From the sequence record PQ464590.1: a stretch of DNA of 64,000 nt. One strand, 5' to 3'. The first letter of the stretch is position 1, and every line of letters starts with the position of its first letter. Position numbers and translations under genes: made by a program. The notes under the pieces are model-generated. The model did not search any database, was not told the DNA's origin, and was given only the letters and a program-made list of their open reading frames with translations. Below, piece by piece: positions 1 to 64,000 of this stretch.

Positions 1-778
1 CGTTCTCAATAGCCATATCAATCATGAAGAGTGCCTTATCAGCTTCTTCAAACTGGTTCGCTTGGTCAATCATGGATTGGACAAACTTATCACCTAAGTA
101 CTCATTAGTCTTACGGAACTCTTCTTCTGTCATGCTTGCAGTACGATCACGTGGCTCCGGTCTAGCTTCTGGTGCAGGTTCATCAACCACATCAAGTTCT
201 AGATCGTCTTCTTTTCCTGGACCTTCGATAGCACCCATTACAGTACTGAAGACTTCAGTAGGTTCAGTACTACTATTACCTTCCATACTATCAAGTACAC
301 GCTGTGCAGTATCTTTCATTTGTTCTTTAGGAACAGCTTGAAGTGCCTGAACGATACCCTGAATGAGATTAGGCTTCTGTGCGAAAATCTTCATTAAGCG
401 GTCTGAAAGCTCCTTCACGGGGTTTTGTGCTTTAGGAGCAGCAGCAGGTTCAGCTTTAGGAGCAGGGGCTTCAGGAGCCTTTGGTGCAGCTTGAGCGGTA
501 CGTGCAGCATCCATATCTGCTAGCTGTTGTTTCTGGGCTGGATTCAGTAAACCCAAAGAGTTGAAGTACTTCAACTTTTCATGTGGATTCATCTTAGATG
601 TATCAGTGCCAGCAGATGCAACGGTGTTTGCTTTACCAGCAGCACCAGTACCCTGATTACGGGAACCACGGGAACCTTGACCAGCATCATGTGAGTTTTT
701 GCGACGGTTTTCATCACTCCACTTAGCTGAGTGACCGGACAGCGTAGCACCGTTCTTGGACTTAAAATTTTCAGGCAT
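1..778 (-). CDS. hypothetical protein, Ala/Pro/Glu-rich (3' partial, runs off window)
   Basis: ATG at 778 after ATAGGAGG RBS; open frame to the window edge (MPENFKSKNGATLSGHSAKW...APKAPEAPAPKAEPAAAPK...); not in ORF track because no stop in window. Confidence 0.8.
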   Translation of the reverse strand, partial: MPENFKSKNGATLSGHSAKWSDENRRKNSHDAGQGSRGSRNQGTGAAGKANTVASAGTDTSKMNPHEKLKYFNSLGLLNPAQKQQLADMDAARTAQAAPKAPEAPAPKAEPAAAPKAQNPVKELSDRLMKIFAQKPNLIQGIVQALQAVPKEQMKDTAQRVLDSMEGNSSTEPTEVFSTVMGAIEGPGKEDDLELDVVDEPAPEARPEPRDRTASMTEEEFRKTNEYLGDKFVQSMIDQANQFEEADKALFMIDMAIEN

Positions 779-830
779 AACGCCTCCTATAATTAATTAC
801 ATTAAACTATGTGATTATTTATAGCATATC

Positions 831-858
831 AAAAAGGGCTGACCGAAGTCAACCCCTT
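831..858 (-). terminator. intrinsic terminator with CUUCGG tetraloop
   Basis: GGGTTGACTTCGGTCAGCCCTTTTT on minus strand; same hairpin recurs at 4412-4440. Confidence 0.8.
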
Positions 859-862
859 GTAC

Positions 863-1714
863 TTATTTTCTTTTCGCAATAGCCACGATATCAGTATATG
901 GTAAATTGAATTCACGGAAAATTTCCAGTGCTTCATCTTTATCACATGCCAGTACATCAACGTCGTGGTAATATGGACCATTCTCGAACTTCACATTGTA
1001 CAGTACCGCATCACGTTTCGGTTCTTTCTTTTCAGGAACAACTTCAGGTTCCATTACGTACTTCAGTACTGAACTTAGTTCGTGAATACGCTTCTCATTA
1101 CCAGGTTTAGTGGCAAGAGATTGAATCTCTGTTACTAAACGCAGAATGTCAACTTCACGGATGAAGTCAGTTTTTACTGGCTCTTGCAGTACTGGATTCA
1201 GAATATGATCTTCCATCTTTGGAAGTTCAGTACTTTGTTTATAGAACCGCAGGATTGCATCATAACCAACCAATACATAACCATGTGGAAGATGAAGCTT
1301 GTGTTTCTCTTTGAAATCACTATATTTCAGGTTTTCAAGAATTTTACCGACTTGTTGCATCGTAAGGTTCGGGTGAATATACGATCCAGACCGTGTACCT
1401 TCTTCAAATGTAAACACGTTGTTATTCATCTTAGTGCCTTTATTCTCGTAATACCCGTTGTTCCCGTAACTGAAGTTTTGGATTGCTGAATATCCCACCA
1501 AATATAAATTATCTGGACCGTGAAGTTCGTGTAAATGGTTATACGCACTTTTCTTCAAGGTTTTGAGAAGTTCACGTACATCAGCAAGTGTCAACTCGTA
1601 GTGATAAAAATTACCATAATCTTTATCATTTTTCATTTCAACGAATGTATAAGTTCCAGATGTTGCCATATTATTATCCGATTTTTGTTGTGGGCGGCGT
1701 GGTGGAATTGGCAT
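863..1714 (-). CDS. hypothetical protein
   Basis: 283 aa ORF; C-terminal small domain VLYNVKF...VLACDKDEA. Confidence 0.8.
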   Translation of the reverse strand: MPIPPRRPQQKSDNNMATSGTYTFVEMKNDKDYGNFYHYELTLADVRELLKTLKKSAYNHLHELHGPDNLYLVGYSAIQNFSYGNNGYYENKGTKMNNNVFTFEEGTRSGSYIHPNLTMQQVGKILENLKYSDFKEKHKLHLPHGYVLVGYDAILRFYKQSTELPKMEDHILNPVLQEPVKTDFIREVDILRLVTEIQSLATKPGNEKRIHELSSVLKYVMEPEVVPEKKEPKRDAVLYNVKFENGPYYHDVDVLACDKDEALEIFREFNLPYTDIVAIAKRK

Positions 1715-1977
1715 TAGTGAACCTCCACACGATAAGACCAGTCATACATAATTCCATCATCGTCATCATCTTTTTCATGAAGACGTAGTGTACCCTTTTC
1801 TGCAAGAATGTCAAGCATTTCGTACGGTACTAACGAATTTCCGTCAGCGTCAAAGAACTTACCCAGCTTCAACAAACGATCTTGAAGTTCACGCGGGGTA
1901 CGATACACCATCACGTTGTATCCTTCATCTACTGAAGTAAACACTTTACCTTCAAACGGTTTCATAGGATCTTTCAT
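1714..1977 (-). CDS. hypothetical protein
   Basis: 87 aa; TAATG-type overlap with neighbours. Confidence 0.8.
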   Translation of the reverse strand: MKDPMKPFEGKVFTSVDEGYNVMVYRTPRELQDRLLKLGKFFDADGNSLVPYEMLDILAEKGTLRLHEKDDDDDGIMYDWSYRVEVH

Positions 1978-2276
1978 TAGATAGTCTCCATGCTGTCAAT
2001 TACTGAACGAAGTTCATCTACGTATGCGGCTTCTTCATCAGTTGCTAAACCATCAAACTGTTCTTCGTACGCATCAAGGATTGATTGAACTTCATCAACT
2101 GTATATACGTAGAAGGAATAACCAGTACTGTACAGGAACAAGTTAGTACCGCACACGTTGTGCTTCTGGTTCGCATCGTCAGTGATAACACCATCGCGAA
2201 CGAAGTAGTTATTACCACGAGTGAACATTTCGAGTTCATGTCCAGAACCGCCGCTCATCTGCACTAAACGAATCAT
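1977..2276 (-). CDS. hypothetical protein
   Basis: 99 aa; GAGG RBS. Confidence 0.8.
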   Translation of the reverse strand: MIRLVQMSGGSGHELEMFTRGNNYFVRDGVITDDANQKHNVCGTNLFLYSTGYSFYVYTVDEVQSILDAYEEQFDGLATDEEAAYVDELRSVIDSMETI

Positions 2277-2331
2277 TTTTAATTCCTCTCATTAAGGTGT
2301 AGGAGAACTATACCAGTTCTCCTACATTCTG

Positions 2332-2880
2332 TCAAACAGTTTCTTTGTAAAGATTAGCCTCGATAAAATCGTGACAATCACCGTCTTTGTATTTCACAGT
2401 GAGGTTACGCGTACCTACCAGACGTTTCATGCGACGAATAACGGAGGACATATCAGTACTCCAGTTCATGTAGATACCATCAACTTCACCAGGAAGGGAA
2501 GGTACGTACAGAACATAATCGTACTGCATCTTCAGGCGATGTCCACGCTTCTTCAGTGCTTCTTTGTACTGCTGAACGTTCTCAAAGAATACCTGATAGC
2601 AGACCTTCTCTCCGTTCTCAATGCGGTAATCACGATACGCTTTACCTGATTCCCAATCTTCTTCCGTTGGGTTAGGGTTGACGCAAGCGAAGTTCTCGGA
2701 CATATAACCAGGATTCAGGTCAACAATCCATTCACGTTCGAATACGTACAGTACAGCTTCGTGTCCACGGAACTCTTTGCGGTACTTCGGCATGATCTGG
2801 ATGTGATTACGTTTATAGCCGTACATCTGCCAGCCTGGGTACTCACCACTGAACTCACATACTTTCTCGATACCAGCCAT
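2332..2880 (-). CDS. hypothetical phage protein
   Basis: 182 aa, tiles the operon. Confidence 0.8.
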   Translation of the reverse strand: MAGIEKVCEFSGEYPGWQMYGYKRNHIQIMPKYRKEFRGHEAVLYVFEREWIVDLNPGYMSENFACVNPNPTEEDWESGKAYRDYRIENGEKVCYQVFFENVQQYKEALKKRGHRLKMQYDYVLYVPSLPGEVDGIYMNWSTDMSSVIRRMKRLVGTRNLTVKYKDGDCHDFIEANLYKETV

Positions 2881-3080
2881 TATTCACCCTTCTCTTTGAT
2901 GTTCTTAGTGGTACACCATGCACGTGCGTAAGTAACACCAGTTAGACCTTTAGTATTACGCACGAACTCTTGTGCAGCAGCCTGGCAGTCGGTATGAATA
3001 CTATAACCACCTTCAGTTGCAACACCACCACCACCTGATGAAGCGGCGAATACCATTGTGAGTACAAATTCTTTGATCAT
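2880..3080 (-). CDS. hypothetical secreted/membrane peptide
   Basis: 66 aa, hydrophobic N-terminus, two Cys. Confidence 0.7.
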   Translation of the reverse strand: MIKEFVLTMVFAASSGGGGVATEGGYSIHTDCQAAAQEFVRNTKGLTGVTYARAWCTTKNIKEKGE

Positions 3081-3355
3081 TGTGGAAGCTCCGGTAAAAA
3101 TTCAATAGTGAGGCCGTGTGCGTACAAACTAATAACAGCATTGTACTTACCAGCCATTGCTTGTAGTGCAATCAGGGAATCTTTAGTTACTTCATCCCCG
3201 TCAGTTAGAACTATCACACCACCTTTTGGTTGTTTGACCAATATGGAATTGCCTTTTAGTAGATACGTAACTTTATAATGCATTAGAAATTGATGTGCAC
3301 CATAAGTGTACTCAATTTCTTCACCATTAGTAGTTTCAATCAGTACTTTGATCAT
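3077..3355 (-). CDS. hypothetical protein
   Basis: 92 aa, ATGA overlaps. Confidence 0.75.
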   Translation of the reverse strand: MIKVLIETTNGEEIEYTYGAHQFLMHYKVTYLLKGNSILVKQPKGGVIVLTDGDEVTKDSLIALQAMAGKYNAVISLYAHGLTIEFLPELPQ

Positions 3356-3612
3356 TCAGCAATCCTCAAAATATAAGCGTCTACGCTGGATTGGTCTTCA
3401 ACAAACAACGCAGCCCAACGACCTGTGTTCTTGTTACGTACTATACCACGAACAGTATTCACTGTAAAGGTACTTTTGAACGGACGCTTCGATTTCTTCT
3501 GAACCTTCTGATTCAGTAATGAAGCTGCATGGTTGAACTCAATCAAATCATTATCGATGTGATGAGGTTTCATGAGTTTCATTTCTTCAGTACTGGGTGG
3601 ATAGTACTTCAT
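3352..3612 (-). CDS. hypothetical protein
   Basis: 86 aa, ATGA overlaps. Confidence 0.75.
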   Translation of the reverse strand: MKYYPPSTEEMKLMKPHHIDNDLIEFNHAASLLNQKVQKKSKRPFKSTFTVNTVRGIVRNKNTGRWAALFVEDQSSVDAYILRIAE

Positions 3613-3731
3613 TGTTTTTTCCCGTAACGGTCTGAACCAGTATCGAGGAAGTACTTAGCGAAGAACGGTAAGCCGTACTTCAAGCCCCAGTAAATCCACA
3701 GAGAATAGAAACAGTACTGGATAACAGTCAT
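3609..3731 (-). CDS. small hydrophobic peptide (40 aa)
   Basis: Hand-translated MTVIQYCFYSLWIYWGLKYGLPFFAKYFLDTGSDRYGKKQ; ATGA overlaps at both ends. Confidence 0.6.
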   Translation of the reverse strand: MTVIQYCFYSLWIYWGLKYGLPFFAKYFLDTGSDRYGKKQ

Positions 3732-3943
3732 ACAATCATGTCCCATACTGCTACACTGTGAACTTCAAAAGTAGTCTGACCGTCACGTTTATTAGAATAA
3801 AATTCGATCAGCTTGTCTTCTGCTTCCATGTCGTTTTCAGCCTGGACAACATGGGAGTACTGGAATTCTGAACTAGTTGTAGTACCATCTGCGAATGGGG
3901 TTAGTGCTACTGCTGTTCCAGTACAAGTAAAGAGCTTAGACAT
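3728..3943 (-). CDS. hypothetical protein (paralog of 28505-28711)
   Basis: VVQAENDMEAEDKLIEFY vs TISADNETEAENKVYAYF. Confidence 0.75.
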   Translation of the reverse strand: MSKLFTCTGTAVALTPFADGTTTSSEFQYSHVVQAENDMEAEDKLIEFYSNKRDGQTTFEVHSVAVWDMIV

Positions 3944-3954
3944 AATTATGTTCC

Positions 3955-4377
3955 TTATTTGATTTCGTAGTTGTAGCCAATGATAGGACGCAGAGTACGT
4001 GCACGGCGTTTAGCATTTAGTTCAGTACCGATCACTTCATTGAACTTTTTATCACCGATGCTGTATGATAACATATATACTTTCTTTGTCAAGCAGTACT
4101 GAATCATTTTATCCAGTACTTCCAAACGTTCAGCAGCGTATGGATTGGTTTCAGGGTCAAACTTGTTCATGTACGTATGATACTCTTCTTCTGAACCCTC
4201 GATAGGCCAGCAAAGTACTTTACCAAAGATATGATAGCAAACCTCTGAATAAAATTGTGCAGTACTCATCTGTTCAGGAGAACGAACCTTCTTGAACAAA
4301 TTATGACAGATACCAACTGTAGGATCACGATCACCCGCTTTAATTGCCATCAAAGCACTATAGAACAAATTGTACAT
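3955..4377 (-). CDS. hypothetical protein
   Basis: Start moved to MYNLFY after GAAGGAG RBS. Confidence 0.75.
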   Translation of the reverse strand: MYNLFYSALMAIKAGDRDPTVGICHNLFKKVRSPEQMSTAQFYSEVCYHIFGKVLCWPIEGSEEEYHTYMNKFDPETNPYAAERLEVLDKMIQYCLTKKVYMLSYSIGDKKFNEVIGTELNAKRRARTLRPIIGYNYEIK

Positions 4378-4411
4378 AATCACTCCTTCGTATTTTGAAT
4401 ACTTATAATAC

Positions 4412-4440
4412 AAAAAGGGCTGACCGAAGTCAACCCTTTT
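4412..4440 (-). terminator. intrinsic terminator with CUUCGG tetraloop
   Basis: Same hairpin as 831-858, followed by U-run. Confidence 0.8.
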
Positions 4441-4621
4441 CTAGCAATTCACGAACTAATTCATTTACACGCTCGATACTGTGACATTCCTCAACCGTAA
4501 AATAGTCCCATGTACGACCGTACGAGCGGGGATTATCCCCTTCCATCCACTTCTTCACATGGAAGATCTGTAAATGAGGGTGCTGGTACACCCTGATTTG
4601 ATTATCGTTGTAGATAAGCAT
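4430..4621 (-). CDS. hypothetical protein
   Basis: 63 aa ORF. Confidence 0.7.
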   Translation of the reverse strand: MLIYNDNQIRVYQHPHLQIFHVKKWMEGDNPRSYGRTWDYFTVEECHSIERVNELVRELLEKG

Positions 4622-4627
4622 AACGCC

Positions 4628-5620
4628 TCAATCTTCAATAGTTACGAAACGTTCCTGAAGAATACGACGAATCTTAGCAATGATATCATTGTAGCGACGG
4701 TGAATAGTACTGTGAGACTTCATCACCTTCCCTTTACCATCCACTAGACCTTCACCCTCTAATGATGCAAACGTACTCTCAACATGCCCATTGAGGCCGT
4801 GTACGCGACTTAGAAGGTACTGTTCTGCTTCTGGTAACTCTGCCATTACTAAGGCAATAACGTCCATTGCGGAGCCTTGTAGCGTGTTCTCTGACAAAGT
4901 GTATTCTTTGGAAGTACCTTTTATAATGTCACCAAGTGACATATCAGCATTATCCGCATTGTTAGAGATTGGCGTATCAATACTCATAGGACGATTGTTC
5001 ATATATTCAAGAACACGCTGTACTGCACCAGTATCGATACCAGTACCAGTACTGATCTCGTCCACATTAGGAGTGCGTCCGAACTGTGAACGATGCTTGT
5101 CGATGTAGTTCTGGATCTGAATGTTGTTCACAGATAGATAGCGAGGAATCGCAATCATACGAACATCATCATTGCCATAGTTGTACATGGTCTGACGGAT
5201 AGACACAGTTGCGTAAGTACTAAACTGAATCTTCTGGTCTAGATCATAGCGTTGGATAGCTTTGAGCAATCCTTCAAAACCGTACTGTACTTTATCCTGG
5301 AACGGAATGTTACAGGTACACTGTCTTGCTTGTCCGTACACTAGACCTGCATTGTATTTCACAATCAGGGCTGTATTCTTCTTTACATTATTTCCTGCTC
5401 TGATTTCTTGAATCAGATGTTCATTAGTCAAATTGTTAGGTAACTTCAACTTACTATCCAGTACTTCAAATGCTCCTTCAGTACTGTCAGTTTCAACCTC
5501 TTCAAGAACGTCATCTGACCCCTGGTTTCTCAAGTTCTCGAATGATTCATTCTCATTCTCAAAACATTCATCAAGTACTTCTTCTGGGATCGATTCTAGA
5601 TTTAGTTGTTCAACAGTCAC
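4628..5620 (-). CDS. RNA polymerase sigma factor (sigma70 family)
   Basis: Region 2 motif QYGFEGLLKAIQRYDLDQKIQFSTYATVSIRQ; region 3 GRTPNVDEIS...SIDTPI; acidic N-terminus; divergent region 4. Confidence 0.9.
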   Translation of the reverse strand: MTVEQLNLESIPEEVLDECFENENESFENLRNQGSDDVLEEVETDSTEGAFEVLDSKLKLPNNLTNEHLIQEIRAGNNVKKNTALIVKYNAGLVYGQARQCTCNIPFQDKVQYGFEGLLKAIQRYDLDQKIQFSTYATVSIRQTMYNYGNDDVRMIAIPRYLSVNNIQIQNYIDKHRSQFGRTPNVDEISTGTGIDTGAVQRVLEYMNNRPMSIDTPISNNADNADMSLGDIIKGTSKEYTLSENTLQGSAMDVIALVMAELPEAEQYLLSRVHGLNGHVESTFASLEGEGLVDGKGKVMKSHSTIHRRYNDIIAKIRRILQERFVTIED

Positions 5621-5681
5621 TTATATACTTCTCCTAAAAAAATTAAAGATGTACCTCATTGTACATCTTTACATTGCCAGT

Positions 5682-5828
5682 TTATAACTCTGTAGCCCTG
5701 GCAGTTGCTACATTTGGGAACATGCGTTTAACATTACTCTGGGCTTGTTCCTTGTTGCCAGCTTTAACCATGACAACGTTCCAGATACTTGCACCAATTA
5801 ATAAGTACTCAACGCTAAAAGTTTTCAT
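5682..5828 (-). CDS. small hypothetical protein (48 aa)
   Basis: GGAGG RBS; MKTFSVEYLLIGASIWNVVMVKAGNKEQAQ... Confidence 0.65.
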   Translation of the reverse strand: MKTFSVEYLLIGASIWNVVMVKAGNKEQAQSNVKRMFPNVATARATEL

Positions 5829-5886
5829 AATCGCCTCCGTTATTAGATGCGATAATCTTAACTGAATCGCTGAGCACTGTCAAGCT

Positions 5887-6135
5887 TTATGGGAAAGGGA
5901 TTGGAATGATTCGTAAGTCTTTGTAATCAGGGATGATAAGATCAACCTCTAGGTAGTAGCTACCTGCTGCTTCATTATTATTCAGGATCATTTCGAACAG
6001 TACTGTGTCGGATTCTAAGTGCACCTCGCTATGATCATATGCAAGCACTTCATAGAGAGTACCCGCACCATCATCAGTAATATACTTTGTGACGTACTTT
6101 CCAGTACGGATATTCTTCAATGCGTATTTGAACAT
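5887..6135 (-). CDS. hypothetical protein
   Basis: 82 aa ORF. Confidence 0.75.
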   Translation of the reverse strand: MFKYALKNIRTGKYVTKYITDDGAGTLYEVLAYDHSEVHLESDTVLFEMILNNNEAAGSYYLEVDLIIPDYKDLRIIPIPFP

Positions 6136-6136
6136 A

Positions 6137-6646
6137 CTAAATCCTGTACAAGTTTATGTTATCATCAGTGAACTTATCTTTATCCTTCACTTTCCTGAAC
6201 TCTTCAATTACATGTTCAGCGGTGAATATAAATGGGTTATGACGAGTACTGTATTTGAGGTGTGCAATTGCATCATATCCTGAACCTAAGATACTAACCC
6301 AGTTATCTCCGAAGAAGATAGTCTTCTTGTGGAACTTACCTTTGAATACGTACATGTAAATGGCATAATCTTTGCCGATGAGCATACACTCACACTCTGG
6401 TGTATTCTTAGTTACAAGAACTTCCTCATGATTCACTAAGTACCTGATGATGCGATTAATAGTACTGACATCACCTGCTGCTACGAATAGACGATCATGG
6501 ATGTAGATAGCCTTTTGGTTCGTTACCTTGTACTGTACTGAATGAGTTAACGGGAAGAACCCCGCGAAAAAGCGGGGTGTGCTTTCTGTCACTCGTGAAT
6601 CTGTCATTGCTAAACCTAGACTTTTACTCACGAATACAGTTGTCAT
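6137..6646 (-). CDS. putative Ntn-hydrolase (proteasome-beta/HslV-like) peptidase
   Basis: N-terminal MTT, then AMTDSRVT, FVAAGD and ILGSG, matching the Ntn-protease pattern. Confidence 0.6.
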   Translation of the reverse strand: MTTVFVSKSLGLAMTDSRVTESTPRFFAGFFPLTHSVQYKVTNQKAIYIHDRLFVAAGDVSTINRIIRYLVNHEEVLVTKNTPECECMLIGKDYAIYMYVFKGKFHKKTIFFGDNWVSILGSGYDAIAHLKYSTRHNPFIFTAEHVIEEFRKVKDKDKFTDDNINLYRI

Positions 6647-7125
6647 TACTTATCCTTTTCTTGTGTCTCTTTGTACGAGTTGTCAAATTCAGAGAGTAAT
6701 ACCACCTTCTCTACATCAGGGTAGTACTGGATGAGGAATGATTTTAGTTCATCCTTCATGTCCTTCGCTTTGATAGAGAGCGGTTTCCAGTACTGTTGTA
6801 GTGCTTGGTCTTTCTTGTGCATATTATCTAATGCCGCTACAGCTTTGTCAAGATAATACGCAAGAGAACCAGTCATTTTTACCAGACGTACCTGTTTGAC
6901 ACGGAATTTTTCATCACTAAGTCTAACTGCAACCTGCAAATCACGATACGCAGAACGTACGTCTGATAGTGTCAGACACTCCAGCTTGTACAGTTCTTCG
7001 CAGATTTGAGTAACACGCTTCTCTGCTTTCTTCTGCTTCGAATCTGGATTATCGATTGAACCGTATAATTCAGACACCGGATATTTCTTAGAGTTCAAAA
7101 TGAACTGCTCAATTTTACAAAACAT
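6646..7125 (-). CDS. hypothetical helical protein
   Basis: 159 aa. Confidence 0.75.
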   Translation of the reverse strand: MFCKIEQFILNSKKYPVSELYGSIDNPDSKQKKAEKRVTQICEELYKLECLTLSDVRSAYRDLQVAVRLSDEKFRVKQVRLVKMTGSLAYYLDKAVAALDNMHKKDQALQQYWKPLSIKAKDMKDELKSFLIQYYPDVEKVVLLSEFDNSYKETQEKDK

Positions 7126-7379
7126 TACAGTACTCCATGCAGTTCGAGGATCTTACGCTTGGCCTGGTTGATACTAACGATACGTTCTTGCTTTAGACCG
7201 AAGAGGCGATCAATTTTTTTGTACAACTCCTCAACTTCTTTAGTCACCACATTACCAGTACTTTGAAGAAGAGTGTTAATCGTTTCATACGAGTTCTTGA
7301 TCTGCCCAGCCAAGTCAGCTTCATCTGCCTGGTGACGAACAATACGTTCAACTAGTACTGAAATTTGTTGATTGCTCAT
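7125..7379 (-). CDS. hypothetical coiled-coil protein
   Basis: 84 aa; resembles neighbour 7379-7642 in helical pattern. Confidence 0.7.
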   Translation of the reverse strand: MSNQQISVLVERIVRHQADEADLAGQIKNSYETINTLLQSTGNVVTKEVEELYKKIDRLFGLKQERIVSINQAKRKILELHGVL

Positions 7380-7642
7380 TATACTTCTCCACGGATAATA
7401 GTAGTAATTTCATTTTGCAGTTTCAGAATACGTTCCGAAACGTCATTGATTTCGTCACGTAACGCTTTGAGCGTTTCACTAACACGCATTTTCTCTTTCT
7501 CTGATAGTGCACTATCATCGGCTGGGTATGCATTTACGCAACGGCGGTACTCAACCATAGTCAGAGACTGTTCTTCCAGTAGGTCAGTAATAAGACGCTG
7601 GTTTACTTGTACCTTTTCAATAAGTGATTGATTTACACTCAT
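7379..7642 (-). CDS. hypothetical coiled-coil protein
   Basis: Start moved to MSVNQ. Confidence 0.7.
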   Translation of the reverse strand: MSVNQSLIEKVQVNQRLITDLLEEQSLTMVEYRRCVNAYPADDSALSEKEKMRVSETLKALRDEINDVSERILKLQNEITTIIRGEV

Positions 7643-8001
7643 GCTTTCCACCCGTTCAGTACGAACATCTCATCGAGTTCTTTGTTGAAGTTAGGATACA
7701 GATCCATATCACGCAGGTTAGCGAAACGGATATCCACCGCACAGCTTAGGCAGTACTTCTTGTTAGTACCACTGTTATAGAAGTGCACATGGTTCTGTGT
7801 CTGACATGCAGTACGATTACACAGTGTATCACCTTTACCTTCACGGCTTGAACCGTCGAAGTTATCACCGCGTGGTGCACAGTCCATCATCAACTGGTGT
7901 ACTTTCTGCAATTCTGTACGAGCACGTAGCTCCAGTGTATTGCCAGTGATGCCTTTAGTGCGTTCAAGATATTCTTTGCGGTCTTTGATAAATGCGTACA
8001 T
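7639..8001 (-). CDS. hypothetical Cys/His-rich (Zn-binding) protein
   Basis: CNRTAC...HVHFYN...YCLSCA. Confidence 0.75.
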   Translation of the reverse strand: MYAFIKDRKEYLERTKGITGNTLELRARTELQKVHQLMMDCAPRGDNFDGSSREGKGDTLCNRTACQTQNHVHFYNSGTNKKYCLSCAVDIRFANLRDMDLYPNFNKELDEMFVLNGWKA

Positions 8002-8035
8002 GGTAGTCTCCGGTTAATACTGTTAAAGTTCATTA

Positions 8036-8064
8036 AGTATAGCCCATTGCTTCAGTACTGTCAA
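8036..8064 (-). promoter_or_regulatory. sigma70-type (early) promoter
   Basis: TTGACA-N17-TATACT, overlapped by inverted repeat GCCCATTG/CAATGGGC. Confidence 0.75.
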
Positions 8065-8077
8065 TGGGCTTTTTGAT

Positions 8078-8458
8078 TTATTCTACATCCCACGCTTCAT
8101 CAGGGATTTCCAGATCCGGTACGTACTTCAGAATCGTACAGATTGGAGTTTCGATGATACCTTGATCCTTCAGAATCTTCTTGTAACGAGCAATGACATC
8201 AGGAGTAGCTTTAGATGTATAACCCATGCGGTTCAACAACAGTTCTGCTTCCTGACTCAACATAGAAGTACTTTGTGTAGCCCACTCTGGGAGATCAATC
8301 AGAGTCTGGATTACACCATCGTTCGACATCACCGCAATCTTGAATTTGTTATCAGAACCCATCAATACACGACCAGTAATGATTACATTAGTGTCGTTGT
8401 TTTTGAAAGAGAAGATGTCATCAGTGTTGATTTGCAGCATTGATACATGTTTCCACAT
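8078..8458 (-). CDS. hypothetical protein
   Basis: 126 aa; GAGG RBS. Confidence 0.8.
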   Translation of the reverse strand: MWKHVSMLQINTDDIFSFKNNDTNVIITGRVLMGSDNKFKIAVMSNDGVIQTLIDLPEWATQSTSMLSQEAELLLNRMGYTSKATPDVIARYKKILKDQGIIETPICTILKYVPDLEIPDEAWDVE

Positions 8459-8491
8459 TTTTTAATTCCTCTGTGTTGTTAAGATGGAATA

Positions 8492-8520
8492 AGTATACCC
8501 GCTGACCTCATAGAAGTCAA
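8492..8520 (-). promoter_or_regulatory. sigma70-type promoter
   Basis: TTGACT-N17-TATACT inside inverted repeat ATACCCG/CGGGTAT. Confidence 0.7.
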
Positions 8521-8533
8521 CGGGTATTTTCAT

Positions 8534-9001
8534 TTATTTTTTAGTTGTTCCAGCTTTAGCCTGATCCAGTACTAGCTCGTCACCACCACGATTCACCGCA
8601 CCTTGATACAACAACACACTAAAGAAGATGTTCAGGGTTGCGAGTCCTTCCCACACGAAGTCCCATTGGATGTTCATCACAGCCATCACCAGTATTGGGA
8701 AGATAATGATGAAACTGTACTTCTTGGAACCAGCTTCGCGGTACTCCCCAATACGCATATCTTTGCATGAGGATTCGTCTTTACCTTCCCCAATACTATC
8801 ACCGAAACGCATGTTCAACATGAAGATGTTGATGAATAACATTATTGCACCAGTAAGGAATGTGCCGACTATACCAATTCTGTACCAAGATTCAGCGAGT
8901 ACAAACTCGATACCATAAACACTACTAAGACTCTTGTAGAACACAATACCAGTAATCAGGTACATTGCTAGTAACCATTTGTAATATACGCTACGGGTCA
9001 T
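8534..9001 (-). CDS. multi-pass membrane protein (paralog of 8998-9441)
   Basis: About 4 hydrophobic segments; shared KKYSFI motif. Confidence 0.75.
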   Translation of the reverse strand: MTRSVYYKWLLAMYLITGIVFYKSLSSVYGIEFVLAESWYRIGIVGTFLTGAIMLFINIFMLNMRFGDSIGEGKDESSCKDMRIGEYREAGSKKYSFIIIFPILVMAVMNIQWDFVWEGLATLNIFFSVLLYQGAVNRGGDELVLDQAKAGTTKK

Positions 9002-9441
9002 TGATCAATCTCCACACGTTCAGCTTTAGAGTCTTTAGCTTTCTGGATGACACGTTCTTCTTCATCGAGATCCCAGAACTTATTATGACGGCGGCGTAAG
9101 ATTTCCAGAATCAAGAATACTACACCTTGAATGAATGCTGCACCATATGATGCTTGGTGGAATGAAGTAGCCACTGGTACGAACAGAATCCACGTCCAGA
9201 TGAATGAGTACTTCTTATCACCAAAAATCTTTACATGTTCAGTACGAGTAAAGAAGTCATTACCACAGATTCCGAACAGGTACAGACATCCTGCTACATA
9301 CAGAGTAGTAACAGCATAACCGTACTGTTCAGGAACACTCTTCAGATCAATACCGTAATGTGGCCCGAATTGTTCACCGAGAATTACAAAACACGGTAGT
9401 AGGTACAAAAAAAAGTAAAAACGAAATACTTTCCAAATCAT
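8998..9441 (-). CDS. multi-pass membrane protein
   Basis: About 4 hydrophobic segments; GDKKYSFIW. Confidence 0.75.
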   Translation of the reverse strand: MIWKVFRFYFFLYLLPCFVILGEQFGPHYGIDLKSVPEQYGYAVTTLYVAGCLYLFGICGNDFFTRTEHVKIFGDKKYSFIWTWILFVPVATSFHQASYGAAFIQGVVFLILEILRRRHNKFWDLDEEERVIQKAKDSKAERVEIDQ

Positions 9442-9490
9442 ATACTATTCCTCTATTTGTTAACGTACCCCCGAACGAGGGTACTAACGA

Positions 9491-9898
9491 TTACTTCTTG
9501 TACTCGCCTTTCATGAGCTTAGCGAGGGCTAGTGCTTCAGCAGTTTTCTTGTCAACAAACTTACCATCAACAATGAAACCATCCATCACGGCTTGTTTAC
9601 TTGGATACTCACCAATCTCATCCAGGAATACATGACGCTTTGAAATGACAGTCGCTTTCACGTACCCAGTACTGAGTACTGTAGTTAGAACATGTAAGTG
9701 TACTGCGACTGGTGAACCTTCCCAGTACATAACCCACTGAACGAAGTTCATGCTGTCTTTGTTCTCTGGAGTTACTTTGAGTTTTAGGCACTGATTGAAT
9801 GTGTACTGTTTGAATGTATCGTCCATCACTTCATTGATGGAAAACCAACCATTCCGAGCACCCATTGCAGTTGTGAATTTTGTTCCTAGCACGTTCAT
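9491..9898 (-). CDS. hypothetical protein
   Basis: Start moved to MNVLG after AGAGG. Confidence 0.75.
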   Translation of the reverse strand: MNVLGTKFTTAMGARNGWFSINEVMDDTFKQYTFNQCLKLKVTPENKDSMNFVQWVMYWEGSPVAVHLHVLTTVLSTGYVKATVISKRHVFLDEIGEYPSKQAVMDGFIVDGKFVDKKTAEALALAKLMKGEYKK

Positions 9899-9948
9899 GT
9901 GACACCTCTTGATCAATTTATCGGAGTAATACTAACACACTGACGTAC

Positions 9949-10431
9949 TTAGGTCAATAATGTTTTCTTTTTCTTTTTCTTCACTTCTTTATCAGAATCG
10001 TACCACAATCTCATTACTTGAATCAGAACGTGTGGCGGAAGTACAATAGTACTACCATCTACTAATACACTGTTCTGTTCAGTGATATAGAACTTTATTG
10101 GGTATCGGCGGTTCTTACTAACCTCCCCAAGTTCAATATGATTCTCTGTACGTTTCATCTGAACAGTTCCTGATCCAAGAGCATTCAGATACATCTCCAA
10201 TTGCCGTGCGGAAGTTTTGTTGAAGTAACTACTTCCCTCCTTTAGAAACACATCAGGGATAAAGATAGCGTACCAGATTGATGAGAAGAATGGTGATGCG
10301 TAATGTTCATTCACATTGAATGCATAACTAATCTCTTTGTTGAATATAAAACAGAACGCAACAAAGATGATGAATATATAGAAGATCCATTCGAACCAAC
10401 CTATGTCGTTTAGTAATTCAAGGAACGTCAT
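9949..10431 (-). CDS. membrane-anchored hypothetical protein
   Basis: N-terminal TM segment; poly-Lys tail. Confidence 0.75.
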   Translation of the reverse strand: MTFLELLNDIGWFEWIFYIFIIFVAFCFIFNKEISYAFNVNEHYASPFFSSIWYAIFIPDVFLKEGSSYFNKTSARQLEMYLNALGSGTVQMKRTENHIELGEVSKNRRYPIKFYITEQNSVLVDGSTIVLPPHVLIQVMRLWYDSDKEVKKKKKKTLLT

Positions 10432-10814
10432 TATTCCTCCGAGTCATATAAAATGTAATTGAACTCCTTGACACACTCTACAGTGTAGTCGTTGTTGTTC
10501 ATTTCAGTACCGTTAATATACGAATTAGTATTAAACGGCTTCATGGATAGATCAGTACTGCTAGTTTGTTCTTCATACCATTGCTTCATCCATTTGTAGT
10601 ACGTTTGATGACCAGTTTGAAACAACTTAGCATCTGCATATCCTATACAATACGAGGGATCAGTTGTAATCCCTGTATTGTAATGCTTCTTATAGTTCAC
10701 ATCAGTGTCAACCGCATGAACTACATGAATTACAGTACTGAACAGTACAGATACCAAGAAATATGTTACTCTGCGTACACATAAATCTTTGATACAACCT
10801 CCCCGTTTTCCCAT
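10431..10814 (-). CDS. hypothetical protein, possible signal peptide
   Basis: 127 aa; start uncertain. Confidence 0.6.
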   Translation of the reverse strand: MGKRGGCIKDLCVRRVTYFLVSVLFSTVIHVVHAVDTDVNYKKHYNTGITTDPSYCIGYADAKLFQTGHQTYYKWMKQWYEEQTSSTDLSMKPFNTNSYINGTEMNNNDYTVECVKEFNYILYDSEE

Positions 10815-10999
10815 TCAGTTTTGATTCTGCGGTGCTTTACAACACCTGAATACATTTGACCAGATTGATTCTCATACTCTAGAACATCACCAGGTTCTGG
10901 TATGAAAGGTACTGTAATGTTGTACACGTGACGATTATGTGCATAATGATGACCAATAATTACAGTAAGTTTATGCATCTTTTGGCTCCAGATGTACAT
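10766..10999 (-). CDS. hypothetical protein (similar to 10971-11180)
   Basis: VPFIPEPGDVLEY vs VPVLPNVGDTVTY. Confidence 0.7.
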   Translation of the reverse strand: MYIWSQKMHKLTVIIGHHYAHNRHVYNITVPFIPEPGDVLEYENQSGQMYSGVVKHRRIKTEWENGEVVSKIYVYAE

Positions 11000-11180
11000 T
11001 GATTGCTAAGCAGTCACCCGAATCTGGGTGATTCACGTACTCAATTGAACGTACTGTGAAGCTCTCACTACGTACATATAAGTACGTAACAGTGTCTCCA
11101 ACATTAGGTAGTACTGGTACGTTCAGTTTACGCTCTTCGTTGTAACCGTCACATGGAATAACTGCTGTACACTTTAGCAA
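10971..11180 (-). CDS. hypothetical protein
   Basis: 69 aa. Confidence 0.7.
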   Translation of the reverse strand: MLKCTAVIPCDGYNEERKLNVPVLPNVGDTVTYLYVRSESFTVRSIEYVNHPDSGDCLAINVHLEPKDA

Positions 11181-11755
11181 AATTTCATCTCCTGAAGTGG
11201 TTTGATGATATCCAGTACTGGATGGTTTTCGATCTTATCACGACCTTCAACGCCTGTCCAGATAGTTGGGATAGAAGCGATATCTTTCACATCGTTGAAA
11301 CCTTCAAACGTGAACTGCTGTTTACGTTCGTTGTACACAGCCCACACAACAACATCAGCTTTCTTTTCGATGTTCTTCAACTGTGCCGCACTGATGCATG
11401 GTCCAAAACGTACCCATGAACCGTACTTGATACATTTCACTTCAATACGTAGACCACTAACGATCAGGTCACATTCTGCATCACGGGAATCATCCTGGAA
11501 TGCTGCATCGATGTTCAGATCTTTACCCAGTAGTTCTTCAATCTCTTCCATTAGAACAAGAGTAGCGTGCTCTGCAACCATTCCCACGAAGTGGGAGTGT
11601 GCGTGGTTCTGACCGTACGGAGATTTACGACCCTTCATGATGTTTTCGTAACGCTTGGACTTTGCAATTGCTTTAGCCATGTATGCGTCAGCTTCATCTT
11701 TGAATAGCTGGATAACCATCTTGTCATTTTCAATTTTCAGGCGAGATTCGCTCAC
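11174..11755 (-). CDS. putative PD-(D/E)xK-fold nuclease
   Basis: GMVAEHA...ECDLIVSGLRIEVKC resembles the E...D...EVK catalytic pattern. Confidence 0.6.
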   Translation of the reverse strand: MSESRLKIENDKMVIQLFKDEADAYMAKAIAKSKRYENIMKGRKSPYGQNHAHSHFVGMVAEHATLVLMEEIEELLGKDLNIDAAFQDDSRDAECDLIVSGLRIEVKCIKYGSWVRFGPCISAAQLKNIEKKADVVVWAVYNERKQQFTFEGFNDVKDIASIPTIWTGVEGRDKIENHPVLDIIKPLQEMKFC

Positions 11756-11787
11756 AGTTAAATCCTCTTTCTAATTAGTGTTCATAA

Positions 11788-11816
11788 ATTATAACCCAGT
11801 ACTGGAGCGTTGTCAA
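11788..11816 (-). promoter_or_regulatory. consensus sigma70 promoter
   Basis: TTGACA-N17-TATAAT. Confidence 0.85.
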
Positions 11817-11922
11817 CGCATAAATTTCATTGCGTACCTTTGGCTTAGAGAACGTATTATACACCCCTGAACTTTAGAGTCAATAGGTAAATACTGTACA
11901 CAACTATAAAAGGGAGATTCCG

Positions 11923-13062
11923 ATGGCAAAACCAATTGCAGGGGTAAATGATTACCCATATGGTATTTGTGGTTTTATAGTAGATGGAGCATTCATTCAG
12001 GGTTCTAAGTATAAAAATCTTCGAATTTATAAACAACGTTCTGACGTTATGTTCGATTTGATAAATCCAAATACAGGCACTATCTACCAAAAACTTCTAA
12101 TTACTGGCCTGAATATAAATGGCGAAATACTAGACTACTCTAAAAGTAATGATGAAATACTAAATGAGATTCCTAAAAATACATTCTTCGTGCGTGGTTA
12201 TAATGAAGCGAAAAGTATTGAGGGATTTGCAATTCGTTTCTTACTTAATAAGATTATTCTAAGTTCAGGAAGAACGCTATACGACATGTATACACCATCA
12301 TGTTCTATTCCACTACCTAATATCGATAACATAGTAATCGCACCAGTAACAGTAGATGATACAGAAATCACAGGTACTATCACTAGTTCAGCAGGACCAA
12401 TTGATCCAACTGATATGATAGTTGAACTTACTTTACCTGATGGTACAGTACTAACAACTACGGTTGACAGTACTGGGAAATTTACATTCTCTCCAGTAGA
12501 CTTAAGCTCTCATGGTACAGGAACAGCAACCATTGTGATTAAATCTCCTAATTACAATGAAGCTACCGCTACGTTTCCTATTTTAGATTCTGATGAAGAT
12601 TCTGATTATGTAACATCAATCGCTCTAAGTCCAGCAGACTTTATTATCGACGCTGATAAATACGTAGCTGTAATTACTGAATCATTACACCTACGCGGTA
12701 CTGATGTGGTAATTCAGCTTCAGAGTGCATCACAGGAAGTATTTTTCAGTACTGTGTCAGTGAATGGTAATGGTGATATTACCATTACGCAAGATACCAA
12801 TGACGCTGTGAACGTGGTTCTTATTGGTAAAACACTTAAGAGTACTCCATTTAAAACTGCACTTACTTGGGTTGCAAATGGTGATGGTACTAGCTCTGCA
12901 AGTATTCCAAAATCAGAACACAATAAAGAAAACATTTCATTCACTGTGTACGATGGAACTAATGTCGTAAGTACTGAAGCAGTAATTAACAGTACTGAAG
13001 ATTTAACTCTAACTTCTTATGAAGAGTTTGTTGGTTCAGTTGTAATTGTAGGTAAAGCATAA
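11923..13062 (+). CDS. Ig-like domain protein, probable virion decoration/structural protein
   Basis: Only clear plus-strand gene; GGGAG RBS; Ig-like segment VTVDDTEITGT...LTLPDGTVLTTTVDSTGKFTF; two beta-rich C-terminal repeats; TAAATA upstream. Confidence 0.7.
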   Translation: MAKPIAGVNDYPYGICGFIVDGAFIQGSKYKNLRIYKQRSDVMFDLINPNTGTIYQKLLITGLNINGEILDYSKSNDEILNEIPKNTFFVRGYNEAKSIEGFAIRFLLNKIILSSGRTLYDMYTPSCSIPLPNIDNIVIAPVTVDDTEITGTITSSAGPIDPTDMIVELTLPDGTVLTTTVDSTGKFTFSPVDLSSHGTGTATIVIKSPNYNEATATFPILDSDEDSDYVTSIALSPADFIIDADKYVAVITESLHLRGTDVVIQLQSASQEVFFSTVSVNGNGDITITQDTNDAVNVVLIGKTLKSTPFKTALTWVANGDGTSSASIPKSEHNKENISFTVYDGTNVVSTEAVINSTEDLTLTSYEEFVGSVVIVGKA

Positions 13063-13064
13063 TT

Positions 13065-13091
13065 AAAAAAAGGCTCCCATTGGGAGCCTTT
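13065..13091. terminator. bidirectional terminator
   Basis: AAAAAAAGGCTCCCATTGGGAGCCTTT between convergent genes. Confidence 0.85.
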
Positions 13092-13095
13092 ACTT

Positions 13096-14043
13096 TTATC
13101 CGAGGAAACGTTTTAGTACATCAGATAGTTTTACATGTGGGTTGTTTACTGCCATTTCGTAGATGATCTTTTTCAAGTTCTCTACTGCTAGGCTAGCTTC
13201 TTCTTTACCAAAGATTTCGTAGATGTTACCGAATACTTGTTGAGTTTTAGGGTTGGTCATTGCACCATCAACAAATTCTTCGATTAGAGCTTTTAGCTCT
13301 GGTGAAGTCATATCACCGATTAGGGGTTCATCTTCTGAACCTACAGAACCTGGACGAATCTCTTCTTCTTGTAGTTCTGCTTGTACTGCACCACTGAATG
13401 TATCGCCGTTGAAGATGCTCTTCTTGGTCGTTTGGCGTGTCCAGCCAGCACCTTTAGCTTTAGTTCCTTCGTCTTCTTGTGGCTTTTCACCTTCTACCCC
13501 GTACTTGTCTGCATCATCAGTAACTTCAGTTGTATCGAAGCCACGTTGCATTTCACGGATAACATCTTTTAGTTCATTGAACTCTTCTTCGAATTCTGCT
13601 TCAAGTTCTTCTTTCTTCACTACTACCGCAGCAGTAACAGTACCGAGAACGTCTTCCAGTTTCTGGGATAGTTCTTCAGCTTTCGCTTTCACAGTACTAG
13701 CAGCTTGGTCAGCAGCCATTTGGAAGATCAATGCTTCTACTGAAGTACCATCAACAACGTTCTGTACTTTCTCTTTACCCTTCTGTACTAGCTTATCGAA
13801 GCAAGCAAAGATACTAGGTTTAGTTTCTACGCAGTTGCCACGTGGAGCAGAATCACTCTGCACAGTACGTTTTGCTGCAACTTCTGAATCTAAACGAATT
13901 AGTGCAGCTTGTGCGTCTGCCCCACTCTTGAAGTCCATGTGTAGTGGTTCTTTCATGCTGTGTAGGTAGATGAATAGGGTTTTTCCATCAACTACTGCAC
14001 TTTTGAAATCATTTGGTTCGAAACTTGCTTTTTCAAAAATCAT
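13096..14043 (-). CDS. hypothetical acidic coiled-coil protein
   Basis: 315 aa; GGAG RBS; downstream of a class-2 promoter. Confidence 0.85.
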   Translation of the reverse strand: MIFEKASFEPNDFKSAVVDGKTLFIYLHSMKEPLHMDFKSGADAQAALIRLDSEVAAKRTVQSDSAPRGNCVETKPSIFACFDKLVQKGKEKVQNVVDGTSVEALIFQMAADQAASTVKAKAEELSQKLEDVLGTVTAAVVVKKEELEAEFEEEFNELKDVIREMQRGFDTTEVTDDADKYGVEGEKPQEDEGTKAKGAGWTRQTTKKSIFNGDTFSGAVQAELQEEEIRPGSVGSEDEPLIGDMTSPELKALIEEFVDGAMTNPKTQQVFGNIYEIFGKEEASLAVENLKKIIYEMAVNNPHVKLSDVLKRFLG

Positions 14044-14073
14044 TGTGTATCTCCGGTTTATTGTGTACGAAGT

Positions 14074-14105
14074 TATTATATCACATTATTTGGGTTCATC
14101 CCAAA
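14074..14105 (-). promoter_or_regulatory. class-2 phage promoter TTTGGGAT-N11-ATGTGATATAATA
   Basis: One of five copies with identical 32 bp span. Confidence 0.75.
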
Positions 14106-14118
14106 TATTTCTCACGTT

Positions 14119-14529
14119 TTACATATCGCTATATGGTTTGTGCCATAGCTCATCGTTATACAAGCCTAACTGGTCACGTGCATACGTGGCTATGTTATGC
14201 ATTGCTAACTGTAGTTCCTTTTCGCATTCCATAGACAGTAATGGGTATAATGTACTGGCCTGAAAATACTCTTCTTCTGTTGCATTCGGAAGTCTTATAA
14301 CACGTTCCTCGTACGAGGATGATATACTCTGCATATCCATGTGGTCAGAAGTAACATTCTCTGAACGAATATGGTACACCATTCTCGTATTATAATTCTT
14401 CAGTACTAGATAGTCACCTTTCATTCCTGTACCAGACATGTAGTACTCAAAAGCACCAAGTTCACCATCTTCTACTATAGTGCGATTCAGGTCTTGTAGG
14501 AACTTCAGAAAGTATTCATTTAGCATCAT
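14119..14529 (-). CDS. EEExFQxST-module family protein
   Basis: C-terminal ATEEEYFQASTLYPLL. Confidence 0.8.
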   Translation of the reverse strand: MMLNEYFLKFLQDLNRTIVEDGELGAFEYYMSGTGMKGDYLVLKNYNTRMVYHIRSENVTSDHMDMQSISSSYEERVIRLPNATEEEYFQASTLYPLLSMECEKELQLAMHNIATYARDQLGLYNDELWHKPYSDM

Positions 14530-14681
14530 TCCTCGCGGTACAGAATTTCAGGTCCAATGGATTGCTCAACACGAATAGTATCGTAATGTTCCATTAGCTG
14601 ACGTTCGATGTCGATTTGTAGTTCTTCTGCATCTTTAGCGGATAGCTGTACAAGATGCCCGTTGATAATTAGTTTGATCAT
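14526..14681 (-). CDS. small hypothetical protein (51 aa)
   Basis: Hand-translated MIKLIINGHLVQLSAKDAEELQIDIER...; ATGA overlap. Confidence 0.6.
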   Translation of the reverse strand: MIKLIINGHLVQLSAKDAEELQIDIERQLMEHYDTIRVEQSIGPEILYREE

Positions 14682-14690
14682 ATCATTACC

Positions 14691-14888
14691 TTATGTGTTT
14701 TTAGTACTGCGAGATCGCATGTACCTTCTCCATGCACCTAAGTGCTGTTCTTCTAACATGAAGTCAACTACTCTCATGTATGGTTGGTAGTCACTTACCG
14801 AGATATTGTCTCGCAAAAGAGCAAGAGGTAACGGCCTCGTTATTGGAGCCAGTACCACATTTTCGAGCTTCACGTATGAACTTTTCAT
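14691..14888 (-). CDS. hypothetical protein
   Basis: 65 aa. Confidence 0.65.
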   Translation of the reverse strand: MKSSYVKLENVVLAPITRPLPLALLRDNISVSDYQPYMRVVDFMLEEQHLGAWRRYMRSRSTKNT

Positions 14889-14920
14889 CTACTACGAACC
14901 ACCATGATAAGTTATGCAAT

Positions 14921-15076
14921 TCAATTATTGCTTTGTGTTGATTTATTCGCCCACTCACTAGATCTCTCCATTACTTTGAATTTTAGAATACAAAGTTCGA
15001 CCTTGAATCGAAATTCAGCATCAGGATCTACTTCCAGAATCGGAATGTACGGAGCATAGACTACACCCGCATTCAT
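14921..15076 (-). CDS. small protein with gp23 major-capsid-like peptide
   Basis: MNAGVVYAPYIPI resembles T4 gp23 DAGIYYAPYVAL (recalled from memory). Confidence 0.55.
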   Translation of the reverse strand: MNAGVVYAPYIPILEVDPDAEFRFKVELCILKFKVMERSSEWANKSTQSNN

Positions 15077-15090
15077 ATGCACGACTGCTT

Positions 15091-15282
15091 TTACACTTCC
15101 CATATCTTGACCCCACTGTTATTTCCTGATTTTGAAATAATATGATGAGCAAGTTCATCCTTGCCTTCTCGATGAATTCTCCGGCAGTCATTGATTATCC
15201 TTTCCTCATCTTTGAACGAATCAATTTCAATATACATGGTGATTTGAAGTGTCATGTAATTTTCAATTTCATTTAGTACCAT
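15091..15282 (-). CDS. hypothetical protein
   Basis: 63 aa. Confidence 0.6.
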   Translation of the reverse strand: MVLNEIENYMTLQITMYIEIDSFKDEERIINDCRRIHREGKDELAHHIISKSGNNSGVKIWEV

Positions 15283-15326
15283 AGTGTACCCCCAATTAAG
15301 AAGGGAACCGAAGTTCCCTTAATTTA

Positions 15327-15671
15327 TTACTGTACTGACAGTACTGTACTCTCGAAACCTTCAACCTCTTCTAAGGTATTCATAACCTTAACAGCTTCGT
15401 CAATTGTGTAGAATACTTCATAATATCCCGATGATGTCACGAACTTATTCGTTCTGGTATCAAAGATACTATATCCCCAGTTCTCAGTACTCTGTGATAG
15501 CTCACGTTTCAAGATGTAAGGGGAAGGAATACCACCCGACTTTTCTGCACGCTGTAGTAATAGCTCGTGCTTACGATATGCTTCGTTCTCACGCTCGATA
15601 GAACGAGAACGGATTATTGTTACCCAAACGTACGCAATCGCTAATAGTAAAGTACAGATTATGAATGTCAT
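15327..15671 (-). CDS. membrane-anchored protein (paralog of 15671-16069)
   Basis: N-terminal TM; SPYILKR..WGYSIFDTR..GYYEVFYT. Confidence 0.8.
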   Translation of the reverse strand: MTFIICTLLLAIAYVWVTIIRSRSIERENEAYRKHELLLQRAEKSGGIPSPYILKRELSQSTENWGYSIFDTRTNKFVTSSGYYEVFYTIDEAVKVMNTLEEVEGFESTVLSVQ

Positions 15672-16069
15672 TAGGCTTCCTCTTCGTCTTCTTTCTTTGG
15701 TGCGGTAGGTGGAGTTTCAATAACTTCTAATACTGTCTTGTCAAACCCACCGACAATTTCAAACTGATTGATTGCTACAATTGCCTGGGACATAGTGTAG
15801 AATATTTGAAAAAAACCATTGGATCTAGCCCAATCTTCTTGTCGTGTATCCCATATACTATATCCCCACTTTTTATCTTTAGTGTGGAAGAACTTACGTA
15901 GTACATAAGGTGACTTCGTATCAGGTACGTTCACTGCGTACAGTTCCCGTTCCATCCGCCGCCATTCCTCTTGTTCAGTTGCGTACTGCTTAGTCCTTAC
16001 ACTCATGGCATGATTCACCGTGAATGCTAGTATAATGAATCCTAAAATAATTGCAACCGAAATCGTCAT
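15671..16069 (-). CDS. membrane-anchored protein
   Basis: N-terminal TM; SPYVLRK..WGYSIWDTR..GFFQIFYT. Confidence 0.8.
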   Translation of the reverse strand: MTISVAIILGFIILAFTVNHAMSVRTKQYATEQEEWRRMERELYAVNVPDTKSPYVLRKFFHTKDKKWGYSIWDTRQEDWARSNGFFQIFYTMSQAIVAINQFEIVGGFDKTVLEVIETPPTAPKKEDEEEA

Positions 16070-16501
16070 TTATTTTCTCCGTAGATTATCGTAATAGTAC
16101 TGAATAGCTTCTTCCAAATCCATACCACACATACGAGTGTCATTGATACTCACCGAGTATTTGTGGCGTACTTTAGTTCCATCTGTCCTTGTCCATACTC
16201 CACCATCAGGTTGAATACTAACCCAGTTGTTCAGGATGAAGTCCATCATTTCTTCTTTGGTTAGTTTAAACCGAATCGGATTAGCTGCACCATCAATACT
16301 TAGCACTTCAACTACATGCCGTGTCCCATCAACCACATGGGAACCTTTACGCTGCTCTACTACTCGTTGCACAGCCATGTCAAGATCGTCCTTAGTGTCA
16401 CAGTACAGAGTTTGCGTACTGTACTCTGTGTTCAGCAATGAGCCATCTTCTGCGTTGAACCATTGATCTTTGAAATGAATTTTTGCTGTTAGTTGTTCCA
16501 C
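16070..16501 (-). CDS. hypothetical protein
   Basis: 143 aa. Confidence 0.8.
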   Translation of the reverse strand: MEQLTAKIHFKDQWFNAEDGSLLNTEYSTQTLYCDTKDDLDMAVQRVVEQRKGSHVVDGTRHVVEVLSIDGAANPIRFKLTKEEMMDFILNNWVSIQPDGGVWTRTDGTKVRHKYSVSINDTRMCGMDLEEAIQYYYDNLRRK

Positions 16502-17037
16502 AATGTACCTCGTTTATATTGGTCTACACATCTCAGTACTGCGAGTCTGAACTCGTCAATTTGTAACATATCCTCTAAATTCATTTCACCGAAATCACAT
16601 ACAGTACTTTCTTGGAAGTACTCTTCCTCTGTAAGTACATAAGGATGTGTAGTGTATTTGAAGTACGAAGATGCGTAGTAATGAATAGTATTTACATTGT
16701 TGATCTCAAAAATCCATCGTTCTCTCATCGCACTACCTGTAAAAATCTTTGACAGACCGTGTGGTGTTAACTCAGTGATTGTTGGTTGTTCATTGATTAT
16801 TTCACACACTTTGAACATGCATGGATTTATCGTAATCTCGTACTTCCCGAATCGAACAGTGAAGTCGGTTCCGTTTTTGTACGGTTGAATAGTACCACCC
16901 AACGCAATTAGCTTCTGGTACATTGTTCGATTGTAACTTCCCTCGTACTGATAGTGAACGTTGATCTCATTATCAATATCATGGAATATCTGATTTATTG
17001 TAAATGGTAGCATATCAAATTCGGTCCATCGTGTCAA
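16489..17037 (-). CDS. EEExFQxST-module family protein
   Basis: LTEEEYFQESTVCDF. Confidence 0.8.
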   Translation of the reverse strand: MTRWTEFDMLPFTINQIFHDIDNEINVHYQYEGSYNRTMYQKLIALGGTIQPYKNGTDFTVRFGKYEITINPCMFKVCEIINEQPTITELTPHGLSKIFTGSAMRERWIFEINNVNTIHYYASSYFKYTTHPYVLTEEEYFQESTVCDFGEMNLEDMLQIDEFRLAVLRCVDQYKRGTLWNN

Positions 17038-17422
17038 TATAATGATAAAACATTTCAGCTATTTTTTTACAAATGCTAATAGTTTCAGCATCGAATGAAT
17101 ACAAATCATGAATAGTACTTTGCTGGAACAGTACATCCTCTCCGTCATCATATGAGAATACTATATCTTTATAGTCATTAGCACTGCTTATAGATAACAC
17201 AATTGAATCACGCTTCATATCAATATAACAACGAGGGCATCCTGGGTAGTCATATAGTACTCGCAATAATTCATCCCAATCATTCGTCGATGAACGAACA
17301 TTACCAACTTTCGCATAAATTACATTGGTATATTGTTCATTGAACATGTACTTCTTATTAGTTTTTGATGTGAATAACACATGTTGTAGTTCATCATTTA
17401 GTGTTGGTGTTGTTTCTTCCAT
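17015..17422 (-). CDS. EEExFQxST-module family protein
   Basis: GEDVLFQQSTIHDL. Confidence 0.8.
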   Translation of the reverse strand: MEETTPTLNDELQHVLFTSKTNKKYMFNEQYTNVIYAKVGNVRSSTNDWDELLRVLYDYPGCPRCYIDMKRDSIVLSISSANDYKDIVFSYDDGEDVLFQQSTIHDLYSFDAETISICKKIAEMFYHYIDTMDRI

Positions 17423-17777
17423 AGTACATATCCCGTATGATAGTCAAGTACTTTATTGATTTGTACTCTAATGTATGCATTTCGTATGCAAATATAAGTT
17501 GGGCAAATTCCCCACGTTCAATATCGTACTTGATTTCTATATCAGGAAACCATCGACACGATTTAGTATCAAATGTAGCGAATGCAATGTGTGTCTCGTG
17601 AAGAACGATGTACATTGATTTGTATGTGTTCCAATCCAGAATAAGACCATCATGGTTTCTACAGTTGGTTATTCGCAAAGAACCTAATGTAGAATCATAG
17701 TACTCATGCCCGAACAGTATGTCTGATTCAATTAACATTCGGATTGCATTATGGAAAGTATATGGTTTTAAACTCAT
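17394..17777 (-). CDS. probable divergent EEExFQxST-module family protein
   Basis: KYDIERGEFAQLIFAYE at the equivalent position. Confidence 0.65.
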   Translation of the reverse strand: MSLKPYTFHNAIRMLIESDILFGHEYYDSTLGSLRITNCRNHDGLILDWNTYKSMYIVLHETHIAFATFDTKSCRWFPDIEIKYDIERGEFAQLIFAYEMHTLEYKSIKYLTIIRDMYYGRNNTNTK

Positions 17778-17820
17778 ATGAACTCCAATATAAAATGGGA
17801 GCCTAATGGCTCCCTTAGTA

Positions 17821-18264
17821 TTAGTGATGCATTGCACATAAATCTACGTGTTCGATCATATGATCGAAGCTGTGGTTAGAACTGTGAATGAACACTTGAT
17901 GTCCATCAGGAGTACTAAGTACACGTTGTTTCTTACAGTACATTGGATTACCTTCTTCTTCCCAATCCAACACAAATGTACGTTCTTCTTCTCCGTTTTC
18001 ACCCTCGATGATGTAGATGATGCTTGTAACATCAGTACGGAGTTTAGTAGTGAAGTCTCCGAAGAGCACACTTTCGTCGATTGGTTTTGCATCTTTGTGA
18101 ACGGAAATGAATACGTTCTCAAGATAGTCAGTACTGTTGAACTGTGAGTAAGTTCCAGAGAAATTCGAAACAATCCCACGGTTACTGTGCAGGATGATAT
18201 CTTTTGCATCCAAACACAGTACTTCACAGTTTTCAAATACGAAGATTAGTTCTTTTAGAATCAT
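17821..18264 (-). CDS. hypothetical protein
   Basis: 147 aa. Confidence 0.8.
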   Translation of the reverse strand: MILKELIFVFENCEVLCLDAKDIILHSNRGIVSNFSGTYSQFNSTDYLENVFISVHKDAKPIDESVLFGDFTTKLRTDVTSIIYIIEGENGEEERTFVLDWEEEGNPMYCKKQRVLSTPDGHQVFIHSSNHSFDHMIEHVDLCAMHH

Positions 18265-18494
18265 TTAGTAAATGCCTTTTTATATTCACATGGAACAGCT
18301 TGACCATAACGGATGATCGAGCCATCTTTGAGATCGATGCGGATGCCGTAATCATAGTATGTTACATCACTGATTACATCGTTCGTGTACACAATGACTT
18401 TATCATTGAAAGTACACGTTACCTGGAATATTTCACGAGCGGATGCAGTATCTGCTAAGCCTAATAATGCTGCCAGAAGTAGAATACGTTTCAT
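18261..18494 (-). CDS. secreted small protein
   Basis: Signal peptide MKRILLLAALLGLADTASA; two Cys. Confidence 0.75.
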   Translation of the reverse strand: MKRILLLAALLGLADTASAREIFQVTCTFNDKVIVYTNDVISDVTYYDYGIRIDLKDGSIIRYGQAVPCEYKKAFTK

Positions 18495-18500
18495 AAGTCC

Positions 18501-18965
18501 TCACAGTGCCATTTCAATTGGATAAGCGTCATCTTCAGTTGGTGCAACCAGAAGCTTAGCAATCATACACATGATACTAAGTTCACGTGGGCTTACACCA
18601 CCTAATCCATACGCAACATCATACTGGAAAAGGTTCTCTTCTGTCAACCCTTCTTCCAAAAAAGTTGTAAGGTCTAACTTTTCGTGAGAATCAAAATCAG
18701 TACTGAAGGTGGTGAACACGGCACGGTCGAAGAAAATATCAACTGAACCACGAATCTCTTCATCTACATACCAATAGATCTGAATACAGTCCGGTTCAAA
18801 TGGTATATCGATAGTGTCATACCCAGGCGGCGTTCCACCATTTTGCCACGCATGATACTCTGCACTTGGAATAACCCATTTCTCCGCACGGACATATCCT
18901 AGTGCGACATCAAGGGCTACCCGAAGGTTCTGTAACATTTCACCTTTAGTCATACGTCTTCCCAA
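18501..18965 (-). CDS. EEExFQxST-module family protein
   Basis: LTEENLFQYDVAYGL. Confidence 0.8.
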   Translation of the reverse strand: MGRRMTKGEMLQNLRVALDVALGYVRAEKWVIPSAEYHAWQNGGTPPGYDTIDIPFEPDCIQIYWYVDEEIRGSVDIFFDRAVFTTFSTDFDSHEKLDLTTFLEEGLTEENLFQYDVAYGLGGVSPRELSIMCMIAKLLVAPTEDDAYPIEMAL

Positions 18966-19333
18966 TCACAATCGTCGTACTGATTAGTACGCAATATTGA
19001 AGCGATTTCACATAGACCAATGTACTCTTCGTACGTCAGTTGTACTTCTTGTACTAATGATAACTGAAAGAATTCTTCTTCAGTCATGTACAATTTGTAC
19101 CGTACATCCGTCCATGACTTCACACGGTAATCATATATCGCATCAGTTGATGCGGACAATGAATAACCATCAACATTGAACGTCACACGATTCGCCTCGG
19201 TAAATTTCACATTTACACCACCATTAGCATTTGTGTATCCAGCATGTAGTGCACGTAGTAATCCTGGGCAACCATCACGGCAGTACATTGCACCGCGTTG
19301 TATACGCTCAACCAACGGGAGTGTACAGGTCAT
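18950..19333 (-). CDS. EEExFQxST-module family protein
   Basis: MTEEEFFQLSLVQEV; start moved to MTCTLP. Confidence 0.8.
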   Translation of the reverse strand: MTCTLPLVERIQRGAMYCRDGCPGLLRALHAGYTNANGGVNVKFTEANRVTFNVDGYSLSASTDAIYDYRVKSWTDVRYKLYMTEEEFFQLSLVQEVQLTYEEYIGLCEIASILRTNQYDDCDWEDV

Positions 19334-19709
19334 CGTAAACTCCTTGTAGTGTTTTACATAGGACACGAACTTCCTCCATAACTTCGAAAGGCACTTCCAC
19401 ATTACTCACGGTACTTTCCATGAAATGCTCTTCTTCAGTACTGTACATGTCGAACAGTTTGAAGATTTCACGAGTGTCTTCATCAAATGTATCACTCACA
19501 TACGCTTTAGTGATACTACAACGTTTGACATCTTCCCAGTACACGATGTAGTACGATACTTCAGGATCGAATTGAAGGTTCATGAAGTGTGTATTACCAG
19601 TATAGCTGTAGTACGATTCGTTGTTGAAATACAGGTACTTAGCATTGATGAATTCCTTTTGAACGGAACTCTTCATTACTTCCAGAACGTGTGTATAATC
19701 GAGTTTCAT
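19308..19709 (-). CDS. EEExFQxST-module family protein
   Basis: STEEEHFMESTVSNV. Confidence 0.8.
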   Translation of the reverse strand: MKLDYTHVLEVMKSSVQKEFINAKYLYFNNESYYSYTGNTHFMNLQFDPEVSYYIVYWEDVKRCSITKAYVSDTFDEDTREIFKLFDMYSTEEEHFMESTVSNVEVPFEVMEEVRVLCKTLQGVYDDLYTPVG

Positions 19710-19767
19710 TTTATTGCCTCATTTGTTGGATACGGCAGCGTATCATATTAAATTCAGGATGTCAACG

Positions 19768-20057
19768 AAAAAGGCCAGCTTTCGCTGACCTTTGTTGAGT
19801 ACTATTGCAGTACTACTTTAGATGACATGGAACTATTGCAGTTCCATATGGGGTGGGAAAAAGGCTACTAAGTCTTACAGTACTGCGATAGTACTTGCAG
19901 AGTAGCGTGGTTTGATTTGATAATCATGTGAGTAGCAGCCACCTGTTAGTATGAAGTTCCAGGTCCGAACGAATCGTCCTCACATATTGCATAATATCCT
20001 ACAATAGTCCCTAAGCATATTCCAAATTGTGATATTACATTGGATATGAAGCTCGTT
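19768..20057 (-). ncRNA. candidate ~290 nt structured non-coding RNA
   Basis: No plausible ORF; TATAAT at 20063-20068; several hairpins; ends in terminator AAAGGTCAGCGAAAGCTGGCCTTTTT. Confidence 0.5.
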
Positions 20058-20075
20058 GACTGATTATATATCTAT

Positions 20076-20498
20076 TTACTCATCCCCGTAGTTCACGTAC
20101 TTATACCCTGCGATATCCAGTACGTTTATAGCGTTGAAATCTTTTTCGTCAAGGCCATCACGTTCTTTCATCATAATATGTTTTGCTTCTTCTAAAGAGT
20201 AAGCAGTACAGATTACACAACCACGCCAACCTAAATCGAGTTCATAGATCCGCAGTACTTTCTCGTTCGAAAGTGGGTCAAGCGTAGGATCTTCGAAAGC
20301 AATGCTTTCTACATTCGTCGCATCAATTACAACACCTGATGACGTGAAGTGATACTCACGCCGCCCTCCATAACCATACGTTGAATGAATAGTACATTCA
20401 TCGTAGATGGAGCCAGCTTTGGTTTTGATTGCGAACGTTGCCCCTTCGATGTTGAACAACTGGCTGTATGTGTAACTCTCAATAGAAATAAATCTCAT
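20076..20498 (-). CDS. hypothetical protein (paralog of 20495-20767)
   Basis: TKAGSIYDECT...NVESIAFED vs TKSGYVYHNCT...DVVNVAFED. Confidence 0.8.
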   Translation of the reverse strand: MRFISIESYTYSQLFNIEGATFAIKTKAGSIYDECTIHSTYGYGGRREYHFTSSGVVIDATNVESIAFEDPTLDPLSNEKVLRIYELDLGWRGCVICTAYSLEEAKHIMMKERDGLDEKDFNAINVLDIAGYKYVNYGDE

Positions 20499-20767
20499 TC
20501 TTCACCCTCTGGATAGTCTTTCATGAATTGTTCTTTGTCTGCATCTTCGAATGCTACGTTTACAACATCTTCAGGCCAGATAGTACCTGAATAGTGATTG
20601 AAGCGGTAGTTATCGAATTCTGCACTACGTGTCCAACCTTGCTCCCACGAAACAGTACAGTTGTGATACACATAACCGGACTTCGTTTCAACACTAATTG
20701 AATCAACTGTTTCATATAGTGTCCCGATACGTGTAGCATGACTTTTGTTGAACGGAACAAAATTCAT
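20495..20767 (-). CDS. hypothetical protein
   Basis: 90 aa. Confidence 0.8.
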   Translation of the reverse strand: MNFVPFNKSHATRIGTLYETVDSISVETKSGYVYHNCTVSWEQGWTRSAEFDNYRFNHYSGTIWPEDVVNVAFEDADKEQFMKDYPEGEE

Positions 20768-20768
20768 A

Positions 20769-21050
20769 TTACAGACCTTTTACCAGTTTAGGGAATTGTT
20801 CTACAATATCAGTTGCGAGTTGGTAGAATTTCTCAACATCCTGCATTGCAAGGTGCAGAGTATGGAACAGTACTGGATCGTTCAGCAATGCACTGTGACG
20901 ACCACCTTCCATCACGAAAATGCGGAAACCTTGCTGTACTGAACCACTGACAGAAGCACCCCAGTCGATGATGTTTCCTTTTTGATCCTGCTTGCGTACA
21001 CCAAAATCGTAGTTGGTAAAGAACTGATGAAAACCAGATAAATCTTTCAT
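20769..21050 (-). CDS. hypothetical protein
   Basis: 93 aa. Confidence 0.75.
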   Translation of the reverse strand: MKDLSGFHQFFTNYDFGVRKQDQKGNIIDWGASVSGSVQQGFRIFVMEGGRHSALLNDPVLFHTLHLAMQDVEKFYQLATDIVEQFPKLVKGL

Positions 21051-21081
21051 TATAAATCCTCGTCTTGTTAAAGTTCGATTA

Positions 21082-21522
21082 TTATAACAGATTGCGGAGC
21101 CTTGTCAACTGTTGAACGAATTCTCTTTCAGTAAGAACAGTCTCGTTGATTTTGTTCTTTCCCATACTGTGAGTCAACGTAGCTTTGCCAGTAGCTTTCA
21201 ATGCTGCCTTGAACTTGGTATTCAAGAATATAGCATCATATGCCCTGGTAATCAAGTCCTGATACTCTTGGGAGTCACGTTTGATTGGTGTACCTTTCCA
21301 GTACAGAGTTTGTTCCCTGTACCATTTCTTTTTCTTACCCTTGAACTTAGCAGCCTTTCCGACGAGAGTACAAACGTGTTCTTGCATCTCTGGGTTACTA
21401 AATTTTAGACTTTGTAAGAATCCTTCCATTGAAGCACATTCAACCCCGTCAATGGTAAAACCATGCGGGGAGAAGTTACTCAATGAACAGGATGGGTAGC
21501 TTGTACCTGATCCTATGTCCAT
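21082..21522 (-). CDS. NADAR-family protein (T4 gp30.3-like)
   Basis: LSNFSPHGFTIDGVECASMEGFLQSLKF...FKAALKATG..LTHSMG...TVLTEREF. Confidence 0.75.
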   Translation of the reverse strand: MDIGSGTSYPSCSLSNFSPHGFTIDGVECASMEGFLQSLKFSNPEMQEHVCTLVGKAAKFKGKKKKWYREQTLYWKGTPIKRDSQEYQDLITRAYDAIFLNTKFKAALKATGKATLTHSMGKNKINETVLTEREFVQQLTRLRNLL

Positions 21523-21530
21523 AGTTATTC

Positions 21531-22013
21531 CTAATAAAATTCTAGTTCTCGTTCATCTTCTGGTGTGAATTCCAATTGTTTAGCACGACTAACCAATTTC
21601 AAAAACTGTTCTTCATTTAGCGGATAGAATGTTTGAACAGTACTGTATTGGAATACTTCCTCTTCAGTTGGTTCAGTACTGAATGATGAGAAATCAATTC
21701 CGTATATTGCACCCTCGAATAAAATATTCATACCATGTTCGAAGATGTCAAGGTAAATGGATTCATGACAGTAAGAACCGTCACCAATACTTACTGAACC
21801 GAAATTGTATTTGTACTCACACCATGCGTTGGTTACTTTTCCACCAACAATCGCATCCCCGTTGTAATAGAACGTACAAACAAAATGTTCTTCATCTTCA
21901 TTTGGACGCTCTTCTTTGAAGAGTGCACACTCAATAGCTTTTGCTTGTTCAATGCGTTTGTCGAACCAAGCACATGATGCGTCAACTACAAAATCTAGGG
22001 ATGCGTTGCTCAT
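21531..22013 (-). CDS. EEExFQxST-module family protein
   Basis: PTEEEVFQYSTVQTF. Confidence 0.8.
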   Translation of the reverse strand: MSNASLDFVVDASCAWFDKRIEQAKAIECALFKEERPNEDEEHFVCTFYYNGDAIVGGKVTNAWCEYKYNFGSVSIGDGSYCHESIYLDIFEHGMNILFEGAIYGIDFSSFSTEPTEEEVFQYSTVQTFYPLNEEQFLKLVSRAKQLEFTPEDERELEFY

Positions 22014-22022
22014 TATAGTTCC

Positions 22023-22280
22023 TTAGAGAGATTCAGATGGTTGTGCTTGATGCCAATCTCTGAAGTACCAGTTCTTGGCATTCGCTTCTGACATATCAAG
22101 TTCAGTTGGCTTTACCAGTACTTTACCATCATAAAAATGTTTCTCCCAAAATAAAGAACCATTCTTGGTGATGTACAGACGTTCATTTGAACTAAAGAAT
22201 GGTTGCTCAATATAAGCACCGTTCTTCCAAGATTTAGCTAGCTTAGCTTTGATTTCTTCAATTTTCATTCGAACTCCCAT
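22023..22280 (-). CDS. hypothetical protein
   Basis: 85 aa. Confidence 0.75.
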   Translation of the reverse strand: MGVRMKIEEIKAKLAKSWKNGAYIEQPFFSSNERLYITKNGSLFWEKHFYDGKVLVKPTELDMSEANAKNWYFRDWHQAQPSESL

Positions 22281-22816
22281 GAATCTTGTGGATAGTTATT
22301 CACCCACGTTCCATTAGAACGCTTCTGATGTTCAGCACTGACTTCCCACAATGCAGGTGGCAGTACTGGAATGATAATGTCTTCTTCGATTTCGAGAATC
22401 TGGACATTAGACACGCAACGGCAATGACCCCAATCGTACTGAACAGGAGTACCGATGTAATCAACCAGTACTGAATACGGATTCACATTGTCACAGAAAG
22501 TTTCGAACTCTTCATCAGTACAACCAGCACGAGGAATTGGCTCTACGATGTGCATGATGTCTTCGAGGAAGTCTTTAGTTACATGACCTTCGTGGTACGC
22601 AGTAAGAAGAACTTCTGCCAGTACTGAAGAATCAACTTCTTCATTACCCAGACCATCTTCGTTCGCTGCAAAACGCTTCAACACATAAAGCAGTGAATTG
22701 ATATGTTCACGTGGGAAGTCGTAGTGACGAGTTGTGCGATAGTCATCACCATCGTTCTCCCATGATTCTACGAATACTGCAATACCTTTTGGAATTACTT
22801 GGCCTGGTTCGAACAT
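22265..22816 (-). CDS. hypothetical protein
   Basis: Start moved to MFEPGQ; SWENDGDDYRT motif. Confidence 0.8.
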   Translation of the reverse strand: MFEPGQVIPKGIAVFVESWENDGDDYRTTRHYDFPREHINSLLYVLKRFAANEDGLGNEEVDSSVLAEVLLTAYHEGHVTKDFLEDIMHIVEPIPRAGCTDEEFETFCDNVNPYSVLVDYIGTPVQYDWGHCRCVSNVQILEIEEDIIIPVLPPALWEVSAEHQKRSNGTWVNNYPQDSWEFE

Positions 22817-23220
22817 TATATTTCTTCCTGTAGTAAAGTTGATAGTTCTGCTAGGAGTACTAAAGACTCCGGTGAAATACAAGGTACATCATGTACGAGT
22901 GAGTACTGGAACAATTCTTCTTCTGATAGATTCAAGTAATCAGATGTGGAAAATTCATACCTTTTGTACGGACTTGCAATATCAATAGTTATAGAAAGTG
23001 CAGTTACAAATACTTCATACTCGTACAAGTAATCGTTATCTGGTTCTCCATTTACCCATTTACAAACTTCGATTTCAGTACAGATACCGTACTGACCATC
23101 GTAGCCGTCATAGTACATCACATAATCAATTTTGTCAGTCGCACGACGTTCCAAATCAACGGTCGGTTTCGATTTGAACCACTGAACTAAATCAATAATT
23201 ACTTCATCTGGGATTAGCAT
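22816..23220 (-). CDS. EEExFQxST-module family protein
   Basis: LSEEELFQYSLVHDV. Confidence 0.8.
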   Translation of the reverse strand: MLIPDEVIIDLVQWFKSKPTVDLERRATDKIDYVMYYDGYDGQYGICTEIEVCKWVNGEPDNDYLYEYEVFVTALSITIDIASPYKRYEFSTSDYLNLSEEELFQYSLVHDVPCISPESLVLLAELSTLLQEEI

Positions 23221-23576
23221 GTATATTCTCCCACGAATTTCGATAGATCAACTATAGCACGAAATTCGGCTTCCGTCAAATGCAAATGATCTTGAATCGT
23301 GCAGTACTGGAAATATTCTTCTTCAGTTATTGGAGTACTGAACATCGTTGTATCAATAATGTACGTATCTTCGTGATACTCATTAAAAGCTACGATGACC
23401 TTATGAGAAGATATATGTAATGAATGCCAATCATTGTCAATTTTTTGATACATATCCAATTTATGTATTCTTTTGTTAGCGATATCTAGTGAACATAAGA
23501 ACTTTAAATCGTCAGTTACGCTGTCTTTAAGGTTCGAAGTCCTTGCCCAATGTATAAACTCACTGATCGCGTGCAT
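23214..23576 (-). CDS. EEExFQxST-module family protein
   Basis: ITEEEYFQYCTIQDH. Confidence 0.8.
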   Translation of the reverse strand: MHAISEFIHWARTSNLKDSVTDDLKFLCSLDIANKRIHKLDMYQKIDNDWHSLHISSHKVIVAFNEYHEDTYIIDTTMFSTPITEEEYFQYCTIQDHLHLTEAEFRAIVDLSKFVGEYTC

Positions 23577-23979
23577 GTTTCAAATCCCGTAGCATCAGAG
23601 AAATGTGAACCAACATTTCAAAGTCCTCACGGCTTAGCATATCATGAACGCCAATTGTGCAGTACTGGAAATATGACTCATCTGTTACTTCAGATGTAAA
23701 GAACGAGGTATCAATCTCGTAATCATCAACAACGTCTTCATTCAATGAAACACGAAGCAGGTCATGATAGATCGTTACCAGATGCCATGTACCCATTGAA
23801 CCTACACGCTGACAGAACTCAACGAACTCTATATCGTCGTAGTAAGGTGTTTCTTCACCGCAGTTCATGTCGGATCGACAATAGTACAGACAGTACTCTC
23901 GTACATCGCCTTGACCAATATAATCAATTTCTGGCTTAGTAAGGAACCACTCATAGAAATGCTTGAAATTGTAATTCAT
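23560..23979 (-). CDS. EEExFQxST-module family protein
   Basis: VTDESYFQYCTIGVHD. Confidence 0.8.
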   Translation of the reverse strand: MNYNFKHFYEWFLTKPEIDYIGQGDVREYCLYYCRSDMNCGEETPYYDDIEFVEFCQRVGSMGTWHLVTIYHDLLRVSLNEDVVDDYEIDTSFFTSEVTDESYFQYCTIGVHDMLSREDFEMLVHISLMLRDLKHARDQ

Positions 23980-24000
23980 AAAGCACCTTTATATAGATAT

Positions 24001-24026
24001 AAAAAATGGACTCCAAGTGGAGTCCA
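24001..24026 (-). terminator. intrinsic terminator
   Basis: TGGACTCCACTTGGAGTCCATTTTTT. Confidence 0.75.
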
Positions 24027-24032
24027 ACTAAT

Positions 24033-24284
24033 TTACTTTTGAATCTTTCCTTTACGTCCAACACAGTACCGTGAAGGTGCAAAGCCGAACCACGCTTCAA
24101 ATGAACCATTCATACGATTCACCTTAGAACGGATTTCTTTATCCCAACGCTTATAGAATGCATCTTCTTCTAATGCTTGAGCACTATAGCAGTCCGACAT
24201 ATACAACTCGAATGGGAACCATCCAGCAGCTTTACGTAGTTTGTCAATTTTCTTTTTGTTTCTTTTGATAAGTTTGCGTTTCAT
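24033..24284 (-). CDS. hypothetical basic protein
   Basis: 83 aa; GAGG RBS. Confidence 0.75.
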   Translation of the reverse strand: MKRKLIKRNKKKIDKLRKAAGWFPFELYMSDCYSAQALEEDAFYKRWDKEIRSKVNRMNGSFEAWFGFAPSRYCVGRKGKIQK

Positions 24285-24291
24285 GCAATCC

Positions 24292-24840
24292 TCATTTTCT
24301 CAACCAATATCCGGTTGGTGGCTTTGTGATATTATATTTTACACATTTTTTACCAATTGTTCTGTCTGAACAACCATATATTTTTGCTATTTCAGTAGCT
24401 GGCATTTTCCAAATTAATTCAGAAAGTATATCTTTATCAATGGGAAATTTTTCTGGTTGGGAACAAGCAGAACAACTTACAGAACAAAAAGAATGTCCTT
24501 TATACTTTGTAACAAAGTTATTCTTACACCATAGACACGGCTTTGTTTCTTCTTCGAACCATTCATAGTCATCAGGTAAATTCCGTTGTTCTTTAAAATG
24601 AATCCGAAAATGTTCACTATGGGATAAAACTTCCAAATTAGCAGAATCATTATTAAGTTTATTTTCATCTAAGTGATGGACATGCTCATCTGTAGTTAAC
24701 CATCTACCGAGTTTCAATGATGCATTGTGACGATGTAAATAAACTCTTCCCGAATTACCAGTGGAGAGAGGATGTTCGTAATCTATGAAATAGAAATAAC
24801 CATTGTTTATTCCTGAAATTTCTATATTTTTATTGTACAT
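24292..24840 (-). CDS. free-standing HNH homing endonuclease
   Basis: RVYLHRH...EHVHHLDENKLNNDSANLEVLSHSEHFRIH; CxxC/CSxxC Zn motif; C-terminal HTH; AT-rich. Confidence 0.85.
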   Translation of the reverse strand: MYNKNIEISGINNGYFYFIDYEHPLSTGNSGRVYLHRHNASLKLGRWLTTDEHVHHLDENKLNNDSANLEVLSHSEHFRIHFKEQRNLPDDYEWFEEETKPCLWCKNNFVTKYKGHSFCSVSCSACSQPEKFPIDKDILSELIWKMPATEIAKIYGCSDRTIGKKCVKYNITKPPTGYWLRK

Positions 24841-24856
24841 ATTTTTTTAAACCGTT

Positions 24857-24942
24857 TGGAGAAGATGACAGGACTCGAACCTGCGTAAACTATTCGCCTC
24901 CTGATTGGAAATCAGGTGCTCTACCAACTGAGCTACATCTTC
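24857..24942 (-). tRNA. tRNA-Gly(TCC) with long variable region
   Basis: Acceptor GAAGATG/CATCTTC, U73, CCA; anticodon stem CCTGA/TCAGG with loop TTTCCAA; T-loop TTCGAGT; 15 nt variable region. Confidence 0.85.
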
Positions 24943-25189
24943 GTATGGCCCTGAATGCACCGGAATTACATCACTGTCGTTAACATGAGGGCCGTTTTTT
25001 ATTTTGTAAGGCCACCCTATTCAGTGAATGACTTCTTACCCGTTTTTTGCGTACTATATCTTCTACACTACTAGTCATGAACTGAAAGTGTGCACGCCTC
25101 GTGAAAGCTTACTAAGAAGCTAGCAGTACTGAATGGTCATTACTCATCAGTATTACTCTGCCCTGAATACAACCGCCCTGATATTTTAT

Positions 25190-25360
25190 TTATTTCTTCT
25201 GAACAGTACTTTTTGGTACACACAGAGATTCAGTGAACTTGAAATGAGATTTCAACGCATCACGTGCATCAATACAAGCTTTCTGGTCTTCAAATTCAAT
25301 ACCTGATAGGTTTCCGTAGTTATACGGACCCATACTCAACGCAAGTAAAATCCAAGTCAT
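25190..25360 (-). CDS. small hypothetical protein (56 aa)
   Basis: GGAG RBS; MTWILLALSMGPYNYGNLSGIEFEDQKACIDARD...; Cys pair as in 2880-3080. Confidence 0.65.
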   Translation of the reverse strand: MTWILLALSMGPYNYGNLSGIEFEDQKACIDARDALKSHFKFTESLCVPKSTVQKK

Positions 25361-25363
25361 TGT

Positions 25364-25621
25364 TCACTCCAAAATATGATAATCACCTGTACCGATGTGG
25401 CATTCTTTCGCACACTCACCAGTTAAGGCTTCAAGGATATCCAGAATACGCCATTCCGCTTCTGTGCCAGGAAGGAAGATATCATCTTGTTCCCACCACT
25501 CAACTAGTTTGTAGTACAAAATTACACCACAAATCCTATCGGAACGTTCTACATATTGTTTGATCACATCGTGCCATTCATTAGCTGGCAACGTTGCTAA
25601 AGTACTAATTTCCATTTTCAA
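25364..25621 (-). CDS. hypothetical protein
   Basis: 85 aa. Confidence 0.75.
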   Translation of the reverse strand: MKMEISTLATLPANEWHDVIKQYVERSDRICGVILYYKLVEWWEQDDIFLPGTEAEWRILDILEALTGECAKECHIGTGDYHILE

Positions 25622-25994
25622 ATTTCACAGTACTGAAGTCCCCATTGCAGATGATGTCAATCTTCTGATTAGAAGAACTTTCAGCCTGGGAGACTGTCAT
25701 GAAGTTATAGTTACGCTCTTTACGAGCAGGTACAGTTTGATGAACCGTACGCAGAACACGTCTAGCCACTGTACACTCACCGCCCTTCATTGAGCTATGG
25801 ATACCCCCATTCGTATGGAATGGAACCTCCAGACATTGATACATGAACTCTGAGTCATGGTACACGTTATGAGCCATGCCACGATTAACCTTAGTTAACC
25901 GTTTGAACTCATCAAGGCTTTCGTAAACACCGTGCAGAATCTGTTTACCATTGTTCGTTTTCTTTGAGTACTTCAGTACTAAGATAGCTTTCAT
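25605..25994 (-). CDS. hypothetical protein
   Basis: 129 aa. Confidence 0.75.
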   Translation of the reverse strand: MKAILVLKYSKKTNNGKQILHGVYESLDEFKRLTKVNRGMAHNVYHDSEFMYQCLEVPFHTNGGIHSSMKGGECTVARRVLRTVHQTVPARKERNYNFMTVSQAESSSNQKIDIICNGDFSTVKFENGN

Positions 25995-26206
25995 GAAGAA
26001 CCTTTTACATGTTGTAGTACAATTTCGAATTCAACGTTACGACCGTTGATGACAGTGAAATAAACGTCATTCAGTGAAAAGTACTCGTACTGAAGTTCTT
26101 GAGCTTCTTGACGAAACAATGCTTCATTCGCATACACGCCATGAATATTAGTCATGATATCATCTTCGTATTCATGATGTGCCAGTACTACAATAACAGT
26201 ACTCAT
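25991..26206 (-). CDS. hypothetical protein
   Basis: 71 aa. Confidence 0.75.
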   Translation of the reverse strand: MSTVIVVLAHHEYEDDIMTNIHGVYANEALFRQEAQELQYEYFSLNDVYFTVINGRNVEFEIVLQHVKGSS

Positions 26207-26472
26207 TTTTGCTCCTTCAGATACGTTGTGTATGTAGTGTTTGTATCACTCATACCATTGATACCCTTTAGCAGTTCACCACGAGACAAACTATTAGGAT
26301 CGAAATTAGGATTGTGATTCATGTAGTCCTTGGTGATATCCACCAGCTTCACTACATTCGCACGATTACGCACACAACCATTGATGTACGCAACTTCAAT
26401 TGCATCGGACTCATCCTTTGCAAGAATCAAATAGCGATTCCGTGCTTTACTGTACACATGAAATAGATACAT
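26203..26472 (-). CDS. hypothetical protein
   Basis: 89 aa. Confidence 0.75.
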   Translation of the reverse strand: MYLFHVYSKARNRYLILAKDESDAIEVAYINGCVRNRANVVKLVDITKDYMNHNPNFDPNSLSRGELLKGINGMSDTNTTYTTYLKEQK

Positions 26473-26476
26473 TTGT

Positions 26477-26716
26477 TTATGCCAGGTAAGAGATTAGAAC
26501 GATCATATCCATAGTGGCTAGGCCAGTGTCTTTGTCAATATATTCGACAGTGTAATCAGAGAAGAAAACGTTTAAATCTACGTCTTCACCTTTCAAGAAT
26601 ACACGATATTCATTCACTGAGTCAATAGTTTCTTCATCAATTTTATAAGGCATATGATGAAGAACAACTGCATCAGGATGTTGTTGTAGTAACTCTGCCA
26701 GTACTGAAGCTTTCAT
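26477..26716 (-). CDS. hypothetical protein (paralog of 26726-26938)
   Basis: MKASVLAELLQQHPDAVV vs MKAKDLIKELEKNPEATVV. Confidence 0.75.
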   Translation of the reverse strand: MKASVLAELLQQHPDAVVLHHMPYKIDEETIDSVNEYRVFLKGEDVDLNVFFSDYTVEYIDKDTGLATMDMIVLISYLA

Positions 26717-26725
26717 ATAGAATCC

Positions 26726-26938
26726 TTACAGAACGATGATTAGATCAGTGTTAGTAGTGATAACACCGTCGTTATCGATGGTTTCTGAAACAGTAGTTTC
26801 ATATGCACCATCCACTTCCGAACCAGCTTCCACTAGCTCAAACTCAGGTTCATATAAAATACCAGAAACAATATCAATAGCAACTACAGTTGCTTCTGGA
26901 TTTTTCTCTAGCTCTTTGATTAGGTCTTTGGCTTTCAT
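26726..26938 (-). CDS. hypothetical protein
   Basis: 70 aa; N-terminus also like 50800-51129. Confidence 0.75.
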   Translation of the reverse strand: MKAKDLIKELEKNPEATVVAIDIVSGILYEPEFELVEAGSEVDGAYETTVSETIDNDGVITTNTDLIIVL

Positions 26939-26959
26939 ATAGAATCCTCATTTGTAATT

Positions 26960-27044
26960 TGGTACGAACACTCGGACTTGAACCGAGAAGCAATGAAGCG
27001 GGGGATTTTAAATCCCCTGTGTTTACCAATTTCACCATGCTCGC
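26960..27044 (-). tRNA. tRNA-Leu(TAA)
   Basis: GCGAGCA/TGTTCGT acceptor; GGGGA-TTTAAAA-TCCCC anticodon arm; long variable arm; TTCAAGT; ACCA. Confidence 0.93.
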
Positions 27045-27051
27045 AATTAAA

Positions 27052-27125
27052 ATTGCACCCTGTTAATTCAGGCTTCTACCTTTACGGGGTAGGTCGTCAT
27101 TCTCCTTACGGGAGAAGAGTACAAT
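27052..27125 (-). ncRNA. tRNA-sized cloverleaf without tRNA loop consensus
   Basis: 7 bp closing stem ATTGTAC/GTGCAAT enclosing three hairpins. Confidence 0.45.
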
Positions 27126-27128
27126 ATT

Positions 27129-27197
27129 TGGCGGGGATGATCCGTACGCCTCCACGCGTTGGAATGCCACCAGGCGTATTACTCGGCTACATGCCCC
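27129..27197 (-). ncRNA. rod-like RNA ending in GCCA
   Basis: GGGG(C)ATG/CATCCCC plus GCCA; internal 7 bp stem TACGCCT/AGGCGTA. Confidence 0.45.
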
Positions 27198-27205
27198 ATT
27201 ATTCT

Positions 27206-27400
27206 TTATGCTTCGATCTTGAATTCTTGACGTACTAAAGTTTCTTTTGGAAACTTACTGTTCTGGAAATATGAATCCATGATATCAGCTTTGATCTCAT
27301 CTGTCAAGCTTTCGTTTTCATCTAACTGAACAGTAAAGGTATCAATTGATACACCATTCTCTTCAGGTTTAAAACATAACATTACTCGTACTTTTGTCAT
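27206..27400 (-). CDS. hypothetical protein (64 aa)
   Basis: True start MTKVRV after AAGGAAG; upstream extension in the ORF track lies inside tRNA-Asn. Confidence 0.7.
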   Translation of the reverse strand: MTKVRVMLCFKPEENGVSIDTFTVQLDENESLTDEIKADIMDSYFQNSKFPKETLVRQEFKIEA

Positions 27401-27415
27401 TTTTTCTTCCTTGTT

Positions 27416-27490
27416 TGGCGGTTCCGGCAGGATTCGAACCTGCGACACATTGATTAACAGTCAACCGATCTACCGCTGATCTACGGAACC
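27416..27490 (-). tRNA. tRNA-Asn(GTT)
   Basis: GGTTCCG/CGGAACC; anticodon loop CTGTTAA; TTCGAAT; GCCA. Confidence 0.93.
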
Positions 27491-27645
27491 TGATTAAGAG
27501 ACACCATCCTTACAAGTCAATCGATACGTACGCCCGAAAGGGGATGGATGGCATCTATTCTATTTATCTCTTCATTTGATAGACCAAAGTCTAGCATATT
27601 TTGATGAGGTTGTCCACCTTTTTATTCGAACTCTGCATCCAAGTA

Positions 27646-28038
27646 CTAAAGAACATGTGAACCTATCCTTATACCTATCATCTTAGATAATGTGTATGCA
27701 AATTGTGATTCTGCTGGACTCATGCCATGCATCTGACAAAATTCAAAGAACGAAGTTCCTGGTACGTATACGTACTTGGATAGGTTCACATGAATCTCTA
27801 TCATGTTGAAATCAATTTTGAACATTCGTACAGTTCTTTCAGAATGTTCTCTCTCAATAATACATAGCCCTAGAACGAATTGACATTCATCGTTGAATGC
27901 ATAGTAATGGTTGTAACTCAATTCGTACCCATTTCTAATTTCCGAATCAAAGCAACTTTTATCTAACTCTTTTTTTGTAGAAGAAGCATATCTACTCAAG
28001 TACCTCTGGAGGATATCAGTTTTAAAGAACATTTGCAC
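27646..28038 (-). CDS. hypothetical protein (paralog of 28022-28420)
   Basis: MFFKTDIL vs MFFSTDVL; C-terminal GMSPAESQ vs GFSKHELQ; possibly distant member of the FQxST family. Confidence 0.75.
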   Translation of the reverse strand: MQMFFKTDILQRYLSRYASSTKKELDKSCFDSEIRNGYELSYNHYYAFNDECQFVLGLCIIEREHSERTVRMFKIDFNMIEIHVNLSKYVYVPGTSFFEFCQMHGMSPAESQFAYTLSKMIGIRIGSHVL

Positions 28039-28420
28039 CTCTGTACTTTACATGCTGCACTAATGTAGCAAGCAATTGAAGTTCATGTTTACTGAATCCC
28101 ATCGCTATGAGTTTTTCATTGTTCAGTACTGAAGAGTTAGCAATTGTTTCAGTCATTGTGTATCCAGAGTTAAATGTATGATGTACTGACAGGGTATCAT
28201 AATCAATGCGAACCCATCTCTTCACATCAGTTTTTTTATGATCCTCACCGATAGTATAACCATAGGCAGTACTTCCATTCGGACCGATAGTACCGAACAC
28301 AACTCGGTCATAATGATAATCTGATTTGTCAGGCCATACGGAACATGCCCCACTCATGAATTCAGTCATCAAACAGTGATCTTTAAGCATTGCTGGAAGT
28401 ACGTCAGTACTGAAGAACAT
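28022..28420 (-). CDS. hypothetical protein
   Basis: Start moved to MFFSTD after GGAG. Confidence 0.75.
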   Translation of the reverse strand: MFFSTDVLPAMLKDHCLMTEFMSGACSVWPDKSDYHYDRVVFGTIGPNGSTAYGYTIGEDHKKTDVKRWVRIDYDTLSVHHTFNSGYTMTETIANSSVLNNEKLIAMGFSKHELQLLATLVQHVKYRGANVL

Positions 28421-28504
28421 ATAAACTCCAATTATAAAGCGTGGCACTTCTGTGCAGCGTGGTCTTTCGACGGATACCGCTTCCAACTTGGACACGCTGT
28501 TTTA

Positions 28505-28711
28505 TTATTCTAAATGAGTCCAGATATCCACATCTACTACATTGTAGTACACGTTGTATGGATCAGTTTTCTCGTTGAAGTACGCATATACTTTGTTTTC
28601 AGCTTCAGTTTCATTGTCCGCACTGATAGTGAAGTTCTGTTCACGTTCATCAACGTCATCATCCATATAATGTTCAATACGATACCGTACTGAAGCCATA
28701 TAAGTATTCAT
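28505..28711 (-). CDS. hypothetical protein
   Basis: 68 aa; paralog of 3728-3943. Confidence 0.75.
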   Translation of the reverse strand: MNTYMASVRYRIEHYMDDDVDEREQNFTISADNETEAENKVYAYFNEKTDPYNVYYNVVDVDIWTHLE

Positions 28712-28980
28712 AGTAGCTCCACGTTGCAGTTAGTTGGCATCTTCAAAGTAGTAGTAGTTACTTTGACTTCTTCAGGTTCTGACCCTGGTCTAGGACCGTC
28801 AACTTCCTGCTGTAAGAAAATTTCAGGAATGATACCACGTTTGATATCATCATGCATACTTACAACAGTTTCAATACATGAACATAGTTCACGTACTTTG
28901 TACTGATATCCTTGAGGTAAAGTACTGACAGCTTTCAGTACGTCTTCTAATTTATCCTGTACGTCTTGTAGTACTGACAT
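28708..28980 (-). CDS. hypothetical protein
   Basis: 90 aa; N-terminus resembles 29105-29347. Confidence 0.75.
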   Translation of the reverse strand: MSVLQDVQDKLEDVLKAVSTLPQGYQYKVRELCSCIETVVSMHDDIKRGIIPEIFLQQEVDGPRPGSEPEEVKVTTTTLKMPTNCNVELL

Positions 28981-28995
28981 AGTATCTCCATTATG

Positions 28996-29097
28996 GGGTG
29001 TGCACCTCTGGGTCTTTCGGGGTTACTCGTTTACGTTTCAGTACTGTTAACCCTTGTTCCTGAACAATGAAACGCCTAAGAGCTTGAACTGGTGCAC
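28996..29097 (-). ncRNA. candidate ~100 nt structured RNA with possible pseudoknot
   Basis: GTGCACC/GGTGCAC closing stem; CGTTTCA/TGAAACG stem; loop GGGTTA pairs with downstream TAACCC. Confidence 0.45.
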
Positions 29098-29104
29098 AAA
29101 GATT

Positions 29105-29347
29105 TTAGCCTAGTTTTACTGTACCATTATCTTTAATAATAGTAACACCGTTAACAACATGAGTACCGTCTGGTAGGTCAGAAACATCAATAGTCTTGAT
29201 ACCTGTACCTTCAGCCATTGCTACAACTTCAAGCATTGCTTTACCAAGTTCAGCCAGTTTTTCATGGTACTGTGTTGGTAGATGTTCAGTACTGATTAGT
29301 ATCGCATCTACTGCTTCTGCTACCGCGATGATAGTTTTATGACTCAT
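29105..29347 (-). CDS. hypothetical protein
   Basis: 80 aa; AAGGA RBS. Confidence 0.75.
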   Translation of the reverse strand: MSHKTIIAVAEAVDAILISTEHLPTQYHEKLAELGKAMLEVVAMAEGTGIKTIDVSDLPDGTHVVNGVTIIKDNGTVKLG

Positions 29348-29392
29348 ATTTTTATCCTTAATTAGAATGGGAACCCGTAGGTTCCCTTAGTA

Positions 29393-29905
29393 TTATTCCA
29401 GTTCTACTGGGTCTTTCGACACTTTTACTGGTTCTGGTTTCTTCACTGGTTCTGGCTTCACACGACCTGATACAGCGTCTTCGAATGCCAGTAACTTACG
29501 GAAGGTACGGTATGAACCACATTTGCCTTGCAAGTCATAGCGACTGCAAGAGTGATACTTAGTAATGTAACCGTACTGTGTGAATTTATTACCTACCCAA
29601 ATCTCTGCATCGTGGATATCACGGTCATCCCAACGACTTAGTGTACCTAACTTCTCGTAGTTCTCTTGGGTATAGAATTTGATAGTCTTATCATTGTATG
29701 TTGCAACGAGTAGACCTGCTTCGACTTTAGCGATTAGAGTAGTAATCCACTCATCAACTTGTTTGTCGAACTTCAGGGAATTGAACATGTGCTGCATACG
29801 AAGCAGTACACGACTTCCCATAATAACAGTACTGATAATCAGTGCAACAATAAAGATTGCAAGGATTGAAAGACATGCGATCAGAAAACCGATTTCGAAA
29901 CTCAT
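29393..29905 (-). CDS. membrane-anchored hypothetical protein
   Basis: N-terminal TM; start moved to MSFEIG. Confidence 0.75.
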   Translation of the reverse strand: MSFEIGFLIACLSILAIFIVALIISTVIMGSRVLLRMQHMFNSLKFDKQVDEWITTLIAKVEAGLLVATYNDKTIKFYTQENYEKLGTLSRWDDRDIHDAEIWVGNKFTQYGYITKYHSCSRYDLQGKCGSYRTFRKLLAFEDAVSGRVKPEPVKKPEPVKVSKDPVELE

Positions 29906-29909
29906 TTGT

Positions 29910-30179
29910 TTACTCCACGATGTATTTGATAAGAAGAGAACATTTATCTTTGTACTCACGTTGTGCACCCATAATACTATGGTTCAACGAAGAAATCAAG
30001 CCCGAAATTTTAGAAATTTCCTTACCGACTTCTTTAGTACTTTGAGAGGCTTCAATCAGTCTTTCTTCCTCTACTTTTAGCTCTTGCCAAGATTGCCATG
30101 CCGCAGAGCGTTGGCTCTTTTGTGACTCAATACGTTTGTGTAAAGCTTTTACTTCGATTTCCAGTGACTGGCGTCCCAT
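29910..30179 (-). CDS. hypothetical coiled-coil protein
   Basis: 89 aa; GGAG RBS. Confidence 0.75.
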   Translation of the reverse strand: MGRQSLEIEVKALHKRIESQKSQRSAAWQSWQELKVEEERLIEASQSTKEVGKEISKISGLISSLNHSIMGAQREYKDKCSLLIKYIVE

Positions 30180-30242
30180 TCTATTCTCCAGGGTGTAGTA
30201 CTGTTTTTAAAGCCACCCCGTTATGGAGTGGCACGAACTGGC

Positions 30243-30455
30243 TTACTTACGCTTATTCGCTTTACGTAGTTCGTGTAGTTCAGTCTGAAGAGACTGTTTC
30301 CACGCTACTAGGTGAGCGAAACAGATTTTTTGCTTCTCGGTTCCGTGGAACTTCGCAAGCATCGCGTCAGCTTGGGAAAGCTGGAACTGGATGTAGTTCA
30401 CAGTGCGATCAAAATCGGTGATGTCAGCGATACGGTTTTCTTCTTGATTAGCCAT
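30243..30455 (-). CDS. hypothetical protein
   Basis: 70 aa; downstream of a class-2 promoter. Confidence 0.7.
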   Translation of the reverse strand: MANQEENRIADITDFDRTVNYIQFQLSQADAMLAKFHGTEKQKICFAHLVAWKQSLQTELHELRKANKRK

Positions 30456-30544
30456 TTTATAAATTCCATTTTATTACAATCAAATACATTCAATCATTGA
30501 ATGCGGTGTTCACATTTTATCGACTGTCGTCGCTGTGATAACTA

Positions 30545-30576
30545 TATTATATCACATTTTTGGATTTTATCCCAAA
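30545..30576 (-). promoter_or_regulatory. class-2 phage promoter
   Basis: TTTGGGATAAAATCCAAAAATGTGATATAATA. Confidence 0.75.
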
Positions 30577-30591
30577 AATCTTTCATTTATT

Positions 30592-30718
30592 TGAGGTTAT
30601 TTCACGGAATCGAACCGTATCTACAGGCTGAATATTTCCTGCATCCCCTGCTTAGAGATGCCTACTCACAAGTACAAGCTACTATTCCTAGTACTAATCA
30701 AGTGCAAGGGCAATAACC
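30592..30718 (-). ncRNA. 127 nt tRNA-like RNA (acceptor stem and T-arm only)
   Basis: GGTTATT/AATAACC; TACGG-TTCGATT-CCGTG; no D or anticodon consensus. Confidence 0.55.
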
Positions 30719-30726
30719 ATTATTCG

Positions 30727-30996
30727 TTACGTTACCATAATGATAACTTCAGGTACTTCATATTCTTCGTACCCGTTATCTTTACAGAACTGCATTACTT
30801 CTTTGTACAGTGCATCAGCAGCATTAGAACCACGAGCATTCATACAAACATCAGTACTAAGAAATGGGATTGAATACTTCTCGCGGATCATTGCGAGCAT
30901 ATCACCCACCAGCGGAGCGGATTCATTACCGAAGAGGAAGTTCTCAGCGGTGTAGTCCAATCCGAACTCAGTCCAAACAAGATTCAGTACTTTCAT
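30727..30996 (-). CDS. hypothetical protein (family with 31000 and 31779)
   Basis: MKVLNL..FLFGNESAP..NGYEEYEVPEVII. Confidence 0.75.
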   Translation of the reverse strand: MKVLNLVWTEFGLDYTAENFLFGNESAPLVGDMLAMIREKYSIPFLSTDVCMNARGSNAADALYKEVMQFCKDNGYEEYEVPEVIIMVT

Positions 30997-30999
30997 TTC

Positions 31000-31269
31000 T
31001 TACCCCTGATAAGCTAAGACGATGTTCGTCGGTTCAAAAAGAGTATATCCAATTGTACCGAGGAAATCAACCATTTCTTCAAATAAATTATCATCCCACC
31101 AGGTTTCTACGTACAGTCCGTTTTCGTCCTTCAGACTAAATCGTGCCTGAAGTATATCACATACATCTTGAACATCGGGAGCGGTGGAATCCCCCAAGAA
31201 CAAATGCTTCACATCGAATACACATTCGTACGGTTCATTCTCAAACATATTCAGCGATAGTAGTTTCAT
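31000..31269 (-). CDS. hypothetical protein
   Basis: MKLLSL..LFLGDSTAP..IGYTLFEPTNIVL. Confidence 0.75.
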   Translation of the reverse strand: MKLLSLNMFENEPYECVFDVKHLFLGDSTAPDVQDVCDILQARFSLKDENGLYVETWWDDNLFEEMVDFLGTIGYTLFEPTNIVLAYQG

Positions 31270-31284
31270 AGTTATCTCCTAATT

Positions 31285-31307
31285 AAAAACCCCGCCGAAG
31301 CAGGGTT
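31285..31307 (-). terminator. intrinsic terminator with CUUCGG loop
   Basis: AACCCTGCTTCGGCGGGGTTTTT. Confidence 0.75.
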
Positions 31308-31314
31308 GTTGTTC

Positions 31315-31440
31315 TTACTTATAACGCTTCACGATGTGAAGTACTGCTGCAATCATACCAGCGAAGATTGCACCGCCGATTTCACCAGCCAGTACCAGAG
31401 CAACAGTTGCAGCTTCAAAACGCAGAATCCAGTTATTCAT
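31315..31440 (-). CDS. small membrane peptide (41 aa)
   Basis: GAGG RBS; MNNWILRFEAATVALVLAGEIGGAIFAGMIAAVLHIVKRYK; behind a sigma70 promoter. Confidence 0.6.
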   Translation of the reverse strand: MNNWILRFEAATVALVLAGEIGGAIFAGMIAAVLHIVKRYK

Positions 31441-31501
31441 AATCATTTCCTCAATTATCAAAGTTCAGGTATTATACACGACAGGTCAGTACTGTCAACT
31501 T

Positions 31502-31768
31502 TTATTCAGCGTGTAATCCGTAAATTGGATCGTAACGGTCGTATGTGGTCGGGTTGATGTTCTTCACTGAAGCAACACGGGCTTCTTCCAGTGTCATCTT
31601 TGGAGAACGGTCAATATCACAGCCAATCAGGAAGTCTTTGAAGTTCTGGATACTAAATGACTCTTCAACGAGCTTTGCAGCTTTTGCTTCAAGTGCATGG
31701 TTCTTAGCTTTAGCGAACTCTACACTTTTGTTTACGGCAGAGATAATAGCAGCTTTGTTCAGTTTCAT
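31502..31768 (-). CDS. hypothetical protein
   Basis: 88 aa. Confidence 0.75.
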   Translation of the reverse strand: MKLNKAAIISAVNKSVEFAKAKNHALEAKAAKLVEESFSIQNFKDFLIGCDIDRSPKMTLEEARVASVKNINPTTYDRYDPIYGLHAE

Positions 31769-31778
31769 GTTAAACCTC

Positions 31779-32051
31779 TTATTCGTTTAGGGAGCGACAG
31801 ATCAGTACTGAATTTGGTACGAACTCAGTATACCCGTTTTTGTTCAGAAGTCTACGAATATCTTCCTTTTCTTTGTAAAGATCGTTATTCGCTTGAACAG
31901 TGAGGCGTTTGCCGTTGGTTCTGTTCTCTGGGTACTGTGCCTGGATACGTTGTATCATATCCACTGGATCTGGTGAGTATTCGTTACCGACGAACAAAAC
32001 GCTGATAACGTTATCCCAATCACCCCATTGCTCTAAGTACAGAAGTTTCAT
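31779..32051 (-). CDS. hypothetical protein
   Basis: MKLLYL..LFVGNEYSP..NGYTEFVPNSVLI. Confidence 0.75.
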   Translation of the reverse strand: MKLLYLEQWGDWDNVISVLFVGNEYSPDPVDMIQRIQAQYPENRTNGKRLTVQANNDLYKEKEDIRRLLNKNGYTEFVPNSVLICRSLNE

Positions 32052-32060
32052 GTAGTCTCC

Positions 32061-32870
32061 TTATTGGAAGCCAATTATACCTGTTACGCCTGGGACAAAA
32101 AGAAACTCATCTGCGTTTCTCGTCGTGTCCATGAGGTTTACTATACTCCTTTCAAAAAGTTTGTCAACCCCTGATTCATTTTTTATGTGCTCTAAAGTAC
32201 TGAACCATTTTTCTTCATCGAATGCATAAACGTCACAATTGCATCCATCGTACCCTGTGTGCTTCAACGCCGCCACAAATTCGTCATGGAAATATACAAG
32301 CGTAGTTTTGCGTGTATCACTAAGTGTACCATCACGGAAGATGAGCTTCAGTTTTACTTTATCCTGGTTCTTCATGAAGTCAATAATGTACTCGTCAAAT
32401 TCGTACGGAGCAGAACCTTCACGCATGTAACACAACAGAGGATCGCAAATATCACCCAAATCAGGTTCACCGATGGATTCAGCTTGAAGTACTGTATCCC
32501 ATGAAATAGGAGAAATGTAAATTGGTTCAATCTCTGAAGTACTAATTATAACACGTTCTTCATTCAGCATGTATGCGAGTGCACAGTCAACGAAGATCAT
32601 ATCATCATCATTCCCCATGTTAGCATTATATGCATCCTGTCTACTCATTGGTCCAGTACTGTCACAGTCACTAAACCCAATCATTATTGAAGGTGTAGTG
32701 TACAGTACTTTGTCATCTTCGTCCTCGTCAAAGTACGGGTAGAATGACAGGTACTTGTACTTTTCAAGATTGGCATTAAAAATGCGGAAATCATCACGAT
32801 CTCCGCATTTAATATATAATGCCCTTGTTTTGTCAGCAAGGGTCTTTTTGATCATAGTAGAATTTTCCAC
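32061..32870 (-). CDS. hypothetical protein
   Basis: 269 aa. Confidence 0.8.
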   Translation of the reverse strand: MENSTMIKKTLADKTRALYIKCGDRDDFRIFNANLEKYKYLSFYPYFDEDEDDKVLYTTPSIMIGFSDCDSTGPMSRQDAYNANMGNDDDMIFVDCALAYMLNEERVIISTSEIEPIYISPISWDTVLQAESIGEPDLGDICDPLLCYMREGSAPYEFDEYIIDFMKNQDKVKLKLIFRDGTLSDTRKTTLVYFHDEFVAALKHTGYDGCNCDVYAFDEEKWFSTLEHIKNESGVDKLFERSIVNLMDTTRNADEFLFVPGVTGIIGFQ

Positions 32871-33041
32871 GTGACTACGAAAGCGAACGTTGCAACCAGT
32901 GCACCGATGATATTAGGCAGGGTCAGGGTTCGGATACTTTCTGGATGAACTGCCTTTTGTGTTTCTTCGTCAATCTTGATACTCATGTTGTTTCTCCGGT
33001 TATAATTTACTCAAATACAATTTTATTTATTGAACCAGCTT

Positions 33042-33242
33042 TTACTTCTTCCGGTGGCAGTACCAGTGGATTAGGAACACAACAATTATAAATCCTATCA
33101 TACGGGAAAGCAAGTCTAAATCTGGATTTTCAGCCCATCCCTGAAGCTGGAAAACTACATTAGGGAGCATACCGATTACCAGCAATACAATCCCAATTAT
33201 AACCGCCCAGGCTACACCAGCCATTGCTTTTATAAGATCCAT
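33042..33242 (-). CDS. small two-TM membrane protein
   Basis: Two hydrophobic segments, basic C-terminus. Confidence 0.7.
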   Translation of the reverse strand: MDLIKAMAGVAWAVIIGIVLLVIGMLPNVVFQLQGWAENPDLDLLSRMIGFIIVVFLIHWYCHRKK

Positions 33243-33766
33243 TATAGTTTCCTTATCAGGAGATTCTCTTTGAAATTCGTGTAAATGTCAATGTATCGTT
33301 GTGCTTCGTTTGGTCTATTACCTGAAAGCTGTTTTGTGTAGTACTCAATCTCTTCATTGATCAGTGCTAAAACAGCGTCTAAGCACTTCTGTGCCTCTTT
33401 CTCGGTCTTGAACGTGGAAGCACGAGTTAGTACGTCAAAACCATTTATACGGAACGTGGTGGGCTTTTTAGCACCAGTGTAGTACTCACCTCTGTACATC
33501 AAAGGGTCTACGATTACCCAACCCGTTTTTTCGTCAGGCATAGGAACTTCGTATAATCGAACCGGAACGTGAATGATTTCAACAACGTATAGTTGTTCTT
33601 TGCAGCCATTTCGATACATTGCTCGCAACGCCGCTTCAGCATTTTTCTTCTGAACAATCTTAGCAGCACGTTCAATGTCTTCACTGAATTGCCAAGTCAT
33701 ATTCGTATTAGTACTATACATCTTCTTGCGTGTAGTACTGTCAAAATACATTATACCATAACCCAT
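33242..33766 (-). CDS. hypothetical protein with internal two-fold repeat
   Basis: FSEDIERAAKIVQKKNAE vs FDVLTRASTFKTEKEAQ. Confidence 0.8.
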   Translation of the reverse strand: MGYGIMYFDSTTRKKMYSTNTNMTWQFSEDIERAAKIVQKKNAEAALRAMYRNGCKEQLYVVEIIHVPVRLYEVPMPDEKTGWVIVDPLMYRGEYYTGAKKPTTFRINGFDVLTRASTFKTEKEAQKCLDAVLALINEEIEYYTKQLSGNRPNEAQRYIDIYTNFKENLLIRKL

Positions 33767-34100
33767 ATATCACCTGTGTATTCTGTAAGAATCATCGATC
33801 CTTTCTTGTGTCACCATCAGGTAATACGCGTCAATGCAAGCATTAGCGAAGATACCACAAATGATGAGAAGCAACAAGGCTCCCACGATGAGGTATAATT
33901 TTTCTTTTAACCACTTCATGAGAGCCTCCAATTATTTTCTGTTTTCTTTCGGTTTGATCTTGAAATGAATCTCAACTGCACAGTGATGTACACTTGGCTT
34001 TTGCAGTTTGAATCCAGCATATTCTTCGTAGCTGGCTGGTGGATTATGTTTCAAGTACTCTTCAACCAATAGTTCTAATGGTACAGTTTGATAAGACATA

Positions 34101-34457
34101 CTATTCACCTATAGGTTTGTCAGTTTTTACAGTGTAGTACTGCTTCTTGAATTCATCATTCATATCAAGATAACAATTTACACCATTGTCGTCAAAGTAA
34201 TGATACATCTCGTAACGCTTCCACTTATGGTAGTACGCACAGCGATAAGCATGATACGTATTACCAGTTGTTACGTTCCCGAAGTCAAATTCTTCGTTGT
34301 TGAACGTAAGGAAGAAGTTGAAAGACCTGTACTCGAACGTACTAGTTCCATAATACGTACACAGTACTATCAGTACTAGAACAGGAATCATCACCAGTAG
34401 GATAGTACTAAACATTTTTACTATTCCGTTCCATTTCTTTCTTCTCCTGGCGAACAT
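34101..34457 (-). CDS. membrane-anchored hypothetical protein
   Basis: N-terminal TM. Confidence 0.7.
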   Translation of the reverse strand: MFARRRKKWNGIVKMFSTILLVMIPVLVLIVLCTYYGTSTFEYRSFNFFLTFNNEEFDFGNVTTGNTYHAYRCAYYHKWKRYEMYHYFDDNGVNCYLDMNDEFKKQYYTVKTDKPIGE

Positions 34458-34668
34458 TGTACCAGATGAATGAAATCACTGGAATCCAAACGATGTTCAC
34501 GAACGGTAAGAATGACAGTACGAAGAATAGCACGCTCCAGCGGAACATACCAGTACTTAGCATGTCACCATCAAAGAAACCAGAAGCAATCAAAATATCA
34601 TGTACCACTACGAATGCTGCCAGTGCAATAAAAATCACCATTGATAAAAATACGTACAGAGTTAGCAT
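34408..34668 (-). CDS. small membrane protein
   Basis: 2-3 TM segments. Confidence 0.7.
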   Translation of the reverse strand: MLTLYVFLSMVIFIALAAFVVVHDILIASGFFDGDMLSTGMFRWSVLFFVLSFLPFVNIVWIPVISFIWYNVRQEKKEMERNSKNV

Positions 34669-34680
34669 AAACCTTATCCT

Positions 34681-34929
34681 TTATAAAATTTCCAAGTACA
34701 TGGTATCGGTATAGAAACCGTCTTCTTCGAACTCTTCACCAGTAATAGAGAGTACTTCTACTCTGTACTCACCCAACTCGATCCAGTTTTTGATTTCTTC
34801 ACGATTACCGATATGGCGAGTATCGTAGTAATGGATAGCTTCCAGTACTGTACGGTAGTCATCAGTATCGATTTCAGTTTCTGCAATGATACTGTCTTCA
34901 GCATCATATTGTACAAGAATACGTTTCAT
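34681..34929 (-). CDS. hypothetical protein
   Basis: 82 aa; GAGG RBS. Confidence 0.75.
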   Translation of the reverse strand: MKRILVQYDAEDSIIAETEIDTDDYRTVLEAIHYYDTRHIGNREEIKNWIELGEYRVEVLSITGEEFEEDGFYTDTMYLEIL

Positions 34930-34946
34930 ACTACCTCTTCAAAATT

Positions 34947-35024
34947 TGGTGGCCCATCGGTGAGTCGAACACCGTACCAAACGATTATGAGTCGTCTGCT
35001 CTAACCAGCATGAGCTAATGGGCC
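34947..35024 (-). tRNA. tRNA-Ile2(CAT) (Met anticodon, lysidine type likely)
   Basis: GGCCCAT/ATGGGCC; GACGA-CTCATAA-TCGTT; resembles enterobacterial ileX-type tRNA; ACCA. Confidence 0.85.
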
Positions 35025-35078
35025 ATGTATCTATTTATTCTAACATATTATCACAAATCGGGGCGTTCGTCAAACATA

Positions 35079-35339
35079 TTATTCCTCTACGCTAAGAACC
35101 AGATACTGCACATAATCGCTATAATCATGCAGATCGTAATAGATGCTGTACTGGTGATGATTTACAGAATCCATAGTGATTTCACTGAAATCTTTTCCAG
35201 GCCATTTTTCTTTAGCCAGTTCAATGATTTCGGAGAGTGATTTATCACCGCTCAATGGAATCCACATGTCAGTTGCAGTATCCACTGGGAAGCAGTTTGT
35301 CATCTGTCCATCTTTTTCGTAACGAAATTCGTAACCCAT
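35079..35339 (-). CDS. hypothetical protein
   Basis: 86 aa; AAGGA RBS. Confidence 0.75.
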   Translation of the reverse strand: MGYEFRYEKDGQMTNCFPVDTATDMWIPLSGDKSLSEIIELAKEKWPGKDFSEITMDSVNHHQYSIYYDLHDYSDYVQYLVLSVEE

Positions 35340-35375
35340 TTTGTTTTCCTTTTAACTCGTTGTTGGTATAGGAGG

Positions 35376-35404
35376 ATTATAGGGGAATCCTCCTATGTTG
35401 TCAA
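35376..35404 (-). promoter_or_regulatory. consensus sigma70 promoter
   Basis: TTGACA-N17-TATAAT, with -10 inside inverted repeat ATAGGAGGATT/AATCCTCCTAT. Confidence 0.8.
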
Positions 35405-36004
35405 TTATAATTTTTGACCTTTTTCACGAAGAAGTTCGATGTTCACATGCGGACATTCATGGAACATATGGTTCCACGCGGAGTAGAACTTCACTCCCTT
35501 CTGATAATACTCGTACAGTTTTCCTTCGTACAGGAAGTACTGTCTATTCCAGTATTCATCCATATCGATTTTTATCTCTTGGTCTATACTCGTACAGAAG
35601 TCAATAATACCTCTGTACAACGCGTACGGGAAATCACGCACATCGTTCAGTATTGAGTACTGAAAGAATGCAGCCTCATCCATATCGGTCGGTAAGTCCA
35701 GTTCTGGTAGACCATCCGAAACCTCTTCTTCATTCCAATCGGTAGCAATCTCCAGATTCAAAATCTCTGGTTTATCAGTACGGAACAGTGTGATGTACAG
35801 TTTACCTTTGTACTGCATTTCTAAACTGTACGAACTTTCATTATCCACAAAACGTGCGTACATGGATACGTGCTTACCGAACTGAATATCCGTGAAATTG
35901 GGATATTCAGAAGCAATAAGCTTCTGTACTATCATGTCTCTGTTAGCCGTGAAGTACTTGTGAAACTGGGTAATCAACAGCATTACGCTCTCCAGTGAGG
36001 CCAT
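35405..36004 (-). CDS. EEExFQxST-module family protein
   Basis: MDEAAFFQYSILNDV, plus C-terminal extension. Confidence 0.8.
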   Translation of the reverse strand: MASLESVMLLITQFHKYFTANRDMIVQKLIASEYPNFTDIQFGKHVSMYARFVDNESSYSLEMQYKGKLYITLFRTDKPEILNLEIATDWNEEEVSDGLPELDLPTDMDEAAFFQYSILNDVRDFPYALYRGIIDFCTSIDQEIKIDMDEYWNRQYFLYEGKLYEYYQKGVKFYSAWNHMFHECPHVNIELLREKGQKL

Positions 36005-36432
36005 GAATCAGCCAGTGATTGGTTATAGCCAGGGATCTTCTCCTTCCAGCCACGACCGTAGTAGTTCTCCCAACCTTTCAGGAACGCCTCATCAGCTTCC
36101 ATCTTGTAAACCCAGCGGTTGATTACGATGTTGCTAACGAGGTACTCACGTTCAGTACTGTCACAGTTCGCAAAGTACTTCTGGTTGCGATCAATCTCTT
36201 CAGGTGTGAAGTGGTCCACCAGCAGCTTTTGCTTGTACGCCATACCAGTGAATTCATACAATTCAGGGGTACGAGAAAGAGTCTTTACCCACGTCTTCAG
36301 GACACGTTGTGGTAAGCAATTCCACGACTGTGAACACATCTGAAGCTGCTCTTTCAGAGATTCTTCATCGTGCGGCTTGAGCCAAATAGCCAAGGAGTGT
36401 TTAGCAACTTTCATCATTTTACGTGAGTTCAT
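35983..36432 (-). CDS. hypothetical protein
   Basis: 149 aa. Confidence 0.8.
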   Translation of the reverse strand: MNSRKMMKVAKHSLAIWLKPHDEESLKEQLQMCSQSWNCLPQRVLKTWVKTLSRTPELYEFTGMAYKQKLLVDHFTPEEIDRNQKYFANCDSTEREYLVSNIVINRWVYKMEADEAFLKGWENYYGRGWKEKIPGYNQSLADSWPHWRA

Positions 36433-36463
36433 TTTAAATCCCCTTATTGGTTAAGATGGGAGT

Positions 36464-36492
36464 ACTATACAGCACTCCCTATGGCATGTCAA
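36464..36492 (-). promoter_or_regulatory. sigma70-type promoter
   Basis: TTGACA-N17-TATAGT. Confidence 0.7.
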
Positions 36493-36864
36493 TCAATAAT
36501 CAGCTTCAGGCTCATCTTTCGGCTTTTTGTGCTGCTTACCGACAATGAACGTACCATCGTAGTACTTCAACGTTCCTTGAAGAACCATGTCTTTGTACTT
36601 TTTGTCTGCATCAGTGAATGAATTCACAACATTCAGTACTGACTCATTTCCGGTCACTGGACATACATTCACTGCGAGAATTTCACCTGTTGGTGGATGC
36701 ATAGTGAATGGTGTCCGCTCTTCGAACAGCGTAACATCAACTTCGAACACACCAAAGAAGTTCGTATCAGATAAGTACTCCATCCGATCCCATGCAGCTT
36801 CTTTAGTACAGTACCATCCAAGAATAGCTTTGTTCGGTTTGTACATCAGAACAAATTGTTTCAT
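36493..36864 (-). CDS. hypothetical protein
   Basis: 123 aa. Confidence 0.75.
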   Translation of the reverse strand: MKQFVLMYKPNKAILGWYCTKEAAWDRMEYLSDTNFFGVFEVDVTLFEERTPFTMHPPTGEILAVNVCPVTGNESVLNVVNSFTDADKKYKDMVLQGTLKYYDGTFIVGKQHKKPKDEPEADY

Positions 36865-37202
36865 TGATGCCCCTTGAATTTCTTACCACGATAAATTCCA
36901 TTAGTTTCTAAATGGAATTGCTCTGGTATTTTGGTCATATGGTTCAGTACTACATGTTTGTATGAACGTTTCTTCAAAATGTAGTTCACTGCTGTCGGTG
37001 AAACGCCGAAACGTTGAGATAACTCAGTCTGCTGTAGACCTACCCAATGATGGTACAGTTTGAGCATGATTACTTCATCGTACGTCAACTTAGCATTTCC
37101 ATTTACTACTTTCAGTGGGTTAGCCGATGGAGTACTGGCTACGTTCACTGCTGTACCTAGTGATGCACTGAAGCTTGATGCTGGATTACCAATTGTATTC
37201 AT
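36861..37202 (-). CDS. HTH DNA-binding protein
   Basis: AKLTYDEV...LQQTELSQRFGVSPTAVNYILKKRSYKHV. Confidence 0.7.
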   Translation of the reverse strand: MNTIGNPASSFSASLGTAVNVASTPSANPLKVVNGNAKLTYDEVIMLKLYHHWVGLQQTELSQRFGVSPTAVNYILKKRSYKHVVLNHMTKIPEQFHLETNGIYRGKKFKGHQ

Positions 37203-37441
37203 TCGTGTACCTCCAGTGCGTCCCACGGGCGGTCATCGCCAAAAGAAAATTCAATCCAACCTAAACGTACTGGCTGACATGCATCACAACGCCAATAACC
37301 ATCGTACAAATAAGGTTTCTCAGTCCAACCCTGAACGACATCGTTCATGTTAACTGTTACGTAGTTTATCCCACGTGGCACTGGAATGTCAACATCATTC
37401 AGTACTACTTTCTTTGAACCAGATTCTGCGTGATATTTCAT
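37199..37441 (-). CDS. hypothetical protein
   Basis: 80 aa. Confidence 0.75.
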   Translation of the reverse strand: MKYHAESGSKKVVLNDVDIPVPRGINYVTVNMNDVVQGWTEKPYLYDGYWRCDACQPVRLGWIEFSFGDDRPWDALEVHE

Positions 37442-37622
37442 TTTTTACCCTTCTTGACGAAGTCTACGAAAGTTACGTTACTGTCCGCTTTGAGCATTTC
37501 TTTCAAGCGAGTCTTCTGCTCTTCAGAAAGGCGAATTTGTGGCTTGTCGTGCTTGTAACGAACCCAACGATTTGGTGGTTTAACTGGCATAAAAAATCCT
37601 CTCATATTTGCGGTATGAGAGG

Positions 37623-37651
37623 ATTATAGGGTACTGTCGCAGTACTGTCAA
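37623..37651 (-). promoter_or_regulatory. consensus sigma70 promoter
   Basis: TTGACA-N17-TATAAT, followed by a hairpin. Confidence 0.8.
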
Positions 37652-37658
37652 CTGAATT

Positions 37659-38066
37659 TTAGAAATATGCGTTCATATCGTCCGCATTTTCGTCCTGCTC
37701 ATCTTCAACGTACACAACGATATGTGCACTATGGATAGTTTCAAAGTAACCCATCCAGAAAGCATAGACACCCATCAGGTCGTTCGTATCAGTCAACATG
37801 TTTATGTTGTACTCATGACTGTAACCGTCTTCAGACTTACCAAACCAGTACTCATCCATTAGTTTAGTCCTGATTTTGTTCTCATGGTTCTGATAACGGG
37901 CAGCACGGATATCATTACATGCTTTGTAATGAGCTTTTAGTACTCGTAGACCTTCTTTGGCTTTATCCAAATCACGCCATACAATACCCAACGTGTCTTC
38001 TGTTTTCTCTGAACCAAATGAATCACCAGTTGTGTACTTTACTAATATTGTCCAAGCTTTACTCAT
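37659..38066 (-). CDS. hypothetical protein
   Basis: 135 aa; YTTGDSFG motif. Confidence 0.8.
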   Translation of the reverse strand: MSKAWTILVKYTTGDSFGSEKTEDTLGIVWRDLDKAKEGLRVLKAHYKACNDIRAARYQNHENKIRTKLMDEYWFGKSEDGYSHEYNINMLTDTNDLMGVYAFWMGYFETIHSAHIVVYVEDEQDENADDMNAYF

Positions 38067-38482
38067 TCATCCCCCAGTGCTTTTAGGCACGTATTGATTG
38101 CAGTACTGAAAAGTCGTATCATTTCGTACGGCATTATTTCACGAACCGTACTTTCCTGAAAGTGAACTTCTTCAGTTAAAGTACGATAATTCTCTTCTCT
38201 GTACGTTGGAGCATTCCACGCATCAGAACTAAATTCAATCGTGTTCTTGTTGATTCTGTATTTTTGGAACGGCTCAACATCAATATCCATAATGACTAAT
38301 TCAAAATCATCGTAATGTATATCGTACTGTAATGAGAATGAATGTATTCCAATATCATCATGATTCACAGAATGATCCCAGATACTACTGTATCTGTGCT
38401 CTTGTGTAACAAGAGCCGTATTGATTTTAGTTAGACAAAATTCAACGGTTCTTTGTAATTTTGCTAGGTGTTGTAATTCCAT
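38063..38482 (-). CDS. EEExFQxST-module family protein
   Basis: LTEEVHFQESTVREI. Confidence 0.8.
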   Translation of the reverse strand: MELQHLAKLQRTVEFCLTKINTALVTQEHRYSSIWDHSVNHDDIGIHSFSLQYDIHYDDFELVIMDIDVEPFQKYRINKNTIEFSSDAWNAPTYREENYRTLTEEVHFQESTVREIMPYEMIRLFSTAINTCLKALGDE

Positions 38483-38975
38483 TCAGTTCTCTCACAAATC
38501 TATCCATTGATGGTTTGTCCATCATAGTGTCCAGGAATAATTCTTTTTGATACACTCCCAGTACTGAGGGTGCAGAACCATTCAACTTATTATTGTATAT
38601 GTCCCGACTTAGAGCAGCTTTCGTTTTAGCTAATCGGCAAAGATTCGTGTACTTCATATATGCGTATTGAATATCATCGTAGCTGATATTTCCAATATCC
38701 TCAACTGTACTCAACTGGAATAATTCTTCTTCAGTAATATCGTACTGTATCCATACTGAACCAATACGCATAGCACGAACACGTAATTCCATTACAAATC
38801 CAAATGGAGTGAATTCACTAATGATTAGTGATCCGTCATGGCATATTTCAGTACTCTTACCAAATGACATCCTGGAACTAACGAAACCGTAAGTAGCACC
38901 AGTACTGGGGTCGAATGATTCAATCTGAGTCGAGGCAGACGTTAGCATGTCTAATAAAGCATAGCGTGTATTCAT
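38442..38975 (-). CDS. EEExFQxST-module family protein
   Basis: ITEEELFQLSTVEDI, plus C-terminal extension. Confidence 0.8.
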   Translation of the reverse strand: MNTRYALLDMLTSASTQIESFDPSTGATYGFVSSRMSFGKSTEICHDGSLIISEFTPFGFVMELRVRAMRIGSVWIQYDITEEELFQLSTVEDIGNISYDDIQYAYMKYTNLCRLAKTKAALSRDIYNNKLNGSAPSVLGVYQKELFLDTMMDKPSMDRFVRELNGITTPSKITKNR

Positions 38976-39017
38976 ATGTACCTCAAATGATAAAACCCAC
39001 ATTGAGTGGGTTTGTAT

Positions 39018-39103
39018 TGGTGGAGTGTAGGAGGACTACGTGTTACCTCCCCTACCTTGAGCATTCGCCACAGATAGTGCTTACCCGATTAGCTGTACAC
39101 CCC
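39018..39103 (-). ncRNA. 86 nt tRNA-like RNA with G3:U70 acceptor and ACCA
   Basis: GGGGTGT/ACACTCC-ACCA; D-like arm; no canonical anticodon or T loop. Confidence 0.6.
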
Positions 39104-39104
39104 G

Positions 39105-39338
39105 TTATTCTAATGTCTCTGATACGTTGATACTGTTTAGTACTACTTCTTGCCCTTCTGGGCAATTACGTTTCAGGTGATGCATCAGTACTGATTCTAC
39201 ACCGCAACTATGGTAAGTCTTGACTAAACGAGTCACTTTTTCCTGACTGTATACCTGATCTGGATTTTCTGGGTTGCGATATTCAACAACCGCCTCAACT
39301 AAAAATAGCTCGTCATTATTTGAACAGCAACAGCTCAT
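39105..39338 (-). CDS. hypothetical protein
   Basis: 77 aa. Confidence 0.7.
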   Translation of the reverse strand: MSCCCSNNDELFLVEAVVEYRNPENPDQVYSQEKVTRLVKTYHSCGVESVLMHHLKRNCPEGQEVVLNSINVSETLE

Positions 39339-39742
39339 GTTTTACTCCTGGTTACATAGGTGTCCCGTATAGTACAGAACAGTTTCATAGTATCCAAATC
39401 GATACCTGTCATATCTTGAACGGTACTCATTTGGAATAGTTCTTCTTCAGTACTAGCGTAGCTCAATTCAATCTTATTCATCGCACTGCTACTCGTGCCA
39501 CTTTCTAACCGACTGAACGTGCGGATAATAATACTATCTGGGTAAAAGTGTACATCTTTACAAAGACCGTCTGTATCTTGTGCCATATACACATTAATAC
39601 TATTCCGAAAGTACGTGATATCAAGCTTATGGATATCAACAGATTCCATGAACAAGAAATCACAACCTACTTGGAAATCATATGTTTCCTTTAGCTGATT
39701 CTTTGCACCTTCAGTAAGGATACTATTTAGAAATTCAAACAT
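39335..39742 (-). CDS. EEExFQxST-module family protein
   Basis: STEEELFQMSTVQDM. Confidence 0.8.
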   Translation of the reverse strand: MFEFLNSILTEGAKNQLKETYDFQVGCDFLFMESVDIHKLDITYFRNSINVYMAQDTDGLCKDVHFYPDSIIIRTFSRLESGTSSSAMNKIELSYASTEEELFQMSTVQDMTGIDLDTMKLFCTIRDTYVTRSKT

Positions 39743-40133
39743 ATAAGACTCTTATTTTATTCATAGTACTTATAACGTTCTCATCAAGACCAGAAATATC
39801 ATGTACAGTACTAAGTTGGAATAATTGCTCTTCCGTAATGTTGTACGGAATTTTAATCTGTTCGTCATAATGAGAATCGCCGTCGAAGTTCATCTCAACA
39901 ATAACCTCATCGTTATAGAATACAAAACTGTATCTGAATCCTGGATGCGTTGGATTGGCTGAACTTGACGTGATTTGGAACACCCGTTCATATAAATGAA
40001 CTTCACACCACGTGTGATTATTCATTGGAACATTTACAGTGTCGAACATATCACAAAGTGTTTCTTTGGATGCCGAAATCTCTTCAATGTACTCGGTTGA
40101 AAGATACGGCTCAAGTAATTCATAACGCATCAC
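39735..40133 (-). CDS. EEExFQxST-module family protein
   Basis: ITEEQLFQLSTVHDI. Confidence 0.8.
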   Translation of the reverse strand: MMRYELLEPYLSTEYIEEISASKETLCDMFDTVNVPMNNHTWCEVHLYERVFQITSSSANPTHPGFRYSFVFYNDEVIVEMNFDGDSHYDEQIKIPYNITEEQLFQLSTVHDISGLDENVISTMNKIRVLYV

Positions 40134-40543
40134 AATTCCTCTAGGTAATGGTAACGTATTTTATCAAATAACTTGATGATGTCCAGTGTTAGACCGAACG
40201 TGTTCTGTACTGTGTCCAATTGGAATAGTTCTTCTTCAGTCATGTCATATTTGACAGTGAAGATTGTACGTGCTTTCGTAACATCATCTTCTGTTCTGGA
40301 ATCCACGACAATCTTTACTACTTCTGGACGGAAAATATAATCCACGAAGAGTTCTGATTCAGACGACATGATAGGTTCACATGTGTTCAGTGATATAATA
40401 TTCGAAAATGTATCGTAGAACATACTCATGTTGTAATGAACTTGCATTCTGAATCCAGTTTGATTCGCTTTACGGTTAACCCGCTTAGTGTGGAATTCCT
40501 GGATATTGGAAGTTTTCAATAATTCATCTAAACCTTCGTACAT
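40130..40543 (-). CDS. EEExFQxST-module family protein
   Basis: MTEEELFQLDTVQNT. Confidence 0.8.
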   Translation of the reverse strand: MYEGLDELLKTSNIQEFHTKRVNRKANQTGFRMQVHYNMSMFYDTFSNIISLNTCEPIMSSESELFVDYIFRPEVVKIVVDSRTEDDVTKARTIFTVKYDMTEEELFQLDTVQNTFGLTLDIIKLFDKIRYHYLEEL

Positions 40544-40558
40544 ATGAACCTCTGAAAA

Positions 40559-40634
40559 TGGTCGAGACAGCAGGGATCGAACCTGCGACCCACGGCTTAG
40601 AAGGCCGTTGCTCTTCCGTCTGAGCTATGCCCCG
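40559..40634 (-). tRNA. tRNA-Arg(TCT)
   Basis: ACGGC-CTTCTAA-GCCGT; TTCGATC; ACCA. Confidence 0.93.
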
Positions 40635-40640
40635 AAAATA

Positions 40641-40732
40641 TGGCGGTGAGGGTGAGATTCGAACTCACGGAGGGCTATTAACCCCCGACGGTTTTCAAGA
40701 CCGTTGCAATAGGCCACTCTGCCACCTCACCG
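40641..40732 (-). tRNA. tRNA-Ser(TGA)
   Basis: ACGGT-CTTGAAA-ACCGT; long variable arm; GCCA. Confidence 0.93.
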
Positions 40733-40738
40733 TATTAA

Positions 40739-40770
40739 TATTATATCACATTTTCAGTACTTATCCCAAA
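40739..40770 (-). promoter_or_regulatory. class-2 phage promoter upstream of tRNA-Ser/Arg
   Basis: TTTGGGATAAGTACTGAAAATGTGATATAATA, identical to 52671-52702. Confidence 0.8.
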
Positions 40771-40785
40771 AATGTGATACTTTTT

Positions 40786-41124
40786 TTATTCTAGCGAACC
40801 CTTGATTGCCTCAATGATTGCTAGACTGTCCAATTCAAATTGATTGAACGAGCGAATACGTTTCATCATCGGGAGTCCTTTGTGATAGTCGTAACCATCC
40901 TCAAGTTCCCAAGTCTTACTGTACCAACAGACCTCGTATTTCTCCAATTCTGGTTCAGCTTCGATGAACTTTTTCAGTAGAAGATTGTACATCACTGTGA
41001 TTACATCTTCCACTTTCATGTACGGAATAGCTTTCTTTACAAGTTCGCTAGGCCATACATCGATAGTCACACTTTCAACGGTCGTTACAGAACCGTTGAT
41101 TGTCGTTTTCTTTTCAGTCATCAA
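40786..41124 (-). CDS. hypothetical protein
   Basis: 112 aa. Confidence 0.75.
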   Translation of the reverse strand: MMTEKKTTINGSVTTVESVTIDVWPSELVKKAIPYMKVEDVITVMYNLLLKKFIEAEPELEKYEVCWYSKTWELEDGYDYHKGLPMMKRIRSFNQFELDSLAIIEAIKGSLE

Positions 41125-41776
41125 ACTGTACCTTCAGTTTACGTACTTTCAGATACGGAGGTACTGGAGTACCCACAACTGAACGGAGATAGTTTTCGGT
41201 ATCTTCACGGTACACGTTCAGACTATCCAACCGGATTTTATCTTCCCGTGAGTCATGGATACCGTAGTACGTGAATGAACTTGGACGTTCTTTACTAACA
41301 CGTTCAATCTTATCACCACTGTACCAACCTTTAGGGTGTCCAATCACAAGTTCATGGATTGCACCTGTGAAGTCTTCACGAATTTTGATCAGTACGTGGT
41401 ACGCAGAAACGAAGTTCATATCCATCACAACACCGCTGTGTGAACCAGTAACATTACCAGCTAAATTGGAAAGCGTATACAGTACTGAATCGTTCTTATT
41501 AGGAAGATTTTCCATTACTTCTTTCTGTTTCTTCAAGCTCAAAAATTTAGCCTGACGCATCTGTTCAACTTTGTCAGCTTCTGGGGATGGATACACATGT
41601 ACTTCATCATCGTACAGTACTACAGTTTCACCTTCGTGCTGAATGAAGTAACGAATATGTGAACCGATAATTTCATAATCTTCAGTTTCAAAGATAGTTC
41701 CGGCATCGATATGCACATCCCTGAAACCAGACCAACGAAGAGCATAATCACCACCGTTCAGTACTACTAATTTCAT
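41114..41776 (-). CDS. hypothetical protein with N-terminal beta-rich repeat domain
   Basis: N-terminus MKLVVLNGGDY...VVLYDDEV similar to domains in 41773-41986 and 41986-42744. Confidence 0.8.
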   Translation of the reverse strand: MKLVVLNGGDYALRWSGFRDVHIDAGTIFETEDYEIIGSHIRYFIQHEGETVVLYDDEVHVYPSPEADKVEQMRQAKFLSLKKQKEVMENLPNKNDSVLYTLSNLAGNVTGSHSGVVMDMNFVSAYHVLIKIREDFTGAIHELVIGHPKGWYSGDKIERVSKERPSSFTYYGIHDSREDKIRLDSLNVYREDTENYLRSVVGTPVPPYLKVRKLKVQFDD

Positions 41777-41986
41777 TTCAATTCCTCATCTTTCAGTACT
41801 AATACTTGATTCCCATATAAATGGACCATAGTACCAGTACGTGTTTGTACGCGATATTGTGCAAAATCAGTGTCGTAACCGATTTCAATCACATCAAATA
41901 CCGCATCTTTTAGAATGTACACATCAGCTTCTGATAACTTAGCTGAACTAACTGTACACTCCAGTGTTCAGTACTTTAACTTTCAT
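41773..41986 (-). pseudogene. frameshifted paralog of the beta-rich repeat domain
   Basis: MKVKVLNTGVYS then TAG; +1 frame continues SAKLSEADVYILKDAVFDV...VHLYGNQV; span 214 nt (3n+1) with start/stop overlaps intact. Confidence 0.55.
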
Positions 41987-42744
41987 TACTGAACCTTCAG
42001 TAGTTTGTATTTTTTGAGAAGCTTACGCTGGTCAGCAGTCAATGCTTCAGTACCAATTGCGGTGTAGCCAAGACCAAGTGTATTTTCTTTATAGATTGTA
42101 CACTCTACACCGTCAGATTGCAAGGCATTATATGCTTCACGCAAGCGAAGTTCATCTTTCACCTGGAGAATGATAATGGACGTACGATCCGCATGGTTCT
42201 TGTAAGCTAAGCCGCTTTCGTACGCTGCATGTGCGGACTGAACAATGATGTTCGGGAGTTCCATATCAGTACGAACAATTACGTACATGTAGCGGCGGTT
42301 CTCTGTCCCTTCACTTGGCTGTGTTTTTTTCTTAGGGCGAACAATTACTTCATCACCGTACAGGTGGATCTTGATACCAGCACTGGTTTTTACGGTGTAC
42401 TGTGTATAATCAGGATCACGCAGTACATGGAGAACGTCGAAAGTACGCCCTTTCTTCAGGTACACGTCTTCCGCGAACATATCAGCCTGGCGATACACTG
42501 ATGATTCACGCAGTTCAACCACGAGGTCATTGTCTTTGACAGGTGTTGGTTCATCAAGAACTTCAGTACAATATTCTTCCAAAATAAGTGCCTCATGGCC
42601 GTCGATATTGATAATGTATGATACTGCTTTACCATCTAAGGTTGTTTCTTTACAGAATACTGGATATACACCAGCATCAACCCACACACTATCAATCAAA
42701 TTACGGGCAGCATAGAAATCTGATTCGGAAATGCGAATTTTCAT
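41986..42744 (-). CDS. two beta-rich domains fused to a PTH2-like peptidyl-tRNA hydrolase domain
   Basis: C-terminal YMYVIVRTDM...IVQSAHAAYE...IILQV...ENTLGLGYTAIG. Confidence 0.65.
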   Translation of the reverse strand: MKIRISESDFYAARNLIDSVWVDAGVYPVFCKETTLDGKAVSYIINIDGHEALILEEYCTEVLDEPTPVKDNDLVVELRESSVYRQADMFAEDVYLKKGRTFDVLHVLRDPDYTQYTVKTSAGIKIHLYGDEVIVRPKKKTQPSEGTENRRYMYVIVRTDMELPNIIVQSAHAAYESGLAYKNHADRTSIIILQVKDELRLREAYNALQSDGVECTIYKENTLGLGYTAIGTEALTADQRKLLKKYKLLKVQ

Positions 42745-42900
42745 ATTAACCTCTGTTCAGTTTAGTGTTGTAAATGTGGAAGAAGAATTTCTTTTCCCAC
42801 GGGAGCCACTTTTTAGTACTGGTACAAATGTCGTACTCGCGACAGAACTCTAGTGCGTACTGCCAAGCATCATAATACTTATTTCCGTTCATGTCAACCC

Positions 42901-43758
42901 TTAGAAGAAGATATCTCTTAGTAAGTGAGCAATCACTGGAATCGTCCAGCCATTACCTAACATCTTGTACGCCTGGGTGTTAGATGAGACTTTAAAGAAA
43001 TCATCCGGTGCACCTTGAAGACGACAACACTCTACCACAGATAGCTTTCGATAGTCAACCTTGTTTACACCCTTTTCTAACAAATAATTCTTGTCTATGT
43101 TAGGGTCAAAGAAAACCATCTGTCTTCTGGACTTGTTGAAGTACTGATTTGGATCTCCACCCTTCCAGTAGTTCGCATCAATACAATACGACTTGTCTCT
43201 ATCTGTGTACTCGGACTCAAGAATATCTTGCAGTACTGGAGCACTTGATAATGCTGGTGGAACAAACAACTTATCAGTACTGTACCAGTAGTACCGCTGT
43301 CGGTAGTGTGCTGTGTAATTCTGGGAGTTTACCATGATAGGAGTCATCTGTAAAGTGTTGTTGATGTACTCTTTGAAATCTTCCTTCATTTTCACGTTCT
43401 CGAATAGAACCTTCAATTCAGGATTCAGTGATTTGATGTGCTGGTAGATGTCTACCATCGTGTGGAACAACATTCCACGAGGGTCATTTACGCCACCCTG
43501 CTTACCCGCTACAGACCACGCCTGACAAGGGAAGCCTCCCATTAGGAGATCCACTTTAGACCAGTCTATGTCCCATTCACGCCATTTAGTGACATCTCCT
43601 AGCTGAATGATGTCTGGGAAGTTAGCTTGCGATTCAGCAATAGCGTATTTGTCAATCTCGGACGAGTAATAGGTTTTAACAGGAATGCCAGCCTCGTTCA
43701 GTGCTAACATTCCCCCTGACATCCCGTTAAAGAGACTCAGTACTGTAATTGGTTCCAT
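42901..43758 (-). CDS. C5 cytosine DNA methyltransferase
   Basis: Motif I VLSLFNGMSGG; motif IV GGFPCQ; motif VI ENV; motif VIII RQRYYW; motif X YKMLGNGW. Confidence 0.93.
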   Translation of the reverse strand: MEPITVLSLFNGMSGGMLALNEAGIPVKTYYSSEIDKYAIAESQANFPDIIQLGDVTKWREWDIDWSKVDLLMGGFPCQAWSVAGKQGGVNDPRGMLFHTMVDIYQHIKSLNPELKVLFENVKMKEDFKEYINNTLQMTPIMVNSQNYTAHYRQRYYWYSTDKLFVPPALSSAPVLQDILESEYTDRDKSYCIDANYWKGGDPNQYFNKSRRQMVFFDPNIDKNYLLEKGVNKVDYRKLSVVECCRLQGAPDDFFKVSSNTQAYKMLGNGWTIPVIAHLLRDIFF

Positions 43759-43780
43759 AGGAAAATCCTTTTCCATTAGT

Positions 43781-44248
43781 TTAGTTCAATGGTGGAGTAC
43801 TATCACATAACGCAATAAATTCATCACGTAATGTTATTAGCTCCTGTATATCTTGTAGCGTGAGGTCTTTCATATCATGAATAGTGCCAGTCTGGAATAA
43901 TTCTTCTTCAGTACTGCAAAGATAGAATGTCCAGCGGTCCACATATCGTACGTCAATCCGTTTATCATTTTCATCATAATATGAAGAACAAGAGTAATGC
44001 ACGTGACCATCAGGTGTGAACCGAAGTGAATCATCAAATACCGATGTGTCATGTGCGGGTACTGATTCAAATACAACTATGTCAGTACTATGACGCATCA
44101 GATTCAACTCATGTTCATCACCATAAGAAATGAATGTGTGACCACCACGCGTGAGTCCTTTGTCTTGATGTTGTTCTAAATTTTGTTTGTGGAAATTGAT
44201 CATATCAATAAATTTCCGCAAGTTTTCAGTACTGGCTAATCTAGGCAC
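43781..44248 (-). CDS. EEExFQxST-module family protein
   Basis: STEEELFQTGTIHDM. Confidence 0.8.
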   Translation of the reverse strand: MPRLASTENLRKFIDMINFHKQNLEQHQDKGLTRGGHTFISYGDEHELNLMRHSTDIVVFESVPAHDTSVFDDSLRFTPDGHVHYSCSSYYDENDKRIDVRYVDRWTFYLCSTEEELFQTGTIHDMKDLTLQDIQELITLRDEFIALCDSTPPLN

Positions 44249-44642
44249 GTGGGGTTTTCCTCGTCGCTGTGAAGTATTTAGGAAGCTCTAAAGCACCCTC
44301 AAATGTGAGTCCTTGATAATCATATATCAATGAATCCTGGAAGAATGATTCTTCAGTCATTGGATAGTTGAAAGTCATACTGTTCAGTACTTCTTTTTTG
44401 TTCGAAATAACTTCGTACTTGATGTACGTCCGTTCTTTATCGACTGTGAATACACAATACCAATCCACACCACTCAATGGATCATATTCAGCCAGTATTG
44501 AGTACGTGCTAAATGAATCATCAGCCGCGAAACGGACGTGTAAGTAATCTAGATTGTAGTTTGTACTCTTGTATACGTCGAAATCTCGTGATGGTGCGTA
44601 CTTAGCGGTTTTTAAGTACTGTAATGCTTCCAATAGGGTCAT
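44241..44642 (-). CDS. EEExFQxST-module family protein
   Basis: MTEESFFQDSLIYDY. Confidence 0.8.
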   Translation of the reverse strand: MTLLEALQYLKTAKYAPSRDFDVYKSTNYNLDYLHVRFAADDSFSTYSILAEYDPLSGVDWYCVFTVDKERTYIKYEVISNKKEVLNSMTFNYPMTEESFFQDSLIYDYQGLTFEGALELPKYFTATRKTPRA

Positions 44643-45132
44643 GGTATTTTTCCTTCAGTGCGTCAACGAGATAGTTGAACATTTCCAGTACTCTCTGTTG
44701 TTCTTCGAACGTGACATCACCGTAATCAGTTACTGTACTCTCTTGGAAGAACTCTTCTTCAGTACTAACAAGTTTGGTACGTTGCAGTCTGATAGTACGG
44801 ATCATATTGGCGTCAGTTTCTGAATCCACTTCTTCATCGTCGTATACTGCGTACGTCAGATAATGAAAACCGTCTTTAGATGGAACTAAATCCAGTTTGT
44901 ACTCGCACTCATTATTTTCATCGTAGAAACGAATTGTGCGTACTACTGGATTGAAATTGATTTTGATTGTTTGACGGTAGAACTTATATTCCCCGCTTAT
45001 TTGTTCTGGCGTACGAATTAGATACTCACCTAAGTAACCAGTTTTGATGAAATCCTGGATATCAGTCCAGTCATCAATGATATCGCACAGTTCAGATAAA
45101 GAACGGTTCTTATACGCATTTTTGATTTTCAT
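44602..45132 (-). CDS. EEExFQxST-module family protein
   Basis: STEEEFFQESTVTDY. Confidence 0.8.
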   Translation of the reverse strand: MKIKNAYKNRSLSELCDIIDDWTDIQDFIKTGYLGEYLIRTPEQISGEYKFYRQTIKINFNPVVRTIRFYDENNECEYKLDLVPSKDGFHYLTYAVYDDEEVDSETDANMIRTIRLQRTKLVSTEEEFFQESTVTDYGDVTFEEQQRVLEMFNYLVDALKEKYHDPIGSITVLKNR

Positions 45133-45587
45133 TAGAATAGTTTCCTCTCATAAGCATACAGTAGGTCTTTGACATAACTCATGAAGTTCACGGATTCAAT
45201 CATATCTTCTAGAGTTACTTTGCTGTAATCACGGATAGTACTTTGCTGGAAATATTCCTCCTCAGTCAGTACTGGGATGAATTCAACCTCATCATCAACA
45301 ACACCACGATCATCATAATCCACCTGAAAAGCGTACTTCGTATTTTCATCAGGTTCTGGAACCAGATACAAACTAACCTCACCGTTGATGTCAGTGTCGT
45401 ACCAACGCACAACCATCATATTAAGCCCGACATGATACATGAGGACATTATATTCACCAGTTCCTTGTTGACGTGGGAGAACAATACCAAGTTCACATGT
45501 TTTCGGATTATAATGCAGGTCGTTGTCGCTATTTTTTACAATACCCTTGATAGTACTGATTACAGTACTGATACTTTTGTATTCCAT
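45132..45587 (-). CDS. EEExFQxST-module family protein
   Basis: LTEEEYFQQSTIRDY. Confidence 0.8.
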   Translation of the reverse strand: MEYKSISTVISTIKGIVKNSDNDLHYNPKTCELGIVLPRQQGTGEYNVLMYHVGLNMMVVRWYDTDINGEVSLYLVPEPDENTKYAFQVDYDDRGVVDDEVEFIPVLTEEEYFQQSTIRDYSKVTLEDMIESVNFMSYVKDLLYAYERKLF

Positions 45588-45635
45588 ACGTTCTCCAGAA
45601 GTTAAGAAAGGCACAATTAAGTGCCTTTGAAGTAA

Positions 45636-45953
45636 TTACCAGCAGACGTTCACGATGTAGTCACCGTCCACAATGTGACCATCTTTGAACAGAAGCTTGA
45701 TGATACTATTCACTTCCCATTCGGAACAATGACCAGCTTCTACCCTTTCCCGTGCATGTTCGATATCTGCTGCGTCGAAGTACGCAAGGCCAGTATCGCA
45801 AGCGATATCAGTATCGTTATCAACTTCAATAATCTCAAAGTGATTCTTACCGTATACCTTCGCAACGAACTGCTCTAGATCGCCGTAGTCAACTGAAAAT
45901 ACAGGACGGGTTGCTGGTTTGAAAATATCTGGGTTTTGCATGTTATACCTCAA
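45636..45953 (-). CDS. hypothetical protein
   Basis: 105 aa. Confidence 0.75.
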   Translation of the reverse strand: MRYNMQNPDIFKPATRPVFSVDYGDLEQFVAKVYGKNHFEIIEVDNDTDIACDTGLAYFDAADIEHARERVEAGHCSEWEVNSIIKLLFKDGHIVDGDYIVNVCW

Positions 45954-46317
45954 TATGTGTTAGAATATGTACTGTGCCTTGACCGTTGATAATATACAGA
46001 CGCAGGTTGTATTGGTCAAGATCATAATACTCGGCTCCATAACCACCCAAGTATTCTTCATCGAACCCGTATGTACCTTCATCACATACGTAATCCAAGA
46101 ACATTCTTGGTGGATGCCAAGTATTATCATCATACAGTTCAACTTCAGTTTTACCATTCAGAAGTTCTTGGGCTTTCAGAATGTCCACTTCAAAACCGCC
46201 ACGACAGTACTTCTCCCAGTCCTCAAGACTGTATTTGTGAATCTTTTCGAACAGATCACCAGGCTTCATAGTACTGATGTGGTCTAATGCCTTTTGTAAC
46301 CATTCTGACCGTTCCAT
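45943..46317 (-). CDS. hypothetical protein
   Basis: 124 aa. Confidence 0.75.
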   Translation of the reverse strand: MERSEWLQKALDHISTMKPGDLFEKIHKYSLEDWEKYCRGGFEVDILKAQELLNGKTEVELYDDNTWHPPRMFLDYVCDEGTYGFDEEYLGGYGAEYYDLDQYNLRLYIINGQGTVHILTHIEV

Positions 46318-46619
46318 TAGAAATCCTCTAATGACTTTTCTTCAATATAACGATGAGTACATACAATTGCACTCGCCATGATTGCTGCTGAACCTGCACT
46401 TGGAGATGTCAAGTACTGTGACACTGCACCCAGTAGGCGTTCAAGTTTTTCATAATCCGGTAGCTTATCGTACCAGATGAACCAGCGACGATACTCTTCA
46501 TCACTGACTGAAAATTCATCAGCCAGGTCTTTCATAATAAGTTTCAGTACTGGTGATAATTCGGAATTATTCATCACTGTCTCCGTAACGTTCATCGTAG
46601 TAATCGTCATCACGATCAA
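46317..46619 (-). CDS. hypothetical protein
   Basis: 100 aa; start uncertain. Confidence 0.7.
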   Translation of the reverse strand: MIVMTITTMNVTETVMNNSELSPVLKLIMKDLADEFSVSDEEYRRWFIWYDKLPDYEKLERLLGAVSQYLTSPSAGSAAIMASAIVCTHRYIEEKSLEDF

Positions 46620-46637
46620 GGGGTTGTTTAGGAGTAT

Positions 46638-46898
46638 TCATAGGAAGAAAAAGTTCTCCAGATCCATATCGTCTTCTTCGGCTTCTGCAATCGTAATAAG
46701 ACGCAAAGTGCCACGTTTCAGATAGATGTTGAACACTTTGGCATAGTTGCCAAATACATCTTCTGGTTCCTGAATTGTATCAGTCACCACCGTCATGGTT
46801 ACACCTGCACACAACTTCTGGAAGATCGCACGGTAATTATTCAGAATACGAAGATCATCGCCGTGAATCATCTTACGTGCACGTACTACGTTAGCCAT
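46638..46898 (-). CDS. hypothetical protein
   Basis: 86 aa; AAGGA RBS. Confidence 0.75.
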   Translation of the reverse strand: MANVVRARKMIHGDDLRILNNYRAIFQKLCAGVTMTVVTDTIQEPEDVFGNYAKVFNIYLKRGTLRLITIAEAEEDDMDLENFFFL

Positions 46899-46913
46899 TA
46901 CAGTTTCCTTTTC

Positions 46914-47360
46914 TTATAAAGAAGGCCAGCTTTTACCGTTATAAATGTTAGGATGTGCTAGCTTTACCATTCTTACGTACTTCAATAACTCAAGGTGCTC
47001 AGTATAACTCAACGTGAGTTCTTTGACAAGAGATAATTGAAAATATTCTTCTTCAGTATACATTTTGTCAACGAAGTAATGGAATTCAATCATTTCCATG
47101 TGTTCACCCGCGTCATCAACCATCCGCAGGGTAACATACCCATGAGTATTGTCAACTCTCAATGCGTAATCAATAACGTTACGTACATTATATTCGAATG
47201 TAAAACCGCCGTACTCACTCACCATCAGAATGTGTCCGTCGAATAAGTACACACGAGAAAACGGTGTCATATCCCGAAGCTTGAACTTTGAAAATCCACC
47301 CTCGTATAGCATCTTCAGTACATCCATCAGTACTGGTTTATCTCTTGATACCATTTTCAC
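46914..47360 (-). CDS. EEExFQxST-module family protein
   Basis: YTEEEYFQLSLVKEL. Confidence 0.8.
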   Translation of the reverse strand: MKMVSRDKPVLMDVLKMLYEGGFSKFKLRDMTPFSRVYLFDGHILMVSEYGGFTFEYNVRNVIDYALRVDNTHGYVTLRMVDDAGEHMEMIEFHYFVDKMYTEEEYFQLSLVKELTLSYTEHLELLKYVRMVKLAHPNIYNGKSWPSL

Positions 47361-47749
47361 CCCCCACCAACATGATTCATCACGAGTAGTAACAAATCAT
47401 TTACCATTTGGTTCTCTTCATAAGATAATGAGAATGCTGGATTTATTAGTGAATTTTGAAAATACTCTTCTTCTGACATCTTATTCCAGAACCAGAAATG
47501 ACGCTCACACGGATTATCAGTACTGAGGGTATTATATAGCAAAGTTCTACTATCCAAGTTGATACTTGTACTTTCCTGTTTATCAGGTGATTGTACGAAC
47601 ACACGATAAGTATTAACTTCAATCATCCAACCATCACTATTGCAATAGTTGAAAGTATAAGGTGTAGAAGCACGCCCTTCAACAAGCGTGCCTACATTCA
47701 ATGCATTTGCCAATTTCAGGAAATTAGTAAACGTCATCTGGGTGTCCAT
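47357..47749 (-). CDS. EEExFQxST-module family protein
   Basis: MSEEEYFQNSLINPA. Confidence 0.8.
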   Translation of the reverse strand: MDTQMTFTNFLKLANALNVGTLVEGRASTPYTFNYCNSDGWMIEVNTYRVFVQSPDKQESTSINLDSRTLLYNTLSTDNPCERHFWFWNKMSEEEYFQNSLINPAFSLSYEENQMVNDLLLLVMNHVGGG

Positions 47750-48092
47750 AAACTAGAAGTTGACGACCATCTTTGTCATAGTACTTAGTAACTACGCCTT
47801 TACGGTCAGAACCACGTGTCCATTTCACCATACTGACAGTACTCTTATCTGGACAGGTATAGAATGAATTCTTTTCAGAGTCCTGTACTAAAGTGCAGGA
47901 TTTCACTTTGTTCAGTACTTCAGCGTACAGAACCTGGTCCTGCCTCAGTGGGTACTTATCACGTTCGGCAATCTTTTCACGGGCTGCTTCTACCACATCT
48001 TGGTTAGGAGCGTAATACGTAATCAGGAAGTTAAGTGCAGTGAATGCAATCATCATACCTGCACAGATACTAACGCCTAAATGGTTTTTCAT
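47724..48092 (-). CDS. membrane-anchored hypothetical protein
   Basis: N-terminal TM; Cys pair. Confidence 0.75.
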   Translation of the reverse strand: MKNHLGVSICAGMMIAFTALNFLITYYAPNQDVVEAAREKIAERDKYPLRQDQVLYAEVLNKVKSCTLVQDSEKNSFYTCPDKSTVSMVKWTRGSDRKGVVTKYYDKDGRQLLVYGHPDDVY

Positions 48093-48508
48093 TCTGGTTC
48101 CTCATAGTTAGCTATACCGTATTCGGTAATTTTGCGAATCTTCAGAAGGAGATCATAATCGATCCACTCAGGATTTACAAGCGATTCCTGAAAACATTCT
48201 TCTTCAGTACTGTCATATTTCACTGTAATAGTACCGACACCCGTTTTGCGAAGAAGTTCAATTTCATTATTATCAGGAATGACACGCATTATACTCATTC
48301 CACCAGGCAGACGCAAGAACATGCGGAACTTAGGCGGAACTCCGTCTTTTACGGACTGTACTTTAGATAAGTGCAAGTACATAGGATGATCAGTACTTTT
48401 GAAATTTACATCTGAACCCATAACAGTGTGCGGGTACAATTCACACTGCTCGGCTAGTTCTGCTGCTTCTTCGATAATACGGTCCCGATCTTTACGAGAA
48501 TATGTCAT
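48089..48508 (-). CDS. EEExFQxST-module family protein
   Basis: STEEECFQESLVNPE. Confidence 0.8.
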   Translation of the reverse strand: MTYSRKDRDRIIEEAAELAEQCELYPHTVMGSDVNFKSTDHPMYLHLSKVQSVKDGVPPKFRMFLRLPGGMSIMRVIPDNNEIELLRKTGVGTITVKYDSTEEECFQESLVNPEWIDYDLLLKIRKITEYGIANYEEPE

Positions 48509-48876
48509 TTGAACACCTGTAAACGTTTGAGTTCTGGGATTGCTTGTAGTACTGGAAATACTGCTAAACCAGTTCGTGTTGGGCCGTCGAAGAAGTTCAC
48601 ACCGTTGTCGATGATTTCAAAGACAACATAACCAGCGTCCAGTAGTTTGGTTTTGTACTTCTGAAGTTCAGCCGCATTCTTCACCCCAAGGGTTACTTTC
48701 TTACGACCTTGCCTACGCCAATGGTAGTATCTGGCAAGAAGTTCTGGGTTATCTTCGATGTCCATGATGCACTCATAGATCTTATCCATACCGTGACCAA
48801 CCTGGACGGCGGCTTTACCAACTGGCATTTCAAGTTCTTTGTCCAGGATTAGATATACCCGTGATTCGATTTCCAT
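48505..48876 (-). CDS. pth2: peptidyl-tRNA hydrolase, PTH2 type
   Basis: LEMPVGKAAVQVGHG...W..QGRKKVTL...IIDNG..GPTRTGLAVFP. Confidence 0.85.
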   Translation of the reverse strand: MEIESRVYLILDKELEMPVGKAAVQVGHGMDKIYECIMDIEDNPELLARYYHWRRQGRKKVTLGVKNAAELQKYKTKLLDAGYVVFEIIDNGVNFFDGPTRTGLAVFPVLQAIPELKRLQVFK

Positions 48877-49319
48877 TTTTCATACGCCTCTAATGAACGG
48901 TTGAAATAGTGCATGTATAAATCAAGCAATTTCTTATGTTCGTCTACTGTACTACCTTTCATGTCAAAAATCAAGCTCTGCTGAAATAATTCTTCTTCAG
49001 TACGGCAGTGTGGATATATTACGTCACTGAAACGGTCAATTCCACCTTCCATTTGGGACGTACTGACCTCAATACCTAGAGTACCGTCAGTTGCAACAAC
49101 GAGCCAAACATGATCCGTACGCCCTTGGTATGCACTTTCTAAACGCATGGATGCAGCCGAGCCGTTTACACCCAGAATTACCATCACACGGATAGTATCA
49201 TATTTTGGTGATTTGAAATATACTTTACCTGCGTGGTACAATGCGTGCGATTGTTCAAAATCAAAATCGAAGAACCGCAGCATATCACCTAATTCACGAG
49301 GAACATGTTTTATTGGCAT
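48849..49319 (-). CDS. EEExFQxST-module family protein
   Basis: RTEEELFQQSLIFDM. Confidence 0.8.
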   Translation of the reverse strand: MPIKHVPRELGDMLRFFDFDFEQSHALYHAGKVYFKSPKYDTIRVMVILGVNGSAASMRLESAYQGRTDHVWLVVATDGTLGIEVSTSQMEGGIDRFSDVIYPHCRTEEELFQQSLIFDMKGSTVDEHKKLLDLYMHYFNRSLEAYEKWKSNHGYI

Positions 49320-49749
49320 CGATCATCCCATTACTGAAGAGGGTTACTTTTTGAACCAGATCCAAAATGAATGGTATATGTTCAGATTGGAGGTCATCCA
49401 TGTCTTCTAGTGTACTACGCTGGAAGAATACTGCTTCATCAGCTAAAGTACTGACATCATCAATTTTGATATCTTTGGAATATTGTGTACTGGTGTCCAA
49501 ATGGCTAATTACCATTACATCACGTGTTGGGTCGAAGAACACACGTAGATTCGCCGTTTCTGAACTGGTATTACAGTACCAAGTGAATACAAATCCTTGT
49601 GTACGCTTCTTAGCGTGCATCTTGAATCCGATGAATTCTGGATCAATATGTTCACTAAACCATAGACTGCCTTGGTCAGCGTTGCAGTTTATTTTGAGTT
49701 TGAGAAAATTGTTTTCACGAAAGAAATTGAAGAGTTTAGAAACGTACAT
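49294..49749 (-). CDS. EEExFQxST-module family protein
   Basis: ADEAVFFQRSTLEDM. Confidence 0.8.
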   Translation of the reverse strand: MYVSKLFNFFRENNFLKLKINCNADQGSLWFSEHIDPEFIGFKMHAKKRTQGFVFTWYCNTSSETANLRVFFDPTRDVMVISHLDTSTQYSKDIKIDDVSTLADEAVFFQRSTLEDMDDLQSEHIPFILDLVQKVTLFSNGMIDANKTCSS

Positions 49750-50159
49750 TTTGATTCCTTATGATATTTGTGTTTGTTGTGCTGCCGATCTAGTGAATCA
49801 TGCAATTTGAACAATGTTTCTAGATCTTCAGTACTGAATAGTGGTTCTTGTAATAAGCTCTGCTGGAATGCATAATCTTCGGATAGGTATTTCTTTATAG
49901 ATGGGAATCTAACCATTGAACCACCAGTGTCTGAATCAAAAATAAGATGGTTCATTCCAGGATCATACGTTACCATTTCATTGGGTAGTATATCATGAGT
50001 GATGTGTATAATCAATTTAGTACTGAATGTCTGAAAAACCAAGAAGCAGTTATTACCGTACGAGATAACAATCTCTTCACGCCCAAATGTTTCTCTTCTC
50101 TCTACATTCATACACTTAGGTTTTTTTATCCTATTCAAATACTCGTCTAATTGTCTCAT
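49689..50159 (-). CDS. EEExFQxST-module family protein
   Basis: LSEDYAFQQSLLQEP; start moved to MRQLDE. Confidence 0.8.
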   Translation of the reverse strand: MRQLDEYLNRIKKPKCMNVERRETFGREEIVISYGNNCFLVFQTFSTKLIIHITHDILPNEMVTYDPGMNHLIFDSDTGGSMVRFPSIKKYLSEDYAFQQSLLQEPLFSTEDLETLFKLHDSLDRQHNKHKYHKESKCTFLNSSISFVKTIFSNSK

Positions 50160-50248
50160 ATTATTTCCACATAAAAGAAAGCCCAGAATAACAATTCTGG
50201 GCAATGATGTCAAGAGGAACATTACATATTTTTTTATTATAGGGGATC

Positions 50249-50797
50249 TTATTTCTGTACAGCTTCTAGCTCAGCACGTAAAGACTTGGTTAGTTCACGT
50301 AGCTTAGTATAAGCAAATGAGCCATCTTCTTGTACTTCTAGTGGTAGCTTGTGTACTGCTGCGTATAGTAGTTCAGGCATTGTTAGATCATAACGGAGCC
50401 AGTTACCATTACGGAAGAATGTAGTCACACAGTACGGGAATGCTGAACCTGAAATCTGTGAACTTAGTACTACTGCATGAACTTCATCGTCATACACTAG
50501 TGTCTTACTGTTCTCAGCAAGAACATATTCGTTCAAATTGAATTTAGCTTCAGATTGCACTGCAAATACTTCTTTATCATTCTCATCTTTGTTGATATTC
50601 AACTGGATTTCATGACCTAGCTTACGAGAGGCCAGCATGTACAGGAATAGTTCATAACCATCATATTGCACGCTGCTTCCATTAGGACTATTTACAGTCA
50701 AAATAGCACCCTCATTGGATTTTTCCGTACTGAAACCTTCTTTGTCAGCCAGGAAATCTTCTAGCTGTGTAATTAGTTCTTGAATCTGTTGTAGCAT
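50249..50797 (-). CDS. hypothetical protein
   Basis: 182 aa. Confidence 0.8.
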   Translation of the reverse strand: MLQQIQELITQLEDFLADKEGFSTEKSNEGAILTVNSPNGSSVQYDGYELFLYMLASRKLGHEIQLNINKDENDKEVFAVQSEAKFNLNEYVLAENSKTLVYDDEVHAVVLSSQISGSAFPYCVTTFFRNGNWLRYDLTMPELLYAAVHKLPLEVQEDGSFAYTKLRELTKSLRAELEAVQK

Positions 50798-50799
50798 TA

Positions 50800-51129
50800 T
50801 TATTCTCCGGTTCGTTTGAACAATGGGTTTATATCCTTCTCAACAATTTTCGGGTCTTTGATTCCGCTACGCCAATAGTCCTGACGTTGTTTATCAGCTT
50901 TCCGTAGTTCAGAATGAAAGTACTCAAATTGTTCTTCAGTCAACGCAACTAACTGACGTTCTGGGTGTAAGTGTACAGTACTACTATCCCAGTCAATACC
51001 TTTTCCCACATGTACAATATTAACGGATGGACGAGCACCTATTGTTACATGGGTCAAAGTCACTGGAATACTTACATCAGCTTCAGGGTCTAAGTCGCTT
51101 AATTTCTTTATCAAATCTTTTACTTTCAT
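50800..51129 (-). CDS. hypothetical protein
   Basis: MKVKDLIKKLSDLDPEADV. Confidence 0.75.
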   Translation of the reverse strand: MKVKDLIKKLSDLDPEADVSIPVTLTHVTIGARPSVNIVHVGKGIDWDSSTVHLHPERQLVALTEEQFEYFHSELRKADKQRQDYWRSGIKDPKIVEKDINPLFKRTGE

Positions 51130-51180
51130 ATTTATATCCTCAAATAAGAGGCACAAATTGTGCCTCCATATTATTTACAT

Positions 51181-52446
51181 TTATGATACAAATTTTACAG
51201 GTAAGTGTTTAGTGGCAAGACAACTGAATAGTGCTTCAAGACCTTGCTCTTGTGCTTCTTCGTAAGTAAGAATAACATCATCGTACCCGTACATACGGTC
51301 GTACTCACGAATTGCTTCTAGACCTTCTGATTTCTTGTCCTCATCGTAATGCTCTTCGAACTCTTTAGACAAATCATTTAGGCTCAAAATCAAATGTACC
51401 GTAGTACTATCCAGATCAACTTCGTACTCACGTTCTTCATGACTCTTACGTAGTAGTGCTTGTCCCATCTTCACGAGTAATGCACCTTGATCTAGAGTAT
51501 CATATTCTTGACCAGATGTACGTGGTGGGATTAGTTCGAAGTTGTATCGGCTTAGACAGATTAGATAGAACAACGCTTCAGTGTGCATTTTATTGAATGC
51601 AGCTAGTTCTTCGTCATTCATATCCGCACCAGTTGTATCTCGGAAGAATGTCATGAATGCACCACGATTGAACGAGTTTTTGTACGCAAATTCATTACGT
51701 TCACGACTGTCATTACTTAGACTAGCCATGTCCATGATACTTTCTTCTGCTTCTTCAGCCGTGAATACTGTACCGTCTATCTTCACTGAACCAATTCGAC
51801 TCTCGTACAATTCACGATACCGCTCAACTGTTGCTTTGAACTTCGCGTCCTGTGCTGCGTATTTTCGATTCTGCATCTCTTCGAACTGATACAGTTTATA
51901 ATCAGTGTATCGAGATGGGTTTACAGTATCGTCATACGTTTCGACTGTACCTTGGATTAGTACTTGATATACTTCTTCCAGTACTGGATAGAATCCAATG
52001 AATTTCTTACCGTACGTTCCAGCTTCACAGTACAATGCACCTTCTCGAATCATATCGTTGATGATCTCGAAAGTCAAGTCTTCAGCAGGGATATCACAAT
52101 ACTCATCATCACGACGAGAATAGTTTTCATCATCTTCTGGTAGCTTTGGATTAGGAGAGTAATTCTCTTTGATTGTATCTAATGTGAACTGTGCATATGG
52201 ATGTTCGGGATCTGTTATTTCAAAGATTCCGTAATCTTCGTACGTCGCTTCTAATGGGAACCCTACAGTACTGAAGTTGTCATAGAAATAACAACCTAAT
52301 CCTCGGTGCATTGTTTGATTCGAAGGGTCATGACCAGGATAGAGGGGTTCAGTGAAGTTATTAGAAATGATGTACATCAATCGAACTTTATCACTAGGGG
52401 AAATAGGTGCTCGACTTACAGCACAGGTACTATTGAAACTTCCCAT
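51181..52446 (-). CDS. hypothetical protein
   Basis: 421 aa; MGSFNSTCAVSRAPI; AGGA RBS. Confidence 0.85.
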   Translation of the reverse strand: MGSFNSTCAVSRAPISPSDKVRLMYIISNNFTEPLYPGHDPSNQTMHRGLGCYFYDNFSTVGFPLEATYEDYGIFEITDPEHPYAQFTLDTIKENYSPNPKLPEDDENYSRRDDEYCDIPAEDLTFEIINDMIREGALYCEAGTYGKKFIGFYPVLEEVYQVLIQGTVETYDDTVNPSRYTDYKLYQFEEMQNRKYAAQDAKFKATVERYRELYESRIGSVKIDGTVFTAEEAEESIMDMASLSNDSRERNEFAYKNSFNRGAFMTFFRDTTGADMNDEELAAFNKMHTEALFYLICLSRYNFELIPPRTSGQEYDTLDQGALLVKMGQALLRKSHEEREYEVDLDSTTVHLILSLNDLSKEFEEHYDEDKKSEGLEAIREYDRMYGYDDVILTYEEAQEQGLEALFSCLATKHLPVKFVS

Positions 52447-52461
52447 TATGTTTTCCTTTTA

Positions 52462-52563
52462 GGTAGCCAGTAAAGGGACTCGAACCCTTATTCCATCTCC
52501 CTTACGGGAGGGGGATCATCCAGAACACTAGGGAATTGAACCCTATAGCTTCCTGCACTGGCT
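52462..52563 (-). ncRNA. ~100 nt tRNA-like RNA with two T-loop hairpins
   Basis: AGCCAGT/ACTGGCT-ACC; TAGGG-TTCAATT-CCCTA and AAGGG-TTCGAGT-CCCTT; GNRA hairpin CTCCC-GTAA-GGGAG. Confidence 0.65.
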
Positions 52564-52572
52564 TTATGAATA

Positions 52573-52663
<91 letters not shown>

Positions 52664-52670
52664 GTACTTA

Positions 52671-52702
52671 TATTATATCACATTTTCAGTACTTATCCCA
52701 AA
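52671..52702 (-). promoter_or_regulatory. class-2 phage promoter upstream of tRNA-Ser(ACT)
   Basis: Identical to 40739-40770. Confidence 0.8.
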
Positions 52703-52717
52703 AATGTGATATTTTTT

Positions 52718-53158
52718 TTATTTCACTAGTTCGTACTTTTCACCGAGTTTCACTGCTTCGCGAACAAATTCAATGAAATCGTAAGTAATACCACGAAGAT
52801 CAGTGACTAGTGATTCTTGGAAAAATGCGTCCTCACCAACAGTACTGTCCAGTGTAACTACTGCACCGTCTTTATCACCGTCCGCTGCTAGGGTGATAAC
52901 AATCTGTGCTGCGTCTACATCGTAGTTCACGATGGCGTTTTCAGTAGTTACCATTGCATAACCAGGTACTTTAGAATCTTTGCGGTACGCACCACGAAGA
53001 ATCATTAGTGAGTTGATTACTTTGACACTGTTCACATCATCATATAGGACGTGGAACATGTAATCATTCTCCTGAAAGTTTTCTTCAGTGACATCGATAG
53101 TACGGCCTGGATTCTGGAAGAAATCAGTTTGTAGTAGGTCGTGAATTAGTTCTTTCAT
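52718..53158 (-). CDS. EEExFQxST-module family protein
   Basis: VGEDAFFQESLVTDL. Confidence 0.8.
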   Translation of the reverse strand: MKELIHDLLQTDFFQNPGRTIDVTEENFQENDYMFHVLYDDVNSVKVINSLMILRGAYRKDSKVPGYAMVTTENAIVNYDVDAAQIVITLAADGDKDGAVVTLDSTVGEDAFFQESLVTDLRGITYDFIEFVREAVKLGEKYELVK

Positions 53159-53337
53159 TTCGTGTTCCTTGTGTATTCTTTCATTTTACGATTCGCAAAG
53201 AATCGTGTTAAATCATCGCTTCTTGTATCTAACGTGAAAGTACCGTAATAGGTACTCCCACATTGATCACAGAAAGTTCTGGACTGATAATCGTATTCAC
53301 GATTACATTCAGTGCAGTATTTCTTGGTTTGCATCAT
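53155..53337 (-). CDS. small Zn-ribbon protein
   Basis: CTEC-x11-CDQC. Confidence 0.7.
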   Translation of the reverse strand: MMQTKKYCTECNREYDYQSRTFCDQCGSTYYGTFTLDTRSDDLTRFFANRKMKEYTRNTK

Positions 53338-53696
53338 ACCACCGTGATTTTACGCTTGTCAAGACGGGCTTTCTCTTTTTGTTTGTCAGTACGGGTATCT
53401 TGTAACTGATTCACAACATCTTTTAGTACTTGAACATCTACAGTAGTGTCCATGTACTGGTATGCACCTACATTGAAAATGTACTTCAACGCGATCCATA
53501 CACGCTTGTACCAATAAGCCCTAGGATCAAGACGCGTACTGATTAGGCACTGACCAAGATTCCCGTCACTGTAATCAGTTCCAAAATCCCATTGTGCAAT
53601 ATGCACAACGTGGTCAGTACTGTCTCCGCACTCACAAGTTATGATGAACTCTTGCGATTGGTCTACCCATTCGGCTTCATTTTTTTCTTTAGACAT
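53334..53696 (-). CDS. hypothetical protein
   Basis: IITCECG...H; start moved to MSKEK. Confidence 0.75.
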   Translation of the reverse strand: MSKEKNEAEWVDQSQEFIITCECGDSTDHVVHIAQWDFGTDYSDGNLGQCLISTRLDPRAYWYKRVWIALKYIFNVGAYQYMDTTVDVQVLKDVVNQLQDTRTDKQKEKARLDKRKITVV

Positions 53697-53738
53697 ATCA
53701 TTCCTTATGTAAGATAATAACATCCCCTTTGGAGGATG

Positions 53739-53993
53739 TCAACTTGTTTTTGGATCAAATGGAATATATGCGTATTCCATGTATCGTACTTCAACACCAG
53801 GCAGTTGTGAAGCGATTTCTTCAGCGACAGCACGATTTGCATGGTACTGCCAAACACCGTTTCGTTTCGCTCGCATAAACTCATTGTCAGTACAGATCCA
53901 AAACGAATGCAATACTACTTTGCTGGTGGGTGAAGGTTCTTTGAATTGTTCTGAATCGTAATATTCAAAAATCCCAGGATACTTTCTGGTCAC
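53739..53993 (-). CDS. hypothetical protein
   Basis: 84 aa. Confidence 0.7.
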   Translation of the reverse strand: MTRKYPGIFEYYDSEQFKEPSPTSKVVLHSFWICTDNEFMRAKRNGVWQYHANRAVAEEIASQLPGVEVRYMEYAYIPFDPKTS

Positions 53994-54207
53994 TAAATTT
54001 ACTCCTGTATTCTTGTAGTACCGTTCTCATGTACTTTAAATGTAACATTGCAGTACTGTTTCGTGAAAACCAACTACAATCCTTACAATCATCACGAAAC
54101 GTAGGGAACGCAAATTGTGGCTCATTGTGCGGGTATGTGGTTAAGTGGGTTAATCTGACTCCACTTTTCATAGTCGCTCCACATTTACTACATTTCTTTC
54201 TTTGCAT
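53965..54207 (-). CDS. MqsA/YgiT-like Zn-ribbon array member
   Basis: CSKC...CKDC; helix VLQEYRSKF. Confidence 0.7.
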   Translation of the reverse strand: MQRKKCSKCGATMKSGVRLTHLTTYPHNEPQFAFPTFRDDCKDCSWFSRNSTAMLHLKYMRTVLQEYRSKFSDQKVSWDF

Positions 54208-54433
54208 TGTGTATCTTCCCCATTAGATTTTTGAACACATCTAGGTAATACAATGTGTAAAAATTGGCTGACGTGTATGTTATATGGTTTGAACAATGTA
54301 CACATTCACCATATAATTTCGGAACTTCAGCAATCATCATCTCGTCAGTACAAAAGAATTGTGCAGGTTTATATACTAATTTCATCTCAATCATGAGTTC
54401 TTTTCTACAATATGGGCAGTTTGACAGTATCAT
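54188..54433 (-). CDS. MqsA/YgiT-like Zn-ribbon array member
   Basis: CPYC...LYGECVHC. Confidence 0.7.
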   Translation of the reverse strand: MILSNCPYCRKELMIEMKLVYKPAQFFCTDEMMIAEVPKLYGECVHCSNHITYTSANFYTLYYLDVFKNLMGKIHNAKKEM

Positions 54434-54699
54434 AGTTTCTCGAATTTCTGGAAGTACTTCAAGAATATAGTATGAACATGAAGATTCATTATGCGTTCAC
54501 CTTCAGTCCTGAACTCTTTACCACAGTTTTCACACTCATGGTAATGTCTCGGAATTGAGCGAATCCCACCAACAATAATAGCACTGGTCGGTCGAAGCGA
54601 GCTATACGTCATGCCTACGATATTACATTCAGGACATTGTTCATGCTCATCGTTATGTTTATTCTTCACTTCGTGCAACCTTCCAGTAATAACTACCAA
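54430..54699 (-). CDS. MqsA/YgiT-like Zn-ribbon array member
   Basis: CPEC...HECENCGKEF; LKYFQKF. Confidence 0.7.
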   Translation of the reverse strand: MVVITGRLHEVKNKHNDEHEQCPECNIVGMTYSSLRPTSAIIVGGIRSIPRHYHECENCGKEFRTEGERIMNLHVHTIFLKYFQKFEKL

Positions 54700-54874
54700 T
54701 AACCCGATTCATAGTGCTATTATAGAACCGATCCAAATAGTTGTGCGTATCTACCTTCTTACAATGGTAACACATCTTATAACGCATTGGTTGACATGGG
54801 ATTGCAGAACCATTAGTGTTTTCAAACATACTAATTTGATTAGGTGGATTACCGTTACAGTACTTGCATGTCAT
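54659..54874 (-). CDS. MqsA/YgiT-like Zn-ribbon array member
   Basis: CKYC...CYHC; RFYN..VIGSYYWKV. Confidence 0.7.
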   Translation of the reverse strand: MTCKYCNGNPPNQISMFENTNGSAIPCQPMRYKMCYHCKKVDTHNYLDRFYNSTMNRVIGSYYWKVARSEE

Positions 54875-55080
54875 TTACTGTCTACCTTTCTATAGTACTC
54901 GTACATAACACGAGATGTGTGGGTGTTGAAGAACCTATCGGTATCATCGTGGCGGCACGTTCGGTAATGGAATGGCATCGGACGTTCTTTATCCATTTTG
55001 AATATTGATAATTGAAGTTTGTTGCCACATTCTTTACACGTACTCGCAGTTGTTGTCATTGAATTTCCTTCTATATTCAA
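54871..55080 (-). CDS. Zn-ribbon array member
   Basis: CKEC...CRH; RFFN..VMYEYYRKV. Confidence 0.7.
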   Translation of the reverse strand: MNIEGNSMTTTASTCKECGNKLQLSIFKMDKERPMPFHYRTCRHDDTDRFFNTHTSRVMYEYYRKVDSK

Positions 55081-55252
55081 CCATCACGTCAGCAACGCGA
55101 TTACTGTAAAACAAATCAGAATCTTCAACCATAAATGCTTTCTTACAATTAGTACATTCATGATACCACAAAGGCTCACGAATTACACTAATACGTGTTA
55201 ACCTGAATTTAGGAACTACATGCGAACTACATTTATCACACGAACTTATCAT
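55034..55252 (-). CDS. Zn-ribbon array member
   Basis: CDKC...HECTNC; VMVEYRRKF. Confidence 0.7.
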   Translation of the reverse strand: MISSCDKCSSHVVPKFRLTRISVIREPLWYHECTNCKKAFMVEDSDLFYSNRVADVMVEYRRKFNDNNCEYV

Positions 55253-55457
55253 AATATTTGTCCCATACTATTCTGAAGTGTTTGTTGATGAACATCTCAT
55301 GACATCCAGCACTATCAATGCCACAATTATAACAGTTATTCTCTAAGAACGGAATATTACCAATCACCATACAAACTTTGATTGAACTAGCAGTACCGCC
55401 ACATATTAGGCAATCCGTCTTGGTGGAATTTTTTACTATACTCATTGAATACCACAC
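55236..55457 (-). CDS. Zn-ribbon array member
   Basis: CLIC...CYNC; VWDKYYDKF. Confidence 0.7.
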   Translation of the reverse strand: MWYSMSIVKNSTKTDCLICGGTASSIKVCMVIGNIPFLENNCYNCGIDSAGCHEMFINKHFRIVWDKYYDKFV

Positions 55458-55644
55458 TTATGTTGTTATAGAAAAATCGTGGATCTTCATTAGTTCCAGT
55501 AATACGATGGTTACATTTACTACAAACATTACACGGCATAAAGAACTTGAATTGACCATGTTCCATCTGCATAGTGAATATTACGTGCTGGAATTGATAA
55601 TCAGAGTTTATTAGACACATCGAATTTGGCTCCGTACACGGCAA
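55387..55644 (-). CDS. Zn-ribbon array member
   Basis: CNVCSKC; VFNEYSKKF; start uncertain. Confidence 0.65.
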   Translation of the reverse strand: MPCTEPNSMCLINSDYQFQHVIFTMQMEHGQFKFFMPCNVCSKCNHRITGTNEDPRFFYNNISVVFNEYSKKFHQDGLPNMWRYC

Positions 55645-55834
55645 GTAAGTGCAATGTGAAGTTCTCTATTGCAATGGACTGTTTCTTATCCATACAATGA
55701 TGACATACATCACATATGAATCGAGGGAGAGTAATGTGAGTGTTCTCTCCATTAATTTCTGTAATGAAACGTTTTAGTACTGGGGAACCAGTACATTCTA
55801 TACATCTAGCACTATACACTCTTCCCACTTGCAA
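55601..55834 (-). CDS. MqsA/YgiT-like Zn-ribbon array member
   Basis: CIEC-x26-CDVC; LLAVYGAKF. Confidence 0.7.
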   Translation of the reverse strand: MQVGRVYSARCIECTGSPVLKRFITEINGENTHITLPRFICDVCHHCMDKKQSIAIENFTLHLLAVYGAKFDVSNKL

Positions 55835-56024
55835 TTTTCCTCGAATATACTCTCGTCAAATTCAACGTATGAATCAGATAGAAGTTAGAGTACGGGGCTT
55901 CATCGAACGTCATACACACTGGACACTTCAATGACGGCACGTATAGTGGGATGCGGACACCATCAGTGTTTATCCAATAGCTCCTAAGTGCTGTTAGTTG
56001 TTCTGAACCACATTTACATTTCAT
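55812..56024 (-). CDS. MqsA/YgiT-like Zn-ribbon array member
   Basis: MKCKCG...VPSLKCPVC; TRVYSRKI. Confidence 0.7.
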   Translation of the reverse strand: MKCKCGSEQLTALRSYWINTDGVRIPLYVPSLKCPVCMTFDEAPYSNFYLIHTLNLTRVYSRKIASGKSV

Positions 56025-56250
56025 GTTTAGCCCTTATTCGTTTGTATATGTTGAATAGTGTTGTTTCGATCAACACATCATGTTCGTTATAATAAAATGC
56101 ATTACAAGTAGTACATGTATGAAAGGGGAATGGTTGCAATGTTAAACCAATAGGATAATCCCCTATCATATGATGGAATTCAGTACTGCCACAATGAAGA
56201 CATGGTTCTAATTCAACATATACACGCTTGTCAAAAGTGTACTTGTGCAT
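56014..56250 (-). CDS. Zn-ribbon array member
   Basis: CLHC...HTCTTC; LFNIYKRI. Confidence 0.7.
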   Translation of the reverse strand: MHKYTFDKRVYVELEPCLHCGSTEFHHMIGDYPIGLTLQPFPFHTCTTCNAFYYNEHDVLIETTLFNIYKRIRAKHEM

Positions 56251-57175
56251 CAGGTGAAGCCTTATATAGCTCTTTTGCCATATCAATGATTTCATCACGC
56301 ATGTGGATTTTATTTACCCATTCTTCAGGAATGCCATCTAAGCCGTAATAAGCACCTGCGATTTGACCCGTAACGGCAGCTACTGTGTCTGCATCGTCGC
56401 CTAGGTTCGCAGCTAACAGTACTGCCTCCTTGAAGGAATGAGTCATTTGGAAGCACCACAATGCAGCTTCAAGCGTATCAACACAGTAACCAGTACTCTT
56501 GATATCATCACGCTTCTTAGTAAGGTAAGAACCTTCTAGAACTTTTTTGATATCAGGATCGGTAATCCCATACATGCTAACAGGATATGCATGGAAGTCA
56601 AGACATGTTTGCTTGTCTTCAAGATGGAATAAACGGTTCAAAATAACACCTAAGCCAACACATGCATCAGTCGCAGTAGTGTACGCGTGGGTAGTTTCTG
56701 AACTTTTACGAAGATTATAGAGTAGTGTAGTGTACTCTTCACTAAACGCTTCTTCAGTACTACCAAAGATAGCAACTGGAGCTAAACGCATAATGGAGCC
56801 ATTACCACAACTCAAGAAATCATCGTTATGTACAACAGTACCGTATTTGATGAACTCACGAATAGCGGTAGCAGTACTAACGCCAATGTCAAAACACTGA
56901 CCATTACTACTCATGTATCCATTTTGATACCATTCAACATAGTTCCGAAGTTGATCCTGTACGTTGAAACCTTCACTGATGAGGGATTCAGCTAAGCACA
57001 GTGCCATGCTGGTATCGTCAGTCCATTCACCTGGATTCAGATTGAACGCACCACCACCAACCATATCGGTCAGTACTGGGTACGTGTCACGATCTTTAAA
57101 TTCCAGTGTAGTGCCAATAGCATCACCTACCGCAAGACCAACTAATGCACCAATTGCTTTATTTTGAATACTCAT
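56231..57175 (-). CDS. ADP-ribosylglycohydrolase (DraG/ARH family)
   Basis: GLAVGDAIG...GEWTDDTSMAL...GNGSIMRLAP...LGDDADTVAAVTGQIAGA. Confidence 0.95.
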   Translation of the reverse strand: MSIQNKAIGALVGLAVGDAIGTTLEFKDRDTYPVLTDMVGGGAFNLNPGEWTDDTSMALCLAESLISEGFNVQDQLRNYVEWYQNGYMSSNGQCFDIGVSTATAIREFIKYGTVVHNDDFLSCGNGSIMRLAPVAIFGSTEEAFSEEYTTLLYNLRKSSETTHAYTTATDACVGLGVILNRLFHLEDKQTCLDFHAYPVSMYGITDPDIKKVLEGSYLTKKRDDIKSTGYCVDTLEAALWCFQMTHSFKEAVLLAANLGDDADTVAAVTGQIAGAYYGLDGIPEEWVNKIHMRDEIIDMAKELYKASPDAQVHF

Positions 57176-57417
57176 TTGAACTTCCCTCTGTATTGTTGAA
57201 ATGTTTTACGATACACAGAACCAACGAAATGCGATTCTTCGGATTGCATCAGACCACCTAGACATTTTCCAGAACATTGGTGACGAAGTAGGAAAAATCG
57301 AATACTTCTTGGATCTGATTGGAACATCTTCATTGCAGTTAATCTAGCTTTGGGAACTAGAACGAAATTACATATTGGACACTTCATTACTTCCATTCGC
57401 CAATCTCCGATTGTCAA
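57172..57417 (-). CDS. Zn-ribbon array member
   Basis: MKCPIC...HQCSGKC; TFQQYRGKF. Confidence 0.65.
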   Translation of the reverse strand: MTIGDWRMEVMKCPICNFVLVPKARLTAMKMFQSDPRSIRFFLLRHQCSGKCLGGLMQSEESHFVGSVYRKTFQQYRGKFK

Positions 57418-57621
57418 AGAATTTTCATTTCTTATGAACTACCGTTCAACGAAATTCAATTCACTTAATATTGTCAGTACTGAAATACTGACGAGGTTTG
57501 ATGAGGACATTTTCATCCCCCACTGGGGGATAGATATTAAAAAAGTACTTTTACAGTACTTGATTATGTCTGACGCTGGTAGCATCGGAACTTTTCGAAT
57601 TGTGAATTTCCCTGAATTTTA

Positions 57622-57957
57622 GATACAACTTACCCGTACTAAAATGGTCAGGAAACGAAAGCGGGTTGCTCTGTTTCTCTCTATCACAGTCTCATGCAAC
57701 GGTCGGGGTCTTAGCCCACTTCATGTACAGTCTATTCGAACAAACGTACATGCGGCTCATACGAGCCTCCCTTAGCAATCTGGTGTAGTGACCTACAGTT
57801 TACCTATCTAGGGAACAAATCTGCCTGAGTGTTCCTTTATAGTGCCGTAAACGCCGCGTACGGGTATCTCTGCACTCGCATGTACCGCCATGCTCATCCT
57901 TCCTCTACTTTTCGATTCAGGGTTGTCTAATCTCATTGAGATCGGTATTGTATCGTA
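57622..57957 (-). ncRNA. candidate ~335 nt structured non-coding RNA
   Basis: Starts just below a class-2 promoter; 5'/3' closing stem GATACAAT/GTTGTATC; many internal hairpins; no ORF. Confidence 0.6.
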
Positions 57958-57962
57958 CCTTG

Positions 57963-57994
57963 TATTATATCACATTTTTCAGGGATATCCCAAA
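57963..57994 (-). promoter_or_regulatory. class-2 phage promoter
   Basis: TTTGGGATATCCCTGAAAAATGTGATATAATA. Confidence 0.8.
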
Positions 57995-58465
57995 TTATTG
58001 CAACGCATCACGAATTAGGTTCAATGTATCAGCGAACCAATCATGACGCTGCTCAAGTTGCACTACTTTACCATGATACACGTAGTAGTGAACAATTGGT
58101 AAAGTACATTCCTTGAGAGCAGTCTTCAGATCATCGTTCTGGACAATCTTTGCTACCATTGCATCTTGTAGTATTTCAAGATCTTCCTCTGTTAAGGAAG
58201 TCACTACTCTGTGAAACTTCTGTCCAACGGATTTGGCAGTACTGCCATGTAATGAACGTAGCTCTTCATGTTTTTTACCAGTGACGTACCAGTAATAAAA
58301 AGCTTCCATACTGTTGAACTTACCATATGGTTCAAAGACGAATGGGGAGTATGCAAAATTAGATAGCATTCTCCCTAAGTGTGTCCGTCCCTTACTATAC
58401 GCGTTGAGGTGCGTATACCCGTCTTCAGAAGGATCATAGTATTGATCTTCTTCGAACTCAAACAT
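57995..58465 (-). CDS. NADAR-like protein (second paralog)
   Basis: LGRMLSNFAYSPF...FNSMEAFYYW...AKSVG; similar to 21082-21522. Confidence 0.6.
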   Translation of the reverse strand: MFEFEEDQYYDPSEDGYTHLNAYSKGRTHLGRMLSNFAYSPFVFEPYGKFNSMEAFYYWYVTGKKHEELRSLHGSTAKSVGQKFHRVVTSLTEEDLEILQDAMVAKIVQNDDLKTALKECTLPIVHYYVYHGKVVQLEQRHDWFADTLNLIRDALQ

Positions 58466-58466
58466 T

Positions 58467-58943
58467 TTATTCCGATTCTCCCCAGAAATCCAAGAGTAAT
58501 CCAGCTAGTGGGTTTACAGTATCGTACTGTAAACGATGTTCTAGTAGATTTGATTTATCAAAGATCTCATCGGTATTAGACATTATATTATTTTTACAAA
58601 CAATAATTGTCCATTCAACTGTAGTATAACTACCATCCACATGGTTTGATTTCAATGATAGAATACGATCTTTGTTCATACAAATAACAACACGATCAGA
58701 ACTGGCAGCGTTGGTATCCGAAACTTTTACTGAAATACTTTCTTTCCCAATAGGACTAATGTGAATATCATATTCAATACTATCTACTTCACATGATAGT
58801 TCAAGATTGAATGAAGAATTGTGTGCTACTTCAATAATTTCTTCACGTAATTCATGAAACCGGAATTTCTTCAAACATTTCAAAGCATTTATGGATAACA
58901 AAACACTTTTATCATCCGTTTCAATGAAGTCCGCATATAACAT
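58467..58943 (-). CDS. possible divergent EEExFQxST-module family protein
   Basis: LLEHRLQYDTVNPL near the C-terminus. Confidence 0.65.
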   Translation of the reverse strand: MLYADFIETDDKSVLLSINALKCLKKFRFHELREEIIEVAHNSSFNLELSCEVDSIEYDIHISPIGKESISVKVSDTNAASSDRVVICMNKDRILSLKSNHVDGSYTTVEWTIIVCKNNIMSNTDEIFDKSNLLEHRLQYDTVNPLAGLLLDFWGESE

Positions 58944-59308
58944 TATTGTGTATCTCCATCATCACCTTCTGGGTTCCCACGTACTTGTTTGAAGTCAATC
59001 CAAACACCACTCTTGTTCTTGAACTGACAAGAATCAAAGTACCATGAGTACTGCGTTTCAACTTGCTGCACTGATGAACGTACCGAACATGTATACATTT
59101 GACCAATCTGATATTTCACCAAATATTGACCACCTAAGATGAATACCAGAAGTACTGCTGCACAGGACTTCGGATAATCCATAATCATATCCAGTACTGA
59201 ACCGTCAGATTGGAAGATATCGAACTTGCTGATTACTTTTGACACCAGTTTGATGAACAGTACTGCGAATACGATTGACAGTACTAACATAAGACTAATC
59301 CAGATCAT
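58943..59308 (-). CDS. two-TM membrane protein
   Basis: Two hydrophobic segments; C-terminal Cys pair. Confidence 0.75.
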   Translation of the reverse strand: MIWISLMLVLSIVFAVLFIKLVSKVISKFDIFQSDGSVLDMIMDYPKSCAAVLLVFILGGQYLVKYQIGQMYTCSVRSSVQQVETQYSWYFDSCQFKNKSGVWIDFKQVRGNPEGDDGDTQ

Positions 59309-59856
59309 TTGTTTACTCCCATAATTTCAATGATTTGTTGTGCTAGAGACAGGCCAAGAACGTTCTCTGATAAAGTACTTTCTTGAAATGCTTGAGCTTC
59401 AAAATCTATAATATCATAGAACTCGTCCGAGATCAAGTATTTCTTTGAACCGATGTAAAATGAGAAACATACACGATTCACTGCCGCTGGACGGTTCACC
59501 ACATGAAACGGATTCATAGCGGACATATTCATGTATACGTTCTGGTTGTGATCATGTAGTACTGCACTAACTACAATAGAGCGAAATACCTCATCCACGA
59601 AATGATATGATATTTGGCAACGAGACTCATACACCTCATTCAATGTGGAATCCATCATTTGTAAATCAAATTCCTCAGTGAGAACAACCGATTTATTGTT
59701 CCTCTCAAAATGGTACTTACTCATGAATAGTTCAGAATCAGTATGTACAGCTTCGAACACGCTAGGGTCAATTTTGGAAACTAATTTTGTACCCTGGATG
59801 ATGAACGGTAGAATTGCTTGCTGTGCTTGTACGTCTAGTTTATGGTCTGCCATCAT
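59305..59856 (-). CDS. EEExFQxST-module family protein
   Basis: DFEAQAFQESTLSEN. Confidence 0.75.
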   Translation of the reverse strand: MMADHKLDVQAQQAILPFIIQGTKLVSKIDPSVFEAVHTDSELFMSKYHFERNNKSVVLTEEFDLQMMDSTLNEVYESRCQISYHFVDEVFRSIVVSAVLHDHNQNVYMNMSAMNPFHVVNRPAAVNRVCFSFYIGSKKYLISDEFYDIIDFEAQAFQESTLSENVLGLSLAQQIIEIMGVNK

Positions 59857-60325
59857 TTATCCTTTGTGATAAAAAATCAGTATCCACATCTACATTGGTA
59901 GTACTGAATTGGAACAACTTAGCTTCTAATTCATCATACCCATATGTTTGGGAGTTTATTAGAATTGAAGATTTTCCGAAAATTATACTCAGTACTGGTG
60001 ATTGATTTGATGTACAGTATAGTGTATGTAAAAGACCAGTACTTATATTATAGGTAGCTTTGAGAATAATTCTTCCACCAGCAGGATCTGTATCTATAAT
60101 AATATAGTCATTATCACGAGAACTTTGAACACGTAACGAAAATACATCTGGTATATTCTCGAAGTCCGCAATTAGCATAACATCTTCAATCGATGCCGCC
60201 TGTTGGATATCTTTCAAGTCCACTGATTCAATGATATTTGTTTGAATTACACTACATAGTTTCAATGCGTTGCGAACTTCATATGAACGCATAATTTCTT
60301 CAAATGGTTTTGGTTCCCGTTTCAT
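59840..60325 (-). CDS. EEExFQxST-module family protein
   Basis: ELEAKLFQFSTTNVD. Confidence 0.75.
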   Translation of the reverse strand: MKREPKPFEEIMRSYEVRNALKLCSVIQTNIIESVDLKDIQQAASIEDVMLIADFENIPDVFSLRVQSSRDNDYIIIDTDPAGGRIILKATYNISTGLLHTLYCTSNQSPVLSIIFGKSSILINSQTYGYDELEAKLFQFSTTNVDVDTDFLSQRINDGRP

Positions 60326-60917
60326 AATACTCCTTCAGATAGAATAGTTCCATAATGCTCACATCAGTATCAGTACTGATATCGTGAGAAAATGCTTCTG
60401 GGGTGTTTAGATCGTACAATACACCATTATAAATCATTTTGTCCGAACCGATGTACAACATAGTGTGTTCAATCTTACCACCATCTTCAGTGTTATCAGT
60501 ACTGAATGTAAAACTATTCAGATTCTTGTTTATGAATTTTAGATCAATGAGTTCACCATCACGAACCGTTAGTGATACGTTCAATCTAATATCATTTGGG
60601 TTCACAATATTATTTGGATTGTGCAATGCAGCACTTACTGTAAGTGGACCATTGATAGTTACATTGCCACCACCTACTGTTGATGTTCCAGAATTGTACC
60701 CAGTACTGACACTGTTATTATGCACATGTATACCTTGTGGTACTTCCCCATCTGCACAAACACTTCTCTTGAATGTTGTACATCGATTGATTGGGTTGTA
60801 TCGAATACTGAATGGAGTACTGTTGTACTCTTGAATCATTTCGGGGTAATCTGCTGGGATCAGCTTTATCATATCCATTAGATCTTTAGCTGATTGAATC
60901 CATTTTTGAAATTTCAT
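60300..60917 (-). CDS. hypothetical protein
   Basis: 205 aa; C-terminal beta-hairpin IGSDKMIYNG like 59305 and 59840. Confidence 0.75.
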   Translation of the reverse strand: MKFQKWIQSAKDLMDMIKLIPADYPEMIQEYNSTPFSIRYNPINRCTTFKRSVCADGEVPQGIHVHNNSVSTGYNSGTSTVGGGNVTINGPLTVSAALHNPNNIVNPNDIRLNVSLTVRDGELIDLKFINKNLNSFTFSTDNTEDGGKIEHTMLYIGSDKMIYNGVLYDLNTPEAFSHDISTDTDVSIMELFYLKEYYETGTKTI

Positions 60918-60930
60918 AAATCTCCTTACG

Positions 60931-60956
60931 AAAAAAGCGGGGAAGATTCCCCGCTT
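60931..60956 (-). terminator. intrinsic terminator
   Basis: AAGCGGGGAATCTTCCCCGCTTTTTT. Confidence 0.8.
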
Positions 60957-60961
60957 GTTGT

Positions 60962-61519
60962 TTACTTCAGTTTTAGTGGTTCTTGAATTCCAGTCTGCAT
61001 TGCAGTACGGGTTTTCTGGTCAGACACTACAGTACACCAATGTTCTACATCTTTACCAGGGAATACATCTGCATCAAGAATACGTGAGTTCCAGAAGCCT
61101 TTGCGGAACTTAGTGTACGCTGCACACTGGTCGATTTTCAACTTCTGTGTGTTAGCGAACTGTTTACGTCCACCTTCAATTGTTGCCAGTAGTTCTTGGT
61201 AAATCTTGCTATCCAGGTTCGGAATGTGCTGCTGGATAAAGGACATTACTTGCTTCTCGGTTACGCCCTGCTTACCGTTGAAATACTCACCGATAACGGA
61301 GCGTAGGTCAGAAACGTACATGTCAGCAATTTGTGTCTTTTCCTGAATAGTCATAGTGTAATTGCTTAGGTCATTCTCTGAAGCTTTGTACAGACGTTCG
61401 ATGTTGGATTCGAAATCAACTGCATCATCGTGTGCTCCAGTGTACATCGAAGAAATACCCAGAATACCCAGCAGGATTACAATCACAAAACCAACTACAA
61501 CAACGAGTGCCTTATTCAT
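60962..61519 (-). CDS. membrane-anchored helical protein (LemA-like)
   Basis: N-terminal TM followed by a long amphipathic helical region. Confidence 0.6.
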   Translation of the reverse strand: MNKALVVVVGFVIVILLGILGISSMYTGAHDDAVDFESNIERLYKASENDLSNYTMTIQEKTQIADMYVSDLRSVIGEYFNGKQGVTEKQVMSFIQQHIPNLDSKIYQELLATIEGGRKQFANTQKLKIDQCAAYTKFRKGFWNSRILDADVFPGKDVEHWCTVVSDQKTRTAMQTGIQEPLKLK

Positions 61520-62613
61520 AGTTCACGTACCCTCATTACATTTCCGACGAAGATTGAGATTAGCAGAAGTACTATCGAAATCGTGATAATAACTTCTTTC
61601 TTTGGTTCCATTTTGTACTTCATGTATTTGAATTCTTCGTTAGGAAGACGTTCAAACTTTTCACCGATAGTATGCACTTGTTTCTTCACTAAGTCAAGAT
61701 TCATTTGCTCAGAAAGTGCATTTACCCGCAAAGTAGCATGAAGCATTTCATTTTTCATACCCTGTGCAAATGATGTGCTCCTGAATGACTGTACTTTACC
61801 ATCGTCATCAAGACCGAACATCATAATAACGTCGTTCTTCTTACCACCACGCCATTTACTAACAAGAGCATCAGTATACATGGTATCTTTCGCGTTGTAA
61901 AGTACTACAACGATATTCACCTGCTTTTCTTTGCCCATCTTTTTCAGGACATTAGCGATATACGCTTCATAACCCTGGACAGAATGTTTAGTACTGTTCA
62001 CCACATGCGGAGAACGATAGTAATCGTACACGCGAGGGTAGTCTGGAATCGTCTTCTGGTACTCTGCATCATACGATTCACTGAACTTCTTCTCTGCGAA
62101 CAATGAATACTCATCAGCGAACAGATAGTTCATGTACTCATGTTCCGCACTAGCTGGTTCACCAATCTGTACTGCTGTCCAACGGGGTGGAGTTTTAGTA
62201 CCCTGACGGTTCACACGCTCAATCTCGTTCTCACCCACCGTACTCTTCACAATCCAGTCAACTTCGTACGCATAATCAAAGTCCTTATACGTAGTACATG
62301 ACTTTGTTCTTTTACCTTTAGAATCAGTACTGTAAGTACAGTGTTCACGTAGTGTGTAGTGTTTACACGAAGAACTTTGTGTACACCATTCAGTGTGCTT
62401 GTACTTCTCAGTTACTTCACCGTTCAGAATTTCCACATCTGACAACTTACTGTACAGTACTGCGTATGTGATTCCCAGTGCGATACAACATGCAACCAGC
62501 ATAATAGCAGTGTGAATGAAAACTTCCTTCATACTGATGGAACGGTCATAACGCCACTTCATGTACATCACTACAAGTAAAGCAGGGATTGCCAGTATTG
62601 CGAAATTCAACAT
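61516..62613 (-). CDS. three-TM membrane protein with large soluble domain
   Basis: Two N-terminal TM and one C-terminal TM; KWRGGKKNDVIMMFG. Confidence 0.75.
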   Translation of the reverse strand: MLNFAILAIPALLVVMYMKWRYDRSISMKEVFIHTAIMLVACCIALGITYAVLYSKLSDVEILNGEVTEKYKHTEWCTQSSSCKHYTLREHCTYSTDSKGKRTKSCTTYKDFDYAYEVDWIVKSTVGENEIERVNRQGTKTPPRWTAVQIGEPASAEHEYMNYLFADEYSLFAEKKFSESYDAEYQKTIPDYPRVYDYYRSPHVVNSTKHSVQGYEAYIANVLKKMGKEKQVNIVVVLYNAKDTMYTDALVSKWRGGKKNDVIMMFGLDDDGKVQSFRSTSFAQGMKNEMLHATLRVNALSEQMNLDLVKKQVHTIGEKFERLPNEEFKYMKYKMEPKKEVIITISIVLLLISIFVGNVMRVREL

Positions 62614-62673
62614 TTTCGTTTTCCTTTAATTACGGGGTACACGCATAATACCCCGTTCTAACCAAGCTGTCAA

Positions 62674-63360
62674 TTACTTTTGATCAAGAATTTTTAGACA
62701 GTATGAAATCTGTAATGCTTCACGTGCTGCATCATAAAGCGGGTGATGCAATTCAAGCACTCCTACCGTACCGTTCATATTGCTTACAAACGCTCCTAGA
62801 ACACGCTGTACGATGTCGTCCATCTCTGCACGCTGTTCTTCATTCAAACGGTTCTTGAGCGTCCTGGCGTTTTGAGGGGACGAATAATGCCATAGATCTG
62901 CATTACCATACAGTACTCTTGAGTTCTCTTGAAGAATAGAGCAATCGAAGTGGCAACCATTACCATACACTTCAGTACTGATAGAATCATCAACCCCGAA
63001 TTCATTACCGTATACGAATTGTTGAATTACATGCGGGGTGTAATGAACATAAGGATAGATGTATGAAACATTAGTATGAATTGCAGGTTTAGTTAGTGTG
63101 AATGACTTGATCATTTCAGCATGTGCACCTGGAAAATCTTTAGCACACATGTTGTGCCAAAAGTCCATAGTACTAGCACCAACACGCAAGCCCACGTCAA
63201 GCTGATCCTGTACTGGTTGTTGAATGTACAGGTATTCTAGATGGTCTGTATCAGGGGCATCAGGAATTGCAACGAATGCGAAATTAGGTACAACAACGGC
63301 ATAACCTGAATTCTCTGGATTTCCTAGTGATTCAATATCTAGGGCTGTCTTTCTACTCAT
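62674..63360 (-). CDS. DEDDh 3'-5' exo(ribo)nuclease
   Basis: TALDIESLG (ExoI), YGNGCHFDCSIL (ExoII), HHPLYDA (ExoIII). Confidence 0.8.
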   Translation of the reverse strand: MSRKTALDIESLGNPENSGYAVVVPNFAFVAIPDAPDTDHLEYLYIQQPVQDQLDVGLRVGASTMDFWHNMCAKDFPGAHAEMIKSFTLTKPAIHTNVSYIYPYVHYTPHVIQQFVYGNEFGVDDSISTEVYGNGCHFDCSILQENSRVLYGNADLWHYSSPQNARTLKNRLNEEQRAEMDDIVQRVLGAFVSNMNGTVGVLELHHPLYDAAREALQISYCLKILDQK

Positions 63361-63374
63361 ATATACTCCAATGT

Positions 63375-63402
63375 AAAAAAGGTACTCCGAAGAGTACCTT
63401 TT
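63375..63402 (-). terminator. intrinsic terminator with CUUCGG loop
   Basis: AAAAGGTACTCTTCGGAGTACCTTTTTT. Confidence 0.8.
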
Positions 63403-63417
63403 GTTTAGTTATGTATC

Positions 63418-64000
63418 TTACTTACGAGCATCTTCGCTGATGCTACGCAGGGTGTCACGCAGTTCGATACGCATCTGGGCCATTTCACGCTTAGCTGCTT
63501 CACGTTCTGCTTCACCTGCTTTCTGTACTGCGATGGTATCTTTGATACCCTGAATCGTAGTTTTCTGTACTTCACGTAGTGTTTTGATATCTACTACTCC
63601 ACGTTGTGCAGACTTAGCTGCTGTTACCATGTTAGTACTGGTCTGTTTCGCACTTTCTAGGAACAGACGGTTCGTTTCATCGTCCATCATCTCACCCAGT
63701 TCGTTATCACGACGCTGGCGGTCAGTAATCAGACCTTGTGCAATCTTAGATTTCCACGCTGGAATCACGATTGTTTTCAGAGATTCGAACTTGTCAATGG
63801 TGTTGATGTTCACACCACGCATTGCCATGATTTGTGGTGCGTTCAACTGGCACAGGTTGATAAGGCGGTTCACTTTATCTTCCTGCTTAGACAGTGCTTC
63901 ACAAATCATTTTCTGATGATCCAGAACGTGCATTTCTGTTTCTGGATTTTCTAGCAGGTCTTTCAGTTTAGCGTCTTCAACTTCACGCACTTCCTGAATG
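63418..64000 (-). CDS. telA: TelA-family toxic anion/tellurite resistance protein (5' partial)
   Basis: IVIPAWKSKI...DDETNRLFLESA...AAKSAQRGVVDIKTLREVQ; frame stays open to the window end. Confidence 0.75.
   Translation of the reverse strand, partial: IQEVREVEDAKLKDLLENPETEMHVLDHQKMICEALSKQEDKVNRLINLCQLNAPQIMAMRGVNINTIDKFESLKTIVIPAWKSKIAQGLITDRQRRDNELGEMMDDETNRLFLESAKQTSTNMVTAAKSAQRGVVDIKTLREVQKTTIQGIKDTIAVQKAGEAEREAAKREMAQMRIELRDTLRSISEDARK

Follow-up and report, generated by a model that had tools for sequence, protein, structure and literature searches.

A probable new family of large, multiply pseudoknotted noncoding RNAs shared by jumbo phages and chromosomal islands

The stretch of DNA analyzed here (the window; 64,000 nt of sequence record PQ464590.1) is part of the 366-kb genome of a jumbo phage, Erwinia phage Hallingskeid. 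On its minus strand, at positions 57539..57957, lies an RNA gene without an ORF, of ca. 420 nt, running from an inferred start at ~57957 to the end of the U tract of a hairpin at ~57539 (nhmmer envelope, 57958-57539). An earlier note, made from the sequence alone, had described an RNA of ~335 nt under its own promoter. The promoter was recovered but the length was not, as both conservation and covarying helices (the 3' strands of M and PK2, hairpin L, and the U-tailed hairpin) run ~85 nt beyond the 3' boundary proposed at 57622. All the motifs listed in that note are on the minus strand. The higher GC content that it had pointed out was reproduced (0.44-0.47 within the element versus 0.36-0.38 in the flanks), as was the lack of an ORF, the only ones present being of ≤43 amino acids, with none conserved in strand, frame, or position. 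Downstream in the window, on the same strand, are an ORF of 74 amino acids and an ADP-ribosylglycohydrolase operon, the latter also found in several relatives. At least seven tRNAs are encoded in the window (seven by ARAGORN).

The promoter (57964..57993, minus strand), a strong one of the sigma70 type, consists of a -35 element TTGGGA (57993-57988) and a TG-extended -10 element TGTGATATAAT (57974-57964). In a consensus scan, this TTGGGA-18-TG-n-TATAAT layout matched 10 of 12 consensus positions plus the TG extension. It ends ~7 nt ahead of 57957, and we infer a transcription start at ~57958-57956. The motif TGnTATAAT was found in nearly all of 30 aligned members of the family described below. 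Within the window, the same ~40-nt promoter is repeated upstream of two tRNA-Ser genes and two protein genes; reading these repeats as further noncoding RNA genes was rejected, given that those at 14106 and 30576 serve protein genes. At the other end, a predicted intrinsic terminator (57539..57561, minus strand) has the form AAGUACU-GUAAA-AGUACUU followed by a U6 tract, and it was overlooked by the consensus scan because its stem holds only two G-C pairs. This stem covaries among relatives (GUACU/AGUAC, GAUCC/GGGUC, GAGAC/GUCUC, and GUACAC/GUGUAC) with a fixed U6-7 tract, and it is missing in EJP2, RaK2, L112, and two Serratia copies. Host RNA polymerase would transcribe the RNA from ~57957, most transcripts would stop at ~57539, and read-through would append a structured block of ~135 nt.

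This block (57400..57531, minus strand) is conserved and is probably a read-through extension of the core RNA. It comprises a hairpin AUCCCCC-AGU-GGGGGAU (57531-57515), a conserved single strand with CGUCAG at its 3' end (57493-57488), a helix GAAUU/AAUUC, and a distal hairpin CAAUC-GGA-GAUUG (57413-57401) in which 5/5 pairs are compensatory. It is kept in all paralogs and Serratia copies examined, and 1-nt indels interrupt any reading frame in it. The CGUCAG covaries with a copy at 57575-57570 in 50/50 cleanly anchored members. The hairpin directly after the terminator bears some likeness to type I-E CRISPR repeats, which we do not claim as a relationship; in Rfam, only its opposite strand matched, at E values of ~1-3, and the families were those of other repeats.

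Three long-range pairings (PK1, M, and PK2) make the fold of the core RNA multiply pseudoknotted (all helices on the minus strand). The closing helix GATACAAT/GTTGTATC of the earlier note corresponds to P1, which is kept in relatives and joins GAUACAAU (57954-57947) to GUUGUAUC (57629-57622). Since its 3' strand lies inside the loop of helix K, P1 is itself a pseudoknot. P1 is 87% canonical, with two compensatory positions, in the 19 members having this module; one paralog group lacks the 3' segment, and there K is a plain hairpin. The additional closure by TACC/GGTA was not supported: UACCG (57947-57943) finds its partner in the loop of hairpin c, at CGGUA (57887-57883). In this pairing, PK1, 7/8 positions covary, with equivalents in relatives such as CUGAUUGA/UCAAUCAG, ACAACGG/CCGUUGU, and UCAGUGG/CCACUGA. 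Nor could the proposed long-range helix GCA..GCGGT/ACCGT-TGC be maintained, as ACCGUUGC is invariant and its supposed partner varies freely. Pseudoknots backed by covariation take the place of these two long-range helices. The five hairpins of the same note are real: GGAAC/GTTCC, TGTAG/CTACA, GGCTC/GAGCC, and CATGTAC/GTACATG show compensatory changes, and ATCTC/GAGAT has positional equivalents.

In the 5' half, hairpin a (AUCUC-AAU-GAGAU, 57930..57942) is seen in the sequence and has positional equivalents in all relatives; its length varies across the family. Hairpin b (57898..57921), with the conserved loop GAAAAGUA (57913-57906), has compensatory changes at 4/5 pairs (stem variants CCCUU/AAGGG, CUAUC/GAUGG, and CCCUC/GAGGG). 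An invariant AUGAG then leads into hairpin c (together 57878..57897), where GCAUG (57893-57889) pairs with CAUGC (57882-57878); this stem is 100% canonical, with two compensatory pairs, and its loop (57887-57883) is the 3' strand of PK1. Helix d (GUGC/GCAC, 57875-57872 with 57845-57842), 99% canonical and occurring as AGUGC/GCACU, UGAGC/GCUCA, and ACAGC/GCUGU, surrounds junctions rich in purines as well as helix e (57862-57859 with 57849-57846), inside which relatives carry an additional variable hairpin. Hairpin f (GGAACA/UGUUCC, 57812..57835; loop motif UARRCA) is compensatory at 6/6 pairs and hairpin g (UGUAG-GUCA-CUACA, 57784..57797) at 3/4.

The 3' half begins with the near-invariant GCUAAGGGAG (57776-57767), of which UAAGGGA is invariant in 30 sequences. 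It leads to hairpin h (GGCUC-GUAU-GAGCC, 57767-57754; variants GACGU/ACGUC and GCCA/UGGC), which holds a large insertion in some paralogs, and to hairpin i (57722..57752), with compensatory changes at 12/13 stem pairs. The loop of hairpin i provides the 5' strand of PK2, UUCGAAU (57740-57734), which pairs with AUUCGAA (57594..57600). PK2 is 100% canonical in 30 sequences, with 5/7 pairs compensatory and a wide set of variants (UUGUAU/AUACAA, UCGCAU/AUGCGA, UCAUAU/AUAUGA, UUCAUG/CAUGAA, and CUUGAAU/AUUCAAG). After hairpin j (57719-57705; 4/5 pairs compensatory) comes the invariant segment GACCGUUGCA (57704-57695), with GACCGUUGC invariant in 30 sequences. Helix M joins UGUGA (57684..57688) to UCACA (57601..57605) and is again 100% canonical in 30 sequences (variants UGCGA/UCGCA, AGUGA/UCACU, CGUGA/UCACG, and CGUAA/UUACG); because its 3' strand is contiguous with that of PK2, the two helices may stack coaxially. 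Hairpin N (57657..57681), in which GAGAG (57681-57677) pairs with CUUUC (57661-57657), is equally 100% canonical in 30 sequences (variants GGGAG/CUUCC, GCGAG/CUUGC, and GGACG/CGUUC), and its 15-nt loop AAACAGAGCAACCCG (57676-57662) is near-invariant, with an invariant 3' half, GCAACCCG. Helix K (UUUCCUGA/UCAGGGAAA plus AUUUUAG/CUAAAAU, 57607..57655) has compensatory changes at 4/4 scored pairs. Hairpin L (GAUGC-UACCA-GCGUC, 57572..57586; loop consensus CYAYCAK) is 90% canonical and shows one-sided changes only (U-G to C-G).

The comparison used a MAFFT-based alignment of 30 sequences (A1); at PK1 and at hairpins g and h, the MAFFT alignments place the window sequence out of register. Simple pair counts, which are inflated by the kinship of the sequences, served to score covariation, together with slid and shuffled controls. 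RNAalifold gave 66 pairs for the 30-sequence alignment, 45 of them compensatory, and about 17 helices were supported, the majority by compensatory change. PK2, M, N, and hairpin c were 100% canonical versus 7-76% when the 3' partner was slid, and six helices passed at the stringent level versus 0-1 in ten column-shuffled alignments. G-U pairs outnumbered A-C combinations (240 versus 50), indicating selection on the RNA of the minus strand. Among the 56 unique members, 91 columns were ≥97% conserved, and the ~90 nt that are almost invariant lie mostly in junctions and loops; the invariant segments cannot be given pairing partners because they never vary. Single-sequence folding was only modestly better than that of shuffled sequences (z = -2.1 for 57622-57957 and -2.7 for 57537-57957), and the strength of the case rests on the comparative data, not on single-sequence folding. 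The window copy has the elements that define the family (helices b, c, d, e, f, g, i, j, M, N, K, and L, PK1, PK2, and the promoter-to-terminator unit) and all the invariant blocks (AUGAG, UAAGGGA, GACCGUUGC, and GCAACCCGC). Taken together, these data make it very likely that the locus is a genuine gene for a structured noncoding RNA.

A collection of homologues, one of the checks that the earlier note had suggested, yielded 56 unique members, which fall into 38 clusters at 90% identity. Their sources are jumbo phages of the Rak2/121Q/GAP32 type, metagenomes, and five bacterial chromosomes; no match was found in the plasmids searched. The locus is conserved at the same position in 69-70 phage records and occurs at 1-4 places per genome, so that jumbo phages carry 1-4 diverged paralogs apiece, and a second paralog was verified in Hallingskeid. 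The phage hosts belong to the Enterobacterales and Xanthomonas, and culturable phages of E. coli, Salmonella, Klebsiella, Erwinia, and Serratia are among the carriers. Bacterial copies are rare (Serratia, Silvania, an Enterobacteriaceae MAG, and E. coli) and sit at the edges of integrated elements, where they adjoin genes for large serine recombinases, ParB-like proteins, and CI-type repressors and abut tilS or thiM; one E. coli copy is in an island beside ffs. All-against-all BLASTP of the ORFs within 4 kb of 35 copies revealed no conserved partner protein, only local synteny, with nothing common to the bacterial contexts. Pfam assigned unrelated functions to the neighboring proteins, no defense gene was consistently linked to the RNA among the contexts examined, and the flanks differ from paralog to paralog, some of which have HNH and endonuclease VII genes nearby.

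Another of these checks, a scan against Rfam, showed that no described family matches. The RNA had no hit at the gathering score and none at E ≤10 over 57300-58100, seven relatives had none at E ≤5, and sensitive scans gave only noise, outside the RNA. In particular, there was no covariance-model match in the RNA to ROOL, GOLLD, OLE, HEARO, raiA, or other large Rfam noncoding RNAs, and no tmRNA by ARAGORN (only the seven tRNAs in the window) or Rfam. A hammerhead, suggested by CAGAUGAG...CGA and by the arrangement (C/U)AGAUGAG-hairpin c-CGA, was rejected, as it has A at the equivalent of U4 and no fixed base at that of A14 (A/U/C/G); Rfam gave no hammerhead match either. A T-loop reading of UUCGAAU was discarded on conservation and covariation. 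Our literature search found no relevant phage RNase P RNA, Asteriusvirus noncoding RNA, large phage noncoding RNA, or prophage structured RNA. The family was undescribed before and matches no Rfam family. Of the proposal of a novel large phage RNA, novelty, multidomain structure, and noncoding nature stand, but its restriction to phages does not, since bacterial copies exist.

Two RNAs deserve comparison as analogues. ncRNA002 of the Pseudomonas jumbo phage PA5oct, a 451-nt “putative lncRNA” that makes up 1-5% of the phage RNA-seq reads (PMC7318152), is likewise an ORF-free transcript of ~450 nt from the wider Rak2-related clade and sets a precedent for abundant large noncoding RNAs in related jumbo phages. 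It showed no similarity to the family profile (nhmmer at maximum sensitivity), with all the invariant motifs missing, and is probably an analogue, not a homologue. The same combination of large size, intricate folding, very high conservation, and many invariant unpaired nucleotides is found in OLE RNA, which is encoded in the chromosomes of extremophilic Bacillota, has dedicated partner proteins, and localizes to the membrane; the phage RNA has no similarity to it and no linked partner genes.

Given these features, the locus is likely a gene in its own right, encoding a member of a new family of large, multiply pseudoknotted noncoding RNAs. The most likely reading is that of a stand-alone, trans-acting structured RNA of mobile elements, and action in trans through a discrete functional center, taken by itself, is favored with some reserve. 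Stacking of M and PK2 would create a compact body that gathers the invariant segments (GACCGUUGCA, the AAACAGAGCAACCCG loop, UAAGGGAG, and AUGAG), and this cluster would act in trans as a binding or catalytic center, as in large ribozymes and the RNAs of ribonucleoproteins. The RNA would not be a cis regulator of neighboring genes. As a self-contained promoter-RNA cassette, it would travel in lytic jumbo phages and in temperate islands beside immunity and integration genes. Of the roles that such travel would allow, one in the conflict of mobile elements with their hosts or with rival elements appears the most likely, yet we put it forward only tentatively. A bolder version, to which we give somewhat less credence still, would see here a large RNA of a new class, catalytic or self-assembling, which mobile elements of Enterobacterales carry as an autonomous cassette. 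The ~90 invariant nucleotides would then form an active site (e.g., one that cleaves, ligates, or modifies RNA) or the interfaces of an RNA-only nano-assembly, and jumbo phages would have amplified the RNA into up to four specialized paralogs.

A specific form of assembly, an RNA-only homo-oligomer in which some long-range pairings would be intermolecular (candidates are that of the 5' strand with the K loop and that of loop i with the 3' strand), seems unlikely. ROOL and GOLLD (RF03087 and RF01998) are likewise large (hundreds of nucleotides), ornate, highly conserved phage or prophage RNAs without a linked protein gene. Covariation is blind to whether pairing occurs within or between molecules, and the UUCGAA of PK2 is palindromic in the window. 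Against assembly, non-palindromic PK2 variants are common, and the phage RNA has no sequence or covariance-model similarity to ROOL or GOLLD, from which it also differs in helix topology, in its smaller size (about 420-560 nt), and in hosts (Enterobacterales and Xanthomonas phages versus Bacillota and others). ROOL and GOLLD are reported to form homo-oligomers (PMC12286853); like them, the phage RNA is a candidate for an RNA-only assembly.

We likewise see little probability that the RNA is a decoy or mimic for counter-defense, captured by jumbo phages from islands to neutralize a host system that recognizes it. The occurrence of homologues in chromosomal islands, prophage-like elements, and lytic jumbo phages (with a copy number of up to four) and the constitutive host-type promoter are consistent with this idea; the lack of a consistently linked defense gene is not, and ~90 invariant nucleotides across very different elements exceed what a decoy usually needs.

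The downstream ADP-ribosylglycohydrolase operon raises another reading, a cis-acting leader (riboswitch or attenuator) controlling read-through into the 74-amino-acid ORF and this operon. More conserved RNA does follow the U-tailed hairpin, and the two covarying CGUCAG copies could give the 5' strand of hairpin L alternative partners. Yet paralogs and bacterial copies are followed by unrelated genes, convergent genes, or a further terminator, the terminator stem varies freely without a matching change in any upstream anti-terminator strand, and 420 nt with three long-range pairings is far above the size of known leaders, all of which makes a leader quite improbable.

A highly diverged phage RNase P RNA processing the phage's many tRNAs is very improbable. 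It would fit the seven or more tRNAs of the window, encoded nearby as they are for RNase P RNA and transcribed from the same type of promoter, as well as the size, the long-range pseudoknotted helices, the concentration of invariant nucleotides in junctions, and short strings resembling CR-II, CR-IV, and CR-V (AGUGCAGAGA, AUGACUGUG, and ACAGAGCAACCCGCUUU). However, no RNase P model (RNaseP_bact_a/b, arch, nuc, or type T; the bacterial ones are RF00010 and RF00011) matched the RNA (E ≤10) or seven relatives (E ≤5), the order of elements is at odds with the P1-P18 topology, and “GACUGUGA” has its partner in a 3' strand, that of helix M, and not in a 5' strand of P2. A P4 helix from CR-I (GAGGAAAGUCC...) and CR-V (ACAGAA.CCGGCUUA) was not found, because the CR-V-like CUUUC is engaged in the local helix N, together with a GAGAG located 15 nt upstream; the string ACAGA..ACCCGCTT is simply the loop and 3' stem of that hairpin. 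A permuted P4 from AAGUGGG/CCCGCUU fails on the same CUUUC-GAGAG pairing and because GUGGG is the 5' strand of the covarying hairpin j. The other strings fared no better: GAGGAA is non-conserved and part of the hairpin b 3' stem, GGUAAAC (as CR-II/CR-III) occurs only in the window and EJP2 (GACAUAU in other members), and the GUGCAGA-type string is the 5' strand of helix d plus a junction. With no covariance-model match, P4, or conserved CR-I, the RNA is not a member of the RNase P family.

Equally improbable is an intron of group I or group II, or the remnant of one. Such introns are also large, structured, pseudoknotted RNAs of phages, there are HNH and endonuclease VII genes close to some paralogs, and the string GAGCCGCAUG recalls domain 5. 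The RNA, however, is free-standing between its own promoter and terminator, in no gene, with no exon-like flanks (they differ between paralogs) and no match to a Rfam intron model. GAGCCGCAUG takes in the 3' side of hairpin h and the 5' side of hairpin i, and these two hairpins covary independently. The RNA begins with GAUACAA, versus the GUGYG required of group II, and for group I, the helix order does not fit the P3-P7 core and Intron_gpI gave no match. The earlier note had already found that neither an RNase P nor a group II core could be completed, and comparative analysis agrees, marking the echoes as coincidental. Finally, that the region encodes the three “hypothetical proteins” of 42-62 amino acids annotated across it in the GenBank record (CDS0312-0314), or is a DNA-level element, can be dismissed with near certainty, since the longest ORFs of 27 homologues differ from one another in strand, frame, and position, indel lengths are not divisible by three, and substitutions preserve pairs with the strand-specific RNA signature of G-U over A-C.

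It is rare for a large, highly conserved, pseudoknotted RNA to have many invariant nucleotides that are unpaired, and past cases have proved to be ribozymes, the cores of ribonucleoproteins, and, lately, RNA-only assemblies. The present family corrects the annotation of dozens of jumbo-phage genomes, in which the locus was left blank or buried under spurious small ORFs, and, being well defined and carried by culturable phages, it is directly testable. That chromosomal islands and lytic jumbo phages share this family suggests an RNA-based trait passed between mobile elements, and its function, once known, could bring to light a new activity of RNA in the conflict between phage and host.

The window matches the genome of Erwinia phage Hallingskeid (PQ464590.1, 366 kb) at 100% identity, a 'group 2.2' jumbo phage whose kin include EJP2, 121Q/PBECO4, GAP32, CBB, BF, and RaK2 (PMC11780129). 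The motifs quoted in the earlier note all read as reverse complements of the plus strand, which puts the candidate RNA on the minus strand, together with the ORFs on either side and all 7 tRNA genes of the window. By blastn, the element was present in 69 to 70 jumbo-phage records, and a promoter-free core query found 1 to 4 matching places per genome (4 in Hallingskeid, 3 in 121Q, 2 in BF, and 1 in RaK2). The window holds a single copy; full-length copies were confirmed at 2 of the 4 Hallingskeid places, the second paralog lying beyond the window at ~52843-53305 of PQ464590.1. In all relatives, a gene-free gap of 570 to 910 nt, mostly unannotated, occupies the equivalent position. Scanning IMG/VR, metagenomes, and GTDB genomes by pattern, with a profile HMM as the filter, enlarged the set, and the family comprises 56 unique near-full-length members (38 clusters at 90% identity), with four copies in one 366-kb metagenomic phage. 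In Hallingskeid, the cassette is followed by a codirectional ADP-ribosylglycohydrolase gene (56231-57175, minus strand), as it is in EJP2, 7t3, Kae01, BF, XbC2, and others; the other paralogs have different neighbors.

The fold of the RNA is compact and includes three long-range pairings, and unusually many of its unpaired nucleotides are invariant. The earlier note had proposed a comparison of homologues, and the family revealed helices with compensatory changes. Covariation was scored by simple counting against shuffled and slid controls, rather than with R-scape, on sequence-based alignments in which the window sequence is out of register at PK1 and hairpins g and h. A scan of all column pairs with no assumed structure recovered local hairpins and long-range helices, and RNAalifold predicted 66 pairs in a 30-sequence family alignment, of which 45 show compensatory double changes. 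Per helix, we counted 12 covarying pairs in hairpin i, 6/6 in hairpin f, 4/4 in helix K, 4/5 in hairpin j, and 3/5 in helix d (AGUGC/GCACU, UGAGC/GCUCA, and ACAGC/GCUGU). PK1, which joins a 5' strand to the loop of hairpin c, covaries at 7/8 positions. Pairing was 100% canonical in helix N (GNGAG/CUUNC), in helix M (UGUGA/UCACA, with the variants UGCGA/UCGCA, AGUGA/UCACU, CGUGA/UCACG, and CGUAA/UUACG), and in PK2, where the hairpin i loop and a 3' strand show six distinct complementary variants. When the 3' partner was slid by 1 to 2 columns, pairing fell to 7 to 76% (helix N, which is short and rich in purines, to 59 to 76%; the others, to 0 to 66%), and 6 stringent helices were observed versus 0 to 1 in column-shuffled alignments. 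The excess of G-U over A-C cells in the family alignment (240 versus 50) indicates that selection acts on the RNA of the minus strand. Across the 56 sequences, 91 columns were ≥97% conserved, mostly unpaired, including the blocks AUGAG, UAAGGGA, and GACCGUUGC and the GAAAAYGUA and AAACAGAGCAACCCG loops. A further module, a helix with the loop UACAAnnnAG, sits in the K loop or inside hairpin h depending on the paralog, or in both (alignment columns ~360-415 and ~555-585; 121Q, the family loci L069 and L112, XaC1, and others), which suggests module shuffling within the family.

The greater GC content claimed for the element is real (0.44 to 0.47 versus 0.36 to 0.38 alongside), and the absence of an ORF also held: the longest ORFs have ≤43 aa, and across 27 homologues none keeps its strand, frame, or position. 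GenBank labels three ORFs over the RNA as hypothetical proteins (CDS0312-0314, 57434-57936); these and the small CDSs over the second paralog (PQ464590.1 52720-53331) are very likely spurious calls on noncoding RNA genes. Single-sequence folding was only modestly better than that of shuffled sequences, with z = -2.1 for the interval of the earlier note (57622-57957) and z = -2.7 for 57537-57957.

The locus is an autonomous promoter-RNA-terminator cassette. The RNA does have its own predicted promoter, of the sigma70 type with a TG-extended -10 box (57993-57964, minus strand; 10/12 positions match). A common promoter of ~40 nt, TTTGGGAT-N9-AAAWATGTGATATAAT, recurs on the minus strand at ~57995, 52702, 40770, 30576, and 14106. 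Besides the candidate RNA, it precedes two genes for tRNA-Ser and two for proteins, and is apparently Hallingskeid's standard strong host-type promoter, nothing special to this RNA. ARAGORN read the anticodon of the tRNA-Ser at 52573-52663 (minus strand) as ACT; unmodified A34 is unusual among bacterial-type tRNAs. The 3' end proposed at 57622 was not borne out, as the P1 3' strand ends there, within the K loop. The RNA is predicted to run on through helix K, the 3' strands of M and PK2, hairpin L, and a terminator (57561-57539) whose stem covaries and is followed by a fixed U6-7 tract.

Beyond the terminator, conservation extends over another ~135 nt (57531-57400, minus strand) in every paralog and in those Serratia copies that were examined. 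Indels of a single nucleotide mark this block as noncoding, and it has its own compensatory changes (5/5 pairs of a distal hairpin). It probably extends the RNA at the 3' end by read-through, since in EJP2, RaK2, L112, and two Serratia copies, which lack the U-tailed hairpin, the RNA leads directly into it. The hexamer CGUCAG occurs twice, ~80 nt apart, just 3' of hairpin L (57570-57575) and at 57488-57493 (minus strand), and the two copies change in step (CGUCAG, CGUCAA, CUUCAA, and CGACAA), agreeing in 50/50 cleanly anchored members. Either copy might pair with the 5' strand of hairpin L, as alternatives to each other, or the two might share a role as recognition sites. The block also contains a hairpin, UCCCCC-AGU-GGGGGAU, followed by GAAAAU (57515-57531, minus strand), which has a vague likeness to type I-E CRISPR repeats; Rfam gave it only nonsignificant matches (E ~1-3), to other CRISPR repeat families and on the opposite strand.

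As the earlier note had thought possible, we rate this a new RNA family, without demonstrable relation to any known one. Among 4227 Rfam families, none matched the RNA at the gathering score or at E<=10 in the window, nor seven relatives, the largest and most divergent included, at E<=5, and ARAGORN found no tmRNA. The supposed RNase P echoes dissolved on inspection: ACAGAGCAACCCGCUUU makes up the loop and 3' stem of hairpin N; GAGGAA, a stem strand in hairpin b, is not conserved; GGUAAAC is restricted to the window and EJP2; and GACUGUGA has its partner downstream, in helix M. The string resembling group II intron domain 5 extends across two separate hairpins, and CAGAUGAG...CGA, although hammerhead-like, is missing the conserved U4 and A14. 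The element is unmentioned in the Hallingskeid description paper and in the main jumbo-phage comparative study. PA5oct ncRNA002, an abundant 451-nt transcript of a related jumbo phage (PMC7318152) from an RNA-seq-supported 'lncRNA' locus (MK797984 21951-22401), has no detectable similarity to the family and may be an independent large phage noncoding RNA. The nearest analogues, by likeness of kind and not homology, are ROOL and GOLLD, ornate RNAs borne by phages, with no known function, which assemble into homo-oligomers (PMC12286853); one rival reading would likewise make our RNA an RNA-only assembly.

Full-length copies were also found in four bacterial assemblies, one a complete Serratia fonticola chromosome (CP183218), all at the edge of integrated elements. 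The Silvania and Serratia sp. copies lie immediately downstream of a large serine recombinase, and the S. fonticola copy abuts tilS and adjoins two ParB-like genes and a serine recombinase. The copy in an Enterobacteriaceae MAG follows thiD-thiM and, like that of Silvania, is convergent with a CI-type HTH-S24 repressor. Among complete Escherichia coli genomes, 2/5,426 carry the RNA, with the AP027515 copy (~3479114-3479517) in a ~10-kb island beside ffs. The chromosomal copies were left unannotated by PGAP, and the plasmid search found the RNA in none. No flanking protein family common to the different contexts was found, and the genes beside the phage paralogs have unrelated functions.

A second rival reading takes the RNA for a cis leader, and a third for a decoy. 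We favor instead an RNA that acts in trans through a discrete binding or catalytic center, by analogy with ribozymes and RNP cores, of which such an architecture is typical. Helix M and PK2 use one continuous 12-nt 3' strand (57605-57594), on which they would stack coaxially, gathering hairpin i, the GACCGUUGCA junction, hairpin N, and helix K. GUUGC (57700-57696) could form a further pseudoknot with the complementary GCAAC in the N loop (57668-57664), both strands being invariant. Temperate elements carry it moron-like beside immunity or integration genes, and lytic jumbo phages carry several copies, a distribution that may hint at involvement in mobile element-host conflicts.
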